IMG/VR virus record: IMGVR_UViG_3300025098_005131
Length of the DNA stretch: 64,000 nucleotides
DNA from: a virus
Lineage: Duplodnaviria; Caudoviricetes
Strand: one strand, 5' to 3'
Shown here piece by piece: positions 1 to 64,000 of this stretch. A program made the position numbers and the translations under genes. Below the pieces are notes generated by a model. The model did not search any database, was not told the origin of the DNA, and was given only the letters and a program-made list of their open reading frames with translations. Position 1 is the first letter of the stretch. Each line of letters starts with the position of its first letter.

Positions 1-1041
1 CCATTTATGTGTACTCGTGGTTTGTCCATGACCGCTGGTGACCGGACTTGGATCTCCTAAGTATTTGAGTCTTATACAAACATTATGCCAACTATTATGA
101 TTTAAAACATTTTTTTTTGTAAAAAATATTTTATTTTGATAGTGTGCACCTTCATCATCATTGATAAGACGACCTGACCCTTGTGTAGTATAATTATCGT
201 TGCTACTACTACCTCTAAGATTGCTTAAATCGTTCCCAAAAGTATCAACACCAACTACTACGCATATATTAAATTTATCTGTTTTGTTTTCTTCATCAAG
301 AGAATCTCCTGGTAAAATATAAACACTTATTAAGCCAGGAATATGTAATATACAACCTGGATTATAATAATGAATATCTTCATCACTTAGTTTTATATTT
401 TGTTGTCTTGGGTTAATCCAAAAAGACACAGTCATATCGTCGTTTTTTAAAAAGTCGTAAGCTTGTTTTTCATCTTCAAGTCTGTTTGGGTAAAACAGTC
501 CGTTAGCATGAGAATATTGACGAGTAAATTCAGCCTGATTTCTAGCTGTATCTTTTTTAGAAATTGTAAAAAAGCTTAAACAGTTAAAATTAGTAAAACC
601 CCAAGAAGGATTAATTACTCTATGCTGCATATTGTTCTTATAATAATTAAAGAGATTTTTTATTGACTTTTTCTTAAAGTAATTACTATCTTCAACAATA
701 TACTGCTGCTTTACTTTTTCTACACCAAATTTGAAATCTTTTGAATTATCTAAAAATAAGTTGTCATTTTCAGAAAAGGTTTGTCCAACTTGAACAGAAT
801 CTCCCAGCGAGCCTTTTACGTTGTAATATCTATCACCCGCGCCACTCTCGTCGCTGTTATTATATACAATTGACTTTGCGTTTACTTGACCAAAAGTTCC
901 AGATTCGTTAACGCCTAAATCTTCTTTTATTGCATTTGTAATATTTTCTGATTCATCAGTAACAAAAGTGTATTCTACTTGAGGCTGTAACTCTATTTTA
1001 TTTTTAGTCACCATGTTGTTGCTGATTAGATTTAAAGGCAT
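1..1041 (-). CDS. Structural protein with LamG/concanavalin-like motifs (partial, runs off the left edge)
   Basis: Not in the ORF track. My manual translation from ATG at 1041 (MPLNLISNNMVTKNKIELQPQVEYTF...) stays open to position 1 and contains MTVSFWINPRQ and NVLNHNSWHNVCIRL, typical LamG-like strands. It starts 14 nt after the stop of 1056..2237. Confidence 0.7.
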   Translation of the reverse strand, partial: MPLNLISNNMVTKNKIELQPQVEYTFVTDESENITNAIKEDLGVNESGTFGQVNAKSIVYNNSDESGAGDRYYNVKGSLGDSVQVGQTFSENDNLFLDNSKDFKFGVEKVKQQYIVEDSNYFKKKSIKNLFNYYKNNMQHRVINPSWGFTNFNCLSFFTISKKDTARNQAEFTRQYSHANGLFYPNRLEDEKQAYDFLKNDDMTVSFWINPRQQNIKLSDEDIHYYNPGCILHIPGLISVYILPGDSLDEENKTDKFNICVVVGVDTFGNDLSNLRGSSSNDNYTTQGSGRLINDDEGAHYQNKIFFTKKNVLNHNSWHNVCIRLKYLGDPSPVTSGHGQTTSTHKW

Positions 1042-1055
1042 GATATCACTTTCTT

Positions 1056-2237
1056 TTAAAAGTCTAGTCTTACGCTAATAGATAAGTCAACTTCTGGATT
1101 TTTTTCAATAGGCCTAGAAGTCTTTGCAACAGCAACTAAGTCATTTCCTGAATATAGACCAATTGTAGTTACATAAGAAAAAGGATCGTCACCTTTGTCT
1201 TGAATACATCTAATTGTCCCATCATCGTCTGTGTATGTTGGATTTGAAGAATAATTGCAATCATTAGGTCCTACTCTAGCAATATAAATACTCGAATTAA
1301 TACTTGTTGTATTTATAAATCCCATTGCAGATTGAACTGCCGTACCAAATCTAGTACCACATATATGATTTAAAATTTGATCAATCGAAGCAACTTTCCA
1401 CAAATCTAAAATCTTATTACCGCCACCCTCAACCCACGTTTCTGTGCCAGACAATGTCGCTACATCGCCTGTTAATACTTGATCCACGTTAAATACTTTT
1501 TCTGCATCAAGTATTACTATGCCTTTATCATAAAAGATCAAACCGACGTTACTTGAACTATCAGGCGATTTAATATTTCCAATTGCACCACCGATTGATG
1601 TAATGCTTAGATTACTACTTGCGTCACTGTCAGTATATAGATTAAATTCATTCGTGTCTGACCCGACGACGTCAAGATCAACTACATCATTATTATTGGC
1701 AGCTGATGTATCATTGTATAACTTTATTGAAAACTGGTCTTTGTCTAAGCCGTCTCGAGTAAAAAGTCTTTTTATGTTAATAAAAATTGGGTAATCAATT
1801 CTTGAAGCATCATCGCTACTAGAATATGGGCTATGAAAAGACGCAGATGAATCACCTAATAATACTTGTGCGTATTGTTTATAAATATTTACTTTTTCTC
1901 TACCCATTAAAAAAGTATCTGCAAAATTTAATTTTCCATTATTGTCAACTTGAATCGTTTCATCACAAACCTCAAAAGAACCATTTGCGTTTGCTTTTGC
2001 ATAAGCACCAATTGTAATATCAAGCATTTCATTAGAAGTTTGCAATGAAAAGTTCTGATCAAACACAGTATGAAAAAGAGAACTCGTTATATCAGGTGTT
2101 CCAGACTTTGTAAATACGTCGTATGTTTTTCTGCTAGAAGTTGATGCAATATCAGCTTGTATTATGTCGACTAATTGTCTTACTTTTGATTGTTTTACAA
2201 CTATATCTTCGTTGCTAAAGTTTCCTCTAAATGCCAT
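1056..2237 (-). CDS. Conserved large-phage tail/baseplate structural protein
   Basis: 393 aa ORF. The C-terminus YVTTIGLYSGNDLVAVAKTSRPIEK...ISVRLDF is a motif I recognise from structural proteins of large myoviruses and resembles the end of tail-collar fibre (DUF3751-like) domains. Confidence 0.6.
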   Translation of the reverse strand: MAFRGNFSNEDIVVKQSKVRQLVDIIQADIASTSSRKTYDVFTKSGTPDITSSLFHTVFDQNFSLQTSNEMLDITIGAYAKANANGSFEVCDETIQVDNNGKLNFADTFLMGREKVNIYKQYAQVLLGDSSASFHSPYSSSDDASRIDYPIFINIKRLFTRDGLDKDQFSIKLYNDTSAANNNDVVDLDVVGSDTNEFNLYTDSDASSNLSITSIGGAIGNIKSPDSSSNVGLIFYDKGIVILDAEKVFNVDQVLTGDVATLSGTETWVEGGGNKILDLWKVASIDQILNHICGTRFGTAVQSAMGFINTTSINSSIYIARVGPNDCNYSSNPTYTDDDGTIRCIQDKGDDPFSYVTTIGLYSGNDLVAVAKTSRPIEKNPEVDLSISVRLDF

Positions 2238-2255
2238 TTTCTATAGTCCTTCTTT

Positions 2256-3005
2256 TTATAATGTGTTGCTAGTAATCGTAACAGGAATAATAAATGTTGC
2301 TCCTGAAGAAGCACCTTCTATTTCAATCTGGGTCTTTATTTCATTAGGGTTGCTTGAAGAAGCGTAATACTGATATGTGCTAGTAGAAACTTTATTTATT
2401 GCTGATATAGTAAATGATAAAAATCTTTGGCCTACAAATTCTTGTGTAGTATTTCTACCTTCTATAACACTGTTAACTTCATACACAGCAACATTATTTC
2501 TATTATCAGGAGGTTCTATGTCTTCTCCTGTTATTTCTAAGAGTTCATCAAAAACTTTTATAGAAAATGTATCATCTATTAGACCTGACTCTGTTAGCTC
2601 AAAGTCTGTGTCTTGACTTAAGAAAGTTTTAACATTAACAACTAAACTTTTGTTATTTGTAGACTCAGAGTTAGATGATAAAGTATAGGTTAGCGCACTG
2701 TCTTCTAACTGAATTTTTGGGAAAGCAAATATTTCTGTTGTATTATTTGTTAGAGAAATATTTTCATATTTAATTGCAAGATCTTGATCAGTTATTGCTT
2801 CAAAAACAGGTGTGTTTTTTTCAATCTTTTCTTTTCCAATAATTAATCCGTAATGCTTTAATACTTCATAGTCTACTTCATCGTCAGCAAAACTAAAACT
2901 TGTAATATTAAAACTACCGTCATTTCTAGCTAATAGTTCTCTACCTTTTTCTGTTAAGACTGCATCAACTATTATATTGTTTGTTGCATGATTTAAAAAG
3001 CCCAT
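2256..3005 (-). CDS. Conserved large-phage structural protein (tail/baseplate)
   Basis: 249 aa. N-terminal MGFLN..IIVDAVLTEKGRELLARNDGSFNITSFSFADDEVDY motif typical of large myovirus structural blocks. AGGAG SD at 3012..3016. Confidence 0.6.
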   Translation of the reverse strand: MGFLNHATNNIIVDAVLTEKGRELLARNDGSFNITSFSFADDEVDYEVLKHYGLIIGKEKIEKNTPVFEAITDQDLAIKYENISLTNNTTEIFAFPKIQLEDSALTYTLSSNSESTNNKSLVVNVKTFLSQDTDFELTESGLIDDTFSIKVFDELLEITGEDIEPPDNRNNVAVYEVNSVIEGRNTTQEFVGQRFLSFTISAINKVSTSTYQYYASSSNPNEIKTQIEIEGASSGATFIIPVTITSNTL

Positions 3006-3023
3006 TTATAACTCCTAGTTTTA

Positions 3024-3033
3024 TTATAAATAT
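3024..3033 (-). promoter_or_regulatory. Putative late-promoter motif ATATTTATAA
   Basis: One of several ATA(A/T/G)TTAT motifs in intergenic gaps; 18 nt before the 3005 start. Confidence 0.35.
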
Positions 3034-3063
3034 TATTATATTTCTATATATCGTTAACAAATT

Positions 3064-4710
3064 TTATCTGTCAAAATTTGCAATATTAAATTCTTTTTCG
3101 TATTTAGATAGCGTATTTAGCTTTAAAATAGTAAACTTAAACTTTGCTTCATCCTTAAAAACATTAATTGTTTGATTGTTATCTCTAGAGATTTTAGTAA
3201 ACTCTGGAGTCACGTAAAGTGATATTTTATTGACATTTTGTAAAAAAGGTAAATTATCAACAACGCCTACTTCGTTTTGAAAAAACAAAGTTTTACTTTT
3301 TATTTTCTCATTTGGCTTGTCTCTTTTAGCTCCTTCTGGAGAAATTACATCATATATTACTTTGTCTTCAAAGGGATCAAACATTACTGCAGTTTGTGTA
3401 GAATAGTCTGAAATTAGTCCATGTGCGTCAATAAGTCTAAGACAATATATGGTTACTCTACCTGGCTGATAGTCTTTATCAATATACTTAAACGGCAGTT
3501 TATTTGGCGTTGCAATAATATTTTCCTGTAAGATAATTTCATTTTTCGTGTATAAATCATTAACACTATGTGCTTCTAGTTGCGCAATAACTGTAAATGG
3601 GTCATCAATAGAATATCTTCTTAAGACTTGTACTCCTCTACCGTCTTCTTGATAGTCTTTTGGAAACTTCCAAGAAATTCTTATTTTTTTATCATTGTTC
3701 ACTTTAAAGTTAACTTCTCGTGGCGGCGGCGGCGCTTCAGTTTCTATACAGTCAATATCTTTAGTAATAAAAGGAAAGTCAGTTATTAAAAATTTGTTTG
3801 TTATATAATGATTATCTGGATCTGGCCAGTTATATAAATAAACTTTACTTACAACATATCGATACGTCTTACCATACGCAACATTTTCGTCTTCTATTTT
3901 GTTTTTTATACTTAATTTAATATCTCCAGGCTTTGAAGTATAAAATTTTCCTCCCAGGTATGTGTAAGTAAAACTACTTTCTTTTCTAAACTTTTTTACT
4001 AATAGGCCACACAATACAGCATTTTTTTTACTAAAGTCTTCAAGTGTTTGATTAGTATTTATATTAGAGCTTAGTTTAACGACATTAGGAAACAAAATAC
4101 CATTTTCTCTTGCAGATCTTAGTGTTTCAATTTTTCCTAGATTATTTGAAGAAATTAATTCATCATATAAATCAATATGCTCTGAAAAGTCTGATTCAGG
4201 AAAATCTTTTTGTAAAAGCAAATTGGATATATTTAACCCTTTATTAAAAGAAACTTTATAACTTGTCTTAAGCAATCCTGCATAGTAATCTTTAGATTCA
4301 ATATTATTTGCTAGATAATGATTTAATGAATGCTTTGATTCGTCCACATCCAAATTCACAGTTAAATTATTTCTTTCTGCATTGAAGTTGTCTATTTCAT
4401 TAAACTTTTTTATAGTAGCTTGATCAATATAGTCAGTTAGTGATAATAAATAAACATCGTTTTCAAAGTTATTAAAATTGTATTCTTCATTAGAAAGATT
4501 AGAAAAATTAAAACTTAATCTAACAAATCTATTTTTAACTAAGTCTATTTGCCCTCTATCTTTTATTCCTTTGTCAACTATTGATGTTTCATTATTTCTA
4601 TATCTATTGTATACAAAGTCTATTTTAGGCGACAAAGCATCGCTGTTTATTCTAATTCTACTTTTCAAAGAAGAATTTATAGATATTAAATTATCAAATA
4701 CTTTTGTCAT
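3064..4710 (-). CDS. Putative structural protein with FN3/Ig-like domain
   Basis: 548 aa. APPPPREVNFKV..IRISWKFP..VQVLRR..KYIDKDYQPGRVTIYCLR resembles a fibronectin type III fold. ATGA overlap with the upstream gene. Confidence 0.5.
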   Translation of the reverse strand: MTKVFDNLISINSSLKSRIRINSDALSPKIDFVYNRYRNNETSIVDKGIKDRGQIDLVKNRFVRLSFNFSNLSNEEYNFNNFENDVYLLSLTDYIDQATIKKFNEIDNFNAERNNLTVNLDVDESKHSLNHYLANNIESKDYYAGLLKTSYKVSFNKGLNISNLLLQKDFPESDFSEHIDLYDELISSNNLGKIETLRSARENGILFPNVVKLSSNINTNQTLEDFSKKNAVLCGLLVKKFRKESSFTYTYLGGKFYTSKPGDIKLSIKNKIEDENVAYGKTYRYVVSKVYLYNWPDPDNHYITNKFLITDFPFITKDIDCIETEAPPPPREVNFKVNNDKKIRISWKFPKDYQEDGRGVQVLRRYSIDDPFTVIAQLEAHSVNDLYTKNEIILQENIIATPNKLPFKYIDKDYQPGRVTIYCLRLIDAHGLISDYSTQTAVMFDPFEDKVIYDVISPEGAKRDKPNEKIKSKTLFFQNEVGVVDNLPFLQNVNKISLYVTPEFTKISRDNNQTINVFKDEAKFKFTILKLNTLSKYEKEFNIANFDR

Positions 4711-7700
4711 AATATGTTTGCCTCTATAATAAATGAATATCCAACGTTTGACTCTTTTTTCGTATATAGATTTTTACGAAAATCATCATAACTCTCTCTA
4801 TAATCTGAATTTTCATACACTTCTTTGTCTATTCTTCTAATTAACTCACTTCTTTCTATTTTTATATTAAATATATCATAATAAATATCGTCTGTGAATA
4901 TTTTTGCAAACTCTGTCATAGACATATTGTAGTCAAGCATTTTTAAAAAGTCATATGCATAAATCTGACTGTCAATAACCTCTAAATTGTTTAACAAGTC
5001 CATTGTTCCATTTTCTAAGTTTATAATACTATCAAAAACATCTTTTTCTTTTAAAAATACTTTCTTGAATTCTTGATCAGACATGTTTTCATATACGTTA
5101 GTTGTCATAGAAGATAAAATATTTTTTGACGACGTACTCTCTAAGTTTAGATCTTTTTCATTAAAAACTTTTTGTTTTACATAATCACAATATTTAACTG
5201 CATTAGAAGTTGCAATTTGATCATATATTAATGCATAAACGTCTTCGTTCTCTCTAATTGACCCATCTTCAGGCTCGAACAAGGCATTTTCAAAATTTGT
5301 TCCTTCAACTATGTTTTTAATATATAATTCTGCTGTATCTCTATTTAAAATAGACATTCTATTTTCTAAACTCTTAATATTATGATCAAAATATCCGACA
5401 AAATCATATGGATCAATTTGCTCAAAATTATTTTGTTCTTTAAGCAGTCTATAATGAAAAGGTAAGATATTTGTAAAACAAGGCATATAATAATAATTTA
5501 GTGGTTTAAAATAAACATCAGGAAATTTATGATTTACAATATTTATTTTAATATGCAATACTTTGTTTTCTAAAACTTCTTTTGCTAAATCATACTTAAT
5601 ACCTAATCTAATAATATCGATATTTGAATTTCTGTCTATACCTTGTTGTTCATATGTTCTATAAATTTTATGAATAGACTTTTTACATAGTTCTTTACTT
5701 AGTTCTTCTATCTTTTTATTTGGTCCAAACGCACCATCTTGAGAAAGAGAGTTTTCAAGATTTAAAATTCCTTGACTACTATTTAGCTTACTATACACGA
5801 AGTTTTGGTAAAGATATCTATCAATTGCATACTTTGATATTTTGTTTAATTTTGCATCATTATTAATGTATCTTAAGAAAGAAGGCAAACTATTTAAACC
5901 ATCACCTAAGTCTGCCAATAAGTTTTCTACTTCATTAAAACTACTGTTTATACTTCCAGAAATACTTTGTAACTGAATATTTTCCTTACTATATAACCAA
6001 TAGTGTAAAATATCATGACTTACTGCTTCAAGATCATTTGTATTACAAAAAGTATTATAACAAGCGTCCAAGTCATTTCTAACTTTAGTGTTTCCAGTGG
6101 GCAGTGCGCCTCCACTGAACACTTGCCTGCGCAGATCTCCCGGGACATAGACTGCGGCTCTAGCTGCCCGCTGGTGGTTTTTTAACTCTTCTCTAACCAC
6201 ATCCAAAACTTCATTGTCCCAAATAAGCTCTGGGCTTAAAGTAAACGTTGAATTTCCTTTTGAAACATCATTGTCGCTGCTATAAAGATTATCTCCATAA
6301 GTTCCTGATTGATTAAATTCAAATTTAGTTATTTTATCTATATTTTTCTTAATAGATAAGTTTGTAACTTGGTCGTAATAAAAAGAAAAATGCTCAGCAA
6401 TAGGCTTTATTAGATCATATACAACTTGAATAATACTATCATTGTTATTTATAAAGTCTGTTATACTAGATGCGTCATCAAAGTCTGAATTGTTATAATA
6501 ACTCATCACTTCAATAATACTATTTTTTAAATTTTTTGAAAGCGTCCCAACAGATTCTAATTTATAAAAGTCTTCAAGATTCATAGAATATGAAGTAGTA
6601 TAATTTAAATTATTTTTTAAACTTTCATACCTACTATTAACTTCATCTGTGCTGTTAGTATACGGGTTTATCATTTGTCTATAAAAAAGATTATCTGTGT
6701 CCAAGTTAAGCATAGCATCTTGGCCCTCTAGGATTGTATCATTATTTGTATCTGTTAAATTGTCCTCCATCACAATATAACTAATTTCTGATTTTTCTGA
6801 TGCTATATTAAATAAAACTTTTTTATTGTCTATGTTTTCTATATTTGCTGAAAAATTATCTTCACTGTTTATAGAAGATGTTTTCTCACATAAATAAGCG
6901 TCATAGTTAAATGATTTGCTTGTAATGAAATTTTTAAAAGACTTGTCATCTGAAGATAAAACATAACCTCTATTTCTAATATTTTGTCCGTCGCCAAACG
7001 CAATAATATCAGAGTAAAATAACTTCATAGGCTCTATGTTATTGCTAAATCTAAATTTATGCAGTATAAAAGGAAAAAGAAGTTGATATACTTCTCCACC
7101 TATTGTAGAAAGTTCTCCGTAACTATCATTTTGTTCATCTCTATTTGCGGCAGCAGTATTTAACTTATACTCGCTTCTTGCTTTGCTTGCACTTATTTTG
7201 CTTAAACACTGCTCACTTAAAGTCCTGATAGTAAAACTTTGTTGCTTTTTAAAATTTTCCGTGTCAAAGACTTTTCCTATATACTTGTTATAACTTCCGT
7301 TAGTTGCCTCATTTAATTCAGTATAACTACCAATATTAAAACCATTTTTTTGCATTAAAGCTACATAAACTAAGTACTTAGCAATATCCAAACTGTCATC
7401 CCCAGCAATCGCATCTGATAAAAGTTTTTCAAAGCCAAGAAACCACCAGTTTGTTTGGGAAATAGCTATTTTTGTTGATAGATTTAAATAATTTAAATAA
7501 GTTTTTTCTGATTTAAAAAATCCAACGGGAAAATAATTTGACATAAATTTTCTATAGTCTGAAGAATTTATGTCAAATTGAATATTACCGACTTGATTAT
7601 TTTCTAAAACATATTGATCTAAAGGCTTTACTTTTTCGCTGTTTAACAAAAAATTATTTTTTGAATAAAACTTTTCATTACTATTTAATAAAAACTGGCT

Positions 7701-10202
7701 GTTTTCTAAGCTTGAAAAAGAATGTTCTTCTTTACCATAAACTAAAGAAAACTTGTTTTCTTGGCTTAGCTGATTTTCAAATTTATAGTTAGTTAGTTTT
7801 TTTGCTTTTTCTTTATAACTATTTAAAAAGTTTATAATTCTTAGTCCACCGTCATTATTTAATTTTAATTTTGCAAATTTTACATTCTTAATAATTCTTT
7901 TAATTCTTGTTGCGTAAGAAGGCCAATCATTCTGTATGTTTAAAACATCAAAAGGAATATCCTTGCTCGACTTCTTAAAAGAAAGTTTTCCTTTTTCTAT
8001 TCCTGAGTATATATTATTTCTTAACGGATGATCTTTTGTTGTTTTTGTATTTGAGTTTTGCTGTATCAATATTCTTTCGTAAAAATATTCCTCTTGACTT
8101 TGTAAATCTTCATTTCTATTAATAAACTTTTCTTTCATATCACTTAATTTGTGTAATTTGTTTGTATTCTCAAGCAACACAAAAGGCTGTTGCATGTTTT
8201 CTCTGTATGAATAAAAGCTACTTCCGGTATTTTCTTCAAGGACTTTGGCTAAAGATATTTCTCCAGCTGGAACCTGATTTTCTCGGGAGAGTTCGGGGTG
8301 TTCAAGTCTCATCCTAGGACTTGTTATTAATTCATTCTCTTTTAAAACTATTTTTCCACCATCAACTTGATCTCCCCGATCAGGATAAATATTTCCCAGC
8401 ATAGAACGTTTATACTCAAATAAGCTTAAAAAGTTAAAATTACCCAAAATAGAAAAAGAATAAAAAAACTTTTGTTCTGTGGACACGCGATCAGAAAACA
8501 CACCTTCAGGCAACCATGCACTAATTTTAATACCTGATTCACCTGTGATTGAAAGACTATTTACATTTAAAACTGTAAAGCTTGGGCAGTCTAAATAGTC
8601 TTTTACATTACTATCAACTATCGACTTTGCTTTAGTATCTAGTAATAAAACTCTATTTTCTTGCGCTTCTCGAAGTCGTAGTGATGCTATTTTCAATACA
8701 GCTTTATTGAAAGAAGAAATATTAAAAAGTCTTGAAGTAAATGTTAATTTTGGAACCTCCCATCTTGAGGCTTTAAAAGCTAGCTTTGCTTCATCCTTAA
8801 TATTATAGTTAAAAGCTAGCTTTTCGACTGTTTCTCGTTCATAGTTTTGTGACAAATCTCTTAACGAAAAGTCTACATTAGCGTCTCTGTCATCTGATAT
8901 TGTAATACGTTTTTTGTCTCTTAAAAATATATTTTTAAAACTGTTTGGTAACAATAACATGTTATAGTATGAATTGTCATTTATTTTTTTAAAACTTTCA
9001 GGCCGTATGTTTTCGTTTGTACTGCTATTTACAACCATTCTGCTTATTGGGTTTAGATAGTTAAATATATTTGAAGATGATTTATTGCTTAAAGATAATT
9101 CATCATATCTTAAATCATCTGTTTCTATATCGTTAAAGCATGAAATATTTTTAAATTCATCAGCAGTATTATTATCAATATTATATAATTCTGAGCTAGT
9201 CAAATAAGGGAGTAGTTTAACTATAGGAAACTGATCAAATATTTTTAAACTTAAATCATCGTAAGCATTTAAATTTGGTGAGCTACTTTGTAAAAAATCA
9301 AAGCTCCAGCTGTCTCTGTATATATTATTAAGAGAAAGTGATGTATTTAACAAGATTTGACTGATAATCTTATCAGAATTTAATATTCTATCGTCTTCTA
9401 TATCTTTTTTATATCTTAAAACAGAAGAGTATATTGTTTCAAGCCTACTCGATTCAGATGGGTTTAGTATTGTATCACTATTTTCAAAACTTGTTGTAGG
9501 AATAGAAGTTGTTATGTTCTCAATAATAACAATTTCTTCTCTTGCGATTCTTCTATAGTATTTTCCTATTTTATTAAAAGTATTTCCTATAAAAAATTTA
9601 TGAATATTATTGCCTATACTGTTTTCTTTTGATAAATCATCTAGTTTTTTAAATGACAAGTTTATACTGTCATATATAAAGTTTATATCATTATAACTTT
9701 CTTCTAAATTAGAATAATATAGGTTTCTATTTAACTCAGCGTTACTGCTATTAATAAAAAACCTACTAGCAATTGTTTCTTGCTTGCTTTTCAAGTAGTC
9801 AACTTTAATGTCAAAATAACTATCTGTATTTATTTTGCCATCTGATGTAGATGTTAAAATTTCATGACTCAAGACAGAAGGAAAAATATTTAAATTATCG
9901 TCAGACTTTGTGTTTATTAAAAGTCTTAAATTGTTACTAATATTTATATTAATGTTGTTAGTAATTAAATCATCATCACTATCTTCTGTTAAGCTATCTA
10001 AGTATTCATTGTTTAACTCTTGTTGAGTCGTATTATATAAAGCCCTATCACGTAATTCTGACCTAAAAGCACTTATTGCGCTCGATATTCTATAATCAGC
10101 AGACATCATCTCTTGGACAGCACTAGCAGTATTATTCAATCCACCTATAGACTCATTTCTTCCTGTAGACTCAATTCTTGAAAGATTCATTTGATATGTC
10201 AT
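4707..10202 (-). CDS. Very large hypothetical protein (1831 aa), probably a virion component
   Basis: Long uninterrupted ORF inside the structural operon; no family motif recognised. Confidence 0.75.
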   Translation of the reverse strand: MTYQMNLSRIESTGRNESIGGLNNTASAVQEMMSADYRISSAISAFRSELRDRALYNTTQQELNNEYLDSLTEDSDDDLITNNININISNNLRLLINTKSDDNLNIFPSVLSHEILTSTSDGKINTDSYFDIKVDYLKSKQETIASRFFINSSNAELNRNLYYSNLEESYNDINFIYDSINLSFKKLDDLSKENSIGNNIHKFFIGNTFNKIGKYYRRIAREEIVIIENITTSIPTTSFENSDTILNPSESSRLETIYSSVLRYKKDIEDDRILNSDKIISQILLNTSLSLNNIYRDSWSFDFLQSSSPNLNAYDDLSLKIFDQFPIVKLLPYLTSSELYNIDNNTADEFKNISCFNDIETDDLRYDELSLSNKSSSNIFNYLNPISRMVVNSSTNENIRPESFKKINDNSYYNMLLLPNSFKNIFLRDKKRITISDDRDANVDFSLRDLSQNYERETVEKLAFNYNIKDEAKLAFKASRWEVPKLTFTSRLFNISSFNKAVLKIASLRLREAQENRVLLLDTKAKSIVDSNVKDYLDCPSFTVLNVNSLSITGESGIKISAWLPEGVFSDRVSTEQKFFYSFSILGNFNFLSLFEYKRSMLGNIYPDRGDQVDGGKIVLKENELITSPRMRLEHPELSRENQVPAGEISLAKVLEENTGSSFYSYRENMQQPFVLLENTNKLHKLSDMKEKFINRNEDLQSQEEYFYERILIQQNSNTKTTKDHPLRNNIYSGIEKGKLSFKKSSKDIPFDVLNIQNDWPSYATRIKRIIKNVKFAKLKLNNDGGLRIINFLNSYKEKAKKLTNYKFENQLSQENKFSLVYGKEEHSFSSLENSQFLLNSNEKFYSKNNFLLNSEKVKPLDQYVLENNQVGNIQFDINSSDYRKFMSNYFPVGFFKSEKTYLNYLNLSTKIAISQTNWWFLGFEKLLSDAIAGDDSLDIAKYLVYVALMQKNGFNIGSYTELNEATNGSYNKYIGKVFDTENFKKQQSFTIRTLSEQCLSKISASKARSEYKLNTAAANRDEQNDSYGELSTIGGEVYQLLFPFILHKFRFSNNIEPMKLFYSDIIAFGDGQNIRNRGYVLSSDDKSFKNFITSKSFNYDAYLCEKTSSINSEDNFSANIENIDNKKVLFNIASEKSEISYIVMEDNLTDTNNDTILEGQDAMLNLDTDNLFYRQMINPYTNSTDEVNSRYESLKNNLNYTTSYSMNLEDFYKLESVGTLSKNLKNSIIEVMSYYNNSDFDDASSITDFINNNDSIIQVVYDLIKPIAEHFSFYYDQVTNLSIKKNIDKITKFEFNQSGTYGDNLYSSDNDVSKGNSTFTLSPELIWDNEVLDVVREELKNHQRAARAAVYVPGDLRRQVFSGGALPTGNTKVRNDLDACYNTFCNTNDLEAVSHDILHYWLYSKENIQLQSISGSINSSFNEVENLLADLGDGLNSLPSFLRYINNDAKLNKISKYAIDRYLYQNFVYSKLNSSQGILNLENSLSQDGAFGPNKKIEELSKELCKKSIHKIYRTYEQQGIDRNSNIDIIRLGIKYDLAKEVLENKVLHIKINIVNHKFPDVYFKPLNYYYMPCFTNILPFHYRLLKEQNNFEQIDPYDFVGYFDHNIKSLENRMSILNRDTAELYIKNIVEGTNFENALFEPEDGSIRENEDVYALIYDQIATSNAVKYCDYVKQKVFNEKDLNLESTSSKNILSSMTTNVYENMSDQEFKKVFLKEKDVFDSIINLENGTMDLLNNLEVIDSQIYAYDFLKMLDYNMSMTEFAKIFTDDIYYDIFNIKIERSELIRRIDKEVYENSDYRESYDDFRKNLYTKKESNVGYSFIIEANIL

Positions 10203-10209
10203 TATTTTA

Positions 10210-11562
10210 TTACTTTTCTATTAAAATATTTGGTTTTAAGTTGCTAGTTTCATTTACATTTAAAAACAATTCTCTTTTTCCAGAATTGTTTTCTTTTTTT
10301 CTTCTAATAATATTATTAAAACATATAAACTTTTCTTGATTTTTTTCTTCTATAACAATAACGTATCTTTCAATAATATTTTTAATAAATAAAGAATTCT
10401 TGTTTGTGTTAAATAAAATTTTATCGTTATCAACATTTTTAATTCCCCAGATTCGAAGTGCTCTGCTATAAAACTCTTTATTAAAGTTACATGTTTGTCT
10501 AGAATCACTATTTATAATAACAATTTTATCTTCTTCTAACTTTAAGTTTTTTAGCTTTTCAACAAAAATAAAATCAGAATCTATTAATATTTTATTATTG
10601 AAAGTTTTATGTATTGTTTCTTTAAAATTGTTTTCGTAAAATTCAATGTTGATATTTCTATAAGCTTTTACTGCGCTGATGTTTTCAATATTTTCAACAT
10701 ACTTTTTGATGTCTACTTCTGCTAAAGATTCATTTGAATTAATAGACTTTTCAATTTTTATAAAATTGTTGTTACTTTTAAAATTAATATTTAACGTACT
10801 ATTACAGAAATAATTTTCACAATTAACATAATTATAATCTAATATCGCGTTTAAGTTAGTCTGGCTTATTTTTCCTGACAAACTTCTAGATGATGAAGCT
10901 AAAACATTGTTATTTTTAAATATACTTTTATTTGAATTATATAATTTTTGACTCTTGTTCTGTATATCACTAGATACTTTTAATTTATAACCTGCACTAG
11001 AATCAATCTTGTTGACTTTATTAATTTGCTTTCTTTTTAAATTTTTACCTACAATATTAAATATTTTTTCAAAAACAATATTTTTTCTATAAGTTACACT
11101 AGAATTATTGTTAGTCTGTAAACTTTTGAAAAAATAGTTCTTAGCTAGTTTATCTATTTTTACAAATTGATCTGGAGAAATTCTATTTAGCGACGTAACT
11201 ACACTTTCTTTTTCATCGTCTGTTGCTTGTGAGTTAAATATCGTCTTTAAGTCTTCATTTTTAAAAACAATATACTTAATAAAACCTATCTTTTCTAAAA
11301 CAACAGCAGAACTAATTTCATCTATTATTTCGTACGTATTCGTTTCTTGATTTACAATGTCTGCCAAAATAAAATACTTAGTAAAAGTTTTCTTCTGATT
11401 GTTTTTCATGATATAAATCATGTTGTATTTAAGAACTGTATTTGAATATATCTTGCTATAATATAAGTTGGCGTCCTCTGACTGAGTATCGTATTTAAGA
11501 TTTGTTAAATTATTTTTGTTAATATTCTCTATATTAAGCTTTATTCTCGTTAAATTAATCAT
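10210..11562 (-). CDS. Hypothetical protein (Asn/Lys/Ile-rich)
   Basis: 450 aa ORF whose start overlaps the stop of 11562..12992 by 1 nt (TAATG coupling). Confidence 0.7.
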   Translation of the reverse strand: MINLTRIKLNIENINKNNLTNLKYDTQSEDANLYYSKIYSNTVLKYNMIYIMKNNQKKTFTKYFILADIVNQETNTYEIIDEISSAVVLEKIGFIKYIVFKNEDLKTIFNSQATDDEKESVVTSLNRISPDQFVKIDKLAKNYFFKSLQTNNNSSVTYRKNIVFEKIFNIVGKNLKRKQINKVNKIDSSAGYKLKVSSDIQNKSQKLYNSNKSIFKNNNVLASSSRSLSGKISQTNLNAILDYNYVNCENYFCNSTLNINFKSNNNFIKIEKSINSNESLAEVDIKKYVENIENISAVKAYRNINIEFYENNFKETIHKTFNNKILIDSDFIFVEKLKNLKLEEDKIVIINSDSRQTCNFNKEFYSRALRIWGIKNVDNDKILFNTNKNSLFIKNIIERYVIVIEEKNQEKFICFNNIIRRKKENNSGKRELFLNVNETSNLKPNILIEK

Positions 11563-12992
11563 TACTCATCCTCACAATTATCCGACATATTAGTTGACGT
11601 CTCACACTCGTCGGAATCATTTGTGCTCTCCTCGCCATCATCTTCATTTGTTTGCAGTGGGTATATATCAAATGGAACAGAAATAGGTCTTCCTCCTAAA
11701 TCGATTTGTGGAATTACACATTGAATGCTCAAATTGTTAATATTACTATTTTTAATGTATAATTTATCAAAACTTTTTGTTACTATGTTTTTAAATAAAA
11801 AGTGACTAGATGTTTCTATTCTTTTTTGTGAACCTTTTGCAAAATAAAGCTTAGTTTTAAGAACATCGCTTACTTTAAAAACAATAGAAACATTTGACAA
11901 CATGTTATATAACTCTTTATTACTGTCTACTATGCTGTTATTAATTTTTATTAAAATATTACTACCAGCAGCTTCTACAGTAAAAAATCTACCTTCTTGA
12001 AAATATTTGTATTTATAATAGGAATAAAAGCTTTCTTTAATTTTTTTTATTTTTGAAGCTTCAACTTGAAATATTTTTTCGCTCTGAAAAAATAAACTAT
12101 AATAAAAAGTAATTTCAAAGTCCAAAGTAGCAGAGTCACTTAGCTCTTGGGCTTTACTTAACACATCTGAAATAAAATTTTCTTCTCTTAAAAGAAGAAA
12201 ATTAATCCTGTCAATGTCGTTAGCGTTTGCAAAAAATGTTGTGTCACCACATTTTATTTTAATACCGAGAAATGAACCATTAAAAAATTCACTTAAAGTC
12301 CTTAATAATGTGTTATTGTACTTTAAATTAATCCCAGAGTCTAAAAGACTCTTAGCAGAAAGCCTACCAAGAATACCAGAACTAAAGCTAGATCTTCTAT
12401 GGAAAAAAGGAGTAATAGTAATTCTTGTTGAACTTAGTAACTGATCTAATAAATTCTGTGTTATACTTCTTGAAGCTAATGAATTTTGTAGATAACTAAA
12501 AGGATTAGCTGATTCTTGGTCAGAAGACGCAATTTCTACTATATTGTTTTCTTTGTTTGTAGCATAAACAGTAAAAACGTGTGAGTAGTCTTGATCTGCA
12601 AAAAGAAATTCTAAAGTAGTTTTTTTAATAGAACAAAATATTGTTGTTGAACCTTCAATTTCGTTAACGCTTTTATTAACAAGAATTTTTTGTTTATCAA
12701 TTTCTCTTTGACCTGACTTTATTGATATGTTTTTTGAAAATAATTTCCTTGTTAAAGAATCATAACTTCCTTTAATTTGGTCAAACTCAATATTTCTTGA
12801 TAGATTAAGTGAGTTACTTAAGTGTGTAGGTTTACTTCGTGTAGTATAGTATTTTCTTTTAATAAGGCATGAAACGTAGATATCTTCTGTAAGATTTGCT
12901 GTGTTTATAACTACTGGTACAAAAAACAAATTTCTATCTTGCGAAGCAAAAATGTTACTTGTGTCTATATTATTTATAATGCCGTTTTTCAT
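11562..12992 (-). CDS. Hypothetical protein
   Basis: 476 aa ORF abutting 12993..14006; acidic C-terminal tail. Confidence 0.7.
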   Translation of the reverse strand: MKNGIINNIDTSNIFASQDRNLFFVPVVINTANLTEDIYVSCLIKRKYYTTRSKPTHLSNSLNLSRNIEFDQIKGSYDSLTRKLFSKNISIKSGQREIDKQKILVNKSVNEIEGSTTIFCSIKKTTLEFLFADQDYSHVFTVYATNKENNIVEIASSDQESANPFSYLQNSLASRSITQNLLDQLLSSTRITITPFFHRRSSFSSGILGRLSAKSLLDSGINLKYNNTLLRTLSEFFNGSFLGIKIKCGDTTFFANANDIDRINFLLLREENFISDVLSKAQELSDSATLDFEITFYYSLFFQSEKIFQVEASKIKKIKESFYSYYKYKYFQEGRFFTVEAAGSNILIKINNSIVDSNKELYNMLSNVSIVFKVSDVLKTKLYFAKGSQKRIETSSHFLFKNIVTKSFDKLYIKNSNINNLSIQCVIPQIDLGGRPISVPFDIYPLQTNEDDGEESTNDSDECETSTNMSDNCEDE

Positions 12993-14006
12993 TTATTCTA
13001 CTACCATTGTAAACATAGATATAAAACAATAGTCATTATCTACGTTGTATATAAACTGCCTATTTTCAGCATTAACGCTGTCTGTTATTTTTCGTGTAAG
13101 GATTATTTTGCCAATTAAGTAAATAGATCTTTGTCTTCCTGAGGAAGGGTCAATAATGTCATCAAGTCTAATAAAGACTAGCTTATCTAGATTACTGTCG
13201 TTTAAAACTTCATGAAGCTCAAAAATATAAGCGTCTTCTTGCTTTTGAAAGTCTTGATTAATATTATACCTTTGAAAGAAAACTTTAGTATTGTTTTCTA
13301 AAGCATTTAAGACTTTATTAATAGACTCATTTTTACTATCACTTTCAAGTAAGTTTAGTCTAGGATCATCAAAAGTTTTAAATAAAAAATTAACATTAAA
13401 ATTTTCTTTAGTTTCTTTTTGCTCAATGTCAACTTGAGAACCGTCTGTGTTAATTGGGACAAGTGTTTTAAATCTTATTTTGCCCAGGAATCTCTTGTCA
13501 TATAACATTTCATCTAAATTGCTTATGTCTTCACTTAGATATTTTATTGTTGGGTAATTTCGTACATTTATTTCACTTACAAAGTCAAAGCTACTAAATT
13601 CTTCTTTACTACTAAATAGTATCTCATTACTCTCAATAATATTAAAAGATTTTTTATCTAGGTATTTTTTTTGTATTAGAAAATCGCTTAAAGAAATATT
13701 TGTTGCATTATTTTTAAAAACAATGTTTACGTCTCTATTATCATAACTAACTTTTCCATCAAGATATAATTCTGGATTTGCCTTTACAGAAACTTCTGAG
13801 TCGTTTTCAAAAGGAAGAAAAAACTCTTCAGAATTAGAAATCTTTTCATCTTTTAAAGAATCATGATTTTCGTGATAAACGATGGATGAATCAGAAAAAG
13901 TATAATACTTAAATCTTAAGTCATTTCCATTTGACAATTGTGACTTTCCGTCATGAGTAAGCTTGAAGTCAATTAATCTATTTTTTCTATCTAGAAATCC
14001 TGCCAT
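12993..14006 (-). CDS. Structural protein, N-terminal paralog of 2256..3005
   Basis: MAGFLDRKNRLIDFKLTHDGKSQLSNG..FKYYTFSDSSIVY aligns with MGFLNHATNNIIVDAVLTEKGRELLAR..FNITSFSFADDEVDY. Confidence 0.6.
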   Translation of the reverse strand: MAGFLDRKNRLIDFKLTHDGKSQLSNGNDLRFKYYTFSDSSIVYHENHDSLKDEKISNSEEFFLPFENDSEVSVKANPELYLDGKVSYDNRDVNIVFKNNATNISLSDFLIQKKYLDKKSFNIIESNEILFSSKEEFSSFDFVSEINVRNYPTIKYLSEDISNLDEMLYDKRFLGKIRFKTLVPINTDGSQVDIEQKETKENFNVNFLFKTFDDPRLNLLESDSKNESINKVLNALENNTKVFFQRYNINQDFQKQEDAYIFELHEVLNDSNLDKLVFIRLDDIIDPSSGRQRSIYLIGKIILTRKITDSVNAENRQFIYNVDNDYCFISMFTMVVE

Positions 14007-14011
14007 TGTTT

Positions 14012-17000
14012 TTAGCTCTCTTCAAAAGATATTTCTTCAGTATTATATCTTGCATTATTGTCAATATTATAACTATTAACCAAATCACCTTCACTTACAT
14101 AAAAGTTTACAAAATTTGCTTGATCAATGGTTCCAGAATTCAAACTAAGGTTATCTATTTTACCTGCGTTTTTACTTTTCAGCCTTATTGTCCTTTTATA
14201 TTGTTCTGTAGTTTCTAAGACTTCTGCTTCAACCTCGAGCTTAAATTTCTTATCTGTTGAGTTTCCGCCGTTTTCAAAACTTGCTGATATGGCAAAAGAA
14301 CTATGGCCGGCGACGAACTTAGTAATAGTAGTGTCACCGTCTAATCCTATTATTTTTTGTTGAATAAATAACTGATCTATAATATTATACGGCAAAAAAG
14401 TGTCTATTTTTAAAATTGAAAGCTCAATTGCTTTTTTTAAGCTAATTATCTGCTGCTCTTTTGACGCTAAGGATGGAACTTCGCTTATTTGTCTTATTCC
14501 GACAATTATTGTTTCGTTTGTATTATCACTTGAATCAAAGACTAATGATGAGCTTTCACTAGTATATACATCGTCATTAATACTAAATTTAAATTTTATT
14601 TCATTACCCTGTACGTCTTCTAAAGTTATAAATTGATTATCATAAAAGCCAACGTCGTCGGGGTCTAAAGAGAGACGAGCATGTGAATAACCAGAGCCTA
14701 TATTGCTTAAAGGATCTAAATCGTAACTTTTAAAATTATTATTATCAATTGTATTTAAAAGATTAGCTATTTTATTAATAAGCTCGTCAATTTCAATGTT
14801 ATCTTGTCTACGACCTTCAGCATCAAAAGTAAATGAATCTGTAATATAACTTTCAATATCTAAAATTAAAAAATCTTCTCCGTCTGCTATGTTAAAATTC
14901 TTTTGCCTTAACTGGAAATAATAACTATCAAATCCTGGGAGTGCTCTTAAAAACCTTTTTGAGCCTCCAACGGGCAAAGGTTCAACATCTCTTATTAAAA
15001 TATTAGCTTTGTTATTTTTATAGTCTGTAACTGTAAATCCTGCTACATTAATCTGGCCGTAATCTATCATGTCAATATCATTAAAAATACTAGGTCGATA
15101 TTTTATATTAATTTGATTAAAAAAGTTATCACGCAACCAATTTCCGTCTGTTTTATTATAGCTTTCTAGACTGCTAAAGTCAAACTCAATATCAGCATAA
15201 ACTGTTGCAGGTGTTTTATTAATAAAAAATCCTCTTTTGAGATTTTTGTTTAAAGCATGTTCTATTTTATTAGTCTCACTATTGAAGTAAGGTGCATTTT
15301 TGAAGTATTTTATAAAATTAGAAAATTGGCCAAAATTTCTTAGATCAAAATAATGAAATGGATATCTCTTGTCACTGTCGTTATAAATAAAATAATTATT
15401 TGACACCTTGCTTACGTTGTTATTGATTTGACTTGTGTAATCGTTCGGGAGTTTTATGACAGAACTGTTTAAAGTATATCTTTGTGTAGCAGCATTTAAG
15501 ATATTACTACCTGCAAGTGCTACATTATGTAAATCGTCGCTGTCGTCTTGGTGATAATTGTCTACATAAACACCCTGTTGCATCATTTTATTAGGAGAGC
15601 CAAGACTATCAGTTACTTTATTATAAACGTCTCCAAATCTTTTGTTTCTTTTAAAATTTCGTCGTTGTGTATTGTAATATTTTTTCTTGTTGTTTTCAAG
15701 GTAATACCCGGAAAAACTTACTTCTACGTTATCAATTAATTCCAGTACATCCAAGCCTCGTAAGTCTGTTCCAGTTGTATCTATATAATAACTGGGGCTA
15801 AGAGAAACGCCAACAATGATTTTATCACCAGGTTCAATTACGTATTTTGTTTCTTTGTATACATTTTCGTTTAGACCTATTGCCCGACCTGCTAATTGCG
15901 AAACTGAAGTGTCTATAATAAAGTTACCTAGATCACTTGCTACTTCTGAAGAATCTAAAAATTTATTACTTCTAGAGCCTAAAGAATTTGAACTATTATC
16001 AGTCTTCTCAGGAAATATAGCATAATTGCTTATGTGCGGTAGATTTTTAGTGGCATTGACTATTCTAGGTGTAACTTCCATTTCAACAATTCTATTTTCG
16101 TAAATACACTCGGCATGATTTGATGAATCTATTATGCCAACGTTAGAATTATTAATTAAAAAGTCTGAATTCTGTGATAAACTTTCTATAACGTTTCCAA
16201 GGTTATCTAAGTCTGAACTATTAGCTGAAAAGTTTGCTAGTGTTGCGTAAGTAATTAACTCTCTAACGCTATTTAATTGTGATCTTTCTTCATTGAAAGT
16301 ATTAGTATTGTTAAGATTATCAATTACAAACTCTTGAGATGATAAACTTGATTCATTATCTATTACAGCGCCGAACGCAAAATCAGTTGCTCCTGCGCTA
16401 GTATACTTTGGCTGACTAGACAAATCAGGCACAGATGATAGCGTTTGAAAAGAAGAACTATCAGCAGAAAAAGCTGAAACTGCGTAGTTAACTTCTCTAG
16501 CTTGTTCATATCTAGCAGTATCTCCTAAGCTTCCTCGTTGATTTAAAACAAAAAAGTTTAAAAAATTTAAAGCAATTTGCCCGCTTGTTTTATTAACAGA
16601 GTAGTTTGATACTTTTGCTCTAATGTTTATCTTTTCAATTACAAAAGACTTTTTAATATATTTAGAAATGTCAATAAAATGTCTTTTTTCAGCTTTGAAT
16701 TTTGAAGCGTAAGGAAAGAAAAATGTATCAATAGGCATTGATAAAGTGCTTGATATCATAGTAGGCGCTTGAGGAAGAGAAGGTCCGTTAAAGGCGATTG
16801 GTGCAGTCACAAACGAAGATATATTGTTACGATACAACGCTGCTATATTTTCTAGATAATCAAAGCTTGCCCACCCGTTTTCTTCTATTTTTTCTAGTTC
16901 AGAACCGTACAGGTATGCAATATTACCATTATGTTTTTTAAAAGTTTTGTTGCCACTTAAAGTTTGAAATGTAATTGTTTCATTGTTACTAGAAGTTTTA

Positions 17001-17521
17001 TTAAAAGATAACTTGCAGGAAGTGTAAAGGTCAAAATTAAAAACTATTGTATTTTTATTTCCAGAAATAATTTCTGTTATTGGCGTTTCTTTATAAAATA
17101 AATTTTCTTTTGAGTTTTCTTCTAAATAATTTGGAACAAGTGTTTTATTGTAAACTTCTCTTTTGGCTGGAGAAAGAATTGTCTGATAGTTTGTAGCAAG
17201 TCGATTTGGCGTAAACTCTAGTTTATTGCTTAAAGTCTCTACAGCTACATCAAAGTATTTTAATTCAATACCATACTCAGGTATTACACTTTTGTTTTCA
17301 AAAATTATAGTATTGTCATCATTGAAAGAGATAAAGTCGTTGTCACCCTGAAGCGCACCTTCTTTACTATAGATGTCTTCGTCGTAAAAAAAAGAAAAAG
17401 ATTTTTCCTCATCATCAAGAATTTGTCGGACTGACTTTGAAGTATTTCCAGACTTAATAACAAAGTCACCTAAACTTCTACTAAAACCAAAAGTATTGTT
17501 TTTCTTTCTTATTACAGCCAT
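14012..17521 (-). CDS. Large hypothetical structural protein (1169 aa)
   Basis: Long ORF in the coupled structural operon; its C-terminal module is shared with 22226..24109. Confidence 0.7.
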   Translation of the reverse strand: MAVIRKKNNTFGFSRSLGDFVIKSGNTSKSVRQILDDEEKSFSFFYDEDIYSKEGALQGDNDFISFNDDNTIIFENKSVIPEYGIELKYFDVAVETLSNKLEFTPNRLATNYQTILSPAKREVYNKTLVPNYLEENSKENLFYKETPITEIISGNKNTIVFNFDLYTSCKLSFNKTSSNNETITFQTLSGNKTFKKHNGNIAYLYGSELEKIEENGWASFDYLENIAALYRNNISSFVTAPIAFNGPSLPQAPTMISSTLSMPIDTFFFPYASKFKAEKRHFIDISKYIKKSFVIEKINIRAKVSNYSVNKTSGQIALNFLNFFVLNQRGSLGDTARYEQAREVNYAVSAFSADSSSFQTLSSVPDLSSQPKYTSAGATDFAFGAVIDNESSLSSQEFVIDNLNNTNTFNEERSQLNSVRELITYATLANFSANSSDLDNLGNVIESLSQNSDFLINNSNVGIIDSSNHAECIYENRIVEMEVTPRIVNATKNLPHISNYAIFPEKTDNSSNSLGSRSNKFLDSSEVASDLGNFIIDTSVSQLAGRAIGLNENVYKETKYVIEPGDKIIVGVSLSPSYYIDTTGTDLRGLDVLELIDNVEVSFSGYYLENNKKKYYNTQRRNFKRNKRFGDVYNKVTDSLGSPNKMMQQGVYVDNYHQDDSDDLHNVALAGSNILNAATQRYTLNSSVIKLPNDYTSQINNNVSKVSNNYFIYNDSDKRYPFHYFDLRNFGQFSNFIKYFKNAPYFNSETNKIEHALNKNLKRGFFINKTPATVYADIEFDFSSLESYNKTDGNWLRDNFFNQINIKYRPSIFNDIDMIDYGQINVAGFTVTDYKNNKANILIRDVEPLPVGGSKRFLRALPGFDSYYFQLRQKNFNIADGEDFLILDIESYITDSFTFDAEGRRQDNIEIDELINKIANLLNTIDNNNFKSYDLDPLSNIGSGYSHARLSLDPDDVGFYDNQFITLEDVQGNEIKFKFSINDDVYTSESSSLVFDSSDNTNETIIVGIRQISEVPSLASKEQQIISLKKAIELSILKIDTFLPYNIIDQLFIQQKIIGLDGDTTITKFVAGHSSFAISASFENGGNSTDKKFKLEVEAEVLETTEQYKRTIRLKSKNAGKIDNLSLNSGTIDQANFVNFYVSEGDLVNSYNIDNNARYNTEEISFEES

Positions 17522-18537
17522 TAATTTAATCTTTCATAAAATGCAATTGATTCTATCGTCGATCTAGAAGATTTATCTATATCTCTTCCAAACGATGTAT
17601 AAATAATAGATTCTTTTATAGTATTGTTTATATTTCTATTTTCTAAAATGACAGCGTTCATTTCATTATCTAAAAGTTTATATCTATTGTCTAGATTGCT
17701 TATATGAGGTTCGTTTTGATTTTTTTCTTTTTCTCTAAAAGGTAAAATATCAATTTCTTTAAAGTTAAAATACATTACTTTGTTAGAGTGAACATTTTTA
17801 TACCTATACGTTACAGAACTTTCTTGCTGCCCAGTTTGTACATTTTCTGTAAAATTAAAACTCTCAATTAATCTTTTCTTACTTTGATTAACTAAATAAT
17901 CTTCGTCGACATCATCAAGAAAAGAGTATGTAGCCTCTTCGTCTTTAAAGAAATGATTTTTAATATTATTATTTTCTCTGTAAGCATTTTTTGATGCCTT
18001 TAATGAATTGCCTTTTACTCCGATAAAGCCATTAACAGAATCATTTCTGCTGCCTAAAAAAGGAAAATTTTCTAAGACGCATATATGTCCACCATGCGCT
18101 ACAATGTTTGAAACGTTATACTCAGCAGGATAGTCATTTAGGCCTAGATCTACTTGATAAACTATATTACTAGTACTTAGCTTGCCTCTGTCCACAAAAG
18201 GCCCATGACTTTTCTTAGTATATAACTCGCTATCAGAATCTATATCGCTATAGATTAATCTTGTTTTTGACTTCTTTTTAACTAATAACTGTTCTGAAGA
18301 TTCTCTGTCGTCAAATATTACATCATCTTTGCTATTGACATCAATAACTTCAACATTTGTAAATTTTTTGTTTGTTTTGTTGTTAAAAATCAAACTAAAA
18401 AAGTGATTATTAATTTTTTTAACGTGCACAAAGTTTCTGTCTGTATTATTAGACTCTGTCAAAGGTGCAACATATTGCACATCTGATATGTTGCCTTCAA
18501 TAAAATGTGATCTTTTAAATCCGTTAATTACTAACAT
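17521..18537 (-). CDS. Hypothetical structural protein
   Basis: 338 aa with 1-nt TAATG overlaps on both sides. Confidence 0.7.
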   Translation of the reverse strand: MLVINGFKRSHFIEGNISDVQYVAPLTESNNTDRNFVHVKKINNHFFSLIFNNKTNKKFTNVEVIDVNSKDDVIFDDRESSEQLLVKKKSKTRLIYSDIDSDSELYTKKSHGPFVDRGKLSTSNIVYQVDLGLNDYPAEYNVSNIVAHGGHICVLENFPFLGSRNDSVNGFIGVKGNSLKASKNAYRENNNIKNHFFKDEEATYSFLDDVDEDYLVNQSKKRLIESFNFTENVQTGQQESSVTYRYKNVHSNKVMYFNFKEIDILPFREKEKNQNEPHISNLDNRYKLLDNEMNAVILENRNINNTIKESIIYTSFGRDIDKSSRSTIESIAFYERLN

Positions 18538-21500
18538 TACCTTTTATTCCTCACTACAGACTTGTCAGCCTCATCAAAATCTAAAATGTCATCTGATCTT
18601 ATTTTTTTGTCGTATACGCTATAGCTGCTGTAATTGTTTACGTCTACTACAGGAAGTCTTGAATTTGACATTTTATGTCTATATTTATTTCTTTCAAGTA
18701 AGTGAGACTCATATACGAAATTAAAACCTAAGTAATTAACTTTAGATGGAACAGCTTCTTGTAAAAGATCTGATAAAATGTTGTCAAAATATTTGTAAAC
18801 TTGATATAAAATATCAATATTTAAATCACTACTCAATCTTTTAAAATATTTTTGTCTTAATACTTCAAGAGACTTGTACTCTTCTTCGTAAAAGTTACTA
18901 GTATTATTTAACATTTTTGTGAAAAAGTCGTTCGCTATCAATATCTTACTTATATCTTGATTAATAAAATTAACCATAGAAAAGTCAATGTACATTCTCA
19001 AGTCTTCATTATAAACAAAACCCGGCGGCGTTTGACTTAAACCTGTCTTGTTTATATTTAAAAACTCATCTTTGTAAGACTCTTGCTCAAAACTATTAAT
19101 GTAAACATTATTATGTGAAACAGGCATGTCAATTTCACTTGCTTGTCTAAGAACGCTTATTTTGTCTCTAAAAAACAAATCTTGGTTTGTATATTCGTTT
19201 TTTGTGCAAGTTAAATAGCACGCAATATTATCTTTACCTTGCAGTTCATCTAAAATTGTTGTTAGTGAGTAAAGTTCTAAATTTTTAAATGAGTTTAAAA
19301 TAGCATCCGAATATTCTGCGTTTATGTCTTCTTTTAACTCTATATTAAGTAATGTTCTGTCAAGACCAGAAGCAGAAGGGCTTAAATTATCAATACTTTC
19401 ATTTGAAATTATTTCAATGTCTTTTCTTTTTAATCTCAATTCTTCCTTAGACAAGCTCCTATTAAAAAGTCTTATATTTGATACAAAACCTTGAAAGTTT
19501 GTGATATAATTTGTTGACGTGTCTATTGTATCACTGTCGCTAAGCAAACCATCGATCTCATTGCGATACCTTTCAGGACCAATAGTAATATTAATTCTCT
19601 TATCATGAGTGTTTTGGAGTGTATTGTAAGTTGGATTACCGTCGACGCGCTTCCAAAATTTATTATCCAACTCAACAGATACGCTCCTAACTGTTGAAGA
19701 ATAAGAACTATTTCCGATACTTGAAATATTAAATTCATACTTGTTTATAAATGCACTAATTCTTTTTTTGCTGACATTTAAAAGATATATTTGGCCGCTC
19801 ATCAAATCAACATCTTCTATTTCCAGTGTAGCTTTATCTTTTATATAGACACCTGAAACATTATTAGGATTAGCGTAGCCTAGCATCTGGTCTATTTTTA
19901 TTACAATTTTTCCTTTTGTTAAGTTTTTTTTCTTTCTCTCAAAATAAACTTCAATATAAGGCCCTTGAAATTTATTAGCATCTTCACTAAGCTCTACACT
20001 AACGTCAGTAGTCTTGTTGCTCTTAATTAAACTATAACGCTGTATATCGTCCATGCTTTCTGCAATATTAAATCTAACTAAAGATTGATCTTTATCTAAC
20101 TTTTCTATAATACTAGGGTTAAATCGATAAAGACATTCAAAATTCCAGTTTTCATTTATATCTACAAGTCGACTGTCAAAATAATTATCGTATGAAGATA
20201 AATTTAAAATATTATTAGGAAGTCTTCTATATCTATTTGGATTGTCTTCATTTAACGAATTGCCCTCACCATCTACATTATCAATATACACAAATGTTTC
20301 TTTGTTTTCATTAATCTTAGAAAAATTAATAAAGTCTTTATAAACAATAGATTCGTAAAAGTTGTTTTGAATGTTAAATATATTTTGACCAGTTATCTCT
20401 CTTATCTTGACAAATCGATCAACTTCTAATCCAAAAGAGTTAAAAATTGTTCTTAGCGAATTTTTTGTTCCTTTTGACGTAACGTAATCTTGAGAGTTTA
20501 TTAAAAATCTTTTCCATAAAATATTTTGAATCTGTCTTATGCTAATACTTGAAAGTTCTTTTTCATAAGTTAAGTTTTTGCCGTCAAGCTTTGTGTTTAT
20601 AGGATATGAAAATATTTCTTTAAAATCAAATCCCATAGACTTAAGTGCCAGAGGTAAAACAATGCCATCGATTTTTTTATTTGACGATATACTGTCATAA
20701 TTTAAGTTAATAATTTCTGATAAGCTATCTATATAGAGTTTCAGTTCATCAAAAAATCTTGCCCATATTGAAAAGATTTTTATTAACGTCTGATTAATAG
20801 ATTTACTTTCTCCTAATACTTTTTGAGACTCTGCAGATTCATTTGATACGTAAACTTCACCTATATTATCAAAGTCTGAGCCTTCTATAAAGATATTTTT
20901 AGGCAAAAGCTTCCAAAAACTATTAGGATTTTCAAGATCATAAAACTTTGCTTCTGCTTGTAGCTCTAATTTATTTGTTGAGTTTTGACCGTAATTCATA
21001 AATAAAACAGGATTATCACTTGTTTTTTCATAAATCAAAGGAGTTTGAACATTATTAAAAATTCCTGATCTTTCATAGTCAGTATCTACTTGATTTATAA
21101 TGCCATGCAACTTTTTGCCTGAAGAATCGATTATAAGATTATTATTGACGTATTCACCTGATGGCTCGTTAAACTTTAAATAAAGAACAAGTGAATCTTC
21201 GCTGTAAACGTTTTTGTTTTTTTCTTCTGCAATTTTATTTTGACTTCTAGTCTTGCCTATATAATATCTAAACTCATCTATTAGTCCACTAAATATACTT
21301 CCAGCTTTACCTATGTAAAAAGCACCGCTTTGACTCCCAGAATCAACAAACTTAATTTGATCAAGACTTCCGTCTTCAATAAAGTTTATTTTTTTGCCGT
21401 TTTTATAAACAACGATTCTCTTCTTAATATCACCTCCGGAAAAAAACTTTTCAATGCTAAAATTTAAATGAACAAAAGCATCTGTTTCTATTTGAATAGT

Positions 21501-22226
21501 GCATGTGTACACTGTCGCTTCAGTCGTTTGTTCGTTTCTTAGCTCAAGATTTAGATTACAAGTTTTATCAGTTGTGTTTATGTTACTAATTTTTAAAGAA
21601 ATTAAGGTATTTTCAGCATTACTGTTAGCAATTGTATTTTCATTATAGCAAAAAACAAATTTATTATTATTGACATTAACACTATTGACGTATAAGTTAA
21701 AGTCAAAGCTAAATTCTTTACCTAGCGGGTTAAAATTTTTAAAAGAAGGTAATCCTTTAAAATCGTCTAAAATAATGCCATTTTGGTCTTTTATCTCAAT
21801 ATAGTAGTTTCCTTCTGTATCGAAATAGTTAGTTGAGCATTCTATTTTATTGTTAAGCAGATATCTCTCAAAGCCTGAAAGTTTTTTAAAGTATTGATCT
21901 ACCTCAAAAAAAGATTTATCATAAGGAAAATAGTTTAATATGTTACTGTAGGCAAAGTTAACTTTTTCTAAGGCTGAATCAAAAAAAACATGCTCAGCAA
22001 AATTACTATAATCTATGCTTTCTATTTGTTGAGTTGTAAAATATCCTTCATAATCATCTATTCTGCTATAAAATTCTGAAATGTTGTTATTATAAAGTTC
22101 AGAATAAGAATTGATGTCGTTTGTACTATCAATATCTTCTGAAGACAAAAAATGACTATGAGATTTGTTTTTTCTCTTTAATGACTCATTGTTAAAATAT
22201 TTTTCAATGTTTGGCTTTTTTGACAT
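18537..22226 (-). CDS. Large baseplate-region structural protein with LamG-like domains
   Basis: 1229 aa. FSGLIDEFRYY..SLVLYLKFNE..IIDSSGKKLHG and FQGFVSNIRLFNRSLS are LamG-type signatures. Lies just downstream of the baseplate genes. Confidence 0.6.
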   Translation of the reverse strand: MSKKPNIEKYFNNESLKRKNKSHSHFLSSEDIDSTNDINSYSELYNNNISEFYSRIDDYEGYFTTQQIESIDYSNFAEHVFFDSALEKVNFAYSNILNYFPYDKSFFEVDQYFKKLSGFERYLLNNKIECSTNYFDTEGNYYIEIKDQNGIILDDFKGLPSFKNFNPLGKEFSFDFNLYVNSVNVNNNKFVFCYNENTIANSNAENTLISLKISNINTTDKTCNLNLELRNEQTTEATVYTCTIQIETDAFVHLNFSIEKFFSGGDIKKRIVVYKNGKKINFIEDGSLDQIKFVDSGSQSGAFYIGKAGSIFSGLIDEFRYYIGKTRSQNKIAEEKNKNVYSEDSLVLYLKFNEPSGEYVNNNLIIDSSGKKLHGIINQVDTDYERSGIFNNVQTPLIYEKTSDNPVLFMNYGQNSTNKLELQAEAKFYDLENPNSFWKLLPKNIFIEGSDFDNIGEVYVSNESAESQKVLGESKSINQTLIKIFSIWARFFDELKLYIDSLSEIINLNYDSISSNKKIDGIVLPLALKSMGFDFKEIFSYPINTKLDGKNLTYEKELSSISIRQIQNILWKRFLINSQDYVTSKGTKNSLRTIFNSFGLEVDRFVKIREITGQNIFNIQNNFYESIVYKDFINFSKINENKETFVYIDNVDGEGNSLNEDNPNRYRRLPNNILNLSSYDNYFDSRLVDINENWNFECLYRFNPSIIEKLDKDQSLVRFNIAESMDDIQRYSLIKSNKTTDVSVELSEDANKFQGPYIEVYFERKKKNLTKGKIVIKIDQMLGYANPNNVSGVYIKDKATLEIEDVDLMSGQIYLLNVSKKRISAFINKYEFNISSIGNSSYSSTVRSVSVELDNKFWKRVDGNPTYNTLQNTHDKRINITIGPERYRNEIDGLLSDSDTIDTSTNYITNFQGFVSNIRLFNRSLSKEELRLKRKDIEIISNESIDNLSPSASGLDRTLLNIELKEDINAEYSDAILNSFKNLELYSLTTILDELQGKDNIACYLTCTKNEYTNQDLFFRDKISVLRQASEIDMPVSHNNVYINSFEQESYKDEFLNINKTGLSQTPPGFVYNEDLRMYIDFSMVNFINQDISKILIANDFFTKMLNNTSNFYEEEYKSLEVLRQKYFKRLSSDLNIDILYQVYKYFDNILSDLLQEAVPSKVNYLGFNFVYESHLLERNKYRHKMSNSRLPVVDVNNYSSYSVYDKKIRSDDILDFDEADKSVVRNKR

Positions 22227-24109
22227 TATATAAACCTTAGTATACTATTACAAGTAACATGCTTTTTAATACCAGAAACAATATCTACATATTCAAATTC
22301 CAACTTTATTCTTTTATTTTTAAAAGCACTCGCACAATATAGTTTCAAAACATAACTGTTGCCTAAATGTTTAAGTTTCATGTCTTCTTTAGTAAAAGGA
22401 GTTAGATTATCACCATCCCAGTCAATCGGAATAGAATCTATTAGAGTTTTATTTTCGTCAACACAAATAATATTGTAAAAAACGTCGCCAACGTCTTCTG
22501 ATTCTAGATCAATTTGAACATTCCTTGCGTCATATTGTCTTTTAGTATCAATAAAGTCTACTTTGATATTTTGAATTGAATCATTGGCATATAAATCCTT
22601 TTCAGGCATATTGATAATCGCTCTTATATGCTGAACATTGTCTAGAGATTCTGTTACTGGCATTTGAAAAGTTTTTATTTCTTCGTTGACAAGAATCGCT
22701 GGATCGTTTACGTGTCTGTAGACAAATTTTAAATCAACCTTGCCATTACTAACAATTTTTTGCTTTATGAAATCATTTGTTAAAGTAATAATATTATCAG
22801 CAACTATAAATTGTTTAATTCCTGTAAGTTTATTGCCTTTATAAGAGTAAACATCTGTTCCTAAAATAGGCCCAAATTCTAAAGCTTCATCTTCTTCTGA
22901 GTTTATTATTAACTCAATGTCATCACTAAAGTCTTTAAGCCTATTATTAGTGACTTTATTGAATATGAAAAATGTTTCTTGGTTCGCAATAAATCTATTT
23001 TTATCTGAGTATGTTGCTTCGTTAATCAAGTCATCTTTTATCTTAACTTCTATGCGAGGATAATCAATTTTGTTTCTTGTATCTTTACTGGCAAACCTTT
23101 TTACAAAATAGGTGTTTTCATTAAACAAATCCGTATAGTTAAAACCTACAACAAACGATTGACTTGTAACATTTCCTGCTAAGTATTCATCAAAGTAGTC
23201 TGTTATATCAAAATACAGCTCTTCGTTGCCATCAATAAAGTCAAAAGAAGCCTCAAATACTTGATCATTACTAAGTTTAACACAATCTTCTTCAGATACA
23301 AAGCTGTTTGCATGCCAGTCGTTGCTTTCGTTTATGTTAACAAAATTACTAATGCCTAAGTCTGAAAAGTGTATTGTATCTTTGCCAAGGCCTTCAACAA
23401 AATCATTCTTTAATGCTCTTAGCTTTAGAGTAAAGTTTCTAGGTTTTGTATTTAGATTACCTACATCTTTAAGTTTAATATATACTCTATAGTTGTTTTT
23501 ATTGCTAAAAGCAGACTGTGCTAAATTAAATACGTGATCTGTTTTTAATCTATCAAGGTTAAACCTCAAAAGACCTGCAGAATGTTCAAACAAGTAAAAA
23601 TTAGAAACAATTATGTTTGAATTTACTTGGCTACTGTTTTCTTTTTTTCCTGATACACCACTTATATTTTGTGTCAATAATATCTTGTTATCTGATATTT
23701 CTTTTGCTGTAATTGTGAAAGTTAGATTATTTGCAAAATTATTAACACTATTTATTGCATCACGTAGTCTTTCTAAAGTTTGTTGTATAGTCAAAGTATT
23801 CGATAGACCTACTATGACATCTTCTCCATCAAGCGTGCCATCAAAAGCATTAGATTCGTGCACAAACTTAAAAGAAACTCCATTCTCATTGTTTAAAATA
23901 TTATTATCTCTTAATGTAATAGTTGAACCATTTATTGGAACATCATTTATTTCAATGAGTGCTCTTGCTTTTATTTTTTTATTTTCTCTTGCAATTTTAA
24001 AAAGATCTATAGTAGATGACTTTCCTACATTTGATAGCTCACCTACGTTTGTACTTGTTACTGCATTTGTTACATATGTGTCTTTTAATATTTCACCTAA
24101 AATAATCAT
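22226..24109 (-). CDS. Hypothetical structural protein (baseplate region)
   Basis: 627 aa, directly downstream of the baseplate J-like gene; TAATG coupling to the next gene. Confidence 0.65.
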   Translation of the reverse strand: MIILGEILKDTYVTNAVTSTNVGELSNVGKSSTIDLFKIARENKKIKARALIEINDVPINGSTITLRDNNILNNENGVSFKFVHESNAFDGTLDGEDVIVGLSNTLTIQQTLERLRDAINSVNNFANNLTFTITAKEISDNKILLTQNISGVSGKKENSSQVNSNIIVSNFYLFEHSAGLLRFNLDRLKTDHVFNLAQSAFSNKNNYRVYIKLKDVGNLNTKPRNFTLKLRALKNDFVEGLGKDTIHFSDLGISNFVNINESNDWHANSFVSEEDCVKLSNDQVFEASFDFIDGNEELYFDITDYFDEYLAGNVTSQSFVVGFNYTDLFNENTYFVKRFASKDTRNKIDYPRIEVKIKDDLINEATYSDKNRFIANQETFFIFNKVTNNRLKDFSDDIELIINSEEDEALEFGPILGTDVYSYKGNKLTGIKQFIVADNIITLTNDFIKQKIVSNGKVDLKFVYRHVNDPAILVNEEIKTFQMPVTESLDNVQHIRAIINMPEKDLYANDSIQNIKVDFIDTKRQYDARNVQIDLESEDVGDVFYNIICVDENKTLIDSIPIDWDGDNLTPFTKEDMKLKHLGNSYVLKLYCASAFKNKRIKLEFEYVDIVSGIKKHVTCNSILRFI

Positions 24110-24119
24110 TCTTTAACCT

Positions 24120-25985
24120 TTAATTGCTTATAACTACTACGTCGCTTAAATATTTTAATTCAAAAATTCCTCCTCTAGGAGGAAAAACAATTCCATTATC
24201 ATAGTTTTCAAAAGGTGAAAATCTATTTTCACTATAATCTTTAAGCTGTGTTGAAGAATTTTGTTGTAACTCATCAAAAGAAGTGTAAGATCTAACTATA
24301 GTCTTGTAATTTGAAGATATTGTCATGACACCAGGCACTGCTAAAGTTATTGCAATAATATTGTTTACATTAATTCCTTCACCAATCTGTAATGCCTTAA
24401 ACTCCATCTGTTGTATTATTGAATTCTTTATTTGTCTTATAACATTATTTACATCATAATTTGACTTAATTTTAGCTTTTAGAAAAATTTTAAAATTATA
24501 TATTGGAGAATCTACTATATTAAACGTGTCGCCGATTAATCTAAAATTATTAATGAAATTAGAAAGATTAACTTTAATTGCATCATTAGCACTAACAAGA
24601 TTGTCATCAATATCTTTACAAATTACAAACAAATCTTTTGATATTTTTGTAAAAGGATTGGGTAAAAGTGCAGCTTTGTAAATTTTTCCAAAATTTGTAG
24701 GCATCGTGTAAATTCTAGCAATTAAATCTTCATGGTTTACTATTCTTGACTGCATTTTTACTGCTAAAGGAATTTGCTTTTTTAATTCATCAATATCAAT
24801 AGCTTCAGCGCCACCAACTGCATTTTCAGGATTGTTAACTGACATTGTTGATTTTACAATATCAAAATTTGAACTGGTGTTATCACTTTCCGTATTACCA
24901 AATCTTATTAATAAACTATCTATAGTGTTAATCGAACCTGACCTTACGTTATGAGAAATGCCTCCGCCATACTTATATTTAATAGTCAAAGTATTTCCTG
25001 CTGGAGAAACTCCTAAGCTGTCACTTGAAATTAGCTTTTTAGGGTCTAAAGAAAAATTTGTAAAGTATTCTCTACCCACAAGAGGTAGAGTTAATACTTC
25101 TGGGTTTATTAATAAACCATCATCTAATATTGTTTTTCCTTCGCCATTACCAAACCTTATAGTTGTTAATCCGTCGTCAAAGTCTCTTTCTAGAACGTAT
25201 CTATAAGGCGCAGCTCTAACTTCAAAATAGTCTTCGTTTCTATTGTTTTCTATTCTTTTATATATAGTATCTTGTGTCAAATGTTCTACTTCAAAATATA
25301 GGTTATTAGTTTCATTATCTCTTATACTAATAACATTTGTAACATTTTCATTAGAGATAGTATAACTTAAAAAATCACTGGTTTGTGTCGGGTCAAAGCT
25401 AACAGTTTCAGTTGTAACTTCCCCTGAAGTACAAAGCCCTTGCTTTTTAACAAATAAATGAGTGATATTATCATTGTTACCATTGTTTCTTAAAACACTT
25501 GTTACAATAAATTCTTTAGTAAAATCAACATCTTCTTCGAGAGTAAAAGGTATTCCATCATTTGAAGATATTTGAGTTCCTTTTAAAATAGTCGGCAACA
25601 TCTCCGGATTAGGCTCTGTAGAGTTTTCTGATAACGCCGCAACAATGCAAGAAAAGTCTACGTATACGCTAGAGGGCGAAGCAAATCCTGATTGGATGTT
25701 AGCTTTTTTAAGATGATTGTTTATATTGAATTCAGAAGTTGCAGTCTCATAGTTGAGTTCATTTATTTGAAAATCGACGTAATTTGTCAAAGATTCACCA
25801 ACAATCGATGCAAAATCTAAAAACATGCCTCCAAGGCTCGACTCTGAAAAGTCTTGAATTTGATTTTCAAAGTTTTTAGAAGCGTAATCTAAGAGTTCAC
25901 TTTTAAAATCATCTCTTGTCTTAGCGATAAAGTTGTTTCTATTTGTTGCGTTTTTTTCGCTATTTTTTAAAATAATATTTGTCAA
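24120..25985 (-). CDS. Baseplate wedge subunit (baseplate J / T4 gp6-like)
   Basis: RDDFKSEL..DFSESSLGGMFLDFAS.VGE; IRFGNG; YKYGGG..NV; VNNPENAVGGAEAIDIDELK..PL..KMQSRIVNHED match the gp6/BpJ architecture. Confidence 0.85.
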   Translation of the reverse strand: MTNIILKNSEKNATNRNNFIAKTRDDFKSELLDYASKNFENQIQDFSESSLGGMFLDFASIVGESLTNYVDFQINELNYETATSEFNINNHLKKANIQSGFASPSSVYVDFSCIVAALSENSTEPNPEMLPTILKGTQISSNDGIPFTLEEDVDFTKEFIVTSVLRNNGNNDNITHLFVKKQGLCTSGEVTTETVSFDPTQTSDFLSYTISNENVTNVISIRDNETNNLYFEVEHLTQDTIYKRIENNRNEDYFEVRAAPYRYVLERDFDDGLTTIRFGNGEGKTILDDGLLINPEVLTLPLVGREYFTNFSLDPKKLISSDSLGVSPAGNTLTIKYKYGGGISHNVRSGSINTIDSLLIRFGNTESDNTSSNFDIVKSTMSVNNPENAVGGAEAIDIDELKKQIPLAVKMQSRIVNHEDLIARIYTMPTNFGKIYKAALLPNPFTKISKDLFVICKDIDDNLVSANDAIKVNLSNFINNFRLIGDTFNIVDSPIYNFKIFLKAKIKSNYDVNNVIRQIKNSIIQQMEFKALQIGEGINVNNIIAITLAVPGVMTISSNYKTIVRSYTSFDELQQNSSTQLKDYSENRFSPFENYDNGIVFPPRGGIFELKYLSDVVVISN

Positions 25986-25990
25986 TTTGC

Positions 25991-26482
25991 TTACCTCGAA
26001 GATGCTATGTTTAGTATTAATTCGTGTGATTTGTCACTCAATAATGGAATATTAAACTCAATAATGACTTTATGATACTCCCCGTCCAAATCATTATTTC
26101 TAAATTTTGTAGAAGTAAAGTTTATCAAATTAATTGAGGGTAAATATTCTGTCACTGCTTCTTGAACTTCTTGTGTAACGATATCATTAACATCGTCAAT
26201 ATCAGTTCTGGAGTATAAATCTATTATATTCGTTCCAAAGTTTGGTTTTGTAAGATATTCTCCTTTTCTTGTAAGAATTAAAGTTTTAAGATCAACTAGA
26301 AGCTGATCTTCTGGAGAATACGTCATTGCAAATAAACTTTCTGAACTTTTCTTTTTACTTTGAATAGGTAGAATAATACCAAAAGGCTTATTTTTTTTAC
26401 CTTGTATTTTTTCTAAATACTCTTCAGAGTCAACAAAATCGTTTACTTTTTTGCCTGAATTTTTAAATTTAAACTTTGACAT
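25991..26482 (-). CDS. Baseplate wedge protein, T4 gp25 / GPW-like
   Basis: DQLLVDLKTLILTRKGEYLTKPNFGTNI..EVQEAVTEYLPSI matches the gp25 motif (L.T..GER...P.FG). Confidence 0.85.
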   Translation of the reverse strand: MSKFKFKNSGKKVNDFVDSEEYLEKIQGKKNKPFGIILPIQSKKKSSESLFAMTYSPEDQLLVDLKTLILTRKGEYLTKPNFGTNIIDLYSRTDIDDVNDIVTQEVQEAVTEYLPSINLINFTSTKFRNNDLDGEYHKVIIEFNIPLLSDKSHELILNIASSR

Positions 26483-26506
26483 TACTAATTCTCTTTAAAT
26501 AATACA

Positions 26507-26516
26507 TAATAAATAT
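26507..26516 (-). promoter_or_regulatory. Putative late-promoter motif ATATTTATTA
   Basis: 24 nt before the gp25-like start. Confidence 0.35.
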
Positions 26517-26520
26517 CAAA

Positions 26521-28395
26521 TTATACAGTTTTAGCTAGCTTACTAAGAATACTATCTAAATTTTGATTAATTAAATCGAGTCTATCTGATAAAGCATTAT
26601 TTGCATTAAAGTTTTTGTCAATAGACTTTTGATATTCGTCTATCTTGCTATTTATTTTATTGATACTAGAGTTTAAAGATGAATGATAATTGATTAACAA
26701 TGCAAGAACAGATGCTGCAGCAGCGCCAGGAGGTCCTGCAGCACTTAAGCTACTTTGTAAAGGTGCAGTAATTGATGAATCCAAAGGTGTTAAAGAGATT
26801 TCAAGTTCAGACTTAACAGTATCAAAAACGCTTTTTGTATCTAAAAGCATTTTCCTTGTTTGTTTTAAATTTAAAATCTTTACGTTATTAATCTCTTCAA
26901 TAAACTCTTTAAGCTGTTCACCTAAAACTAAACTTTGAGAATCATTGCTGCTGCCGCCTATAAAAACAGAAGGTGTCTTTCCGTTTTGAAGAAAGCTATA
27001 TCTTTTAGATTCTCCAATTGTAATAGTAGGAGCACTTAAAACAATATTACCTAAATTTGTTAATGTAATGTGACTAGAAATATCGTCTTGTGTATTAGGC
27101 TTTAAAAAGCTCATTACACCTGCAGCATCTTTATGTAAAGAAAAGACGATGTTATTAGAAACACAAGCTACTGAAGGTGTGTTTTTAAAGGTATTTTCAA
27201 AATTGCTAGAAAAAGAAGCACCTGCATAAAAAAAGTTTTTAAAAGTCTTTTCTTGATTTTTTATATTTGAAGTGTTTTTTTGTGGTACAAGGATTTCCTT
27301 ACTTAAATCTTGAAAGTTAAAGTCAACTTCTTTTAAAAAATCAATTATTTCGCTGCCTGATTCTGATATTACTAGCTTAGACAGATCGTTATCAAAGCTA
27401 GTAGAAGATTTAAATCTAATATTTTCTTTAAACTTTTCATTTTTTCTTGAATCACCTGCAAAAATTCTTTGAGACTTAACTGTTTCCTTGAAAAAACCAT
27501 TATCAATTACAGGCATAGCACTGTTGTAATTAGAAATATTTATATCTTTAATTTCTTCAATTTTTTTTTCATTAGGCTTATAAACTTTAAATACACTACT
27601 GTCCTCAGGAGAAATTCGTCTAGACTTTTTATTTAACCCAGCAATTAAGTCAACTTTACTATATTTTGCAGGAACAGTATTACTTGATCCTTCACCATCT
27701 TCAAGTGATGCATTCTCATCAGTAAGTTTTATTATACTACCATAAGTTCCTTGCAAAACAGTATCAGTTGATTTATTTAAATTTCTTTCTACACCATCAA
27801 TATTATAAAGCTTTATTTTATTTATAATATTGTTGAAGGCATTTTCTGTAATGTGTGTTTTAAATCCAAACTGATTTTCAAATACATTAACGATAGAATC
27901 AGATATTTCTGCAGCTGACTTTAAAAAGCTTTCATAGCTATTTGCGCCAGAAGATAAACTTTTGTTTTCTAAGTCAAATATATCTGATTTGTTTTTTGAA
28001 TAAACGTTGTTGTCTCTATCAATTAGCGTTAACCCAACATCCTCTGTGTTTAATAATCCGTGCGCTCTACCAAAATAAACACCATGAACTGCCTGTTTTG
28101 ACTTTGCCTTGTTTATAGGGTAAAACCAAACAGACTCTGTTGCCTTAACAGGAGTGTTAACGTGTGATGAAACAATAGGTATTAGTATCACAAATCTACT
28201 GTCTTGCTTACAATGACAAAATAAAGCCTCTGGAGGTAAGTTTTCTGCAAATCTAACAAATTGCTTGTTTTGCAATCCGTCGTTGCTGTCAAAAAAGTAT
28301 CTTCGAATGTTTAGCTCTTTAAGACTTTGATCTACAAGATTAGCATTGCCAGCATCGTTTTCAACAATATACAAGATAGTTGCAATTTTTAACAT
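26521..28395 (-). CDS. Putative baseplate hub/spike protein (T4 gp5-like N-terminal OB fold)
   Basis: ILIP..SHVNTPVKATESVWFY (P....P..GE.V-type OB motif), DTVLQGTYGSIIKL and C-terminal LVLGEQL; adjacent to gp25-like and gp6-like genes. Confidence 0.5.
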   Translation of the reverse strand: MLKIATILYIVENDAGNANLVDQSLKELNIRRYFFDSNDGLQNKQFVRFAENLPPEALFCHCKQDSRFVILIPIVSSHVNTPVKATESVWFYPINKAKSKQAVHGVYFGRAHGLLNTEDVGLTLIDRDNNVYSKNKSDIFDLENKSLSSGANSYESFLKSAAEISDSIVNVFENQFGFKTHITENAFNNIINKIKLYNIDGVERNLNKSTDTVLQGTYGSIIKLTDENASLEDGEGSSNTVPAKYSKVDLIAGLNKKSRRISPEDSSVFKVYKPNEKKIEEIKDINISNYNSAMPVIDNGFFKETVKSQRIFAGDSRKNEKFKENIRFKSSTSFDNDLSKLVISESGSEIIDFLKEVDFNFQDLSKEILVPQKNTSNIKNQEKTFKNFFYAGASFSSNFENTFKNTPSVACVSNNIVFSLHKDAAGVMSFLKPNTQDDISSHITLTNLGNIVLSAPTITIGESKRYSFLQNGKTPSVFIGGSSNDSQSLVLGEQLKEFIEEINNVKILNLKQTRKMLLDTKSVFDTVKSELEISLTPLDSSITAPLQSSLSAAGPPGAAAASVLALLINYHSSLNSSINKINSKIDEYQKSIDKNFNANNALSDRLDLINQNLDSILSKLAKTV

Positions 28396-28399
28396 TTTT

Positions 28400-28777
28400 T
28401 TACCCGTTTATTTTACTAAAGATATCATCATCTGATATACTTTCAGACTTTTCTTCTTCTTTTGCTATGAGTTCCGCTAATTTAAGTATTTGATCATTTG
28501 ATTTGCTCATTCTCTCAATGTATTTTGACATAATAGAACCGATATTCATGTGTTCATTTACACCTCCTTGCATAGATATATAAGCATCGTTAAATAAAAG
28601 CTTTGCTTTTTCTCTATCTTCAAGTGCATTTTCATAAATATCTTTCCACAGCATCTTTTTTTTGTCTTCTAAAGAGTCAATGTTATCCAAAATATCAGCA
28701 AAGTTTTTGATTTGTTTTTCTTTTTTTTCGTTTTTATCTAAGTCTTTACTTGCTTTTTCAATCTCGTTAGTGTTCAT
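28400..28777 (-). CDS. Small helical protein, possibly terminase small subunit-like
   Basis: 125 aa. HMNIGSIMSKYIERMSKSNDQILKLAELIAK loosely resembles the T4 gp16 helical core; weak. Confidence 0.3.
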   Translation of the reverse strand: MNTNEIEKASKDLDKNEKKEKQIKNFADILDNIDSLEDKKKMLWKDIYENALEDREKAKLLFNDAYISMQGGVNEHMNIGSIMSKYIERMSKSNDQILKLAELIAKEEEKSESISDDDIFSKING

Positions 28778-28785
28778 ATTTTTTC

Positions 28786-29538
28786 CTAAAAGAATAAATC
28801 AAATTCTTCTTTTGTTCCACTTATTTTTTTAAAATGCTTTCTAATTGTAGAAAGCGAAGAGCTAAGCTCTGTGCTATTTAGACCAGAAATTTCTCTAAGG
28901 TATACAAAAACTGCTCTTTTGTTTAGATAATCTAAGTCGTCTGCCTTCATAAATATTTCCCTTACAGCTTCAATACATCTTAAGTCTCTTTCATCCTTAA
29001 GCCTTGTTTTAATTTCTACAACTATACTATCTATGTTTTTAGTTAAAATTGCTTTTCTTTCAAGTCTATATTGAGTTTCATCAAATTCCATGTCAGCTAA
29101 TTGTCGCTTTTCTGCTGATGTAAAATCTTCTGTTGCGTCAAATGATACACTTCTTTTAGCGTTTTTCAAAAGTCTTCTAGAATGTATTGTTAGCCAATTT
29201 TTTGCAACAACATTAAAATATGAGAATGCTTTTGTTCCATTATCAGGATTCCACTTGTGAAGAGTTTCAAATAAAAAAGTTACGCAATCAGACTTTAAGT
29301 GTGTTATTTCTTCATTTGTTGATTTAAATTTGTAAACTGAAACTAAGTTGTGAACTAATTCTTCAAATGCTGTATGTATGTGTTTTGAATATATTCTATT
29401 TTTTTTAATTTTTCGATCTTCGTTTTGATAATCGACAATTTTACTTTGCGTTTCAGCAGTAAAATAATAATTCTTTTTTTTCTTCTTTTCTCTAGTATTT
29501 TTTTTATCGTTCAATTCAGTAGCTTTCTTCATCATCAT
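28786..29538 (-). CDS. Phage RNA polymerase sigma factor, T4 gp55-like (late)
   Basis: NYYFT at the N-terminus and LHKWNPDNGTKAFSYFNVVAKNWL match the gp55 region-2 pattern (FDPEK..NPFAYFT). Confidence 0.7.
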   Translation of the reverse strand: MMMKKATELNDKKNTREKKKKKNYYFTAETQSKIVDYQNEDRKIKKNRIYSKHIHTAFEELVHNLVSVYKFKSTNEEITHLKSDCVTFLFETLHKWNPDNGTKAFSYFNVVAKNWLTIHSRRLLKNAKRSVSFDATEDFTSAEKRQLADMEFDETQYRLERKAILTKNIDSIVVEIKTRLKDERDLRCIEAVREIFMKADDLDYLNKRAVFVYLREISGLNSTELSSSLSTIRKHFKKISGTKEEFDLFF

Positions 29539-29830
29539 TAATATCTTTTTTACTTATATTTGCTAAGTCATATGATATTTCGTAAACAATACTTTTAACA
29601 CTTAACACTTCTGTTAAAAGGCTTTTGATTTCAGGACTATCAAAAAAAACAGGTATTTCTGAGATTTGTGAAATTTTATTATATTTGTCGTCTATTTTAT
29701 CAAGAGAATTTTCAATTGTATCTTGAATTTTAATAATTATTAAAGCAAACTTAATACAATAAAAAACTGACAATGTTAACAATACACCTAGTAATATTAA
29801 AAAGTAAATCAAACTACATGTGCCTTTCAA
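29516..29830 (-). CDS. Small membrane-anchored protein with coiled coil
   Basis: 104 aa; hydrophobic LIYFLILLGVLLTLSVFYCIKFALIII followed by a heptad-like segment; start codon uncertain. Confidence 0.55.
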   Translation of the reverse strand: MKGTCSLIYFLILLGVLLTLSVFYCIKFALIIIKIQDTIENSLDKIDDKYNKISQISEIPVFFDSPEIKSLLTEVLSVKSIVYEISYDLANISKKDINDDEESY

Positions 29831-29884
29831 ATAAACTTTAGCAACTATATGTATTATTTATTAATTTTATAAAAAAGTTAATTT

Positions 29885-30736
29885 TTATTTACAATAATCG
29901 GTTCCCTTGAATTCGCAAAACATACAAGAATTTCTATTTTTTAGAAAAAATTGTTTTTCAACAGTTTTAATCATACTTCTAACCATTTTTCTAGACTTTT
30001 CTAAGCTTTTTGGGCCGGCAGAAACTTTTATTAGTTGACAAGATTTACCAATAGTTTTAACCTTTTTGAGCAAAACGAAACCACATTGTATATCTTTCAT
30101 TTCAACATTGTGCTTTGTTCCCCAGAAGTGTTTATAAAGTATCACTTGCGCTTGCGTATTAAAGTCTCTTTGTTTATCTAAAGACCATCCTCTTCCACTC
30201 GAAGTCTTCCAGTCAATAACCCAATACTTATATTTGTCTTTATAAGGTATTTTAATAATGCAATCAATATAACCTTTAAACTTTGTCGGAATGTTTTCCA
30301 TGTTTTCATAGATTGCCTCTTCAGCAGACACTATTTCCCAGCTAGGAAAAGTATCGTTCATAAATTGTGGCATTGAATTCAAGCTAGTCTCTGCCCACTG
30401 AAGCCAGTCTTTTAATTTATTATGTTTATACTTCCAACCTTGTAATTGTGCTCTATTTGTTTGTAGTTGAATAAAATCTTCTGCATCAAAACCGTGTTCA
30501 TCCCAAGCTAATTTAATCTTATTTTGGGCTTCTTCGATTTTAAGCTCTTTTGTTTTTAAAAAATGTTCACATGCATCGTGGATTATTGTTCCGTAATGTA
30601 GATGTGGGCTTTCTTCAAAAGTCCTCATTTTATCTATATATAATAACTTATGTCGCCAAGGACATTCTTTCCATTGGCGAACCTCAGAATAGGAGACATG
30701 CTCCTTTAAAATAGTCATAACAGACCTCACTTTCAA
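29885..30736 (-). CDS. PD-(D/E)XK exonuclease, Cas4/AddB-like with a 4-Cys Fe-S staple
   Basis: SYSEVRQWKECP..LHYGTIIH..FKGYIDCII..VIDWKTS..QVILY..CMFCEFKGTDYC. The likelier start is the ATG at 30718 (MTILKEHV). Confidence 0.85.
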   Translation of the reverse strand: MKVRSVMTILKEHVSYSEVRQWKECPWRHKLLYIDKMRTFEESPHLHYGTIIHDACEHFLKTKELKIEEAQNKIKLAWDEHGFDAEDFIQLQTNRAQLQGWKYKHNKLKDWLQWAETSLNSMPQFMNDTFPSWEIVSAEEAIYENMENIPTKFKGYIDCIIKIPYKDKYKYWVIDWKTSSGRGWSLDKQRDFNTQAQVILYKHFWGTKHNVEMKDIQCGFVLLKKVKTIGKSCQLIKVSAGPKSLEKSRKMVRSMIKTVEKQFFLKNRNSCMFCEFKGTDYCK

Positions 30737-30760
30737 TATTATTATAGTAAAAGTGAGGTC
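30723..30760. terminator. Inverted repeat/hairpin (11-bp arms, 16-nt loop) between the fibre gene and the nuclease
   Basis: GACCTCACTTT (30723..30733) and AAAGTGAGGTC (30750..30760) are perfect reverse complements, 24 nt downstream of the 30785 stop. No strong U-tract. Confidence 0.35.
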
Positions 30761-30784
30761 AATTGATAAATCTATTTTTAATTA

Positions 30785-33700
30785 TTAACTATTGTCAGAT
30801 CTTGAAATCTCACACCAATTATTTCCATCATAAATTAATTGGATTGTATCGTCTTCATGGTCTAAATTAAAGCTGGCGTCACCAGCCAGCTTTATATTAC
30901 CACCTGTAGACATTATAACTGTACGTCCACTGTCTTGAGCTTGTAGGATTAATGTCATACCTGCAACGCCGCCATTAATAACTCCCAAACCATCAGTGCT
31001 TGCATTGCCTTCTGTATCAACCTTGTGATAAGACTTAGTTACTGTGATCGCGCCAGAGGAAATAGTTAGTTCTGTAGGAGACCCAAGAATTACTTTGCCG
31101 CCAATTGTAAGGTTTGCGTCAGCACTCACTGCCTTAGAGACTGTTAGAGTTCCTGAAATTGTGTGGTCTTCGTTTGCATCACTTAAGTTTAATTGACCCT
31201 TTGAAGTAATATTACCTGTTGCAGAAGATAAAGTTAAGTTTGGCGCGCCACCATTTTTTAATTTAATGTCTGCATTAGCGCCATCATAATTAACTACGCC
31301 CCCAAAGAAGCTTTCGCCTGCAATGCTAGTACCACCGTCAACTCTTAATATACCGTTTGTTGCAGTTGTACCAGCAGTTGTGCCTGTAAGATGAACTTGT
31401 CCGCCGGCACTTATCTGTAAAGCGTCTGCATCTGATGCAGATCCAATAGCGCCACCATCAGGAATTAATAAAGATCCTCCAACAGTTACATTATCATTAA
31501 ATGAAGCTGCACCAGCTGCAGACATATCTAATGTAAGTGCTGTAATTCCGGCTCCACCATCATTGCCTTGGAAAACGATATCTTTATCACTAACTAATGA
31601 CTTAATTGTCAAATTGTCACCAGATAAATCAAAATGACCAACATTAGCAGAGCCATCTTTAAGTATAACTTGTTCACCAGTAACATCTAAAACAATGTCG
31701 CCGCCTGAAGTTAATGTTAAGTCTGTATTGTCACCTTCAATCTTCTCACCATCTCCAAATACCAAACCTACATTCGCTGGAACGTGAATATCAGAAGTAG
31801 CTGTTAGATTAATTTTTGCACCTGATGCGATAGTAAGATCAGTTCCGTCTCCAGATATTGATTCACCACTATCCGTAACAAACTCTAATGGCACACCACT
31901 TGGCACAACAACAGCAGATGCTGCGGTTAGATTAATATCAGCACCTGAAGTTAATGTTAAGTTTGTATTGTCACCTTCAATCTTCTCACCAGTTCCAAAA
32001 AGAACACCTACGTTTGCAGGAATAACAACGTCTGCGACAGCAGTCAAATTAATATTATTACCAGAAATAGTAAGATCTGTACCATCTCCTTCAATCTTCT
32101 CTCCATCATTACCAAATGTCAAACCAATTTCTTCAGGAATGTTTATGTCACCACCTACACCTACACTAAATGTAATATCAGTTCCATCAGACTCAATCTT
32201 TTCTGCTCCTGTACCATCAAGAACTAGACCTACGCCGGCTGGTATAACAACGTCTGTAGTGGCTGTTAGATTAATCTTTCCTCCAGATGTAACAGTAAGA
32301 TCTGTATCATCACCTTCAATCTTCTCACCATCCCCAAATACCAAGCCTACATTCGCTGGAACATGAACATCAGAAGTAGCTGTTAGATTAATCTTTCCTC
32401 CAGACGTAACAGTAAGATCTGTATCATCACCTTCAATCTTTTCGCCATCTCCAAATACCAAGCCAACATTTGCAGGAACATGCACGTCAGAAGTAGCTGT
32501 TAGATTAATTTTTGCACCTGATGCGATAGTAAGATCAGTTCCATCTCCAGATATTTTTTCACCATCATCGCCAAATGTCAAACCAATTCCTGATGCTATG
32601 TTAACATTTGAAGCAGCACCTAAGTCAATATCTGCTGCTGCTGTTAACTTTAAATTTGAAGATACAATATCAATGTGATTTGCTGCGCCATCAATTTCTA
32701 GCTTTCCAACTTGAACAGGACCTACAGCTACAGTAACATCAGAATCTGCACCAGTCTCTGCTGTTGTGCCTAGAAGAAATTTAGTATTATCTTCATCCCA
32801 GATAATTGCTGCATTATTTCCAGATGTACCTCTTTCCATGATGAAACCCATATCAGTAGCATTTGCAGCTCCAGATAGCTCTGCTTGAAGCATGATGATT
32901 GCATCTTCAACGTCAAGATTAGTAGTACTTACAGTTGTTGTTGCTCCATTAACTGTAAGATTACCAGGGACAACAACTGTAGATGATCCAGCACCTAAAG
33001 TCAAGTTATTTGCGCCAACAGAAGAACCAATTGTTAATGCACTAGCAGCGTCAACATCAATAGACGTACCTGTAATTGTTAAATTATTCCCTACAGTTAC
33101 GTTGTTGGATGCATCAAGAGTTAAATTAGCGTTTGTGCCGGCTGTTGATCCGCTACCAATAACTAAAGAATCAGAAAAGTCTTCTAAAGAAACATGGAAA
33201 TTATTAATATTTCCATCAAATAACAACATAGTATCTGCTTCTTGAGCATTGCCAATAGTTAACTTAGCGCCAGAAGAAGTTAGTTTTACATCTGATGTTG
33301 ATAAGTTCAAGACACCACTTGAAGAAATAGTAAGATCATCTCCATCTCCTTCAATCTTCTCGCCATCATCACCAAATGTCAAACCAACGTTAGCAGGTAA
33401 ATTAACATCAGCAGTTGCTGTTAAATTAATATCTGCGCCAGATGTAATTGTCAAGTCTGTATCGTTAGACTCAATCTTTTCTGACGCATTAGCATCAAAA
33501 ACTAGGCCAACATTTGCAGGAAGGTGAACATCAGAAGTAGCGTTAAGATTTAATTTTGCACCTGATGCGATAGTAAGATCAGTACCATCTCCTTCAATCT
33601 TCTCTCCGTCATCACCAAATGTCAAACCAATTGCTGAAGGAATATTGATATCGCCTCCGGCTCCCACGCTAATTGAAATATCTGTACCGTCAGACTCAAT

Positions 33701-34777
33701 CTTTTCTGCTCCTGTACCATCAAGAACTAGACCCACACCTGATGGTATTACGACATCAGAAGTAGCTGTTAGATTAATCTTTCCTCCAGATGTAACTGTA
33801 AGATCTGTATCGTCACCTTCAATCTTTTCGCCATCTCCAAATACCAAACCTACATTTGCAGGAACGTGCACGTCAGTTGTAGCTGTTAGGTTAAGCTTAT
33901 TACTTGAAGAAATAGTAAGATCAGCTCCATCTCCTTCAATCTTCTCTCCGTCATCACCAAACGTTAATCCTACACCACTTGGAACGTTAACGTCTGCGGT
34001 TGCTGTTAAATTAATGTCAGCCCCAGAAGTAATCGTTAAGTCTGTATCGTTAGACTCAATCTTTTCTGACGCATTAGCATCAAAAACTAGACCAACATTT
34101 GCAGGAATGTGAACGTCAGTTGTAGCTGTTAGATTAATTTTTTCGCCTGAAGCAATAGTAAGATCAGTTCCGTCTCCAGTGATATGCTCTCCTGAAGCTG
34201 CAGAACCAAATTCAAGTTTTGCACTCACACCGTCTATAACAACGTCGCCTGCTGAATCTAGTACAATATCACTTGTTCCGCCTGAAGCAATTTCAATTGC
34301 TGCATCATTAGTTGCTGTTAAAGTGCCACCTAACACATCAATATGAGCTGCTGAGCTGTCAATTTCTAGCTTTCCAACTTGAACAGAACCTACTGCTACA
34401 GTCACGTCTGTATCTGCACCAGTCTCTGCTGTTGTTCCCAATAAGAATGTATCTGAACTTTCATCCCAGATAATTGCTGCATTATCTCCAGTTGAGCCTC
34501 TTTCCATGATAAAGCCCATATCTGTAGCATTTGCTACTCCATCACCTAATTCTGCTTGGAGATGTAGTATTGCATCTTCAACATTTAAATTTGATGTGCT
34601 AATTGTAGTAGTTGTCCCATTAACAGTCAAATTACCTGTTACTACGACGTTAGAGCCGAATGTTGTATCTGATTGTCCTGCAGGAATATTAAGGTCTTGC
34701 ACATGAAGTGTTCCCCATCTAAGTGATGACGTACCTAAATCGTGTCCGCCATCTGAATCTGGTTTTAAAGCTGCCAT
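30785..34777 (-). CDS. Repeat-rich tail-fibre-like protein (1330 aa)
   Basis: N-terminal LKPDSDGGHDLGTSSLRW fibre motif, two NLTVNG..TNL.VED modules, 16 repeats of about 39 aa, and a C-terminal L...DD.I.LIYDG.NW.E.SR knob. Confidence 0.75.
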   Translation of the reverse strand: MAALKPDSDGGHDLGTSSLRWGTLHVQDLNIPAGQSDTTFGSNVVVTGNLTVNGTTTTISTSNLNVEDAILHLQAELGDGVANATDMGFIMERGSTGDNAAIIWDESSDTFLLGTTAETGADTDVTVAVGSVQVGKLEIDSSAAHIDVLGGTLTATNDAAIEIASGGTSDIVLDSAGDVVIDGVSAKLEFGSAASGEHITGDGTDLTIASGEKINLTATTDVHIPANVGLVFDANASEKIESNDTDLTITSGADINLTATADVNVPSGVGLTFGDDGEKIEGDGADLTISSSNKLNLTATTDVHVPANVGLVFGDGEKIEGDDTDLTVTSGGKINLTATSDVVIPSGVGLVLDGTGAEKIESDGTDISISVGAGGDINIPSAIGLTFGDDGEKIEGDGTDLTIASGAKLNLNATSDVHLPANVGLVFDANASEKIESNDTDLTITSGADINLTATADVNLPANVGLTFGDDGEKIEGDGDDLTISSSGVLNLSTSDVKLTSSGAKLTIGNAQEADTMLLFDGNINNFHVSLEDFSDSLVIGSGSTAGTNANLTLDASNNVTVGNNLTITGTSIDVDAASALTIGSSVGANNLTLGAGSSTVVVPGNLTVNGATTTVSTTNLDVEDAIIMLQAELSGAANATDMGFIMERGTSGNNAAIIWDEDNTKFLLGTTAETGADSDVTVAVGPVQVGKLEIDGAANHIDIVSSNLKLTAAADIDLGAASNVNIASGIGLTFGDDGEKISGDGTDLTIASGAKINLTATSDVHVPANVGLVFGDGEKIEGDDTDLTVTSGGKINLTATSDVHVPANVGLVFGDGEKIEGDDTDLTVTSGGKINLTATTDVVIPAGVGLVLDGTGAEKIESDGTDITFSVGVGGDINIPEEIGLTFGNDGEKIEGDGTDLTISGNNINLTAVADVVIPANVGVLFGTGEKIEGDNTNLTLTSGADINLTAASAVVVPSGVPLEFVTDSGESISGDGTDLTIASGAKINLTATSDIHVPANVGLVFGDGEKIEGDNTDLTLTSGGDIVLDVTGEQVILKDGSANVGHFDLSGDNLTIKSLVSDKDIVFQGNDGGAGITALTLDMSAAGAASFNDNVTVGGSLLIPDGGAIGSASDADALQISAGGQVHLTGTTAGTTATNGILRVDGGTSIAGESFFGGVVNYDGANADIKLKNGGAPNLTLSSATGNITSKGQLNLSDANEDHTISGTLTVSKAVSADANLTIGGKVILGSPTELTISSGAITVTKSYHKVDTEGNASTDGLGVINGGVAGMTLILQAQDSGRTVIMSTGGNIKLAGDASFNLDHEDDTIQLIYDGNNWCEISRSDNS
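31683..32572 (-). repeat. Block 2 of about 39-aa (about 117-bp) repeats, 8 units
   Basis: Same consensus; adjacent units around 32260..32500 are nearly identical at DNA level; edges approximate. Confidence 0.85.
33290..34193 (-). repeat. Block 1 of about 39-aa (about 117-bp) repeats, 8 units
   Basis: Consensus GDGEKIEGDxTDLTxxSGxKINLTATxDVHxPANVGLVF counted in the translation; edges approximate. Confidence 0.85.
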
Positions 34778-34869
34778 AAAATTTTACCTTTCTAAATTTA
34801 ATATGAACTAACCACAGAAATTATAAAAATTATCTCTGTTTCTTTTATTAATTATTACTGTTAATATAT

Positions 34870-35145
34870 TTATTTTTTGTTTGCGTAAAAAAAACTAGGA
34901 ATTTCTTTAAAAAAAATATCTACTTTTTCTTTATTTTTCGTAGTATTGACTATTAAATAACCTTCAGCTAACTTGCTTAATAGAAGTTCAATATTACAAG
35001 GAAAAGGTTTTTCACCTTCTTTTTTAACCCAAATGCATTTATTTTTTAATGATTCAGATCTTTTGGAATTAATTCTTACAAGCTCTTCTTGCGATTTTTT
35101 ATTCCAAAATTCTTTCATTGATCTGGATATGCTTTCTTTTTTCAC
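34870..35145 (-). CDS. Small basic protein resembling a homing-endonuclease DNA-binding fragment (NUMOD3-like)
   Basis: SISRSMKEFWNKK..KRSESLKNKCIWVKK is typical of NUMOD-type modules; no nuclease domain is visible; GTG start. Confidence 0.4.
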   Translation of the reverse strand: MKKESISRSMKEFWNKKSQEELVRINSKRSESLKNKCIWVKKEGEKPFPCNIELLLSKLAEGYLIVNTTKNKEKVDIFFKEIPSFFYANKK

Positions 35146-35247
35146 TAAATTGATCCTTGTTTTTAGTTTTTAATTTTCATTTAAGATTATAAGTGTAAAT
35201 CTTATTTGTTTAAACAAAGATTAATTAATGTTATTAGAAATAAGATT

Positions 35248-38200
35248 CTAAGGTGTTGTAAATCCTGCGCCTTCAAACTCTAAGTCACCATTGATATTAA
35301 CTTTAAAATGTCTATCAGAAGCTGAAGTTACTGTTTCTCCATAGAAAATTATATCTGACTCAAATGGGAAAGAATTATTAAAACCGCCTAAGTCATAAGC
35401 AAACGGGCCAATTTTACCTCTTATAATCGGATTTGAGTCCATTTCAACATCATATATATCGTTTGAATCTTTGTTTGCATCAACCTTAATTGATGATGCA
35501 AATATTCCACCAAATCTTGTTGCTTGTGAAGAAACAAAAGCTTTTACAGATTGTTGTGTAACTAATGCTGTTGCTGAGTCTGAAGCCATATCGTCTTCGT
35601 CTAAGACAGTTATTTCAACAGGCGTAGTAGATAAAGCTTGTGCACCAACAACAACCATAGCTGCCTCAGTAAAATGAGATAACTTTGCCAATGTAATACC
35701 GTCATCTTTAACTCTAACAGTATCAGCATTTATTTCTAATGTAGAATTATCAACTGTAACTGATAGAACACCAGAATTTGCAGCTAAACCGTCACCAGCT
35801 ATTGAAGATATTAAGTCACCAATTGATTCTTTTCTAGTTCCGTTACTGTCATTAGCATCAATAATTGCAATGCTGTCATTTGATACATCAACTACAGCTG
35901 CTGTTAACTCATTTAAGTTTACAGCTAAAGCTGAACCTGACCCACCTGATAAACCATCACCAGCTGCAGCAGATGAAATTCTAATTGTATCATTGTCTAT
36001 TTCTAGTCCAGAACCTTGAGAAACTGCTAAAACTCCATCTGTTGATGTTAATCCTGCTCCTGCTATTGAAGCAATTAAGTCTCCAATAGTTTCTCTTTTT
36101 GTTGAATTACTGTCGTCTGAATCTGTAAATATAATACTGTCTGTTGCAACATTGACAACAGCTTCAGTTAACTCATTTAAGTCTACAGAAATTACACCAG
36201 AAGATGCTGATAAACCATTTCCAGCCATAAAGCCAGCTATGTCATCAACAGATTCAAGTTGTTCTGTAGAACCGTCAGAGTCAAGCATTAAGAATTTGTC
36301 ACCTGAAGCTACTTGTACATCTGCTATACCAGATAGGTCGACTGAAAGTACTCCATTAGTCGCTGATAATCCTGTTGATACTTTATTACCTGCTACAGCA
36401 GTAATAACATCTTTTATCAATTCTTGTTTTGATGTGTTGCTGTCATTAGCATCAATAATTGCAATGCTGTCTGCAGAAACATCAACTGATGCAGCAGCAA
36501 GATTGCTTAGATTCAAAGAAAGAGAAACGTCTCCACCAATAACTGTATCTTCACCACCTGTTACTGTAATTCCCCCATTTGAAGCATTAACTATGTCATT
36601 AAGTGAAGTCTGTCCTGTACCACCATCGCCTACTGACAATGTTCCTGTAATAGAGCTGGCGTCTAACTTAACAGCAACTTCTCCTGATTCTATAACCAAG
36701 CCACCGTTATCTTTAAGATCTACAGACAATGCTAAAGATCCAGCACCTACTGTTGATTCTAAACCATCACCTGCTGCTAAAGAAGCAAACACAGGGTCTG
36801 CACCAGTACTTCCCATCAATAATTGACCATTAGTACCTACTGCAAGAGGAGTTATAGAATCTGTACCAGAACCTACTAGGACTCCATGATCTGTAAGAGT
36901 AGAAGCTCCTGTACCACCTTGAGAAACTGAAAGGTCTGTGTCTAAAGATAAACTTGAAGCTTCTAATGCACCTACAACTAAAGCTGCTGATTCATAGCCT
37001 GTACCTGATGTGTCAACTGTTGTTGATGGTTCATCTTGAAGATCTTTGAATAGCTTAAATTTTCCGTCTGAAGCGTCTCTAAATAAACCTGCATATAAAT
37101 CTTGATTTCCTGTTGTATCATACAAACCAAAAAATCCGATATCGAGAGTGTCTGAAGCATTGTTTGATTTTGCCAAAGAAATTAAAGGATCTTCTACATT
37201 TAAATTAGTAGTGTTTATTGTAGCAGAAGTGCCATTAATAGTTAGATTTCCTGTTACTATTAAATTTTGATCAACCTGCAAGCTTCCTTCTGCAGTCAAA
37301 GTGCTATTAGCAACTCCTACCGAAGATAAGCTAGATAATGTTGTAATAGAACTATGATTATTGATATATGATGCTACACGTGATAAAGCTGATTTTTTAT
37401 TTGTTCCGCCAGCACCGTCATCTATGATTATAAGATCTGCATCTGCAAGAGCAGCTCCTATATCATCGCCGCCATCTATATCTAATGCAGTTAAAGAAAC
37501 CTTGTTTACTGTAGAAATTGTTGCTAATTGTGTATCAACAATACCAGCATTAGCTGCCAATTGTCCTGTTGCAATACCGCTTGCTGTAATTGTTAATGTA
37601 TCTGTTCCTGCAGTTGTAGCAAGCGAAATACCACTGCCTGAAGCAATTGTTAATGTATCTGAGGCTGTATCTGCTTCTAAGTCATCTTGACCAGCTACAC
37701 TAACTGTTGAAAAAGAATTTGTTGCGCCTGAAGCACCTGTTACTGCTGACCAACTTAATCCGCCTGAGCCGTCTGTAATTAGAACAAAATTTTCTGTACC
37801 GTCATTGGTAGGAAGTGTTAAAGTATAACTGGCATCTAAAGCAGCAGGTGACTTTATTGCAACATATTCTGTTCCACTTCCATCTGCTTCGCCTAACCTT
37901 AATTCTTTTTGATTATCAATTAATATATTATCTGTAGAAGTCAAACCAGCAAAAGAAGGACTATCACCAGAACCAAGGCCTAAGCTATTTCTTACAGTAG
38001 CACCACTTTCATATGCAAAAGCGCCTGCACCGGTGGCTACTATAAATTCTCCATCACCTGAAGCTACACCTAATGTGTCTAAATCCTCTAGCACACCATC
38101 AACTGCAACTGTTTCTGCAACACCTTCACCACCAGAAAAAGCAGCAAGACCAGCTCCGGCAGTCAATGATGCTACATAGTCGCCAGTTGTATCTGTGCCT

Positions 38201-39222
38201 AATGCAACGCTATTGTTAATAACCGTAGCTGTTAATGTAACGTCTGTAGATCCATCTATATCAACAGATCCAGATAAATCACCTCCGAGTGTAAGTGTTC
38301 TTGCAGTTGCCCATGAAGCTGCAGTAGTTGCTGAAGTAGCATTTCCTGATAGTGAAGCCGTAATTGTACCTGCTGAAAAATCGCCATTTCCATCTCTTAT
38401 AACTAATTTACTAGCTGTATTGTTGTTTGTTGCATCCGCTAGTTTAGCTCTTTCAGTTACTGTTATAATTGCTCCAGACCCAGCATCAGTAACATCACTA
38501 AAAGATGTAACGTTTATCCCGCTTAAATTATTATTTGATGCAGAAGTTATTCTACCTTGATCGTCGACTGATATTGTTGGTATTGCAGTTGCTGATCCGT
38601 AATCTCCCGCTGTTAATGTATTGATATTTGATAGTTTTATAGTTACGTCACCAGAAAGACCGTCTCCTCCGCTTAGATCCAAGCCAGTACCTGTAATTAT
38701 TCTTGTTATATCACCAGTATTTGTTGTATAACCAAATGACTCAATTCTGTCATTTATTGCAGCTGCCGTCATTAAATTATCGTCATTATCAGCAAAAGCT
38801 TCGCCACCTATTAAAATTGCTGCATTTGAAAAGTTGGCAACTGTTAGTGTTGTCGGTACTGCTACTTGTCTTACATCATCATTTAATTTTTGAATTGCTA
38901 CCTTAAATGAATCACCTGCTGCAATTGAATCGTCATTTGTTAATACGTTCCCATCGTTTCTTGTAAAACCTGGATTAATACCTCCGTCTGTAGTGAAGCC
39001 TAAGTCCTCTAAAAATGCGCTAGTCATTGCAATAACGAACTGGCCATCATTGTTTGCAGTTATACTTGCTATACCAACGTCATTTGTAAATAAAGGCAAA
39101 TTATCATTTACCTTTAACGCATCTGTTGATATACTGGCCACATGAAGTGCTGACCAACGTTGTGTTGAAATTCCTAAGCTGCCTTCATTATTGCCTCTTG
39201 GTACTAAATTTCGAGTTGACAT
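35248..39222 (-). CDS. Tail-fibre-like protein (1324 aa, Ala/Gly/Ser/Thr/Asp-rich)
   Basis: RNLVPRGNNEGSLG..RW start; AGDYGSATAIPTISVDDQGRITSAS; ARTLTLGGDLSGSVDIDGS; GGTGASTL; NLTINGT..NLNVEDPLISL are all common phage fibre motifs. Confidence 0.75.
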   Translation of the reverse strand: MSTRNLVPRGNNEGSLGISTQRWSALHVASISTDALKVNDNLPLFTNDVGIASITANNDGQFVIAMTSAFLEDLGFTTDGGINPGFTRNDGNVLTNDDSIAAGDSFKVAIQKLNDDVRQVAVPTTLTVANFSNAAILIGGEAFADNDDNLMTAAAINDRIESFGYTTNTGDITRIITGTGLDLSGGDGLSGDVTIKLSNINTLTAGDYGSATAIPTISVDDQGRITSASNNNLSGINVTSFSDVTDAGSGAIITVTERAKLADATNNNTASKLVIRDGNGDFSAGTITASLSGNATSATTAASWATARTLTLGGDLSGSVDIDGSTDVTLTATVINNSVALGTDTTGDYVASLTAGAGLAAFSGGEGVAETVAVDGVLEDLDTLGVASGDGEFIVATGAGAFAYESGATVRNSLGLGSGDSPSFAGLTSTDNILIDNQKELRLGEADGSGTEYVAIKSPAALDASYTLTLPTNDGTENFVLITDGSGGLSWSAVTGASGATNSFSTVSVAGQDDLEADTASDTLTIASGSGISLATTAGTDTLTITASGIATGQLAANAGIVDTQLATISTVNKVSLTALDIDGGDDIGAALADADLIIIDDGAGGTNKKSALSRVASYINNHSSITTLSSLSSVGVANSTLTAEGSLQVDQNLIVTGNLTINGTSATINTTNLNVEDPLISLAKSNNASDTLDIGFFGLYDTTGNQDLYAGLFRDASDGKFKLFKDLQDEPSTTVDTSGTGYESAALVVGALEASSLSLDTDLSVSQGGTGASTLTDHGVLVGSGTDSITPLAVGTNGQLLMGSTGADPVFASLAAGDGLESTVGAGSLALSVDLKDNGGLVIESGEVAVKLDASSITGTLSVGDGGTGQTSLNDIVNASNGGITVTGGEDTVIGGDVSLSLNLSNLAAASVDVSADSIAIIDANDSNTSKQELIKDVITAVAGNKVSTGLSATNGVLSVDLSGIADVQVASGDKFLMLDSDGSTEQLESVDDIAGFMAGNGLSASSGVISVDLNELTEAVVNVATDSIIFTDSDDSNSTKRETIGDLIASIAGAGLTSTDGVLAVSQGSGLEIDNDTIRISSAAAGDGLSGGSGSALAVNLNELTAAVVDVSNDSIAIIDANDSNGTRKESIGDLISSIAGDGLAANSGVLSVTVDNSTLEINADTVRVKDDGITLAKLSHFTEAAMVVVGAQALSTTPVEITVLDEDDMASDSATALVTQQSVKAFVSSQATRFGGIFASSIKVDANKDSNDIYDVEMDSNPIIRGKIGPFAYDLGGFNNSFPFESDIIFYGETVTSASDRHFKVNINGDLEFEGAGFTTP
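35760..36520 (-). repeat. Four repeats of about 54 aa (LNEL.AA.VDV..DSIAIIDA.DSN..+.E.I.DLI..IAG.GL....GVLSV)
   Basis: Seen in the translation. An exact 32-bp DNA duplicate CTGTCATTAGCATCAATAATTGCAATGCTGTC occurs at 35846..35877 and 36440..36471. Confidence 0.8.
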
Positions 39223-39254
39223 ATTATCTTATTCCTAACTTAATTTTATTTCAT

Positions 39255-39264
39255 TAATAACTAT
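39255..39264 (-). promoter_or_regulatory. Putative late-promoter motif ATAGTTATTA
   Basis: 32 nt before the 39222 fibre start. Confidence 0.35.
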
Positions 39265-39308
39265 TTGTTAGATGACAAAAAAACTTGTTGTTTTAAATAT
39301 ATTATACA

Positions 39309-40325
39309 TTAACCAGCATCTTTAGGTGTTACATTGCCATTTACATCAATCTCCCAATACGTATCACTTATACTAGCTTGATCTCTGTCAGACAACGTAT
39401 AAGCATTCATATTTTGTATTGCGTTAACTATATCATCCAAAGTTGTATTGTTACTAGTAAAATCCATATTTCCTGCACTTAATTCAATTGCAAACATTCC
39501 TGTGTCTAGCGTGCCGTCAATTATTCCGTGAGGAAAAAGATTACCATTGGCATCTACTTCCCAAAGTGTTGATGTAGATGCAGTAAAAGAATCTCCACCT
39601 GCATTATCATCAGCTGGAACAAATTTTGTGCCATCCCATTTTAAAACTTGATTATTATTTGGAGCATTTGTTGTTATATCTACATCAGATAAGTCCCCAA
39701 TAGAAGATGATGATATGTCAGATGAGCTAATAGCTGTGTTTGCCATGTTACCAATATAGATATACACTTCAACATGACTTGGGTTTTCATTAGCATTGTC
39801 TGGAGGTATTTCTTGAAAAAGTATGCCATTAAAATAATCTAAGTACCAAGATCTTTCGTCTAGCAAAGGAATTCTTGTGCCATTTGACTTTGTTCCATTG
39901 CCATCATAATAAACTTTTGCTTCATACGAGTCAGAAAATTGGGGTGGTACTATTTGTAATTTTCCTATTGATGAGTGTAAATCTTCGCTATCCTTAAATG
40001 ACAATGTATCTTTTTTAGGATTTGAAGAACTAGCAACATAGTCGTCAGGAAGACTTAATTTAAATGCATGAAATTTACCATTCACTAGAGACTCAGGCAA
40101 TGATGTTGCAACTAGCCTAACATATTCTACAACGTTATTTGTAGTGTCATAAAGATTAGTGCTGTTAGGTGTTGTAGGAATAGTTTCGGCAAATATTGAA
40201 GATGTACTTAATGATAAACTTGTAGTTTTATTTTCATTAAATGCTTCAAGCGAATTGGAAGTATGTGATTTACCAACTAGCTTTTTAAGAGAAATATTTT
40301 CTTTTGAAGAAGATGATAATGCCAT
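39309..40325 (-). CDS. Fibre-associated structural protein
   Basis: 338 aa; DLSDVDITTNAPNNNQVLKWDGTKFVPADD fibre motif and two WE(V/I)D.NGN..P motifs. Confidence 0.6.
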   Translation of the reverse strand: MALSSSSKENISLKKLVGKSHTSNSLEAFNENKTTSLSLSTSSIFAETIPTTPNSTNLYDTTNNVVEYVRLVATSLPESLVNGKFHAFKLSLPDDYVASSSNPKKDTLSFKDSEDLHSSIGKLQIVPPQFSDSYEAKVYYDGNGTKSNGTRIPLLDERSWYLDYFNGILFQEIPPDNANENPSHVEVYIYIGNMANTAISSSDISSSSIGDLSDVDITTNAPNNNQVLKWDGTKFVPADDNAGGDSFTASTSTLWEVDANGNLFPHGIIDGTLDTGMFAIELSAGNMDFTSNNTTLDDIVNAIQNMNAYTLSDRDQASISDTYWEIDVNGNVTPKDAG

Positions 40326-40328
40326 TTA

Positions 40329-43300
40329 TTAACTCCAATCTACTATTATATTACTTAAATATCCTGTCCAATTTTCATTTGCTTCTATTTTCAAAACAAA
40401 GTATTCATTAGGTTGCAGGAATTTTTGTCCAAAAGTTATTGTATTTGTTGTTGTTTGTCCATTTGTAATAGAATTTGATAGGTTACCACTTAGAGAACCA
40501 TCGCTGTCATTATACTGTCCTGTTTCAAATGCTTTTGCAATATTTAGATACCCAGTTAATTGTGCATCGCCAGTTTCGGGTATTTTGACTGCTATTTTAA
40601 TATTTGTTGCAGAGAAAGCTGTGTCTGGGTCCACTATAACGCTACCGTTGCCTTGGAGTTGCAAACTAAATCCAGTTTTAGCATTCTGTGTAGTATTTTG
40701 AAATATTCTATAAAAACTCTTTGTTCCAGTAAATCCTGTATAATTTGGATTACCCGCTGGAGCATGTATGTTTACATTTGCATCTCTAAAGTCACCATCA
40801 GGATATCTAAGTTTATCGTCATACATCATTAAACTATCAGTAAGTTCTGCTGTAGAGTCCCAACTTGATCCACTTGCTGCTGCTTGATTATCATTTGCGT
40901 TTGCCCAGCTAGAAAGAAGTCTTCTTGTTTCGTTACTAAAGTCTTCTTCAATGAAAGACTGATTATCGGTACTGACTGTGTATTGTAAAAATTTATTTGA
41001 TGTTGCAGTTTCATTAACACCGCTTGTTATTTCGCCATTAGCTGCATTTAATGGATGCTTAACAGTCGTATTAACAGTAATGTCGTTCATGTTTGTATAA
41101 TTATTAACTGCATCTAAATCTAATATAGACTTAACATAGTTAACTTCAAAAATTGATACCACTTTTAAAACTTCAGACTCATCACCTAAAGCTGTTATAA
41201 CAGGCAAAGCTTTACTTCCAGCCCTTGAATTGCCAGGTAAAGTATGTGATCCTACATTTGTAATCGCATTATTATTCATACCTGTCAATAAAATAGATTT
41301 AATTTTTGAATTATTGTCTGCATCTGATACTACAACAGCATCAGATGATGAACTATAAATATTTCTGTACATGTTTTTTACGCTTATTTCGTAAGGTACA
41401 TTTGTTACTTTTTTATAATATGTAATTCCAGATAAGCTGTTTGTTTCTGTTGAGGATATTTGTGCAGAATCAATGGAATAAGTAGATGCACCATTATCCG
41501 TAAAATCTGGTGCATCTGTGTTATTATCATTAATCCACTCAATTGTATTTGATTCTTCGTCACCATCATCAGTAACATGAACAACTTTTGCAAAATTATA
41601 TCCTAATCTTTGATCTGCTGGCGTTATAACAAACTTTGATGTTCTATATACACTGTCAAAGTCTGGTCGATTATTGACATCTCTTGCAGGTGTAGGACTA
41701 GTTAAGTTTGTAAATCCACTTCCATCGTTGTTTAGTTGATTTCCTGTCAAATAAGGTCTAGTTGCTAAATTAATTGTGTGAATATCTTGACCATTAACAT
41801 GCAGCTTCAATGTACCTTTGTGTGATTCGCCTCCACCAAATGCATACTGTACGTAATTGTTTCCGTTAACATTTGTTAAGTCATTAATAAAACCTGTAAC
41901 TGTTTGGGTACTATCAAATATACCAGATTTATCCCCTGATAGGTCGAAAAGTGTATTTATATCTGCAGTATAATTAGTAAAATTATTGATAGTATTAGTT
42001 GCACCAAAAGAAAGCTTTCCGGTTACGCCTGCTTGTTCTAGATCAATATGCTCTACTTCTGGAGCATCTAATACATTACCTATTATATCAACAAAATTTA
42101 CGTTAATTGAGTCAACATAACCAGACCAATCTGCACTTGCAGTAATTTTTACCAAAACATATTCATCATTTAGTATGCTATCTTTTAAAATAGCTATTTT
42201 ATTATTAATTATATTTCCGTCAATATTACCGTTGTAAATTTGATCCCCACAAGATGTAAGTGTTCCTTCTTCATAATTCGACAAATTAAAATCGCTAGCT
42301 ACAGTAAGCCATTCAGACTCAGATGGATTGCCAGCTTTTGAAGGAATTTTAAATTGTACATTAATTTCATCGCTATTGGGTGTATTTGAATTAACAATAT
42401 CACTATTGTTTTTACTCATGTTAAACAGTAAAGCTTTTATTGTATTTCCACTATTGTTTTTAAATTTCCTTATCCAGACCTTAACGTCGTTATCATTGAC
42501 AGCACTATAGTCTGGATTTGCATATGAAGAACTTAGTGTGCTAAAATTACCTGAGTTTGGCAGATCGTCACTTTTAGGAGAATATAATCTTGAGTTATAA
42601 ACAATTAAACCTGTATTATGGCCTACATCATTACCTGTTAAACTTTCTGTAGAATCCCATGAACATGTATTTGACGGATCATCCACACCATTATCAGTCA
42701 AATCTGTTTGTGCATATGCATTTTTTAAATACTGTCTATATCTTTCATCATCAAAATTTTCTAATATTGAAGTACTACTAGCTGTCACGTTGTCTAAAAG
42801 AATGCCTGTAACTGTTTCATTAGTAGAAGCTGTTGTAACATTTGCTTTTATAGGGTGAGATAGCGAAAATCCTGTTGTAAGTGATTGATTTAAAAGTCTA
42901 TTACTTATTGGCAAAAGATCTGCTTCTTGTGACAAGTTAATTTGTTTTGTATGATCTTCACCACTTTCTGTATCAATAGCAGAGACTGCAATGCTGCCAA
43001 AATTTGCTATAGCATCAGGACTTTCAGTAAAAGTCATATTATCTGTTGCATATACATATTTATAAAAATTATCAATATCTGCAGCATAAGTTGCTGTTCC
43101 ACTTGTATGATACTGAATTCCTGAAAGATATTTACTACCGGCCATGTTTAACGATAAACTCTTGTTTGTGACAGAAATAGCTTCATTATTACTGTCATTA
43201 ATCCACTCTGCATATCCTGTTTCTTTTGTGCTTTCACCTATTACATGTTTTACTTGAGCATAGTTCCAACCATCTCTTTGACTTACAGAATCAACTTTCC

Positions 43301-46300
43301 ATTCACCCTGTCTATGTTTAAATGTTGGAAATTCTGTATCTGAAGCAAACTTTCCGTTAATTGCAGCTGTAAGATTAACAAATCCACTTCCATCTGCATC
43401 TAAGTAATCACCTGCACCGTCACTTGAAAGATCTACATCACAGTTTAACTTATTACCGTTTAACCAAAGCTGTAAGGCGCCTTGATCACCATTACCAAAG
43501 CTATTGTCTGCAAAGTTAACAATGTTATTTGTATAAGTGTCATTAGATACATCTTCATTAAGTGTACCTACCATTGACGTATTACCCGTATAAACACCTT
43601 TTCTATAGTTTCCGTTTGATGACTCTATTGCAAATATTTCGTTTACGTTTGTTGCAGCAAAACCTGAAATGTCTCCTGCAGACGAATAAGGCGTTCCTGC
43701 TGCAGACTGATCATTTGATGTTCCAAATGATAGTTTAATATTTTGTAATGCACTGTTTGCAGTATCGACATCAAATTGGTCAAGATCTGGAGCAGGTGAA
43801 GGTGCTAAAGCCTTTAAAACTTCATTAAATCTATCAATTGCAGTGCCTATTGTTGTTTTAGGAGTAAAGTCTGTAAATAGTCCATCGTCGTAATTGTCTT
43901 CAGCATTACCTATAATACCCACTAGAGTTGCCTCATTATTACCTGAGTCTGTAACAGTTGCAAGTTGCTGCACATCAAGAGTTGTTGATTGTGCTACTGA
44001 AGTTGTATTATCTGTGACTGTTAGGTTAACTCCTCCACCACCTCCTCCATTAATATCATCAGCAGCAATAAAATTATTTGTATTATCGTCCCATTTAAGA
44101 ATTTTTCCATTTGCGATTGTATCTAAGTTAATATTGACATTATCTAATTCTGCTATAGAAACACTAAAAGCATCATTAACTACAGCATCATTTGCGCCGT
44201 TAAACGAAGTAGTAATTGTTGATCCGCTTATGCTAACACCTGATATTGATGGTGCAGCTGCTCCAGCTGCACCTTGTAGACCTTGCTCACCTTGTATACC
44301 TTGCTCACCTTGTATACCTTGTATACCTTGCTCACCTTGCTCACCTTGCGATCCTTGCTCACCTTGAGCACCTGCTTCTCCTTGTGGACCTTGTGGACCT
44401 TGTGGACCTTGTGGACCAGCATCGCCTTTCGCTCCTTGTAAAGAAGAAAGAAATGCTGCTTCATCTCCTACATTCCCTTCATCTAGCCAAGATTGATATG
44501 CAGAGTCTCCTTGTGGGCCTTGTTGACCAGCATCACCTTGTAGACCTTGCTCACCTTGAATACCTTGAGCACCTGCTTCTCCTTGTGGACCTTGTGGACC
44601 AATATCACCTTGTATACCTTGAGGGCCGGTTAAGTCAATAGTTGTAAAAGGATTTAGTCCATCTATAAAGTTTAAAGTAAAAGTTCCATCATTATTTTCA
44701 GTTACTGAAGATATTCCTCTTCCATCTGCACCTGATTGTCCTTGTGGTCCTTGTGGTCCTGTAGTTGCTTCTACATAAACAAACTTTTCAGGATTTACGC
44801 CATCATTAACGTACTGAAGTATCTTGCCACTTTCTTTATCTGTATCATCTATCCCAGTTAGCTCAAAAATATCTGAAACTTTGCTAGCAATTGCAGTGTC
44901 TAAAGCTATCAAAGCAGTCTTGACAACAGAAATGTTTTCTAAAAAGTTTGTAGTATTATCGAATGCAATAAGATTTCCGTCATTATCTGTACCAATACTG
45001 TCTTTAATGTTTTGAAGATTTTGTAGCTGACCAGCATTTCCACCCTCAATCGTTGTTATTGCAGCATCTAGTCTTCCAATAGCAGAGTGGTGTGTATCTG
45101 TATTTTCAATAAAGTTTGTATTAGCATAATTTGGTCTAAGCCCTGTAAGTGTTAGACCCAAGCTGTTTTCAATAGAATTAATTTCAGAATTGATTCCACT
45201 AATCTGACTAGATCTTAATGTTTCTTCATTGTCAACTTCATCTTGAGTTAACTTGAGCTGTGTGTCTAGCTTGCTTAAAGCATCTTTTGCTGAAGATGCT
45301 GTGTCTATATAATTTGACCCTGCATGAGCTGAGTATGTACCATCAGCGTTTAAACCTACTGCAGTTTCAATTGCATCAACTTCTATCTGTGAAGCATTGG
45401 ATGCAGAAAGAGTTTCAACTGCAGTCATTTCTCCTTGCAACGTCAACATATCAGCTTCGACTGCGTCTAAGTCTGACTGCGTTGATTTGAGCTGTGTGTC
45501 TAGCTTGCTTAATGCATCTTTTGTTGAAGATGCTGTGTCTATATAGTTTGAATTATTATGAGCTGAATAAGAACCGTCTGGGTTTAAACCTACTGCAGTT
45601 TCAACAGCATCAACTTCTGTTTGTAATGTACTTAAACTAGCTGAAGATGCTTTAAGTAAAATATTTGATTGTAGATTTTCAATATCACTTTCAGCTGTGT
45701 CTAAGTCTGTTTGAGTTGATTTAAGCTGTGTGTCTAATTTACTTAAAGCATCTTTAGAAGATATTGCTGTGTCTATATAGTTTGAATCATTATGAGCTAA
45801 GTATGTACCATCAGCGTTTAGACCTATTGCAGTTTCAACAGCATCAACTTCTGTTTGTAATGTACTTAGACTAGCTGAGGATGCCAAACCCAACATTTCA
45901 GTTTGTATAGATAATATATCATCATTTGTAGTCTTTAATTCTTTATCTAGTTCTCCAATCGCTTCATGGTGGTTTTGTGTATTCTCAACAAAGTTTGTGC
46001 TAGAGTAATTTGGTCGCAAACCTGTCGCTGTAAGACCTAAGCTGCTTTCTATTGAATTTAACTCAGATTGTAAGTCTGCATCTGCATTTGCTCTTGCTGC
46101 TTCTTCTGTATCTAATTCTGCCTGCGTTGATTTGAGCTGTGTGTCTAATTTACTTAAAGCATCTTTTGTTGAAGATGCTGTGTCTATATAATTTGACCCT
46201 GCGTGCGCAGAATATGTACCATCAGCGTTTAGTCCTACTGCTGTTTCTATTGCATTGACTTCTATCTGTGAAGCATTGGATGCAGAAAGAGTTTCAACTG

Positions 46301-47558
46301 CAGTCATTTCACCTTGCAATGTTGATATGCTAATCTCAGCTGTGTCTAAGTCTGACTGCGTTGATTTGAGCTGTGTGTCTAGCTTGCTTAAAGCATCTTT
46401 AGAAGATATTGCTGTGTCTATATAGTTTGAATCATCATGAGCTGAGTAAGAACCATCTGCATTTAGACCTACTGCAGTTTCTATTGCATTAACTTCTGTT
46501 TGTAAGTCACTAAATTCAGATGATGAAGCTTTTAGCGCTATATTGTCTAAGTTTTCTTTTATTTTTACATCAAGTTTACTTAATGCATCTTTTGTAGAAG
46601 TTGAAGCATCTAAATAGTTTGAGCTGTCATGTGCAGAATATGAACCGTCATCGTTTAGACCTATTGCAGTTTCAATTGCATTAACTTCTGTTTGTAAATT
46701 TGATACGTTTCCTGATCCTAGAGCTGCAATTGCATCAGTATTTGTTTTTAATTGAGTATCTAATTTAACATCAGCATCAAACAATGAAGTAGCTGTATTT
46801 AAATAGTTCGTATTAGAATTAGCAGAGTATGAACCGTCAGCATCAAGGCCTGCGCCTGTTTCAATCGCATCAACTTCTGTTTGTATGGCTGTTAAAGAAG
46901 AAGTATTAGCTTTTAAAGAAATAGCATCTTCATTTACTTTTATTTGTGCATCAAGTAAAAACGTTTCATTTGTAATTGAAGATGCTGAATTTAAATAATT
47001 AGATGTTGTCTTTTGTAAGAAACCACCGTCATCATCAAGACCTATTGATGTCTCATGTGTATTAATGAGAGTGCTTATATTGTTTATGCTAGATAAATTT
47101 GTTGAAATGCCAGTTTCGTTTATCTTTATCTGAGCATCTAAGAGTTTATCTGCAGAAGGTGAAGAAGTCGGACCAGATGGGTCACTTATGTAATTCGTAC
47201 CAACAGGGGCAATATATCCTAAAGTGTTAAAGCTGATTAAAGTTCCTGATGTTGTTCTCAAATAATCAGCAAAAAGTGTTCCTTTTAATAAAACATCACC
47301 TCCAAATATTGTATAATTCAAAGAAGGTGATACACCGCTTTGTGCTGATGAAGTTGTTGGCGTGCCGTGGACATATAAAAATGCTGTACCTGAGTAATTA
47401 CTTGCATCACTTAAAAAGTTTTGCAAAGAAGCTGACTGTCCGCCATTGTTGTTTGTAGCTTGGCTTGATGGGTACATAAGCAAGCTAGGCTGTGTTCCAT
47501 TATTGCTGCCAATTAAAGCATTTGATCTCACTCTTGATGCTAAGAAGTCTCTAGACAT
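40329..47558 (-). CDS. Giant fibre/appendage protein (2409 aa) with coiled-coil repeats, collagen segment and duplicated C-terminal module
   Basis: About 11 EVxAxETAxGLxxDGxYxAH..SNY.D...[13 protein letters not shown] repeats, a Gly-X-Y run, then two modules of about 575 aa. Confidence 0.75.
44255..44760 (-). repeat. Collagen-like Gly-X-Y repeats (GPQ/GEQ/GIQ)
   Basis: [31 protein letters not shown]..., with 9-bp units such as CCTTGTGGA and CCTTGCTCA on the plus strand. Confidence 0.9.
44885..47060 (-). repeat. About 11 coiled-coil/turn repeats
   Basis: Repeats counted in the translation. Units 4-6 and 8-10 form a higher-order duplication (both end in [14 protein letters not shown]...HH.AIG.LD). 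Confidence 0.85.
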
Positions 47559-47581
47559 GTTTTAATCCTATTTATTTACTT

Positions 47582-47591
47582 TAATAATTAT
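47582..47591 (-). promoter_or_regulatory. Putative late-promoter motif ATAATTATTA
   Basis: 23 nt before the start of the 2409-aa fibre gene. Confidence 0.35.
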
Positions 47592-47666
47592 AAATCTAAT
47601 TTTAAAACGATTTAAAAATCTAATCTAAAGATAAATATCAAACATATAGAGTTATAGCGCTTTAAT

Positions 47667-48194
47667 CTATTCTAAAAACTTATTAATGTTATTGTTTAAT
47701 TTATCAACAGTTGATTGATTGTAATAAATTGCTGTTTTTTTTATGTTAACACCAGAAGCAATATAGTCTGCTAACAAGTCTATACTTGATGAATTAGTAA
47801 TTTTAAACTTACTAGCACTTAATTTTTCTACAAACAAAACAACATCAACAGCTATGTTTTGTTTATTTGCAGTACATAAAAATACTGGGTCGTGTATGTT
47901 TTTGTTTTTTATTGCTACAATTTCTGAACTATTTTTTTTGATTAAAACTTTGCTTTTTTCATATATTTCTTCATACTCATATTTGACAAGTACTTTTGAC
48001 AAAACAGGATTAACTGAACCAAAGTTTAAATTTTTATTATTAAAATACGTATTGCTTTCTAACGATGCAAATTCAGGATTTCCAAAACCATTTAAAACAA
48101 TTGAAGTATTACCAATTTGATCAAAAGGAGAACTTAAAAAATTAATATTTGTGTCACCAAATCCTACGTCTGAATAATTGACAATATTTTTCAT
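47667..48194 (-). CDS. Hypothetical protein with a small beta-sandwich (H-type lectin/gp53-like) C-terminal part
   Basis: 175 aa. DPVFLCTANKQNIAV..VEKLSASKFKITNS resembles the matching part of 50817..51143. Confidence 0.4.
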   Translation of the reverse strand: MKNIVNYSDVGFGDTNINFLSSPFDQIGNTSIVLNGFGNPEFASLESNTYFNNKNLNFGSVNPVLSKVLVKYEYEEIYEKSKVLIKKNSSEIVAIKNKNIHDPVFLCTANKQNIAVDVVLFVEKLSASKFKITNSSSIDLLADYIASGVNIKKTAIYYNQSTVDKLNNNINKFLE

Positions 48195-48203
48195 TTATTT
48201 ATC

Positions 48204-50810
48204 CTAGCTTAATGTATAAGTCAAATTAGCAACAAAGTTTTTATTACTACTTGATCCTGATGTCATGTTTGTTATTAAAAATGCTGTCCATAAACCGTCA
48301 CTAATTGTTTCACTTAAATTAGCTTCTGATTGACCAATCCCACTATAAGGTGAGCTGCTATCTTGATTTACTATAGAAATTGTTTGCTCGCTAATTAAAG
48401 AAGTGCCCTTGTTAGTCTTAAAATTAGTATCAGATGCACCAACTAGTGTCCAATAAATTTTAGAAGAATACATTTCTAAACAAGAAAGTGAAGCTTTTGT
48501 AATGTTTATTGTTTTTCCTGTAATATTTTTAAACGCAAAAATAAAAATTGACTTACCCACTACACCAGCAGTATACGAAGATGCGTAAGTAGTTTCTGTA
48601 GTCCATTCATCTGAATGCATATTTGACCATTCTTTTGTCTTATAAAGATCAGTTTTTTCCCAAGCAAGTTCATCAACAGCGCTATTTGAAACCATTACAC
48701 TATTTGAGTTGTAACTAAAACTTGAAGGCAGCTTAAGTTTCCATGGAATCCAATTGTGAGGTCCAACACTTTCATTTAAATTCTTAACTAAAATATGACC
48801 TGTAGTTGAACTTGGAGAAGTGCTGCTGTCGTAAAAAGGAATGTCATAAGTCTGACTCATAGCATCATGTACTGCATTTAACTTAAAGTCTGAAGAACTC
48901 ATTGCAGGAGGAATTCTAAAATAGTTTCCGTTAGTATATACTTTGTTTACGTGAATTTTATTTATTTGACGATTATCACTAGCATTTCCCATACTATCAT
49001 AAAAGCCTAAATTAAATGTATCTGTTTTACCTGGTGTTAAGTTTCCGCTTTCATCAATTTTCCATACAGGTGTAGGTATAGATGAAAAAACAGAGCTATC
49101 TGATGAAACCTCTGTATAAAAATTTACACTACCATCAGATCCTGTATCTACTGTTTCAACTTTTGAATTGCCCTCACTAATATTATCAGCAGCTGATCCT
49201 CCTCCTGATATTCCAGTAAGAAGACTTCCATCAATTGCAGGTAATTTCCCTGTTGAATCTAATTGTACAATATTATTAGCGCTAGTGCCTACATTTAAAG
49301 TAGCACTTGTTCCAAGATCTGATATTTCACTTGCTGTAATATTAGAATATTCTACAGAACTTCCGTCTACACTGTCATAAGAAAACTTTAAGTATTTGTT
49401 GTTATTCTCTGAACCTCCATCGACAGGTAATATATAAGGATCAGCGCTACCAATTATTATTGAATTTGTTGTTACACTATCATTAACTTCTAGTCTATTA
49501 GTGTTTATAGTGTTGTCACACTTTATACCTACATCAAAAGCGCTGCCTGATCCTATCCACAATTTTAAAAATCTATTAGAATCAGAGCCCAATTCTACAT
49601 TAGCAGTATTTTCAGGAACTAAACTATAATTATTTGCTATTGTTAGTATGCTATTAGACGAAGATAGACCGCTTAAACTACTGCCACCACTATTGTCATC
49701 TCCAGCGTCCCAACGACTCTCACTGTCATCCCACTTAAGAACTTGACCGTCTGTAGGAGCTATACTACTATATACATTAGACAAACTATTAAGATTAGCT
49801 GCACCAATGCGTGCATCTGCACGAGCATTAGTATAATACAAGTTAGATGAACCTTCAGACAAATTATCAGTAGTTGATGCTGACTCCGCAACTAATTTAA
49901 TCCAACTGCCTCCATGTGCAAAATATGCCTTTCCTGTAGCATGGACGTGTGCAAACATACCATGATATGTTGCTGCTGATGGTAGGTCTGCTTCAGTTGC
50001 ATATACATTTGAAAAAAGAATTTTTCCTGTTGTAGTTAAATTAAATGCTTGGCAATCTAAGTTTCCTCCTAATTGAGGTGTTGTATCATCAACTAGATTG
50101 AAACTAAAAGAACCAAGAGTTTCTGGTTTCCAAGAGCTTATAGAAGAGTCCCAAGACAAAACTTGACCACTTGTAGGAGAGGTACTGCTTACATTAGTTA
50201 AGCTTTCAAGTGATACATTACTTAACTCAGCAGCGCTAACGCTATTAAAAGATAAGTTCCCTTGCCCATCTGTTATTAAAATTTGACCTGAAGTGCCATC
50301 TGTACTTGGTAATGTAAGGGTTAAAGAATTAGATATTTTAATACTGTTAATTGACTTTTGTGTATTGTCAACAACATCAACTAATTTATCGTATTTTTCT
50401 TTCCAGTTTCTCTGGAAAGCTGCAGGCTTTTCTAGACTGTTATTAGTACTTTTAACTGATATGTTTACGAAATTTCTTTCATCTGCACTTAGAGGATTAG
50501 TACCAGACTTTGTTGAAGGTATAGCAATATTAGTTGCTATTACAAATATTCTATATGTACCCCAAGTATCAATTGAGTTAATCAGTACAGTGCTTTTGTT
50601 TGCAGGAGAACTAGAATCATCAATAGATACAGAAGATCCTGTAGGTTTGTCAACAAAATACCACTCATAATTGAAGTCCGCAACATTTAAAGCACCACTA
50701 TCTGTATCATGTATTTCTGATATTGTCAAAGACTTTGTTAAGCTAGCACCGACTTGACTTTGTTGAACTTCATTACCAGCTGCTGCAATTATTGATAAAT
50801 AAATTGACAT
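48204..50810 (-). CDS. Tail-fibre-like protein (868 aa)
   Basis: Repeated L..V....PT.GQVL.WD motifs, DTTPQLGGNLD, TDNLSEGSSNLYYTNARAD and VQLDSTGKLPAIDGSLLTG fibre motifs. GAGGA SD at 50821..50825. Confidence 0.75.
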   Translation of the reverse strand: MSIYLSIIAAAGNEVQQSQVGASLTKSLTISEIHDTDSGALNVADFNYEWYFVDKPTGSSVSIDDSSSPANKSTVLINSIDTWGTYRIFVIATNIAIPSTKSGTNPLSADERNFVNISVKSTNNSLEKPAAFQRNWKEKYDKLVDVVDNTQKSINSIKISNSLTLTLPSTDGTSGQILITDGQGNLSFNSVSAAELSNVSLESLTNVSSTSPTSGQVLSWDSSISSWKPETLGSFSFNLVDDTTPQLGGNLDCQAFNLTTTGKILFSNVYATEADLPSAATYHGMFAHVHATGKAYFAHGGSWIKLVAESASTTDNLSEGSSNLYYTNARADARIGAANLNSLSNVYSSIAPTDGQVLKWDDSESRWDAGDDNSGGSSLSGLSSSNSILTIANNYSLVPENTANVELGSDSNRFLKLWIGSGSAFDVGIKCDNTINTNRLEVNDSVTTNSIIIGSADPYILPVDGGSENNNKYLKFSYDSVDGSSVEYSNITASEISDLGTSATLNVGTSANNIVQLDSTGKLPAIDGSLLTGISGGGSAADNISEGNSKVETVDTGSDGSVNFYTEVSSDSSVFSSIPTPVWKIDESGNLTPGKTDTFNLGFYDSMGNASDNRQINKIHVNKVYTNGNYFRIPPAMSSSDFKLNAVHDAMSQTYDIPFYDSSTSPSSTTGHILVKNLNESVGPHNWIPWKLKLPSSFSYNSNSVMVSNSAVDELAWEKTDLYKTKEWSNMHSDEWTTETTYASSYTAGVVGKSIFIFAFKNITGKTINITKASLSCLEMYSSKIYWTLVGASDTNFKTNKGTSLISEQTISIVNQDSSSPYSGIGQSEANLSETISDGLWTAFLITNMTSGSSSNKNFVANLTYTLS

Positions 50811-50816
50811 ATTATT

Positions 50817-51143
50817 TTATTCCTCACTGTTTCTACTAATTATTTGCAAATGAACAAAAACATCTGGATTAGAAGGAGCTGGAGCTGAAATTTCTATTGT
50901 TACTTGTCCTCTATCAACGCTTATAATATAAGCGTTTAAGTTTTCATTTTCTGCTGTAGCTACACAAATAGGTGATTCTGTGTATAACTTTTTAAACGTG
51001 TAAGTTTTACTAAACTCTCCAGATAGATACTGTAATTTTACAGTCTCTATTATGTTTAAGTCTAAGTCTGCAAAAACAGGTTTTCTTCTTATCAAAGGAT
51101 AAGTTTTTCTAAATCTGTTGAGATCATATATTTTTCTTGACAT
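50817..51143 (-). CDS. Small structural protein (H-type lectin/gp53-like beta sandwich)
   Basis: MSRKIYDLNRFRKTYPLIRRKP N-terminus; TYTFKKLYTESPICVATAENENLNAYI..VTIEISA. Confidence 0.45.
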   Translation of the reverse strand: MSRKIYDLNRFRKTYPLIRRKPVFADLDLNIIETVKLQYLSGEFSKTYTFKKLYTESPICVATAENENLNAYIISVDRGQVTIEISAPAPSNPDVFVHLQIISRNSEE

Positions 51144-51161
51144 TGTGTATAACCTTTTTTA

Positions 51162-52526
51162 TTATAATTTACCAGCTACAATGTTTGCCAATTCTGATCT
51201 GTAGCCTTTTTTAAAATTAATGTGGCCTGTTAAGCTTTCTTCTTTTAATTTTTCAATTACTATTGTTAAGCCGTTAGAAAATTTACTAACGTAAGGCAAG
51301 TCGACTTGTTCAATGTCTCCTAATAAAACAACTTTAGAATTTTTACCTGTTCTAGTTATTATTGTCTTTAACTCATGAACTGTTGCATTTTGAGCTTCAT
51401 CAACAATAATAACAGAATCATTAAAACTTCTACCTCTTATATGTGACAAAGGTGCAACATCAATCTGTCCTCTTTCCATCATCATATCGAAGTAAGTTAA
51501 GTCTCCAAATTGATTTCTAAAATTGTCGACAATCGGAGCTAGCCATGGTGCCATTTTTTCATTAACAGTTCCAGGAAGAAAGCCTATATCTTTACCTACA
51601 GTCTCCATAGGTCTTGTAAAAATAATTCTTTTTTTACTTTCTCTTTCAATAAATTTTAATGCTGTCATCAAAGCTAGATAAGTTTTACCGCTACCAGGGA
51701 TTCCAGTTAAAGTTACTAAGGGAATATTTTCATCTAATAACAACTCCAAAGCATAAATCTGCTCTTTGTTTTTTGCTTCTATACCACTTTGCTTTAAAAG
51801 CTCCTGCTTGCTTTCAAGTATGATCAAGTTTTTGTCTTTTCTCATCATTAGACAAGACTGGCTGTTTCCATTGTTTGACTTCAAGGCAACAAATTCGTTT
51901 TCACTTAAATGAAAATCTTCTAATTCTGAAAGGTCACTTTCTATTTTCAAATGATTACCAGAATAAGCTCTGTTTATAATATCTGGGTCAACTATTAGTT
52001 CAACATGTCCTTGAAAAAGATTGTCTTCCTGGATAAACTCATAATCAGCATAATAATCTCCTGCAGGTATACCTACAGCGTCACACTTGACTCTAAGATT
52101 TATGTCTTTTGTTATTACTGTGATTTTACTATACTTTTCGTAATCATGTTTACCAATTTTTTTATGATGTTTTTTATAGTAGTTTGCGTTAGCAATAATT
52201 ACATTATCATTATAGTTTCTATCTAAACCTTCTAACCCTGCCCAACAACTATCTGAACTAACTTTTATATTGATGTCAGATTTTTCGTAGTAAACACCTT
52301 CATTTAGACTACCTTCTTCTCTTAACTCATCAAGAAATCTGTTAATAAATCTAGCATATTCTCCTAGTAAACCTTCTCTTGACTTGAACTTATCTATTTC
52401 CTCTAATACTACTAAAGGTATTACAATATCATTGCCTTCCATATTAAACATGGCATTTTTGTCATATAACAGTACACTTGTATCAATTACAAATAACTTT
52501 CTATTATCTTTCGATTTGTTACTCAT
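51162..52526 (-). CDS. phoH: PIN-domain PhoH family ATPase (PhoH2/YlaK type)
   Basis: N-terminal PIN (VIDTSVLLYD, VVLEEIDKFK, DNVII, ITKDINLRVK) plus PhoH (KNKEQ, GIPGSGKT, RGRSF, IVDEAQN, LLGDIEQVD, RSELA). Confidence 0.92.
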   Translation of the reverse strand: MSNKSKDNRKLFVIDTSVLLYDKNAMFNMEGNDIVIPLVVLEEIDKFKSREGLLGEYARFINRFLDELREEGSLNEGVYYEKSDINIKVSSDSCWAGLEGLDRNYNDNVIIANANYYKKHHKKIGKHDYEKYSKITVITKDINLRVKCDAVGIPAGDYYADYEFIQEDNLFQGHVELIVDPDIINRAYSGNHLKIESDLSELEDFHLSENEFVALKSNNGNSQSCLMMRKDKNLIILESKQELLKQSGIEAKNKEQIYALELLLDENIPLVTLTGIPGSGKTYLALMTALKFIERESKKRIIFTRPMETVGKDIGFLPGTVNEKMAPWLAPIVDNFRNQFGDLTYFDMMMERGQIDVAPLSHIRGRSFNDSVIIVDEAQNATVHELKTIITRTGKNSKVVLLGDIEQVDLPYVSKFSNGLTIVIEKLKEESLTGHINFKKGYRSELANIVAGKL

Positions 52527-52538
52527 TGTAAATCCTCC

Positions 52539-52548
52539 TAATAACTAT
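52539..52548 (-). promoter_or_regulatory. Putative promoter motif ATAGTTATTA
   Basis: 12 nt before the phoH start and abutting the AGGAGG SD. Confidence 0.35.
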
Positions 52549-52597
52549 TAAACTATATTTGTAATTATCATAAAGTTAATGAAAGGAAAATTATACT

Positions 52598-52834
52598 ATG
52601 AGTGAACATACAACAACTTGTTTTAATGAACATAAAAAAAACAGCGTGTCTTGCAAAAATAAAAAATGCAGGTACTGGCACAAATTAAAAAGTGACAATA
52701 ACTGCATTATTAACGCTTCTCAAAAAAGAATTTATACTCTTCAAGAAGTAGGTGATTTGTTTGATATAACTCGAATGAGGGTATGTCAAATTGAAAAGTC
52801 TGCCATAAACAAGTTAAAGGCAAAGTCTCAATAA
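52598..52834 (+). CDS. Standalone sigma-70 region-4 HTH protein with a Cys/His-rich N-terminus
   Basis: YTLQEVGDLFDITRMRVCQIEKSAINKL matches region 4.2 (TL.EVG..F..TRERIRQIE.KAL.KL); N-terminal C..C..C.YWH..C. Confidence 0.8.
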   Translation: MSEHTTTCFNEHKKNSVSCKNKKCRYWHKLKSDNNCIINASQKRIYTLQEVGDLFDITRMRVCQIEKSAINKLKAKSQ

Positions 52835-52835
52835 A

Positions 52836-53069
52836 TTATCGATCCAACTTTCCTAGAGTAAATTTGACAAAGTCTCCTGATGTTGATTTTAGGAGTCTTA
52901 AACTCTTTCGAAGCCTTGTTCCAGCTGCTTTATTGCCATTTCCAGACTTAATTACGTCTGACTCCATACTTTCAATCATGAGCTTAATATAACTGTAAAA
53001 CTCTTGGTTAGTGCTAGGCTCTAATACTTCATCTACTTGTTCAAGTTGATCTAGTTCTTCTTGTGACAT
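52836..53069 (-). CDS. Histone H1-like (Hc1 family) nucleoid-associated protein
   Basis: GNKAAGTRLRKSL matches the Hc1 family core GNKAAGTRARK; acidic N-terminal extension; AGGAGA SD at 53076..53081. Confidence 0.75.
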   Translation of the reverse strand: MSQEELDQLEQVDEVLEPSTNQEFYSYIKLMIESMESDVIKSGNGNKAAGTRLRKSLRLLKSTSGDFVKFTLGKLDR

Positions 53070-53083
53070 TTTCTGTCTCCTTT

Positions 53084-53305
53084 TTAAATTTCAAATTTAG
53101 GTTTTTCTTCTGTCTCTTCGATAATATCATTTTTCAGTACACTCTGTATTTTTTTCATAACAAATGTATCTTCTAACTCTAAAGAAAGCAAATCAATTAT
53201 TTTTATAATTTCATTGTTACTTGCACCATATCTCAATATTTCCTGAGTAATGTCGCGACATTTTTCTAAAGATTTTAAATCATCAACATTTTTTGGATCT
53301 AACAT
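53084..53305 (-). CDS. Hypothetical protein
   Basis: 73 aa, TAATG-coupled to the upstream gene. Confidence 0.6.
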   Translation of the reverse strand: MLDPKNVDDLKSLEKCRDITQEILRYGASNNEIIKIIDLLSLELEDTFVMKKIQSVLKNDIIEETEEKPKFEI

Positions 53306-53784
53306 TAAATGTACCTTTGTGATATTTCTTTTTTAATTTTAACATTTCCTGAAGATATGTTAAGGCAATTATACACTGTATTGTCTTGTATGTCTTTTTT
53401 TTCTAAAACTATTGAATAATCAATTTTGTTATCTAAACAATGCTCAACTAATTCCCATATTGATACATCACATTCATATTTTTCTAATATTTCAACAACA
53501 TTGAATAACTCTTTTTGCTTAAAGTTAAATATTATATCATCTTTTGTAGTAACTAATCCTTCGTACATATCATCTCCCCACTTAATGTTACTTTTGCAAA
53601 AGTCTGTAACTTCGTGTATTACTGCACAATTATTACATTTAACATATTTTTTTTCAATATTCCCGTTATCTTCTGAAACTGAAAATACTGGGAATTTGTG
53701 ATACAAAGGTTTTGATTTATTTTGAAATAATTTTAATATGCAATGACATTCTAACAAGTGTCTTGTAAAATTAGTTTTAAACAA
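53305..53784 (-). CDS. Putative zinc-ribbon protein
   Basis: LECHC, KCNNCAVIHEV and FCKS motifs; TTG start in the track. Confidence 0.5.
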   Translation of the reverse strand: MFKTNFTRHLLECHCILKLFQNKSKPLYHKFPVFSVSEDNGNIEKKYVKCNNCAVIHEVTDFCKSNIKWGDDMYEGLVTTKDDIIFNFKQKELFNVVEILEKYECDVSIWELVEHCLDNKIDYSIVLEKKDIQDNTVYNCLNISSGNVKIKKEISQRYI

Positions 53785-53799
53785 ATTAAATTCTTTCTT

Positions 53800-54060
53800 T
53801 TAATTTCCTTTAACAGCTTTTATTAGTTGATCAATTCCCCAACTTTTAGCGCTAGCTGTTTCTTCATGTATAATTTTATTAATTTCTAACATTGTTTTTT
53901 TGTCAATTCTAAGATCATTAGAACTTTCTACAATTTTTGAAATTACTTTGCTTGAATATACATCTAAAACATCATAATATTTCCTACCAACCTCAGCTAT
54001 ATTAACTTTTGGCTCTTGACTTTTTGTTGTTTGTGTATTTGATTTTTTAGCTACTGGCAT
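53800..54060 (-). CDS. Hypothetical protein
   Basis: 86 aa, start overlaps the end of the GroEL-like gene. Confidence 0.6.
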   Translation of the reverse strand: MPVAKKSNTQTTKSQEPKVNIAEVGRKYYDVLDVYSSKVISKIVESSNDLRIDKKTMLEINKIIHEETASAKSWGIDQLIKAVKGN

Positions 54061-55252
54061 TTTTTTCTCCTAATTTTATTTTATAAGATATACTTTTAAT
54101 GTTTTTATATAACTTTTCAGCAAGAATATCAGTTATCTTTTCGCATTGTATTGATTGTATAATATTGTCACTTCTTGTATATACACCTTTAATTGCACAA
54201 AAGTTATAACACTTTATTAAGTTTTTTAATTCATTGAGCAAAGTTATATCTTTTTTTGGAATTCTAACTATTGTATTGTTAGGCGAGCATCTAGTTTTTC
54301 TTGTTCTTAGATAATCTAACAGTTCAGAATTTGAAGAATTTTCTGTAATTTGTTTATTAATTGAATTTATTAGACTTTTATTTTTTGGATTAGTTGAAAT
54401 GTCGTGACTAGAAATTGTGCATTTTGTATACACAGCTTTCTCCACTAAAGAATTGTTTATGTTATCACCAGACTCTGCAGAAACTATTTTTGCTCCAATC
54501 ATTTCTGCAAAATCTTTCATTTTAAAAGGGTCTTCGTTATTGTACTTTTCAACATAAGGGTAAACTAGAATATTATTTTTTAATAAAATATTTTTAAGGT
54601 TTCTTTTTGCATTATCGCTTAAGCCTCTGCAAATTATAATTACTGGCGTGTTATTAACCTTAGCATGTTCAACTAAAGAAAATATTTCAGATTCTCTTTC
54701 AATATAACAATCTAAAATTGAAACAAAAAAATCTTTTGTTGTTTTGTTTATATTTTTAAAATATATTTCTTTAAAGCTGTTATCAATAGAAAAGTCAAAT
54801 ACAGGCTTGCAAGTTTTACTAACTTCAATTTTCTCATTATCTGAGCTTTTGCAAATTATAGAAGCATCTGCTCCTGAAAAATGTATTACGCTTTCAAATA
54901 ATTCATATGCACTTTTATTTGAAAGCTGTTTTAAATGGCAAAGAATACTTTCAAAGTTTTTATCTGTTTTTTGGTTTTGCTTTTCTTTATTAACACCATA
55001 GATTTTATTGCAAAGCTTAACAGAGAGCATGTGGCTGCTACCTGGATAGCTTTTTTCTGACTTGTCAAAATAGTCAATTAAAAGATTTCTATAGTGATCA
55101 TTGTAAAAGTCAGATGACCAATAAAAGTAATGATAAAAAAGAAATTTACTATTGTAAACATCTTTATCAACAATTCTGCACTTGTTATAAAAAAAGTCTT
55201 TATTTAGTCTAGAAAGCCTAGCAGCTGTATTTAAAATATTTTTGTTTATCAT
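54047..55252 (-). CDS. Degenerate GroEL/Cpn60-like chaperonin
   Basis: Apical-domain resemblance: PVIIICRGLSDNAKRNL ~ PLLIIAEDVEGEALATL; MKDFAEMIGAKIVSAESG ~ LEDIAILTGGTVISEE.G; LDYLRTRKTRC ~ .EKLQERLAKL. Only 401 aa, and no GDGTTT motif. Confidence 0.6.
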   Translation of the reverse strand: MINKNILNTAARLSRLNKDFFYNKCRIVDKDVYNSKFLFYHYFYWSSDFYNDHYRNLLIDYFDKSEKSYPGSSHMLSVKLCNKIYGVNKEKQNQKTDKNFESILCHLKQLSNKSAYELFESVIHFSGADASIICKSSDNEKIEVSKTCKPVFDFSIDNSFKEIYFKNINKTTKDFFVSILDCYIERESEIFSLVEHAKVNNTPVIIICRGLSDNAKRNLKNILLKNNILVYPYVEKYNNEDPFKMKDFAEMIGAKIVSAESGDNINNSLVEKAVYTKCTISSHDISTNPKNKSLINSINKQITENSSNSELLDYLRTRKTRCSPNNTIVRIPKKDITLLNELKNLIKCYNFCAIKGVYTRSDNIIQSIQCEKITDILAEKLYKNIKSISYKIKLGEKNASS

Positions 55253-55284
55253 AGTGTAAATTATAACAAATAGTAATTAAAAGT

Positions 55285-55764
55285 TTAGGTTTTAAAACTT
55301 TGTAAAATAACATTTTCAGCCCAGTCAAGAGGATTTTTTAAGTAAGGCAGAAGCATTTCATATTTTTTTTCTTTACTTGATAAAGTAAAAGATTTGTGTT
55401 CTAATATACCTGTATGAGGATTTTTTCGTATCATTGGCTTATATAGACAGTCTTTTTTAATCTCAGCAATATACATTCTCAAAACGTGATTATTTATTTG
55501 TTTTTCTGAGAAAAAAGACTTTCCTACATTGTCGACAAAAACATAGTCATCACTTTTTAAATTTATTTCTTCATATGTTTCTCTTATTGCGCAATCTAAA
55601 GGAAATTCTCCTTCATCTATAGATCCTTTTGGAAAGTCGTAAAAACCGTCTAGGCCTTTCATGAAAAGATAAAGAATATTTTCTTCTAAGCCTTTAACTT
55701 TTTCATGTCTAATTCCTCTATTATCAAAAAAAACTATTATTCCAGCGCCTGTACATTTTTCCAT
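55285..55764 (-). CDS. Nudix hydrolase (Ap4A-hydrolase-like)
   Basis: GAGIIVF..YDFPKGSIDEGEFPLDCAIRETYEEINL is a Nudix box G-x5-E-x7-RE-xx-EE; AGGAG SD at 55775..55779. Confidence 0.9.
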   Translation of the reverse strand: MEKCTGAGIIVFFDNRGIRHEKVKGLEENILYLFMKGLDGFYDFPKGSIDEGEFPLDCAIRETYEEINLKSDDYVFVDNVGKSFFSEKQINNHVLRMYIAEIKKDCLYKPMIRKNPHTGILEHKSFTLSSKEKKYEMLLPYLKNPLDWAENVILQSFKT

Positions 55765-55778
55765 ATAATATCAACTCC

Positions 55779-57446
55779 TTAGAATTCGTGATAATTGTCA
55801 AAAAAGTCCTTTGGAAAATCATTTCTACACATAGACTTAATTCTCTTCCAATCACTATCTAATATATATGTAACTGCTTTATCCTTTTCAGATCTTATAC
55901 TTCTACCTACACTTTGTATTATTGTTCTAATTGTTTGTGTATTATACCACCACTTCCACTTAGACATTTTTTTCTTTACAACTTTGTCACCCAAATAAGG
56001 AAATGGTACTTTACATAATATTTGGAACTCTGAAAGTTTTCCTTTTAAGTCGACACCTTCTGACATTGAAGGTGAAATTAGTATCGTAGGCTTTTTAGAC
56101 TCATTGTGTTGCTTTAAAGCTTTGTCTCTGTTTTCTCCATAAGCAACTATTATCCTGTTGCTTTTTATATTTTCACTTAGATATTTTGCAATTTTAGTAC
56201 TATGTGTATGAACAATACCTTTCTCGTTTTTATGATTTCCCATGATTTCTTTAATCATGCTTACCATTGTGGGCAATGTTTTGTCAATATTTTTTGCTGA
56301 CATGCTACCAGCAGGCGAGTATATAATTGGCCTGTTTTCTGGCGGGAAAGGTGATGCTTCTTTTATAGATATAATTTCGTCTGAAGGCAGACCAATTGTC
56401 AGACTAAAGCCTTCATGTGATATAATAGTTGCTGACATAAAAATGATATAGTCAGCAAACTTCATTAAATATTGATGTGCGTATTTTGATATGTCAATAG
56501 GTTTAAAAACAAATTTAATATACTTTTGGTTTGTTTTTTCTATGTCAAAAACCCAATTATCTTTACTGTAAAGCTGTATAAACTGCAGTATTTTTTGTTC
56601 ATGACTCTTTAGCAAATCATATCTTTTTGTGATTTTTTTAAATTCTTCTAGTTTAGTGCTTGTAATACCAAATTTCTTCATTTGTGCAGAGATAAAATTT
56701 ATTTTATTGCTAAGAGAAGTGTGATAAGTATTTTTTATCCAGTTGTAAACTTTAAATTGTGTATCTAACCCTCTAGGAACTTTAAGGCCTAAGATTTTTT
56801 CTGAAAAATAACTTGAAACCGATATCTCTATAAATCTTGTTAGCTCATTTTCTAAGTTGTGAGCTTCGTCTACAACTAAAACTCTTTTATTAGGCAGTTT
56901 TTGACTATAGTTTTTTTCTGTTAAGAAATAACTAAAATTTGTTATTCCAAGTCTTTTTTCTATAAATTTCTTCTTTTTAGCTTTATACACACATTCGTAA
57001 TTACATTTTTCAAATTTTTTGCTATTACTTCCAGATCTATTTGCTGTTAATATATCTTTGCATGATGCTTTTTTATCTATATTACACTGGTAATTTGATG
57101 AAGAGGATAAAGAGACTAAACCTTTACTGCTAAAGTCTTTTTCATATTGCTCTTGTAACACTTTCTGTGTAGTTAAAAAGTAGCAACCTTCTTCATATAC
57201 ACCTTTAAATTGATATTCGTTGTCTGAAATGTATTTAGCTATAGTTAAACCAATCGCAGACTTTCCTACTCCAGTACCGCAATCTATTATTGCATATTTT
57301 TTACCGTTTTTAAATGCGTTTAAAACTTTATTAATAGAATTTTCTTGTTGGTCTCTTGGTGAAGAATATGGAAAGCTACTTTTCCAATTCAAAGTATTAA
57401 TATCCTTTTTAGGATTATATATATTATTGTTAGTAGAAGAAGTCAA
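55779..57446 (-). CDS. SF2 helicase, DinG/XPD (Rad3) family with Fe-S motif
   Basis: FPYSSPRDQQ (Q motif), CGTGVGKS (Walker A), four Cys in YQC..SC..KC..EC, VDEAHNLE, MSAT, SEGVDLKG, KVPFP, QSVGRSIR. Confidence 0.9.
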   Translation of the reverse strand: MTSSTNNNIYNPKKDINTLNWKSSFPYSSPRDQQENSINKVLNAFKNGKKYAIIDCGTGVGKSAIGLTIAKYISDNEYQFKGVYEEGCYFLTTQKVLQEQYEKDFSSKGLVSLSSSSNYQCNIDKKASCKDILTANRSGSNSKKFEKCNYECVYKAKKKKFIEKRLGITNFSYFLTEKNYSQKLPNKRVLVVDEAHNLENELTRFIEISVSSYFSEKILGLKVPRGLDTQFKVYNWIKNTYHTSLSNKINFISAQMKKFGITSTKLEEFKKITKRYDLLKSHEQKILQFIQLYSKDNWVFDIEKTNQKYIKFVFKPIDISKYAHQYLMKFADYIIFMSATIISHEGFSLTIGLPSDEIISIKEASPFPPENRPIIYSPAGSMSAKNIDKTLPTMVSMIKEIMGNHKNEKGIVHTHSTKIAKYLSENIKSNRIIVAYGENRDKALKQHNESKKPTILISPSMSEGVDLKGKLSEFQILCKVPFPYLGDKVVKKKMSKWKWWYNTQTIRTIIQSVGRSIRSEKDKAVTYILDSDWKRIKSMCRNDFPKDFFDNYHEF

Positions 57447-57467
57447 ATTACAACCTTGAGTATTTAA

Positions 57468-57743
57468 ATGAGCAATAAAAAATTATTAAAAGAAAAGTTT
57501 AACAAGACAGAAATTTCAAAAATCAAGTCTATTGTCAAAAAAGAAATAGAAAAATATCAAAGAAACGAACTAAAAAAAGAAATAGAAAAATATGTTTCTA
57601 AACATACTAGCAGTATGCGTCTAAGTGATATTGATAAAAATTTCGATAAAACAATAGAAGATATTTTTAAAGATATGATGCAAAAATATCATGAGATGTT
57701 TTATCGACAAAAAGATATAATTCGCAACCGTCTTAAACTTTAG
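57468..57743 (+). CDS. Small Lys/Glu-rich protein
   Basis: 91 aa, divergent from the helicase; helical, with LKE motifs. Confidence 0.6.
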   Translation: MSNKKLLKEKFNKTEISKIKSIVKKEIEKYQRNELKKEIEKYVSKHTSSMRLSDIDKNFDKTIEDIFKDMMQKYHEMFYRQKDIIRNRLKL

Positions 57744-57778
57744 TATTATTATAATTAATTTACAATAAATTTACAAAA

Positions 57779-58282
57779 TTAATTATTAATATTTTTTGTC
57801 CTTAAATTTCTTGTAAAAATATGCATATAGTCTTCTTCCATATCTACATGGATATTGTTTTTATCTTTTTCTTCTTTACCCTGACTTTCTCTGTCTTCAA
57901 TATACAGTGACTCTTTACCTGACATTGTGTTAACGCTGTCTTCCAAGTAAAGTCCTTCAATATCAGCAACTAGTTGCTGATCTGTAATATTTCCAGCTGC
58001 ACCCTTACCGTCAGGAGCTGCACCCTTACCTCTAGGAGTGTGAATGTTTCTTCCTACTTCACTTATTATTTTTATATTTCTTGCTATTTCTTTGATTTTG
58101 TTTTTTTTAAAATATCTAGTTTCACAGCTTTCAAAAAAAGACAAAAGAGACTTTTCAAAACATTTATTTTTTTCAAGCAAAAAATCAAAATAAGCTACTT
58201 CTGATTCTTTTAACATAATTCCATAACTGTTATATAAAGCTTTAGATAATATTCTTTTTTGATTTTTATTTTTTTGTTTCAC
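57779..58282 (-). CDS. Hypothetical protein
   Basis: 167 aa; contains a 15-bp direct repeat (AGCTGCACCCTTACC at 57995 and 58016) encoding GKGAA twice. Confidence 0.6.
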   Translation of the reverse strand: MKQKNKNQKRILSKALYNSYGIMLKESEVAYFDFLLEKNKCFEKSLLSFFESCETRYFKKNKIKEIARNIKIISEVGRNIHTPRGKGAAPDGKGAAGNITDQQLVADIEGLYLEDSVNTMSGKESLYIEDRESQGKEEKDKNNIHVDMEEDYMHIFTRNLRTKNINN

Positions 58283-58541
58283 TGTCTATCCTTTTTTTAT
58301 CATTGTCTAATATTTCTACAGCAGCATTTACATATTTGTCTAAAGCTGCTTGTCCTAGTATATATCCTATTTGAATAAAGCCACTTGTAATAACAACTGT
58401 CATAAGTATAGCTAAAGAATAATGGTCTAATTTTCCTTGTAAATGAAATAGCAAATAAAAAATAACGCACTTCCATCCAAGTTCAGAAGTCATATATGCA
58501 ATAAATTTTTTACTTTTCATAGGTGTTTTATCTAGTAACAT
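58266..58541 (-). CDS. Small two-TM membrane protein (holin-like)
   Basis: 91 aa; two hydrophobic segments (LGWKCVIFYLLF; SLAILMTVVITSGFIQIGYILG) and a charged C-terminus. Confidence 0.5.
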   Translation of the reverse strand: MLLDKTPMKSKKFIAYMTSELGWKCVIFYLLFHLQGKLDHYSLAILMTVVITSGFIQIGYILGQAALDKYVNAAVEILDNDKKRIDSETKK

Positions 58542-58571
58542 TTTTGATTTGTCCTTATTTGTCTAACTTAT

Positions 58572-58583
58572 TGATAATTATTT
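58572..58583. promoter_or_regulatory. Bidirectional motif (ATAATTATTT on plus, ATAATTATCA on minus) between divergent genes
   Basis: The palindromic core ATAATTAT lies 23 nt before 58607(+) and 30 nt before 58541(-). Confidence 0.35.
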
Positions 58584-58606
58584 AATGAACAATAAAAGGA
58601 GTCAAT

Positions 58607-58864
58607 ATGCTTAAAAAGTATATAAAAATATTTCTCGAATCTTCTTTTGCAAATCAAAGTCAGAGCTTTTCTGACTTATTGAAGTCTATAGAAGATGAAC
58701 ATACAATAAAAAGAAAAAACTTAAAAACCAAAGAAATTTCATCTGAAAAAGACAAAATAAGATCAATTGAAGACATTAGTAATATTTTAAACCATTCAGG
58801 ACCTCCTAATAAAATACCTAGAAGTCATCTTTTCTTAAGTAAGAAGCCTAAGAAAAAAAGTTAG
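58607..58864 (+). CDS. Small hypothetical protein, first gene of the cyclase operon
   Basis: 85 aa; AGGAG SD at 58597..58601; basic C-terminus. Confidence 0.6.
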   Translation: MLKKYIKIFLESSFANQSQSFSDLLKSIEDEHTIKRKNLKTKEISSEKDKIRSIEDISNILNHSGPPNKIPRSHLFLSKKPKKKS

Positions 58865-58879
58865 TCACAGGTTAATATT

Positions 58880-59113
58880 ATGTTATTAGTTAGAAAATTA
58901 AAAATAAAAGATAATAATAAAAATACTGTTAGAGATCTAACTAAAAAAATGCCACCTCAAGGCTTTTGTCCATTATGCGAAAAAAAAGATAGTTTATGTG
59001 AATGTGAAAAGTTAAACTGTCATTGCAACATTGAAGCTATTAACTGTATTTGGCCTGAATGTTTATGTACTGTCTGTTTAGAGATAGATTGTGTATGTGA
59101 CAAAAATGAGTAG
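58880..59113 (+). CDS. Small Cys-rich (metallothionein-like) protein
   Basis: 12 Cys in the last 48 aa in CxxC and CxC patterns; its stop overlaps the likely cyclase ATG at 59106. Confidence 0.6.
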   Translation: MLLVRKLKIKDNNKNTVRDLTKKMPPQGFCPLCEKKDSLCECEKLNCHCNIEAINCIWPECLCTVCLEIDCVCDKNE

Positions 59114-59975
59114 CAGCCTTCCTGAAAATATTATAGAAGCTAAAATTGCAATTGTTCTAACAGATATAATAGGTAGTACAAAATTTGTGCAGAGAAATGG
59201 CTCTAGAATTGCAGCTCAATGGTTTGGTGTACACGACAAAGCAGTCATGAATTTCATACAAAGACACAACGGTCGTCTAGTCGACGCATCTGATGGTCAT
59301 TTAATGTATTTTGGATCTGTTGGAGACGCTATAGCCTTTGCTTTTGATTATAAAAAATTTTTAAGAATTAAAAAGTTTCCTTTTAGAAGTAGAGTTGGTA
59401 TACATTGGGATAAAATGTTAATTGTCAAAGCTGAAGAACATATAGTAAGAGCTGGCGGAAAAAGAATTAATCTTGAAGGCATAGGTAAAAATATTGCTGC
59501 AAGAACAATGTCTTTATGTGCTGCTGAGCAAATACTGCTTTCCGCTTCAGCATATAAGACGTACAAAGAACTCGGGCATAGAAACAGGTATATACCTGAT
59601 AATGCGTTAATTGCTTTAGTAGGATTGTACAAGTTTAAAGGTGTGCGTGATCCTGAATCTTTATATGCAATCGGCCTAATAGAAATGCAATTGCAGCCGC
59701 CTAAAGATAGCGAAAAAGCAAAAAGAATAGGTGGACATAAAAAAATAAAAACTAGATTAAAACATAAAAAAATGTCTGAAATATTTTGGTGGTTAGTTTA
59801 CAGAATAGCTTTTTTTGAGGCTTTAATAATAGTTTACTTTGTCTTTTATATATCTATGAAAGATAGTTTAAACCGTCTGATATTTGACATTACCGGTATA
59901 GACTTTAAGTATTTTTTAGGATGGCTACATCCTGCTATTAAATTTATACAAAACGTTTTAAACGAAGTGCTATAA
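59091..59975 (+). CDS. Class III nucleotidyl (adenylate/guanylate-type) cyclase with C-terminal membrane anchor
   Basis: VLTDIIGST (metal Asp 1), ASDGHLMYF (metal Asp 2), RSRVGIHW, GKNIAAR (catalytic Asn/Arg), EQILLS, YKFKGV; hydrophobic IFWWLVYRIAFFEALIIVYFVFYISM. Likely start is the ATG at 59106. Confidence 0.88.
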   Translation: MYVTKMSSSLPENIIEAKIAIVLTDIIGSTKFVQRNGSRIAAQWFGVHDKAVMNFIQRHNGRLVDASDGHLMYFGSVGDAIAFAFDYKKFLRIKKFPFRSRVGIHWDKMLIVKAEEHIVRAGGKRINLEGIGKNIAARTMSLCAAEQILLSASAYKTYKELGHRNRYIPDNALIALVGLYKFKGVRDPESLYAIGLIEMQLQPPKDSEKAKRIGGHKKIKTRLKHKKMSEIFWWLVYRIAFFEALIIVYFVFYISMKDSLNRLIFDITGIDFKYFLGWLHPAIKFIQNVLNEVL

Positions 59976-59994
59976 AAATAAAGGACTATAAAAA

Positions 59995-60480
59995 ATGAAA
60001 AAAAATATTAATGAAAAAGAAGAAAAATCAAATAAACAGTTTACGCAGACAGAAAAAGCAAAAAGAGGTTGGTGGTTTTCTGTTATTTTCATGGTTCTTG
60101 TTATAAGCTTAATAATGTTTCTAGCATTTACTCCTCTCCAGAAAGACAATCGAGACATAATAGTAGGAATGATTGGTATGATTACAGGTGCTATATCTTC
60201 AATGCTTTCAATAGCTGCAGGAAGAGATCCATCTGAGGTTGAAGAGCTTAAAGACAAACTTTCATCTGCAAATGCTGACCGAGCAGCTTTAATAGGTAGG
60301 CTAAGAGACTCTCAAATACAACTTCAGCTTGCAAGAGAACAAATATTTGAGTTGCAAACAGCTGTTATAGATAAGCTTTCACTTTTCAGCGGTGAAAAAC
60401 CAATAAAAACAAAAAGACAAGATCAAGTTGTTCTACATCCAGAAGTAGACGAATGGATGCCTAAAATAGACAATAATTAA
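59995..60480 (+). CDS. Two-TM protein with C-terminal coiled coil
   Basis: GWWFSVIFMVLVISLIMFLAF and IIVGMIGMITGAISSMLSIAAG, then EVEELKDKL..LAREQIFELQ; AAGGA SD 19-nt intergenic after the cyclase. Confidence 0.75.
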   Translation: MKKNINEKEEKSNKQFTQTEKAKRGWWFSVIFMVLVISLIMFLAFTPLQKDNRDIIVGMIGMITGAISSMLSIAAGRDPSEVEELKDKLSSANADRAALIGRLRDSQIQLQLAREQIFELQTAVIDKLSLFSGEKPIKTKRQDQVVLHPEVDEWMPKIDNN

Positions 60481-60499
60481 TTTATTTAATAATAAAGTT

Positions 60500-61435
60500 T
60501 TATATTTTTGAAGTAAACTGGCTTTCATTTGTTATTGATATTATTAGGTCTAAATGATTTGAATGATTACATATGTATTTAATTGTATTCATATCTTTCT
60601 TTTTTATTATTTTAGAAAAAATTGAATTATACCACTCGTTTCCTTTATGTTTTATTGCAAGTCCCTGCGCTGCATCGTCTGTAGGGTCATCTGGTGTAAG
60701 TTGTGGTAATTTATGTTTTTCTGAGTCGTCTTTGTTAATGTCAAGCTGTTCTGTTTCTACGTCACTTCTATTAGCATATATTTGCCATTTTTTTTGTGCC
60801 TCAACAGTTGAAGAATAACGATCAGAGCATATTCCTTTTTCTCTAACAACAGAAACAAACTCAAGCATTATTTCAAAAAGTACAGAACTTACTCCAATAG
60901 TTGACTTATGTGTAAGCATATGTCTATATGCTCCTTTGCCGTATCCAGGAGACCAATCTTTGTCTGTTGACTCAAAGTCAATCGTACTAGAAACAGGACT
61001 GTTGCTGTTAGGCCAAGCAGATGTAAAATTAGAAAAATCAAACTTTACAAAACCTTCATACTCGTCTTCATAAAGTAAAATTTTACCAACAATGCTGTTG
61101 TCATTTTTTAATTCTCTTTCTTGCTGAACGTAGTTCTCAAGTTTATTAATTATACTAAATATTTTGGAGTTAACACCGTATGTAGCGTTATTAGAATTAA
61201 ATTTTTCTATTTTAGCTTTATCTTTAATAGGATCAAATTCATTGTAGAATTCTTTACTTTTAGAAGAAACTTGATTGTAATTATCTTCAGTCTCATCTTC
61301 GTAACCAAAATCAAACTTCCAGTCATCTTCATCAACATGATCAGGCTTTTTTACAAGATTAAATGCTTCTTGAATTGAATTAAACCTATTCCATTCTTTG
61401 ACTATTTTTTTATATTCTTTTCTATTTATTAACAT
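60500..61435 (-). CDS. Hypothetical protein, paralog of 61447..62148
   Basis: Shares a C-terminal domain of about 100 aa with its neighbour (L.(E/D)IM.E.VS...C.DR....EA...W.....R.D+.T.QLDI..D....K.P.LTP...DD..Q...I.HKG..WY.S.FSK). Confidence 0.75.
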   Translation of the reverse strand: MLINRKEYKKIVKEWNRFNSIQEAFNLVKKPDHVDEDDWKFDFGYEDETEDNYNQVSSKSKEFYNEFDPIKDKAKIEKFNSNNATYGVNSKIFSIINKLENYVQQERELKNDNSIVGKILLYEDEYEGFVKFDFSNFTSAWPNSNSPVSSTIDFESTDKDWSPGYGKGAYRHMLTHKSTIGVSSVLFEIMLEFVSVVREKGICSDRYSSTVEAQKKWQIYANRSDVETEQLDINKDDSEKHKLPQLTPDDPTDDAAQGLAIKHKGNEWYNSIFSKIIKKKDMNTIKYICNHSNHLDLIISITNESQFTSKI

Positions 61436-61446
61436 ATATTTTCCTT

Positions 61447-62148
61447 TTATAAAATTCCTTTTAATATAAACAATGGATCATATGATAACTTTTCAATAAC
61501 ATATGCATTGTTTTTATAATATCCTTTTGAAAACGGGCTTTCATACCAACTAGTTCCTTTATGTGATATAGAAACATTCTGATAAAAGTCATCCTCTAAC
61601 TGCGGAGTTAAGTTAGGAAATTTTTTATTATCCAAAGAATCATTTTCAATATCTAGCTGCACAGTTTTTATATCATTTCTTTCGTAAAAATAATTTTCCC
61701 ATAAAGATTTGGCTTCATTAGATATCTCAAATCTATCTGGACATAAAACAGAATTATCTTTTGAGACATATTCTATCATGATATCGTACATCAATGGGCC
61801 TAAATCATACTTTACAAACTCTGTAAAATCAATTACATAACAATTTCTAATGTTGCTTTCTTCATCAATAACATTACTATATTTAAATTTTTTAAAGCTA
61901 ATATAAGCTACATCGTCAATAATAAAGCTAGTGTTTTGTGAATCAACAATTTCAGAAATTAATACGAATTCGTTTACTTCTTTAGTTATTCTTATACTTA
62001 ACTTTTGGTTTTCTACTTCGCATATCTTTTTTTTTGCTTTTTCAATTTGATTTTCTATGTTTAGACTTTCTTTTAAAATGTTGGAATTTGTATTTCTAAT
62101 AAAGTAAACCCATTCTTTAAAAATTTCTTTATTATTATTTTTATTCAT
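61447..62148 (-). CDS. Hypothetical protein, paralog of 60500..61435 (possible GNAT-like fold)
   Basis: LGPLMYDIMIEYVS..LCPDRFEISNEAKSLWENY; AGGAG SD at 62154..62158. Confidence 0.7.
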   Translation of the reverse strand: MNKNNNKEIFKEWVYFIRNTNSNILKESLNIENQIEKAKKKICEVENQKLSIRITKEVNEFVLISEIVDSQNTSFIIDDVAYISFKKFKYSNVIDEESNIRNCYVIDFTEFVKYDLGPLMYDIMIEYVSKDNSVLCPDRFEISNEAKSLWENYFYERNDIKTVQLDIENDSLDNKKFPNLTPQLEDDFYQNVSISHKGTSWYESPFSKGYYKNNAYVIEKLSYDPLFILKGIL

Positions 62149-62184
62149 TTAAACTCCTTTTATATAGATTTTATTTTTATAAAA

Positions 62185-62478
62185 CTACTTATCCCACCAA
62201 TCATCAAATGAACCAAAATCAATTTTTTCATAAAGACTTACGGGTATACTACCTACACAATCATAGCTAAACCACTCACCTTCTTTTCTCCAACGTTTAA
62301 GTTCTTCATGAATTAGTTTTTCTTTCCACCCTTCGCCTTTAAAAAAAGCAATAAGTCTAAGCTTGTTTGGATTGCCAGTTTGTAGCTGCTTTAAACGTTT
62401 GTCAGGGTTTTTTGACCTACCAACTTTAATCATTCCTGTTACGTCTGATTGTATGATATATAAATCATCACTTTTCAT
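62185..62478 (-). CDS. GIY-YIG superfamily protein (T5orf172/MUG113-like)
   Basis: LYIIQ..GMIKVGRSKNPDKRLKQLQTGNPNKL..EKLIHEEL..R..GEWF. Confidence 0.88.
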   Translation of the reverse strand: MKSDDLYIIQSDVTGMIKVGRSKNPDKRLKQLQTGNPNKLRLIAFFKGEGWKEKLIHEELKRWRKEGEWFSYDCVGSIPVSLYEKIDFGSFDDWWDK

Positions 62479-62512
62479 TGTTATACTTTCTTAAAATTAA
62501 TCAATATATTTC

Positions 62513-62522
62513 ATATTTATCT
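62513..62522 (+). promoter_or_regulatory. Putative late-promoter motif ATATTTATCT
   Basis: 32 nt before the lysozyme-like gene start. Confidence 0.3.
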
Positions 62523-62554
62523 TATGATAAAAATACAAAAAGGTACATTTAAAC

Positions 62555-64000
62555 ATGATTATAATTGCTGAAAATAAACAGAATCATTATTTACTTAAGC
62601 ATTTTTTTAAAGAAATATCTAGTATAAGATTGAACGAAAGTTTTAAACAGAATCAGGCAGGAGAGCACACTGCGTTAGACATTAGCGCGCTAGACTTTAA
62701 TGATACTGTTGTTGATAATCCAATAATAACAGATCAACCAGAAACAATAGTAAATAAAGTTGACTTAGAAAAAGCTTCAATAATAAAACCTAAAATGAAT
62801 AAACTACTAAAAGGTCTTAAAAAAGGCTTAAAAATATCAGCGATTGCAGCTGCAATTTTTTTTGGAGGAGACAATTCAGCCGAAGAGCTTAAAGCTTTAC
62901 AGAAAATTGCTAATGATAATAATGTTGAAGTACAAGAAGTAATAGAAAAAACAAGCAATCAAATTGTGAAACAACCTCTAGCTCAATATAACACATCAGC
63001 AAATATAGTAGTAGACGACAATAAAGATATCAATACAACATTGAAAGCTAAAGTCAAGCCAAAAGAAAAGTCTGTTCCTGTTGCTTCAAGTAACAAAACA
63101 AAGTTATTAGAAAGAGCTAAAAGTAGAATAAAAGTATTTGAAGGATTCAAGCCGTACCCTTACAAAGATAGAACTGGTGTTTCAATAGGATACGGCACTT
63201 TTTTTGCTGACAATATAGGCCCTGATAGTTTGCCTGAAGCATGGATTGATGATTTGTACGCAAAATGTGGTATATCTGAAGAAGAAAAAAGTCAGTATGA
63301 ACAAGAAAGTCAAAAAGAATTATTAGCTAAATTCAGCAAGTCTATTGAAAGTAAAAAAGCAAATCTTGATAAAATAATTTCTAAAGTTGAAAGTAAAATT
63401 AAGTTAAAGAATGCTGAACTGAAAAAATGGAAAAAGATAAGAGATGCAAAGAAAAGAAAAAATTATACTGAAACAGTTGAGACAGAAATTAAAAGACTAG
63501 ATAAAAGAAAAGCTTCTTTAGAAGATCAAAAGTCAGAATTAGACTTAGAAAAAGAAGTAGCTGAGTCTAGAGGATTAATATCATTAAAACTTGCTGAAAG
63601 GTGCTTGGAAGGATATATTAGTAATTCAATAGATTATCATAAAGGTCTATCAGACGGTTATTTGTTTAAAATGGACGATGAAGTACAAGATGTAGTTATT
63701 GACATGTCTTATAACGTAGGAATGTATTTTTTAGAAAAAGAATTCCCTAGTTTTAATGGTTTTGTTGAAGAGTATATAGAATCAATTAAAAGCGATGATA
63801 GTCAAAAAGAAATTGAAGCTTTAAAAAACATGTATGAAGAAATTAAAGACAGATCTCCCGACTATCATAAACAACAATCTTCAAATAGAAGAGCAGAAAA
63901 AAATACAACATTGCTAAATCAAGCTTACGAAAGAGCAAAAAATAGTTTAAAAGAAAATGTGTACTCTTTAAAAAATGCTTATAAAATACTTTTTAGTTAA
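62555..64000 (+). CDS. GH24-like (phage lysozyme) muramidase with hydrophobic N-terminal segment and large coiled-coil insertion
   Basis: IKVFEGFKPYPYKDRTGVSIGYGT (E-x8-D), then ISLKLAERCL and DEVQDVVIDMSYNVG of the C-lobe; TAA stop at 63998..64000. Confidence 0.75.
   Translation: MIIIAENKQNHYLLKHFFKEISSIRLNESFKQNQAGEHTALDISALDFNDTVVDNPIITDQPETIVNKVDLEKASIIKPKMNKLLKGLKKGLKISAIAAAIFFGGDNSAEELKALQKIANDNNVEVQEVIEKTSNQIVKQPLAQYNTSANIVVDDNKDINTTLKAKVKPKEKSVPVASSNKTKLLERAKSRIKVFEGFKPYPYKDRTGVSIGYGTFFADNIGPDSLPEAWIDDLYAKCGISEEEKSQYEQESQKELLAKFSKSIESKKANLDKIISKVESKIKLKNAELKKWKKIRDAKKRKNYTETVETEIKRLDKRKASLEDQKSELDLEKEVAESRGLISLKLAERCLEGYISNSIDYHKGLSDGYLFKMDDEVQDVVIDMSYNVGMYFLEKEFPSFNGFVEEYIESIKSDDSQKEIEALKNMYEEIKDRSPDYHKQQSSNRRAEKNTTLLNQAYERAKNSLKENVYSLKNAYKILFS

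Follow-up and report, generated by a model that had tools for sequence, protein, structure and literature searches.

How a bacteriophage would use a class III nucleotide cyclase encoded beside a small membrane protein is the question raised by one locus in a 64,000-nt stretch of viral DNA (the window; Caudoviricetes, IMG/VR record IMGVR_UViG_3300025098_005131). The initial annotation saw here a four-gene cyclic-nucleotide module, placed behind its own Shine-Dalgarno sequence and promoter-like motif and flanked by minus-strand genes. The four plus-strand ORFs and their spacing (g1 ends 15 nt before g2, g2 overlaps the cyclase by 8 nt, and 19 nt separate the cyclase from g4) are confirmed by coordinates and by public assemblies, in which the same four genes are called, and a minus-strand gene indeed lies on each side:

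58266-58541, minus strand: g0, a 91-aa membrane protein, divergently transcribed
58549-58578, plus strand: promoter-like TTGTCC-18-GATAAT ahead of g1, followed by an AAGGAG Shine-Dalgarno sequence (element to 58600)
58607-58864, plus strand: g1, a Lys-rich ORF of 85 aa with a good Shine-Dalgarno sequence
58880-59113, plus strand: g2, a Cys-rich mini-protein of 77 aa with 11 invariant Cys
59106-59975, plus strand: the cyclase, 289 aa counted from the ATG
59995-60480, plus strand: g4, the cyclase partner, a 2TM/coiled-coil-like protein of 161 aa
60500-61435, minus strand: downstream flanking ORF

AAGGAG lies 5 nt upstream of the g1 ATG and AAAGGA 8 nt upstream of the g4 ATG, and an alternative GTG start at 59091 would extend the cyclase to 294 aa. 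The Shine-Dalgarno part of the annotated expression signals therefore stands; the promoter-like motif ahead of g1 is present and unproven, because such matches are no commoner in the region than in shuffles (12 observed vs 18.4 +/- 4.1). No GTGTAA-N17/18-TATAAT promoter occurs in the window. A lysozyme-like gene is located 2 kb downstream of the pair formed by the cyclase and g4 in the window's lineage.

The idea of a four-gene unit did not survive a comparison of 19 related cyclase loci, across which only the cyclase and g4 travel together. No homologue of g1 occurs in any of these loci and no Pfam, PHROG or NCBIfam family matches it at E < 0.03; in the closest relative (L001) the distance from g0 to g2 is just 75 nt, and g1 is strain-specific and outside the conserved module. 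Homologues of g2 are found immediately 5' of the cyclase in 8 of the 19 loci, all of the T4-like lineage, and none was found in the loci of 32-36-kb phages or of non-T4 jumbo phages, which is the pattern of a putative lineage-specific accessory restricted to part of the T4-like lineage. The g2 protein, without a match in Pfam, PHROG or NCBIfam, keeps its Cys pattern unchanged across the six sequences compared and is probably metal-binding. A conserved four-gene operon was rejected since g1 lacks homologues and g2 is lineage-limited. Most T4-like loci have the divergent g0 next to the pair, in varying order and strand; it was likewise rejected as a third module component, since 22 of 36 g0 loci have no cyclase or g4 inside 6 kb.

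The 289-aa protein can be divided into three parts:

59106-59750, plus strand: catalytic class III cyclase-homology domain (aa 1-215)
approximately aa 197-224, plus strand: conserved basic juxtamembrane stretch
59778-59861, plus strand: TM helix (aa 225-252), a single strong segment by hydropathy

Two more helices follow the TM helix at the C-terminus. The protein matches the N-terminal domain of NCBIfam TIGR04510 (E 6.8e-35) and the NCBIfam LipJ adenylate cyclase (E 5e-9), and its profile finds the adenylyl cyclases Rv1900c and Ma1120 in the PDB at E 9e-22 and 2e-21, respectively. An AF2 model of the catalytic domain, built on a deeper alignment, reached a pLDDT of 95.5 (65 for the full-length protein). 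All of the top 50 Foldseek matches are class III AC/GC structures, led again by Rv1900c and Ma1120 (probability 1.00, target-normalised TM-score 0.86-0.92), and the closest solved relatives by both profile and structure are mycobacterial adenylyl cyclases. Pfam PF00211 is not matched by the window protein even at E<=1; a relative, P0122, passes it with 32.1 bits (cut-off 21.9). Domain match, fold and TM helix bear out the annotated membrane-anchored class III cyclase: as far as sequence and model go, this is a cyclase-homology enzyme with an intact catalytic core, phage-borne and predicted to be C-terminally anchored. A T4-type capsid-targeting leader at NIIE/A was considered and rejected, as the confident model places Glu11 within strand beta-1 and non-T4 phages conserve this residue too.

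The motifs TDIIGST, VDASDG, RINLEGIGKNIAAR and FKG are all found in the window cyclase. D20 and D63 align with the two Asp that bind metal in Ma1120 and Rv1900c, and counting back from the catalytic Arg places R133 as that Arg, N129 as the catalytic Asn, both in GKNIAAR, and N122 at the second specificity position. The annotated metal-binding and catalytic residues are thus upheld. Eleven positions (D20, D60, S62, D63, R96, H100, K119, E124, K128, R133 and K178) are invariant in 60/60 partner-linked relatives; the catalytic Asn is kept in 57 and is Ala in 3. In most cellular and distant relatives this position is Pro, Ala or His, and the chemistry of the subfamily is therefore uncertain. The subfamily can be recognized in sequence by [IV]-D-x-[ST]-D-G and E-G-x-x-K-x-x-A-A-R, and its domain is also N-terminal in TIGR04510-type and STAND/TPR/kinase-fused bacterial proteins. 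No characterised member of the D-x-S-D-G cyclases was found in the literature searched.

With respect to base specificity, the Asp annotated at the Lys/Glu site is correct, D60 lying under the adenine-specifying Lys of Ma1120 in profile alignments; opposite it, Rv1900c has Asn342. The Asn annotated at the second site is present in the window protein and is a clade-specific rather than a general trait, with Asn in 19 and Glu in 41 of the 60 relatives. The purine-specifying pair (Lys/Asp of AC or Glu/Cys(Ser) of GC) is absent, Asp60 and Asn122 standing in its place. Non-standard base specificity is possible, but it does not follow from Asp/Asn, because active adenylyl cyclases without the canonical pair exist: Rv1900c carries Asn in place of the Lys and His in place of the catalytic Asn, while Rv0386 carries Gln/Asn. 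Nor does the missing pair alone exclude activity. The base of the product is not readable from sequence, and a purine would be the default guess.

The partner g4 has the following parts:

60058-60144, plus strand: TM1 (aa 22-50), by hydropathy, preceded by a basic N-terminus
8 residues, plus strand: inter-TM loop with invariant N52 and R53
60157-60219, plus strand: TM2 (aa 55-75), by hydropathy, Gly/Ser/Ala-rich
approximately 60229-60384, plus strand: acidic segment, then a conserved helical coiled-coil-like tail

Within TM2, G58, G61 and G65 are invariant. The protein is conserved over its full length, at 49-90% identity across a GC range of 26-54%, and more strongly than the cyclase, whose TM region is poorly conserved. 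Metagenomes contain 1,528 g4 clusters, none informatively named and about 155-165 aa long among the matches listed, and the neighbours in the ESM Atlas are only unnamed viral clusters, with no named cluster matched. No Pfam family scores above threshold and no solved relative was found (best E 0.14). SLATT_fungal gives sub-threshold matches to 17 of 25 g4 members, the best at E 2.3e-4 and all within 26.5 bits, and NF033635 reaches 14.7 bits (cut-off 35); however, AbrB, an unrelated polytopic family, matches equally (22 of 25 members, best E 1.3e-4), and the SLATT signal may therefore be generic TM similarity. SLATT_fungal members were not found among 401 Bacteroidota genomes. In agreement with the annotated lack of a recognisable nucleotide-binding domain, g4 has neither a cNMP-binding (PF00027) nor a TIR domain, and none of five related phage records contains PF00027. 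The g4 proteins make up a new membrane protein family that is viral-only.

The coupling of the cyclase to a 2TM/coiled-coil gene proved to be far more general than one window. A cyclase homologue is present in 80/80 fetched g4 loci, across unrelated phage backbones, and lies immediately upstream in 73. Reading frames overlap by 4-14 nt in 42 of 64 unique cyclase-g4 pairs, and gene order is reversed in L082; in 7 of the 64, the two genes are split by 1.2-3.9 kb of opposite-strand genes, and co-translation is therefore not essential. The two proteins have correlated pairwise distances (Mantel r 0.76, reached by 0/2000 permutations), and each of five phage records carries a single copy of both genes. 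The conserved unit is two genes, obligately linked. In a distant branch of this family of small cyclases, a different TM-plus-coiled-coil gene overlaps the cyclase start in 6/6 cases examined; hhalign finds no relation between this 1TM/coiled-coil partner and g4.

At least three unrelated types of uncultured marine phage carry the pair. These are T4-type jumbo phages, whose genomes encode T4 Gp23 (for instance, a complete genome of 239.5 kb); a 296.6-kb non-T4 genome without Gp23; and small integrase-less phages of 32-36.5 kb, including one of 32 kb in which the pair sits between TerL and portal and the TerL is unmatched in the others. The GC of pair-bearing loci ranges from 0.26 to 0.54, and the module moves horizontally between phage types. 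No tyrosine integrase was found in four records of 32-36.5 kb, each at least 91% complete, and the carriers are apparently lytic. The module is phage-specific and absent from cells, with no true match in 185,579 cellular species genomes. The sole cellular match, in a Flavobacterium MAG, was discarded as a chance RLRDAQIQL in a likely outer-membrane protein without a cyclase nearby. There is no match among 50,697 GenBank phage records either, and metagenome clusters of the cyclase number at least 520.

The reading of the pair that we tentatively prefer, possible though somewhat short of probable, is a two-subunit membrane cyclase that makes a 3',5'-cyclic mononucleotide, with g4 acting in trans as transducer or dimeriser. 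The TM helix of the cyclase would hold the catalytic domain at the cytoplasmic face of the inner membrane, and g4 is predicted to have both termini, and the conserved helical tail, in the cytoplasm, which places the soluble parts of the two proteins on the same side. The two would assemble as a heteromeric membrane cyclase, to which g4 provides the membrane-plus-coiled-coil element in trans, dimerising and gating the catalytic domains. The 3',5'-cyclic mononucleotide would be made during lytic infection and may target either receptors of the host or the membrane complex that produced it, for the possible purpose of reprogramming the host, timing lysis or excluding rival phages. A subunit, rather than a receptor of a diffusible signal, is suggested for g4 because each protein has a membrane anchor and the soluble parts face the same side, because conservation runs through all of g4 and exceeds that of the enzyme, and because the distant branch also has a TM-plus-coiled-coil gene overlapping the cyclase start. 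Its regulatory role is argued from topology and linkage only, since g4 has no recognisable domain. A poorly conserved cyclase TM helix beside a highly conserved g4 is unlike the prediction for a tight TM-TM interface. An extended version, which seems rather unlikely, pictures a virus-owned heteromeric membrane second-messenger synthase with an acidic base pocket (Asp plus Glu or Asn), a novel 2TM subunit and possibly a non-canonical nucleotide, which would sense or control the host membrane in lysis timing, rival exclusion or a block of host immunity.

Alternatively, cyclase and g4 might be signal and effector in a Pycsar/CBASS-like manner, which we consider unlikely. The cyclase would make a cyclic nucleotide on a cue, such as superinfection, and g4 would be a 2TM pore gated by the nucleotide, depolarising or killing the cell so as to exclude competing phages or control lysis timing. 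A cyclase followed by a small TM protein is the layout of Pycsar (PMC11224242), PADLOC PycC models match weakly (E 6e-4 to 0.02), and the sub-threshold SLATT_fungal matches, the Gly/Ser/Ala-rich TM2 with its three invariant Gly and the lysozyme-like gene downstream in the window's lineage point the same way. However, g4 has no sensor or cNMP-binding domain above threshold, PF00027 is missing from the five related records, and AbrB matches g4 as well as SLATT does. Moreover, a diffusible signal does not need a membrane-anchored cyclase, and the module is found in integrase-less lytic phages instead of cellular genomes. In the small phages, its place between TerL and portal is outside a recognisable lysis cassette. 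A lysis-cassette reading was itself rejected, its sole support being the lysozyme-like gene in one lineage and the small phages lending it none.

It is distinctly unlikely that the cyclase-homology domain makes no cyclic mononucleotide and instead binds nucleotides or performs another nucleotidyl transfer, the membrane function of the pair being unrelated to second messengers. Conflict systems do include inactive cNMP-cyclase domains (PMC7159879). The window protein has no PF00211 match at E<=1 and no Lys/Asp or Glu/Cys purine pair, TIGR04510 is labelled merely a 'putative' cyclase, and the catalytic Asn is gone in most cellular and distant relatives and in 3/60 linked ones. Nevertheless, the metal Asp pair, the Arg and the FKG Lys never vary, 57/60 retain the Asn, the fold is close to active adenylyl cyclases, and Rv1900c is active despite its substitutions at the Lys and Asn sites. 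Host reprogramming alone, in which the cyclase raises host cAMP or cGMP, CRP-type receptors switch regulons and g4 is a chaperone or anchor without a signalling role, would suit a module that is located in lytic phages and whose nearest solved relatives are adenylyl cyclases; as no phage-encoded cNMP receptor was found (PF00027, five related records), a host receptor would be the simplest reader of the signal. This account is made quite improbable by what it leaves unexplained, namely the higher conservation of g4, including its whole soluble tail, and the fact that g4 never occurs without the cyclase in 80 loci. Finally, the two genes could be mere neighbours by shared genome ancestry without a functional link, as the T4-like lineage is syntenic across the neighbourhood (helicase, g0, GIY-YIG) and other genes intervene between them in some relatives. 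A pair that recurs in backbones sharing no flanking genes, TerL or capsid type, usually with overlapping frames, once in inverted order and in 80/80 loci, renders this highly improbable.

Cyclic-nucleotide signalling in phage-bacterium conflict is known mainly from the host side, as in Pycsar, CBASS, type III CRISPR and Panoptes, and what is known of phages is mainly that they destroy such signals or act as sponges for them. Here, apparently lytic phages carry the putative synthase themselves, which suggests that they produce a second messenger of their own at the membrane of the host. This is not described in the literature searched, in which no description was found of phage-encoded class III cyclases, TIGR04510 or SLATT with a cyclase. 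A substantial effect on fitness can be argued because the cassette is abundant in marine metagenomes, strongly constrained, exchanged between unrelated phages and occupies about 4% of a 35-kb genome. Through the pair, the D-x-S-D-G (TIGR04510-like) cyclase subfamily, so far uncharacterised, gains a first biological handle and, if the extended version of the two-subunit reading is true, there would be a virus-owned cyclic-nucleotide pathway separate from those of Pycsar, CBASS and host cAMP.

Among known enzymes, Rv1900c (LipJ; PDB 1ybt/1ybu) and Ma1120 (4wp8, 5d0e) have the fold, the metal Asp pair and the catalytic Arg in common with the phage cyclase at 22-25% identity, and Rv1900c, too, departs from the canonical residue at the adenine-Lys site. 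Unlike both, the phage cyclase has Asp in the Lys position and Asn or Glu in the Asp position, an invariant E-G-x-x-K ahead of the Asn/Arg motif, a longer insert behind the GIH strand and a C-terminal TM anchor, and it is phage-encoded and tied to a membrane partner. The best sequence match to its catalytic domain is TIGR04510, 'putative peptide modification system cyclase', which together with the STAND/TPR/kinase proteins shares D-x-[ST]-D-G, E-G-x-x-K-x-x-A-A-R and a P-P-x-x-S-E-K-x-K-R tail. The annotated resemblance to TIGR04510 holds for the domain and not for family membership (120.8 bits vs a cut-off of 400, covering profile positions 7-204 of 814). TIGR04510-type proteins are cellular, cytoplasmic and multidomain, 800-1,400 aa long and mostly without the catalytic Asn, whereas the phage cyclase has 289 aa, keeps the Asn and carries a terminal TM helix. 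The TIGR04510 neighbourhood consists of peptide-modification genes in Xanthomonadaceae or Myxococcota; the phage module is not in a similar one, its neighbours being phage genes and cellular genomes being without it.

PycC is soluble, whereas the phage cyclase is predicted to be membrane-anchored, and the latter matches the solved PycC uridylate cyclase 8jsz at E 3.8e-4 vs 1e-21 for adenylyl cyclases. Pycsar is a bacterial defence, and the phage module is seen only in phages, apparently lytic ones. In Pycsar, a PycC pyrimidine cyclase is paired with PycTM or PycTIR (Tal et al. 2021, via PMC11224242). The effector carries a cyclic-nucleotide-binding domain and g4 does not. The likeness lies in two genes, a class III-type cyclase and then a small membrane protein, so the Pycsar-like layout proposed in the initial annotation is retained, and membership is not, given the lack of a cNMP-binding domain, the weak PycC similarity and a module that is not host-encoded. 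The SLATT effector domain (Burroughs et al. 2015), a predicted nucleotide-responsive 2TM pore (PMC7159879), resembles g4 in having two TM helices and then a helix, and in weak, repeated sub-threshold matches. Unlike SLATT, g4 has no match at the curated cut-off and no SLOG, SMODS or TIR partner. In Rv1625c of M. tuberculosis and in mammalian tmACs, class III cyclases bound to the membrane, the TM anchor and the signalling helix are present in cis. Their likeness to the phage pair is one of proposed mechanism, with no shown homology: in each, a catalytic domain at the cytoplasmic face would lie beside a TM-plus-coiled-coil element by which the catalytic dimer is set, and in the phage this element would be a separate polypeptide, working with a cyclase whose own anchor is C-terminal.

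ORF calling places four plus-strand ORFs of 85, 77, 289 and 161 aa at 58607-60480, with 15 nt between the first two, an 8-nt overlap between the second and third and 19 nt before the fourth, and bordered on both sides by minus-strand ORFs, as the initial annotation had described, and gene calls in public assemblies with identical proteins give the same four genes. Shine-Dalgarno sequences lie upstream of g1 and g4. The promoter-like motif claimed for the block does exist, but promoter-like matches are not enriched here.

Features of the window, with labels marked P being precomputed Pfam labels on identical contigs
52598-52834 (+): 78-aa protein, sigma-70 region 4 alone (P)
52836-53069 (-): 77-aa Hc1 histone-like protein (P)
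55285-55764 (-): NUDIX hydrolase (P)
58266-58541 (-): g0, 91-aa divergent membrane protein
58607-58864 (+): g1, 85-aa ORF
58880-59113 (+): g2, 77-aa Cys-rich ORF
59106-59975 (+): cyclase, 289 aa
59995-60480 (+): g4, 161-aa 2TM/coiled-coil partner
60500-61435 (-): 311-aa protein, no family match
61447-62148 (-): 233-aa protein, no family match
62555-64000 (+): 481-aa protein, weak Phage_lysozyme match (E 0.002, L007 orthologue)

The sigma-70 region 4, Hc1 and NUDIX genes lie near the PhoH/PIN gene. Downstream of the module, the 311-aa and 233-aa proteins match one and the same ORF of relative L003 at 34.6% and 59.5% identity, which suggests that they are paralogues, and the copy number of such genes varies among relatives. 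On identical contigs the 481-aa gene is followed, just past the window end, by a DUF481 gene of the outer-membrane beta-barrel type (L152:14020-14790), a combination that is unusual in phage.

A conserved four-gene order is not what relatives display, as only cyclase and g4 are constant. At the 19 loci recovered by an IMG/VR scan with the cyclase as query, a g1 homologue was found at none, whereas eight carry g2, whose small product has 11 invariant Cys. The g0 gene is usually near the pair, and 22 of 36 g0 loci carry neither cyclase nor g4 inside 6 kb; members of its family are widespread on large phage contigs, with GC of 0.26-0.47 and lengths of up to 376 kb, and most of them have no pair nearby. 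The scan with g4 found 199 loci, 80 of which were fetched and inspected, and all 80 encode a cyclase homologue, directly upstream of g4 in 73, separated from it by inserted genes in six and downstream in one. Of 64 unique pairs, 42 have reading frames that share 4-14 nt and seven have 1.2-3.9 kb of small opposite-strand genes in between; the gene order is inverted in one case. In some T4-like relatives (L012:6844-10000, L008:6853-8519, L006:6874-10813) three to seven small genes on the minus strand, whose products begin alike (MTYI..., MSHN...), stand between cyclase and g4; such inserted blocks resemble cassettes of one family that can move or expand. Cyclase-cyclase and g4-g4 distances correlate (Mantel r 0.76), and five phage records, complete relatives among them, hold exactly one cyclase and one g4 each.

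The cyclase belongs to the class III superfamily by fold and catalytic residues. An AF2 model of its catalytic domain, built on a 50-sequence alignment (pLDDT 95.5), is closest to Rv1900c and Ma1120 (probability 1.00, target-normalised TM-score 0.86-0.92), followed by further class III adenylyl and guanylyl cyclases, and a profile search of solved structures likewise returns Rv1900c (9e-22) and Ma1120 (2e-21), with the solved PycC uridylate cyclase 8jsz at just 3.8e-4. PADLOC PycC models match weakly (E 6e-4 to 0.02), the NCBIfam LipJ adenylate cyclase model matches at 5e-9, and Pfam PF00211 gives no match even at E<=1. The likeness to TIGR04510 suggested initially stands at the domain level, where the N-terminal 200 positions match at E 6.8e-35, but membership of that family as a whole fails, the score being 120.8 bits against a cut-off of 400.

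Profile alignments to solved cyclases put D20 and D63 on the metal sites and D60 opposite the adenine-specifying Lys of Ma1120, a position that we take to be Asn342 in Rv1900c; counting back from the catalytic Arg (R133) gives N129 as the catalytic Asn and N122 as the second specificity position. Over 60 full-length, partner-linked relatives, D20, D60, S62, D63, R96, H100, K119, E124, K128, R133 and K178 are invariant and N129 is kept in 57. In the window's protein the catalytic residues are intact, as initially read. The Asn reported at the second specificity site is present in the window's protein but is no general trait (Asn in 19, Glu in 41 of the 60). Hydropathy indicates a single strong TM helix at aa 225-252, with a conserved basic stretch just before it.

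An exhaustive profile search with the cyclase yielded 2,308 proteins, the best-ranked being small (~270-290 aa) with hydrophobic C-termini. A second tier (E 1e-25 to 1e-35) consists of proteins of 800-1,400 aa, encoded in metagenomes or unlabelled genomes, that carry the domain at the N-terminus or internally; in the few scanned it is fused to STAND NTPase, TPR, Ser/Thr kinase, WD40 or ECF-sigma domains; because of these architectures they are taken as cellular. They share with the cyclase the motifs D-x-[ST]-D-G and E-G-x-x-K-x-x-A-A-R and the tail P-P-x-x-S-E-K-x-K-R, and their catalytic Asn is mostly replaced by Pro, Ala or His. Cyclase domains of this general type are recurrent in NTP-dependent conflict systems (PMC7159879). 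The literature search found no paper on TIGR04510.

The partner g4 represents a new family, 49-90% identical over all backgrounds, with conservation that extends from end to end. Its N-terminus is basic and is followed by two TM helices, of which the second is rich in Gly, Ser and Ala; the loop between them has 8 residues and includes an invariant Asn and an invariant Arg. Beyond the second helix come the acidic stretch DPSEVEELKD and a helical tail. The positive-inside rule predicts a cytoplasmic location for both termini, which would put them on the cyclase domain's side of the membrane. In metagenomes the family comprises 1,528 clusters, the best 120 of which bear no informative name. No Pfam family exceeds threshold: sub-threshold matches to SLATT_fungal occur in 17 of 25 members (best E 2.3e-4), and AbrB, an unrelated membrane family, matches 22 of 25 equally well. 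No solved structure or named Atlas cluster is similar.

Distant small cyclases of the same family, whose identity to the catalytic domain of the window's protein is 32-37% in the 50-sequence alignment, lack g4. In all six cases inspected (L100, L101, L102, L140-L142), the gene just upstream encodes a different protein of 90-110 aa, which profile comparison does not relate to g4. Five of these proteins are complete; each has a single TM helix and a coiled coil, and its stop overlaps or abuts the cyclase start. The sixth, truncated by the contig end, keeps the invariant R-x-G-R motif. One such pair (L100:5693-6819) lies within a baseplate or contractile-tail cluster of tube, LysM, spike and gp25 baseplate genes, and that of L140 adjoins genes for terminase and portal.

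GC in the window is low (25-39%), tRNA genes are absent and the large ORFs are chiefly on the minus strand; its DNA finds no match among GenBank phages. An identical cyclase is encoded on a 277,787-bp contig, the complete, terminally repeated 239.5-kb genome of a close relative includes a gene for a T4-type Gp23 capsid protein, the neighbouring helicase is ~30% identical to those of cultured jumbo phages, and several studies of marine metagenomes contain near-identical DNA. The window thus comes from a marine jumbo phage, uncultured and with a capsid of the T4 type. Besides such jumbo genomes, the pair occurs in a 296.6-kb genome without Gp23 and in 32-36.5-kb genomes, in which the gene for the large terminase lies on one side of it and the portal gene on the other. 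The terminase of one small genome has no match in four larger or low-GC pair-bearing records searched. GC across pair loci spans 0.26-0.54, neither protein was found among 50,697 GenBank phage records, and 185,579 cellular species genomes gave a single, spurious match. From these backbones, the GC range and the database absence, cyclase and g4 therefore form a phage-only two-gene cassette moved between unrelated phages. Its carriers appear lytic; no tyrosine integrase was found in four of the 32-36.5-kb genomes, each at least 91% complete.

These data show a protein of class III fold with an intact core and a predicted membrane anchor; it is obligately linked to g4, and the pair is mobile and confined to phages. 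Cyclase-g4 is probably a cyclic-nucleotide synthase module. A physical complex is favoured mainly because an anchored cyclase repeatedly pairs with a membrane-plus-coiled-coil protein; the two would assemble as a heteromeric membrane cyclase in which g4, acting in trans, supplies the transmembrane and coiled-coil part that determines the catalytic dimer, perhaps gating it on a membrane cue. Such an enzyme would make a cyclic mononucleotide, whose base cannot be told from the acidic Asp plus Glu/Asn pocket; Rv1900c and Rv0386, which lack the canonical pair, are active adenylyl cyclases. Five related phage records encode no cNMP-binding domain, so that the readers of the signal would be host proteins or the cyclase-g4 complex itself.

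The main rival, a Pycsar-like signal-and-pore system, is possible, but g4 lacks a sensor domain, the enzyme is itself membrane-anchored and the module is not host defence. On the first and last of these features membership in Pycsar fails. In the literature searched, no class III cyclase encoded by a phage is described together with a membrane partner of its own, and a cyclic-nucleotide synthase module carried by apparently lytic phages is unexpected.
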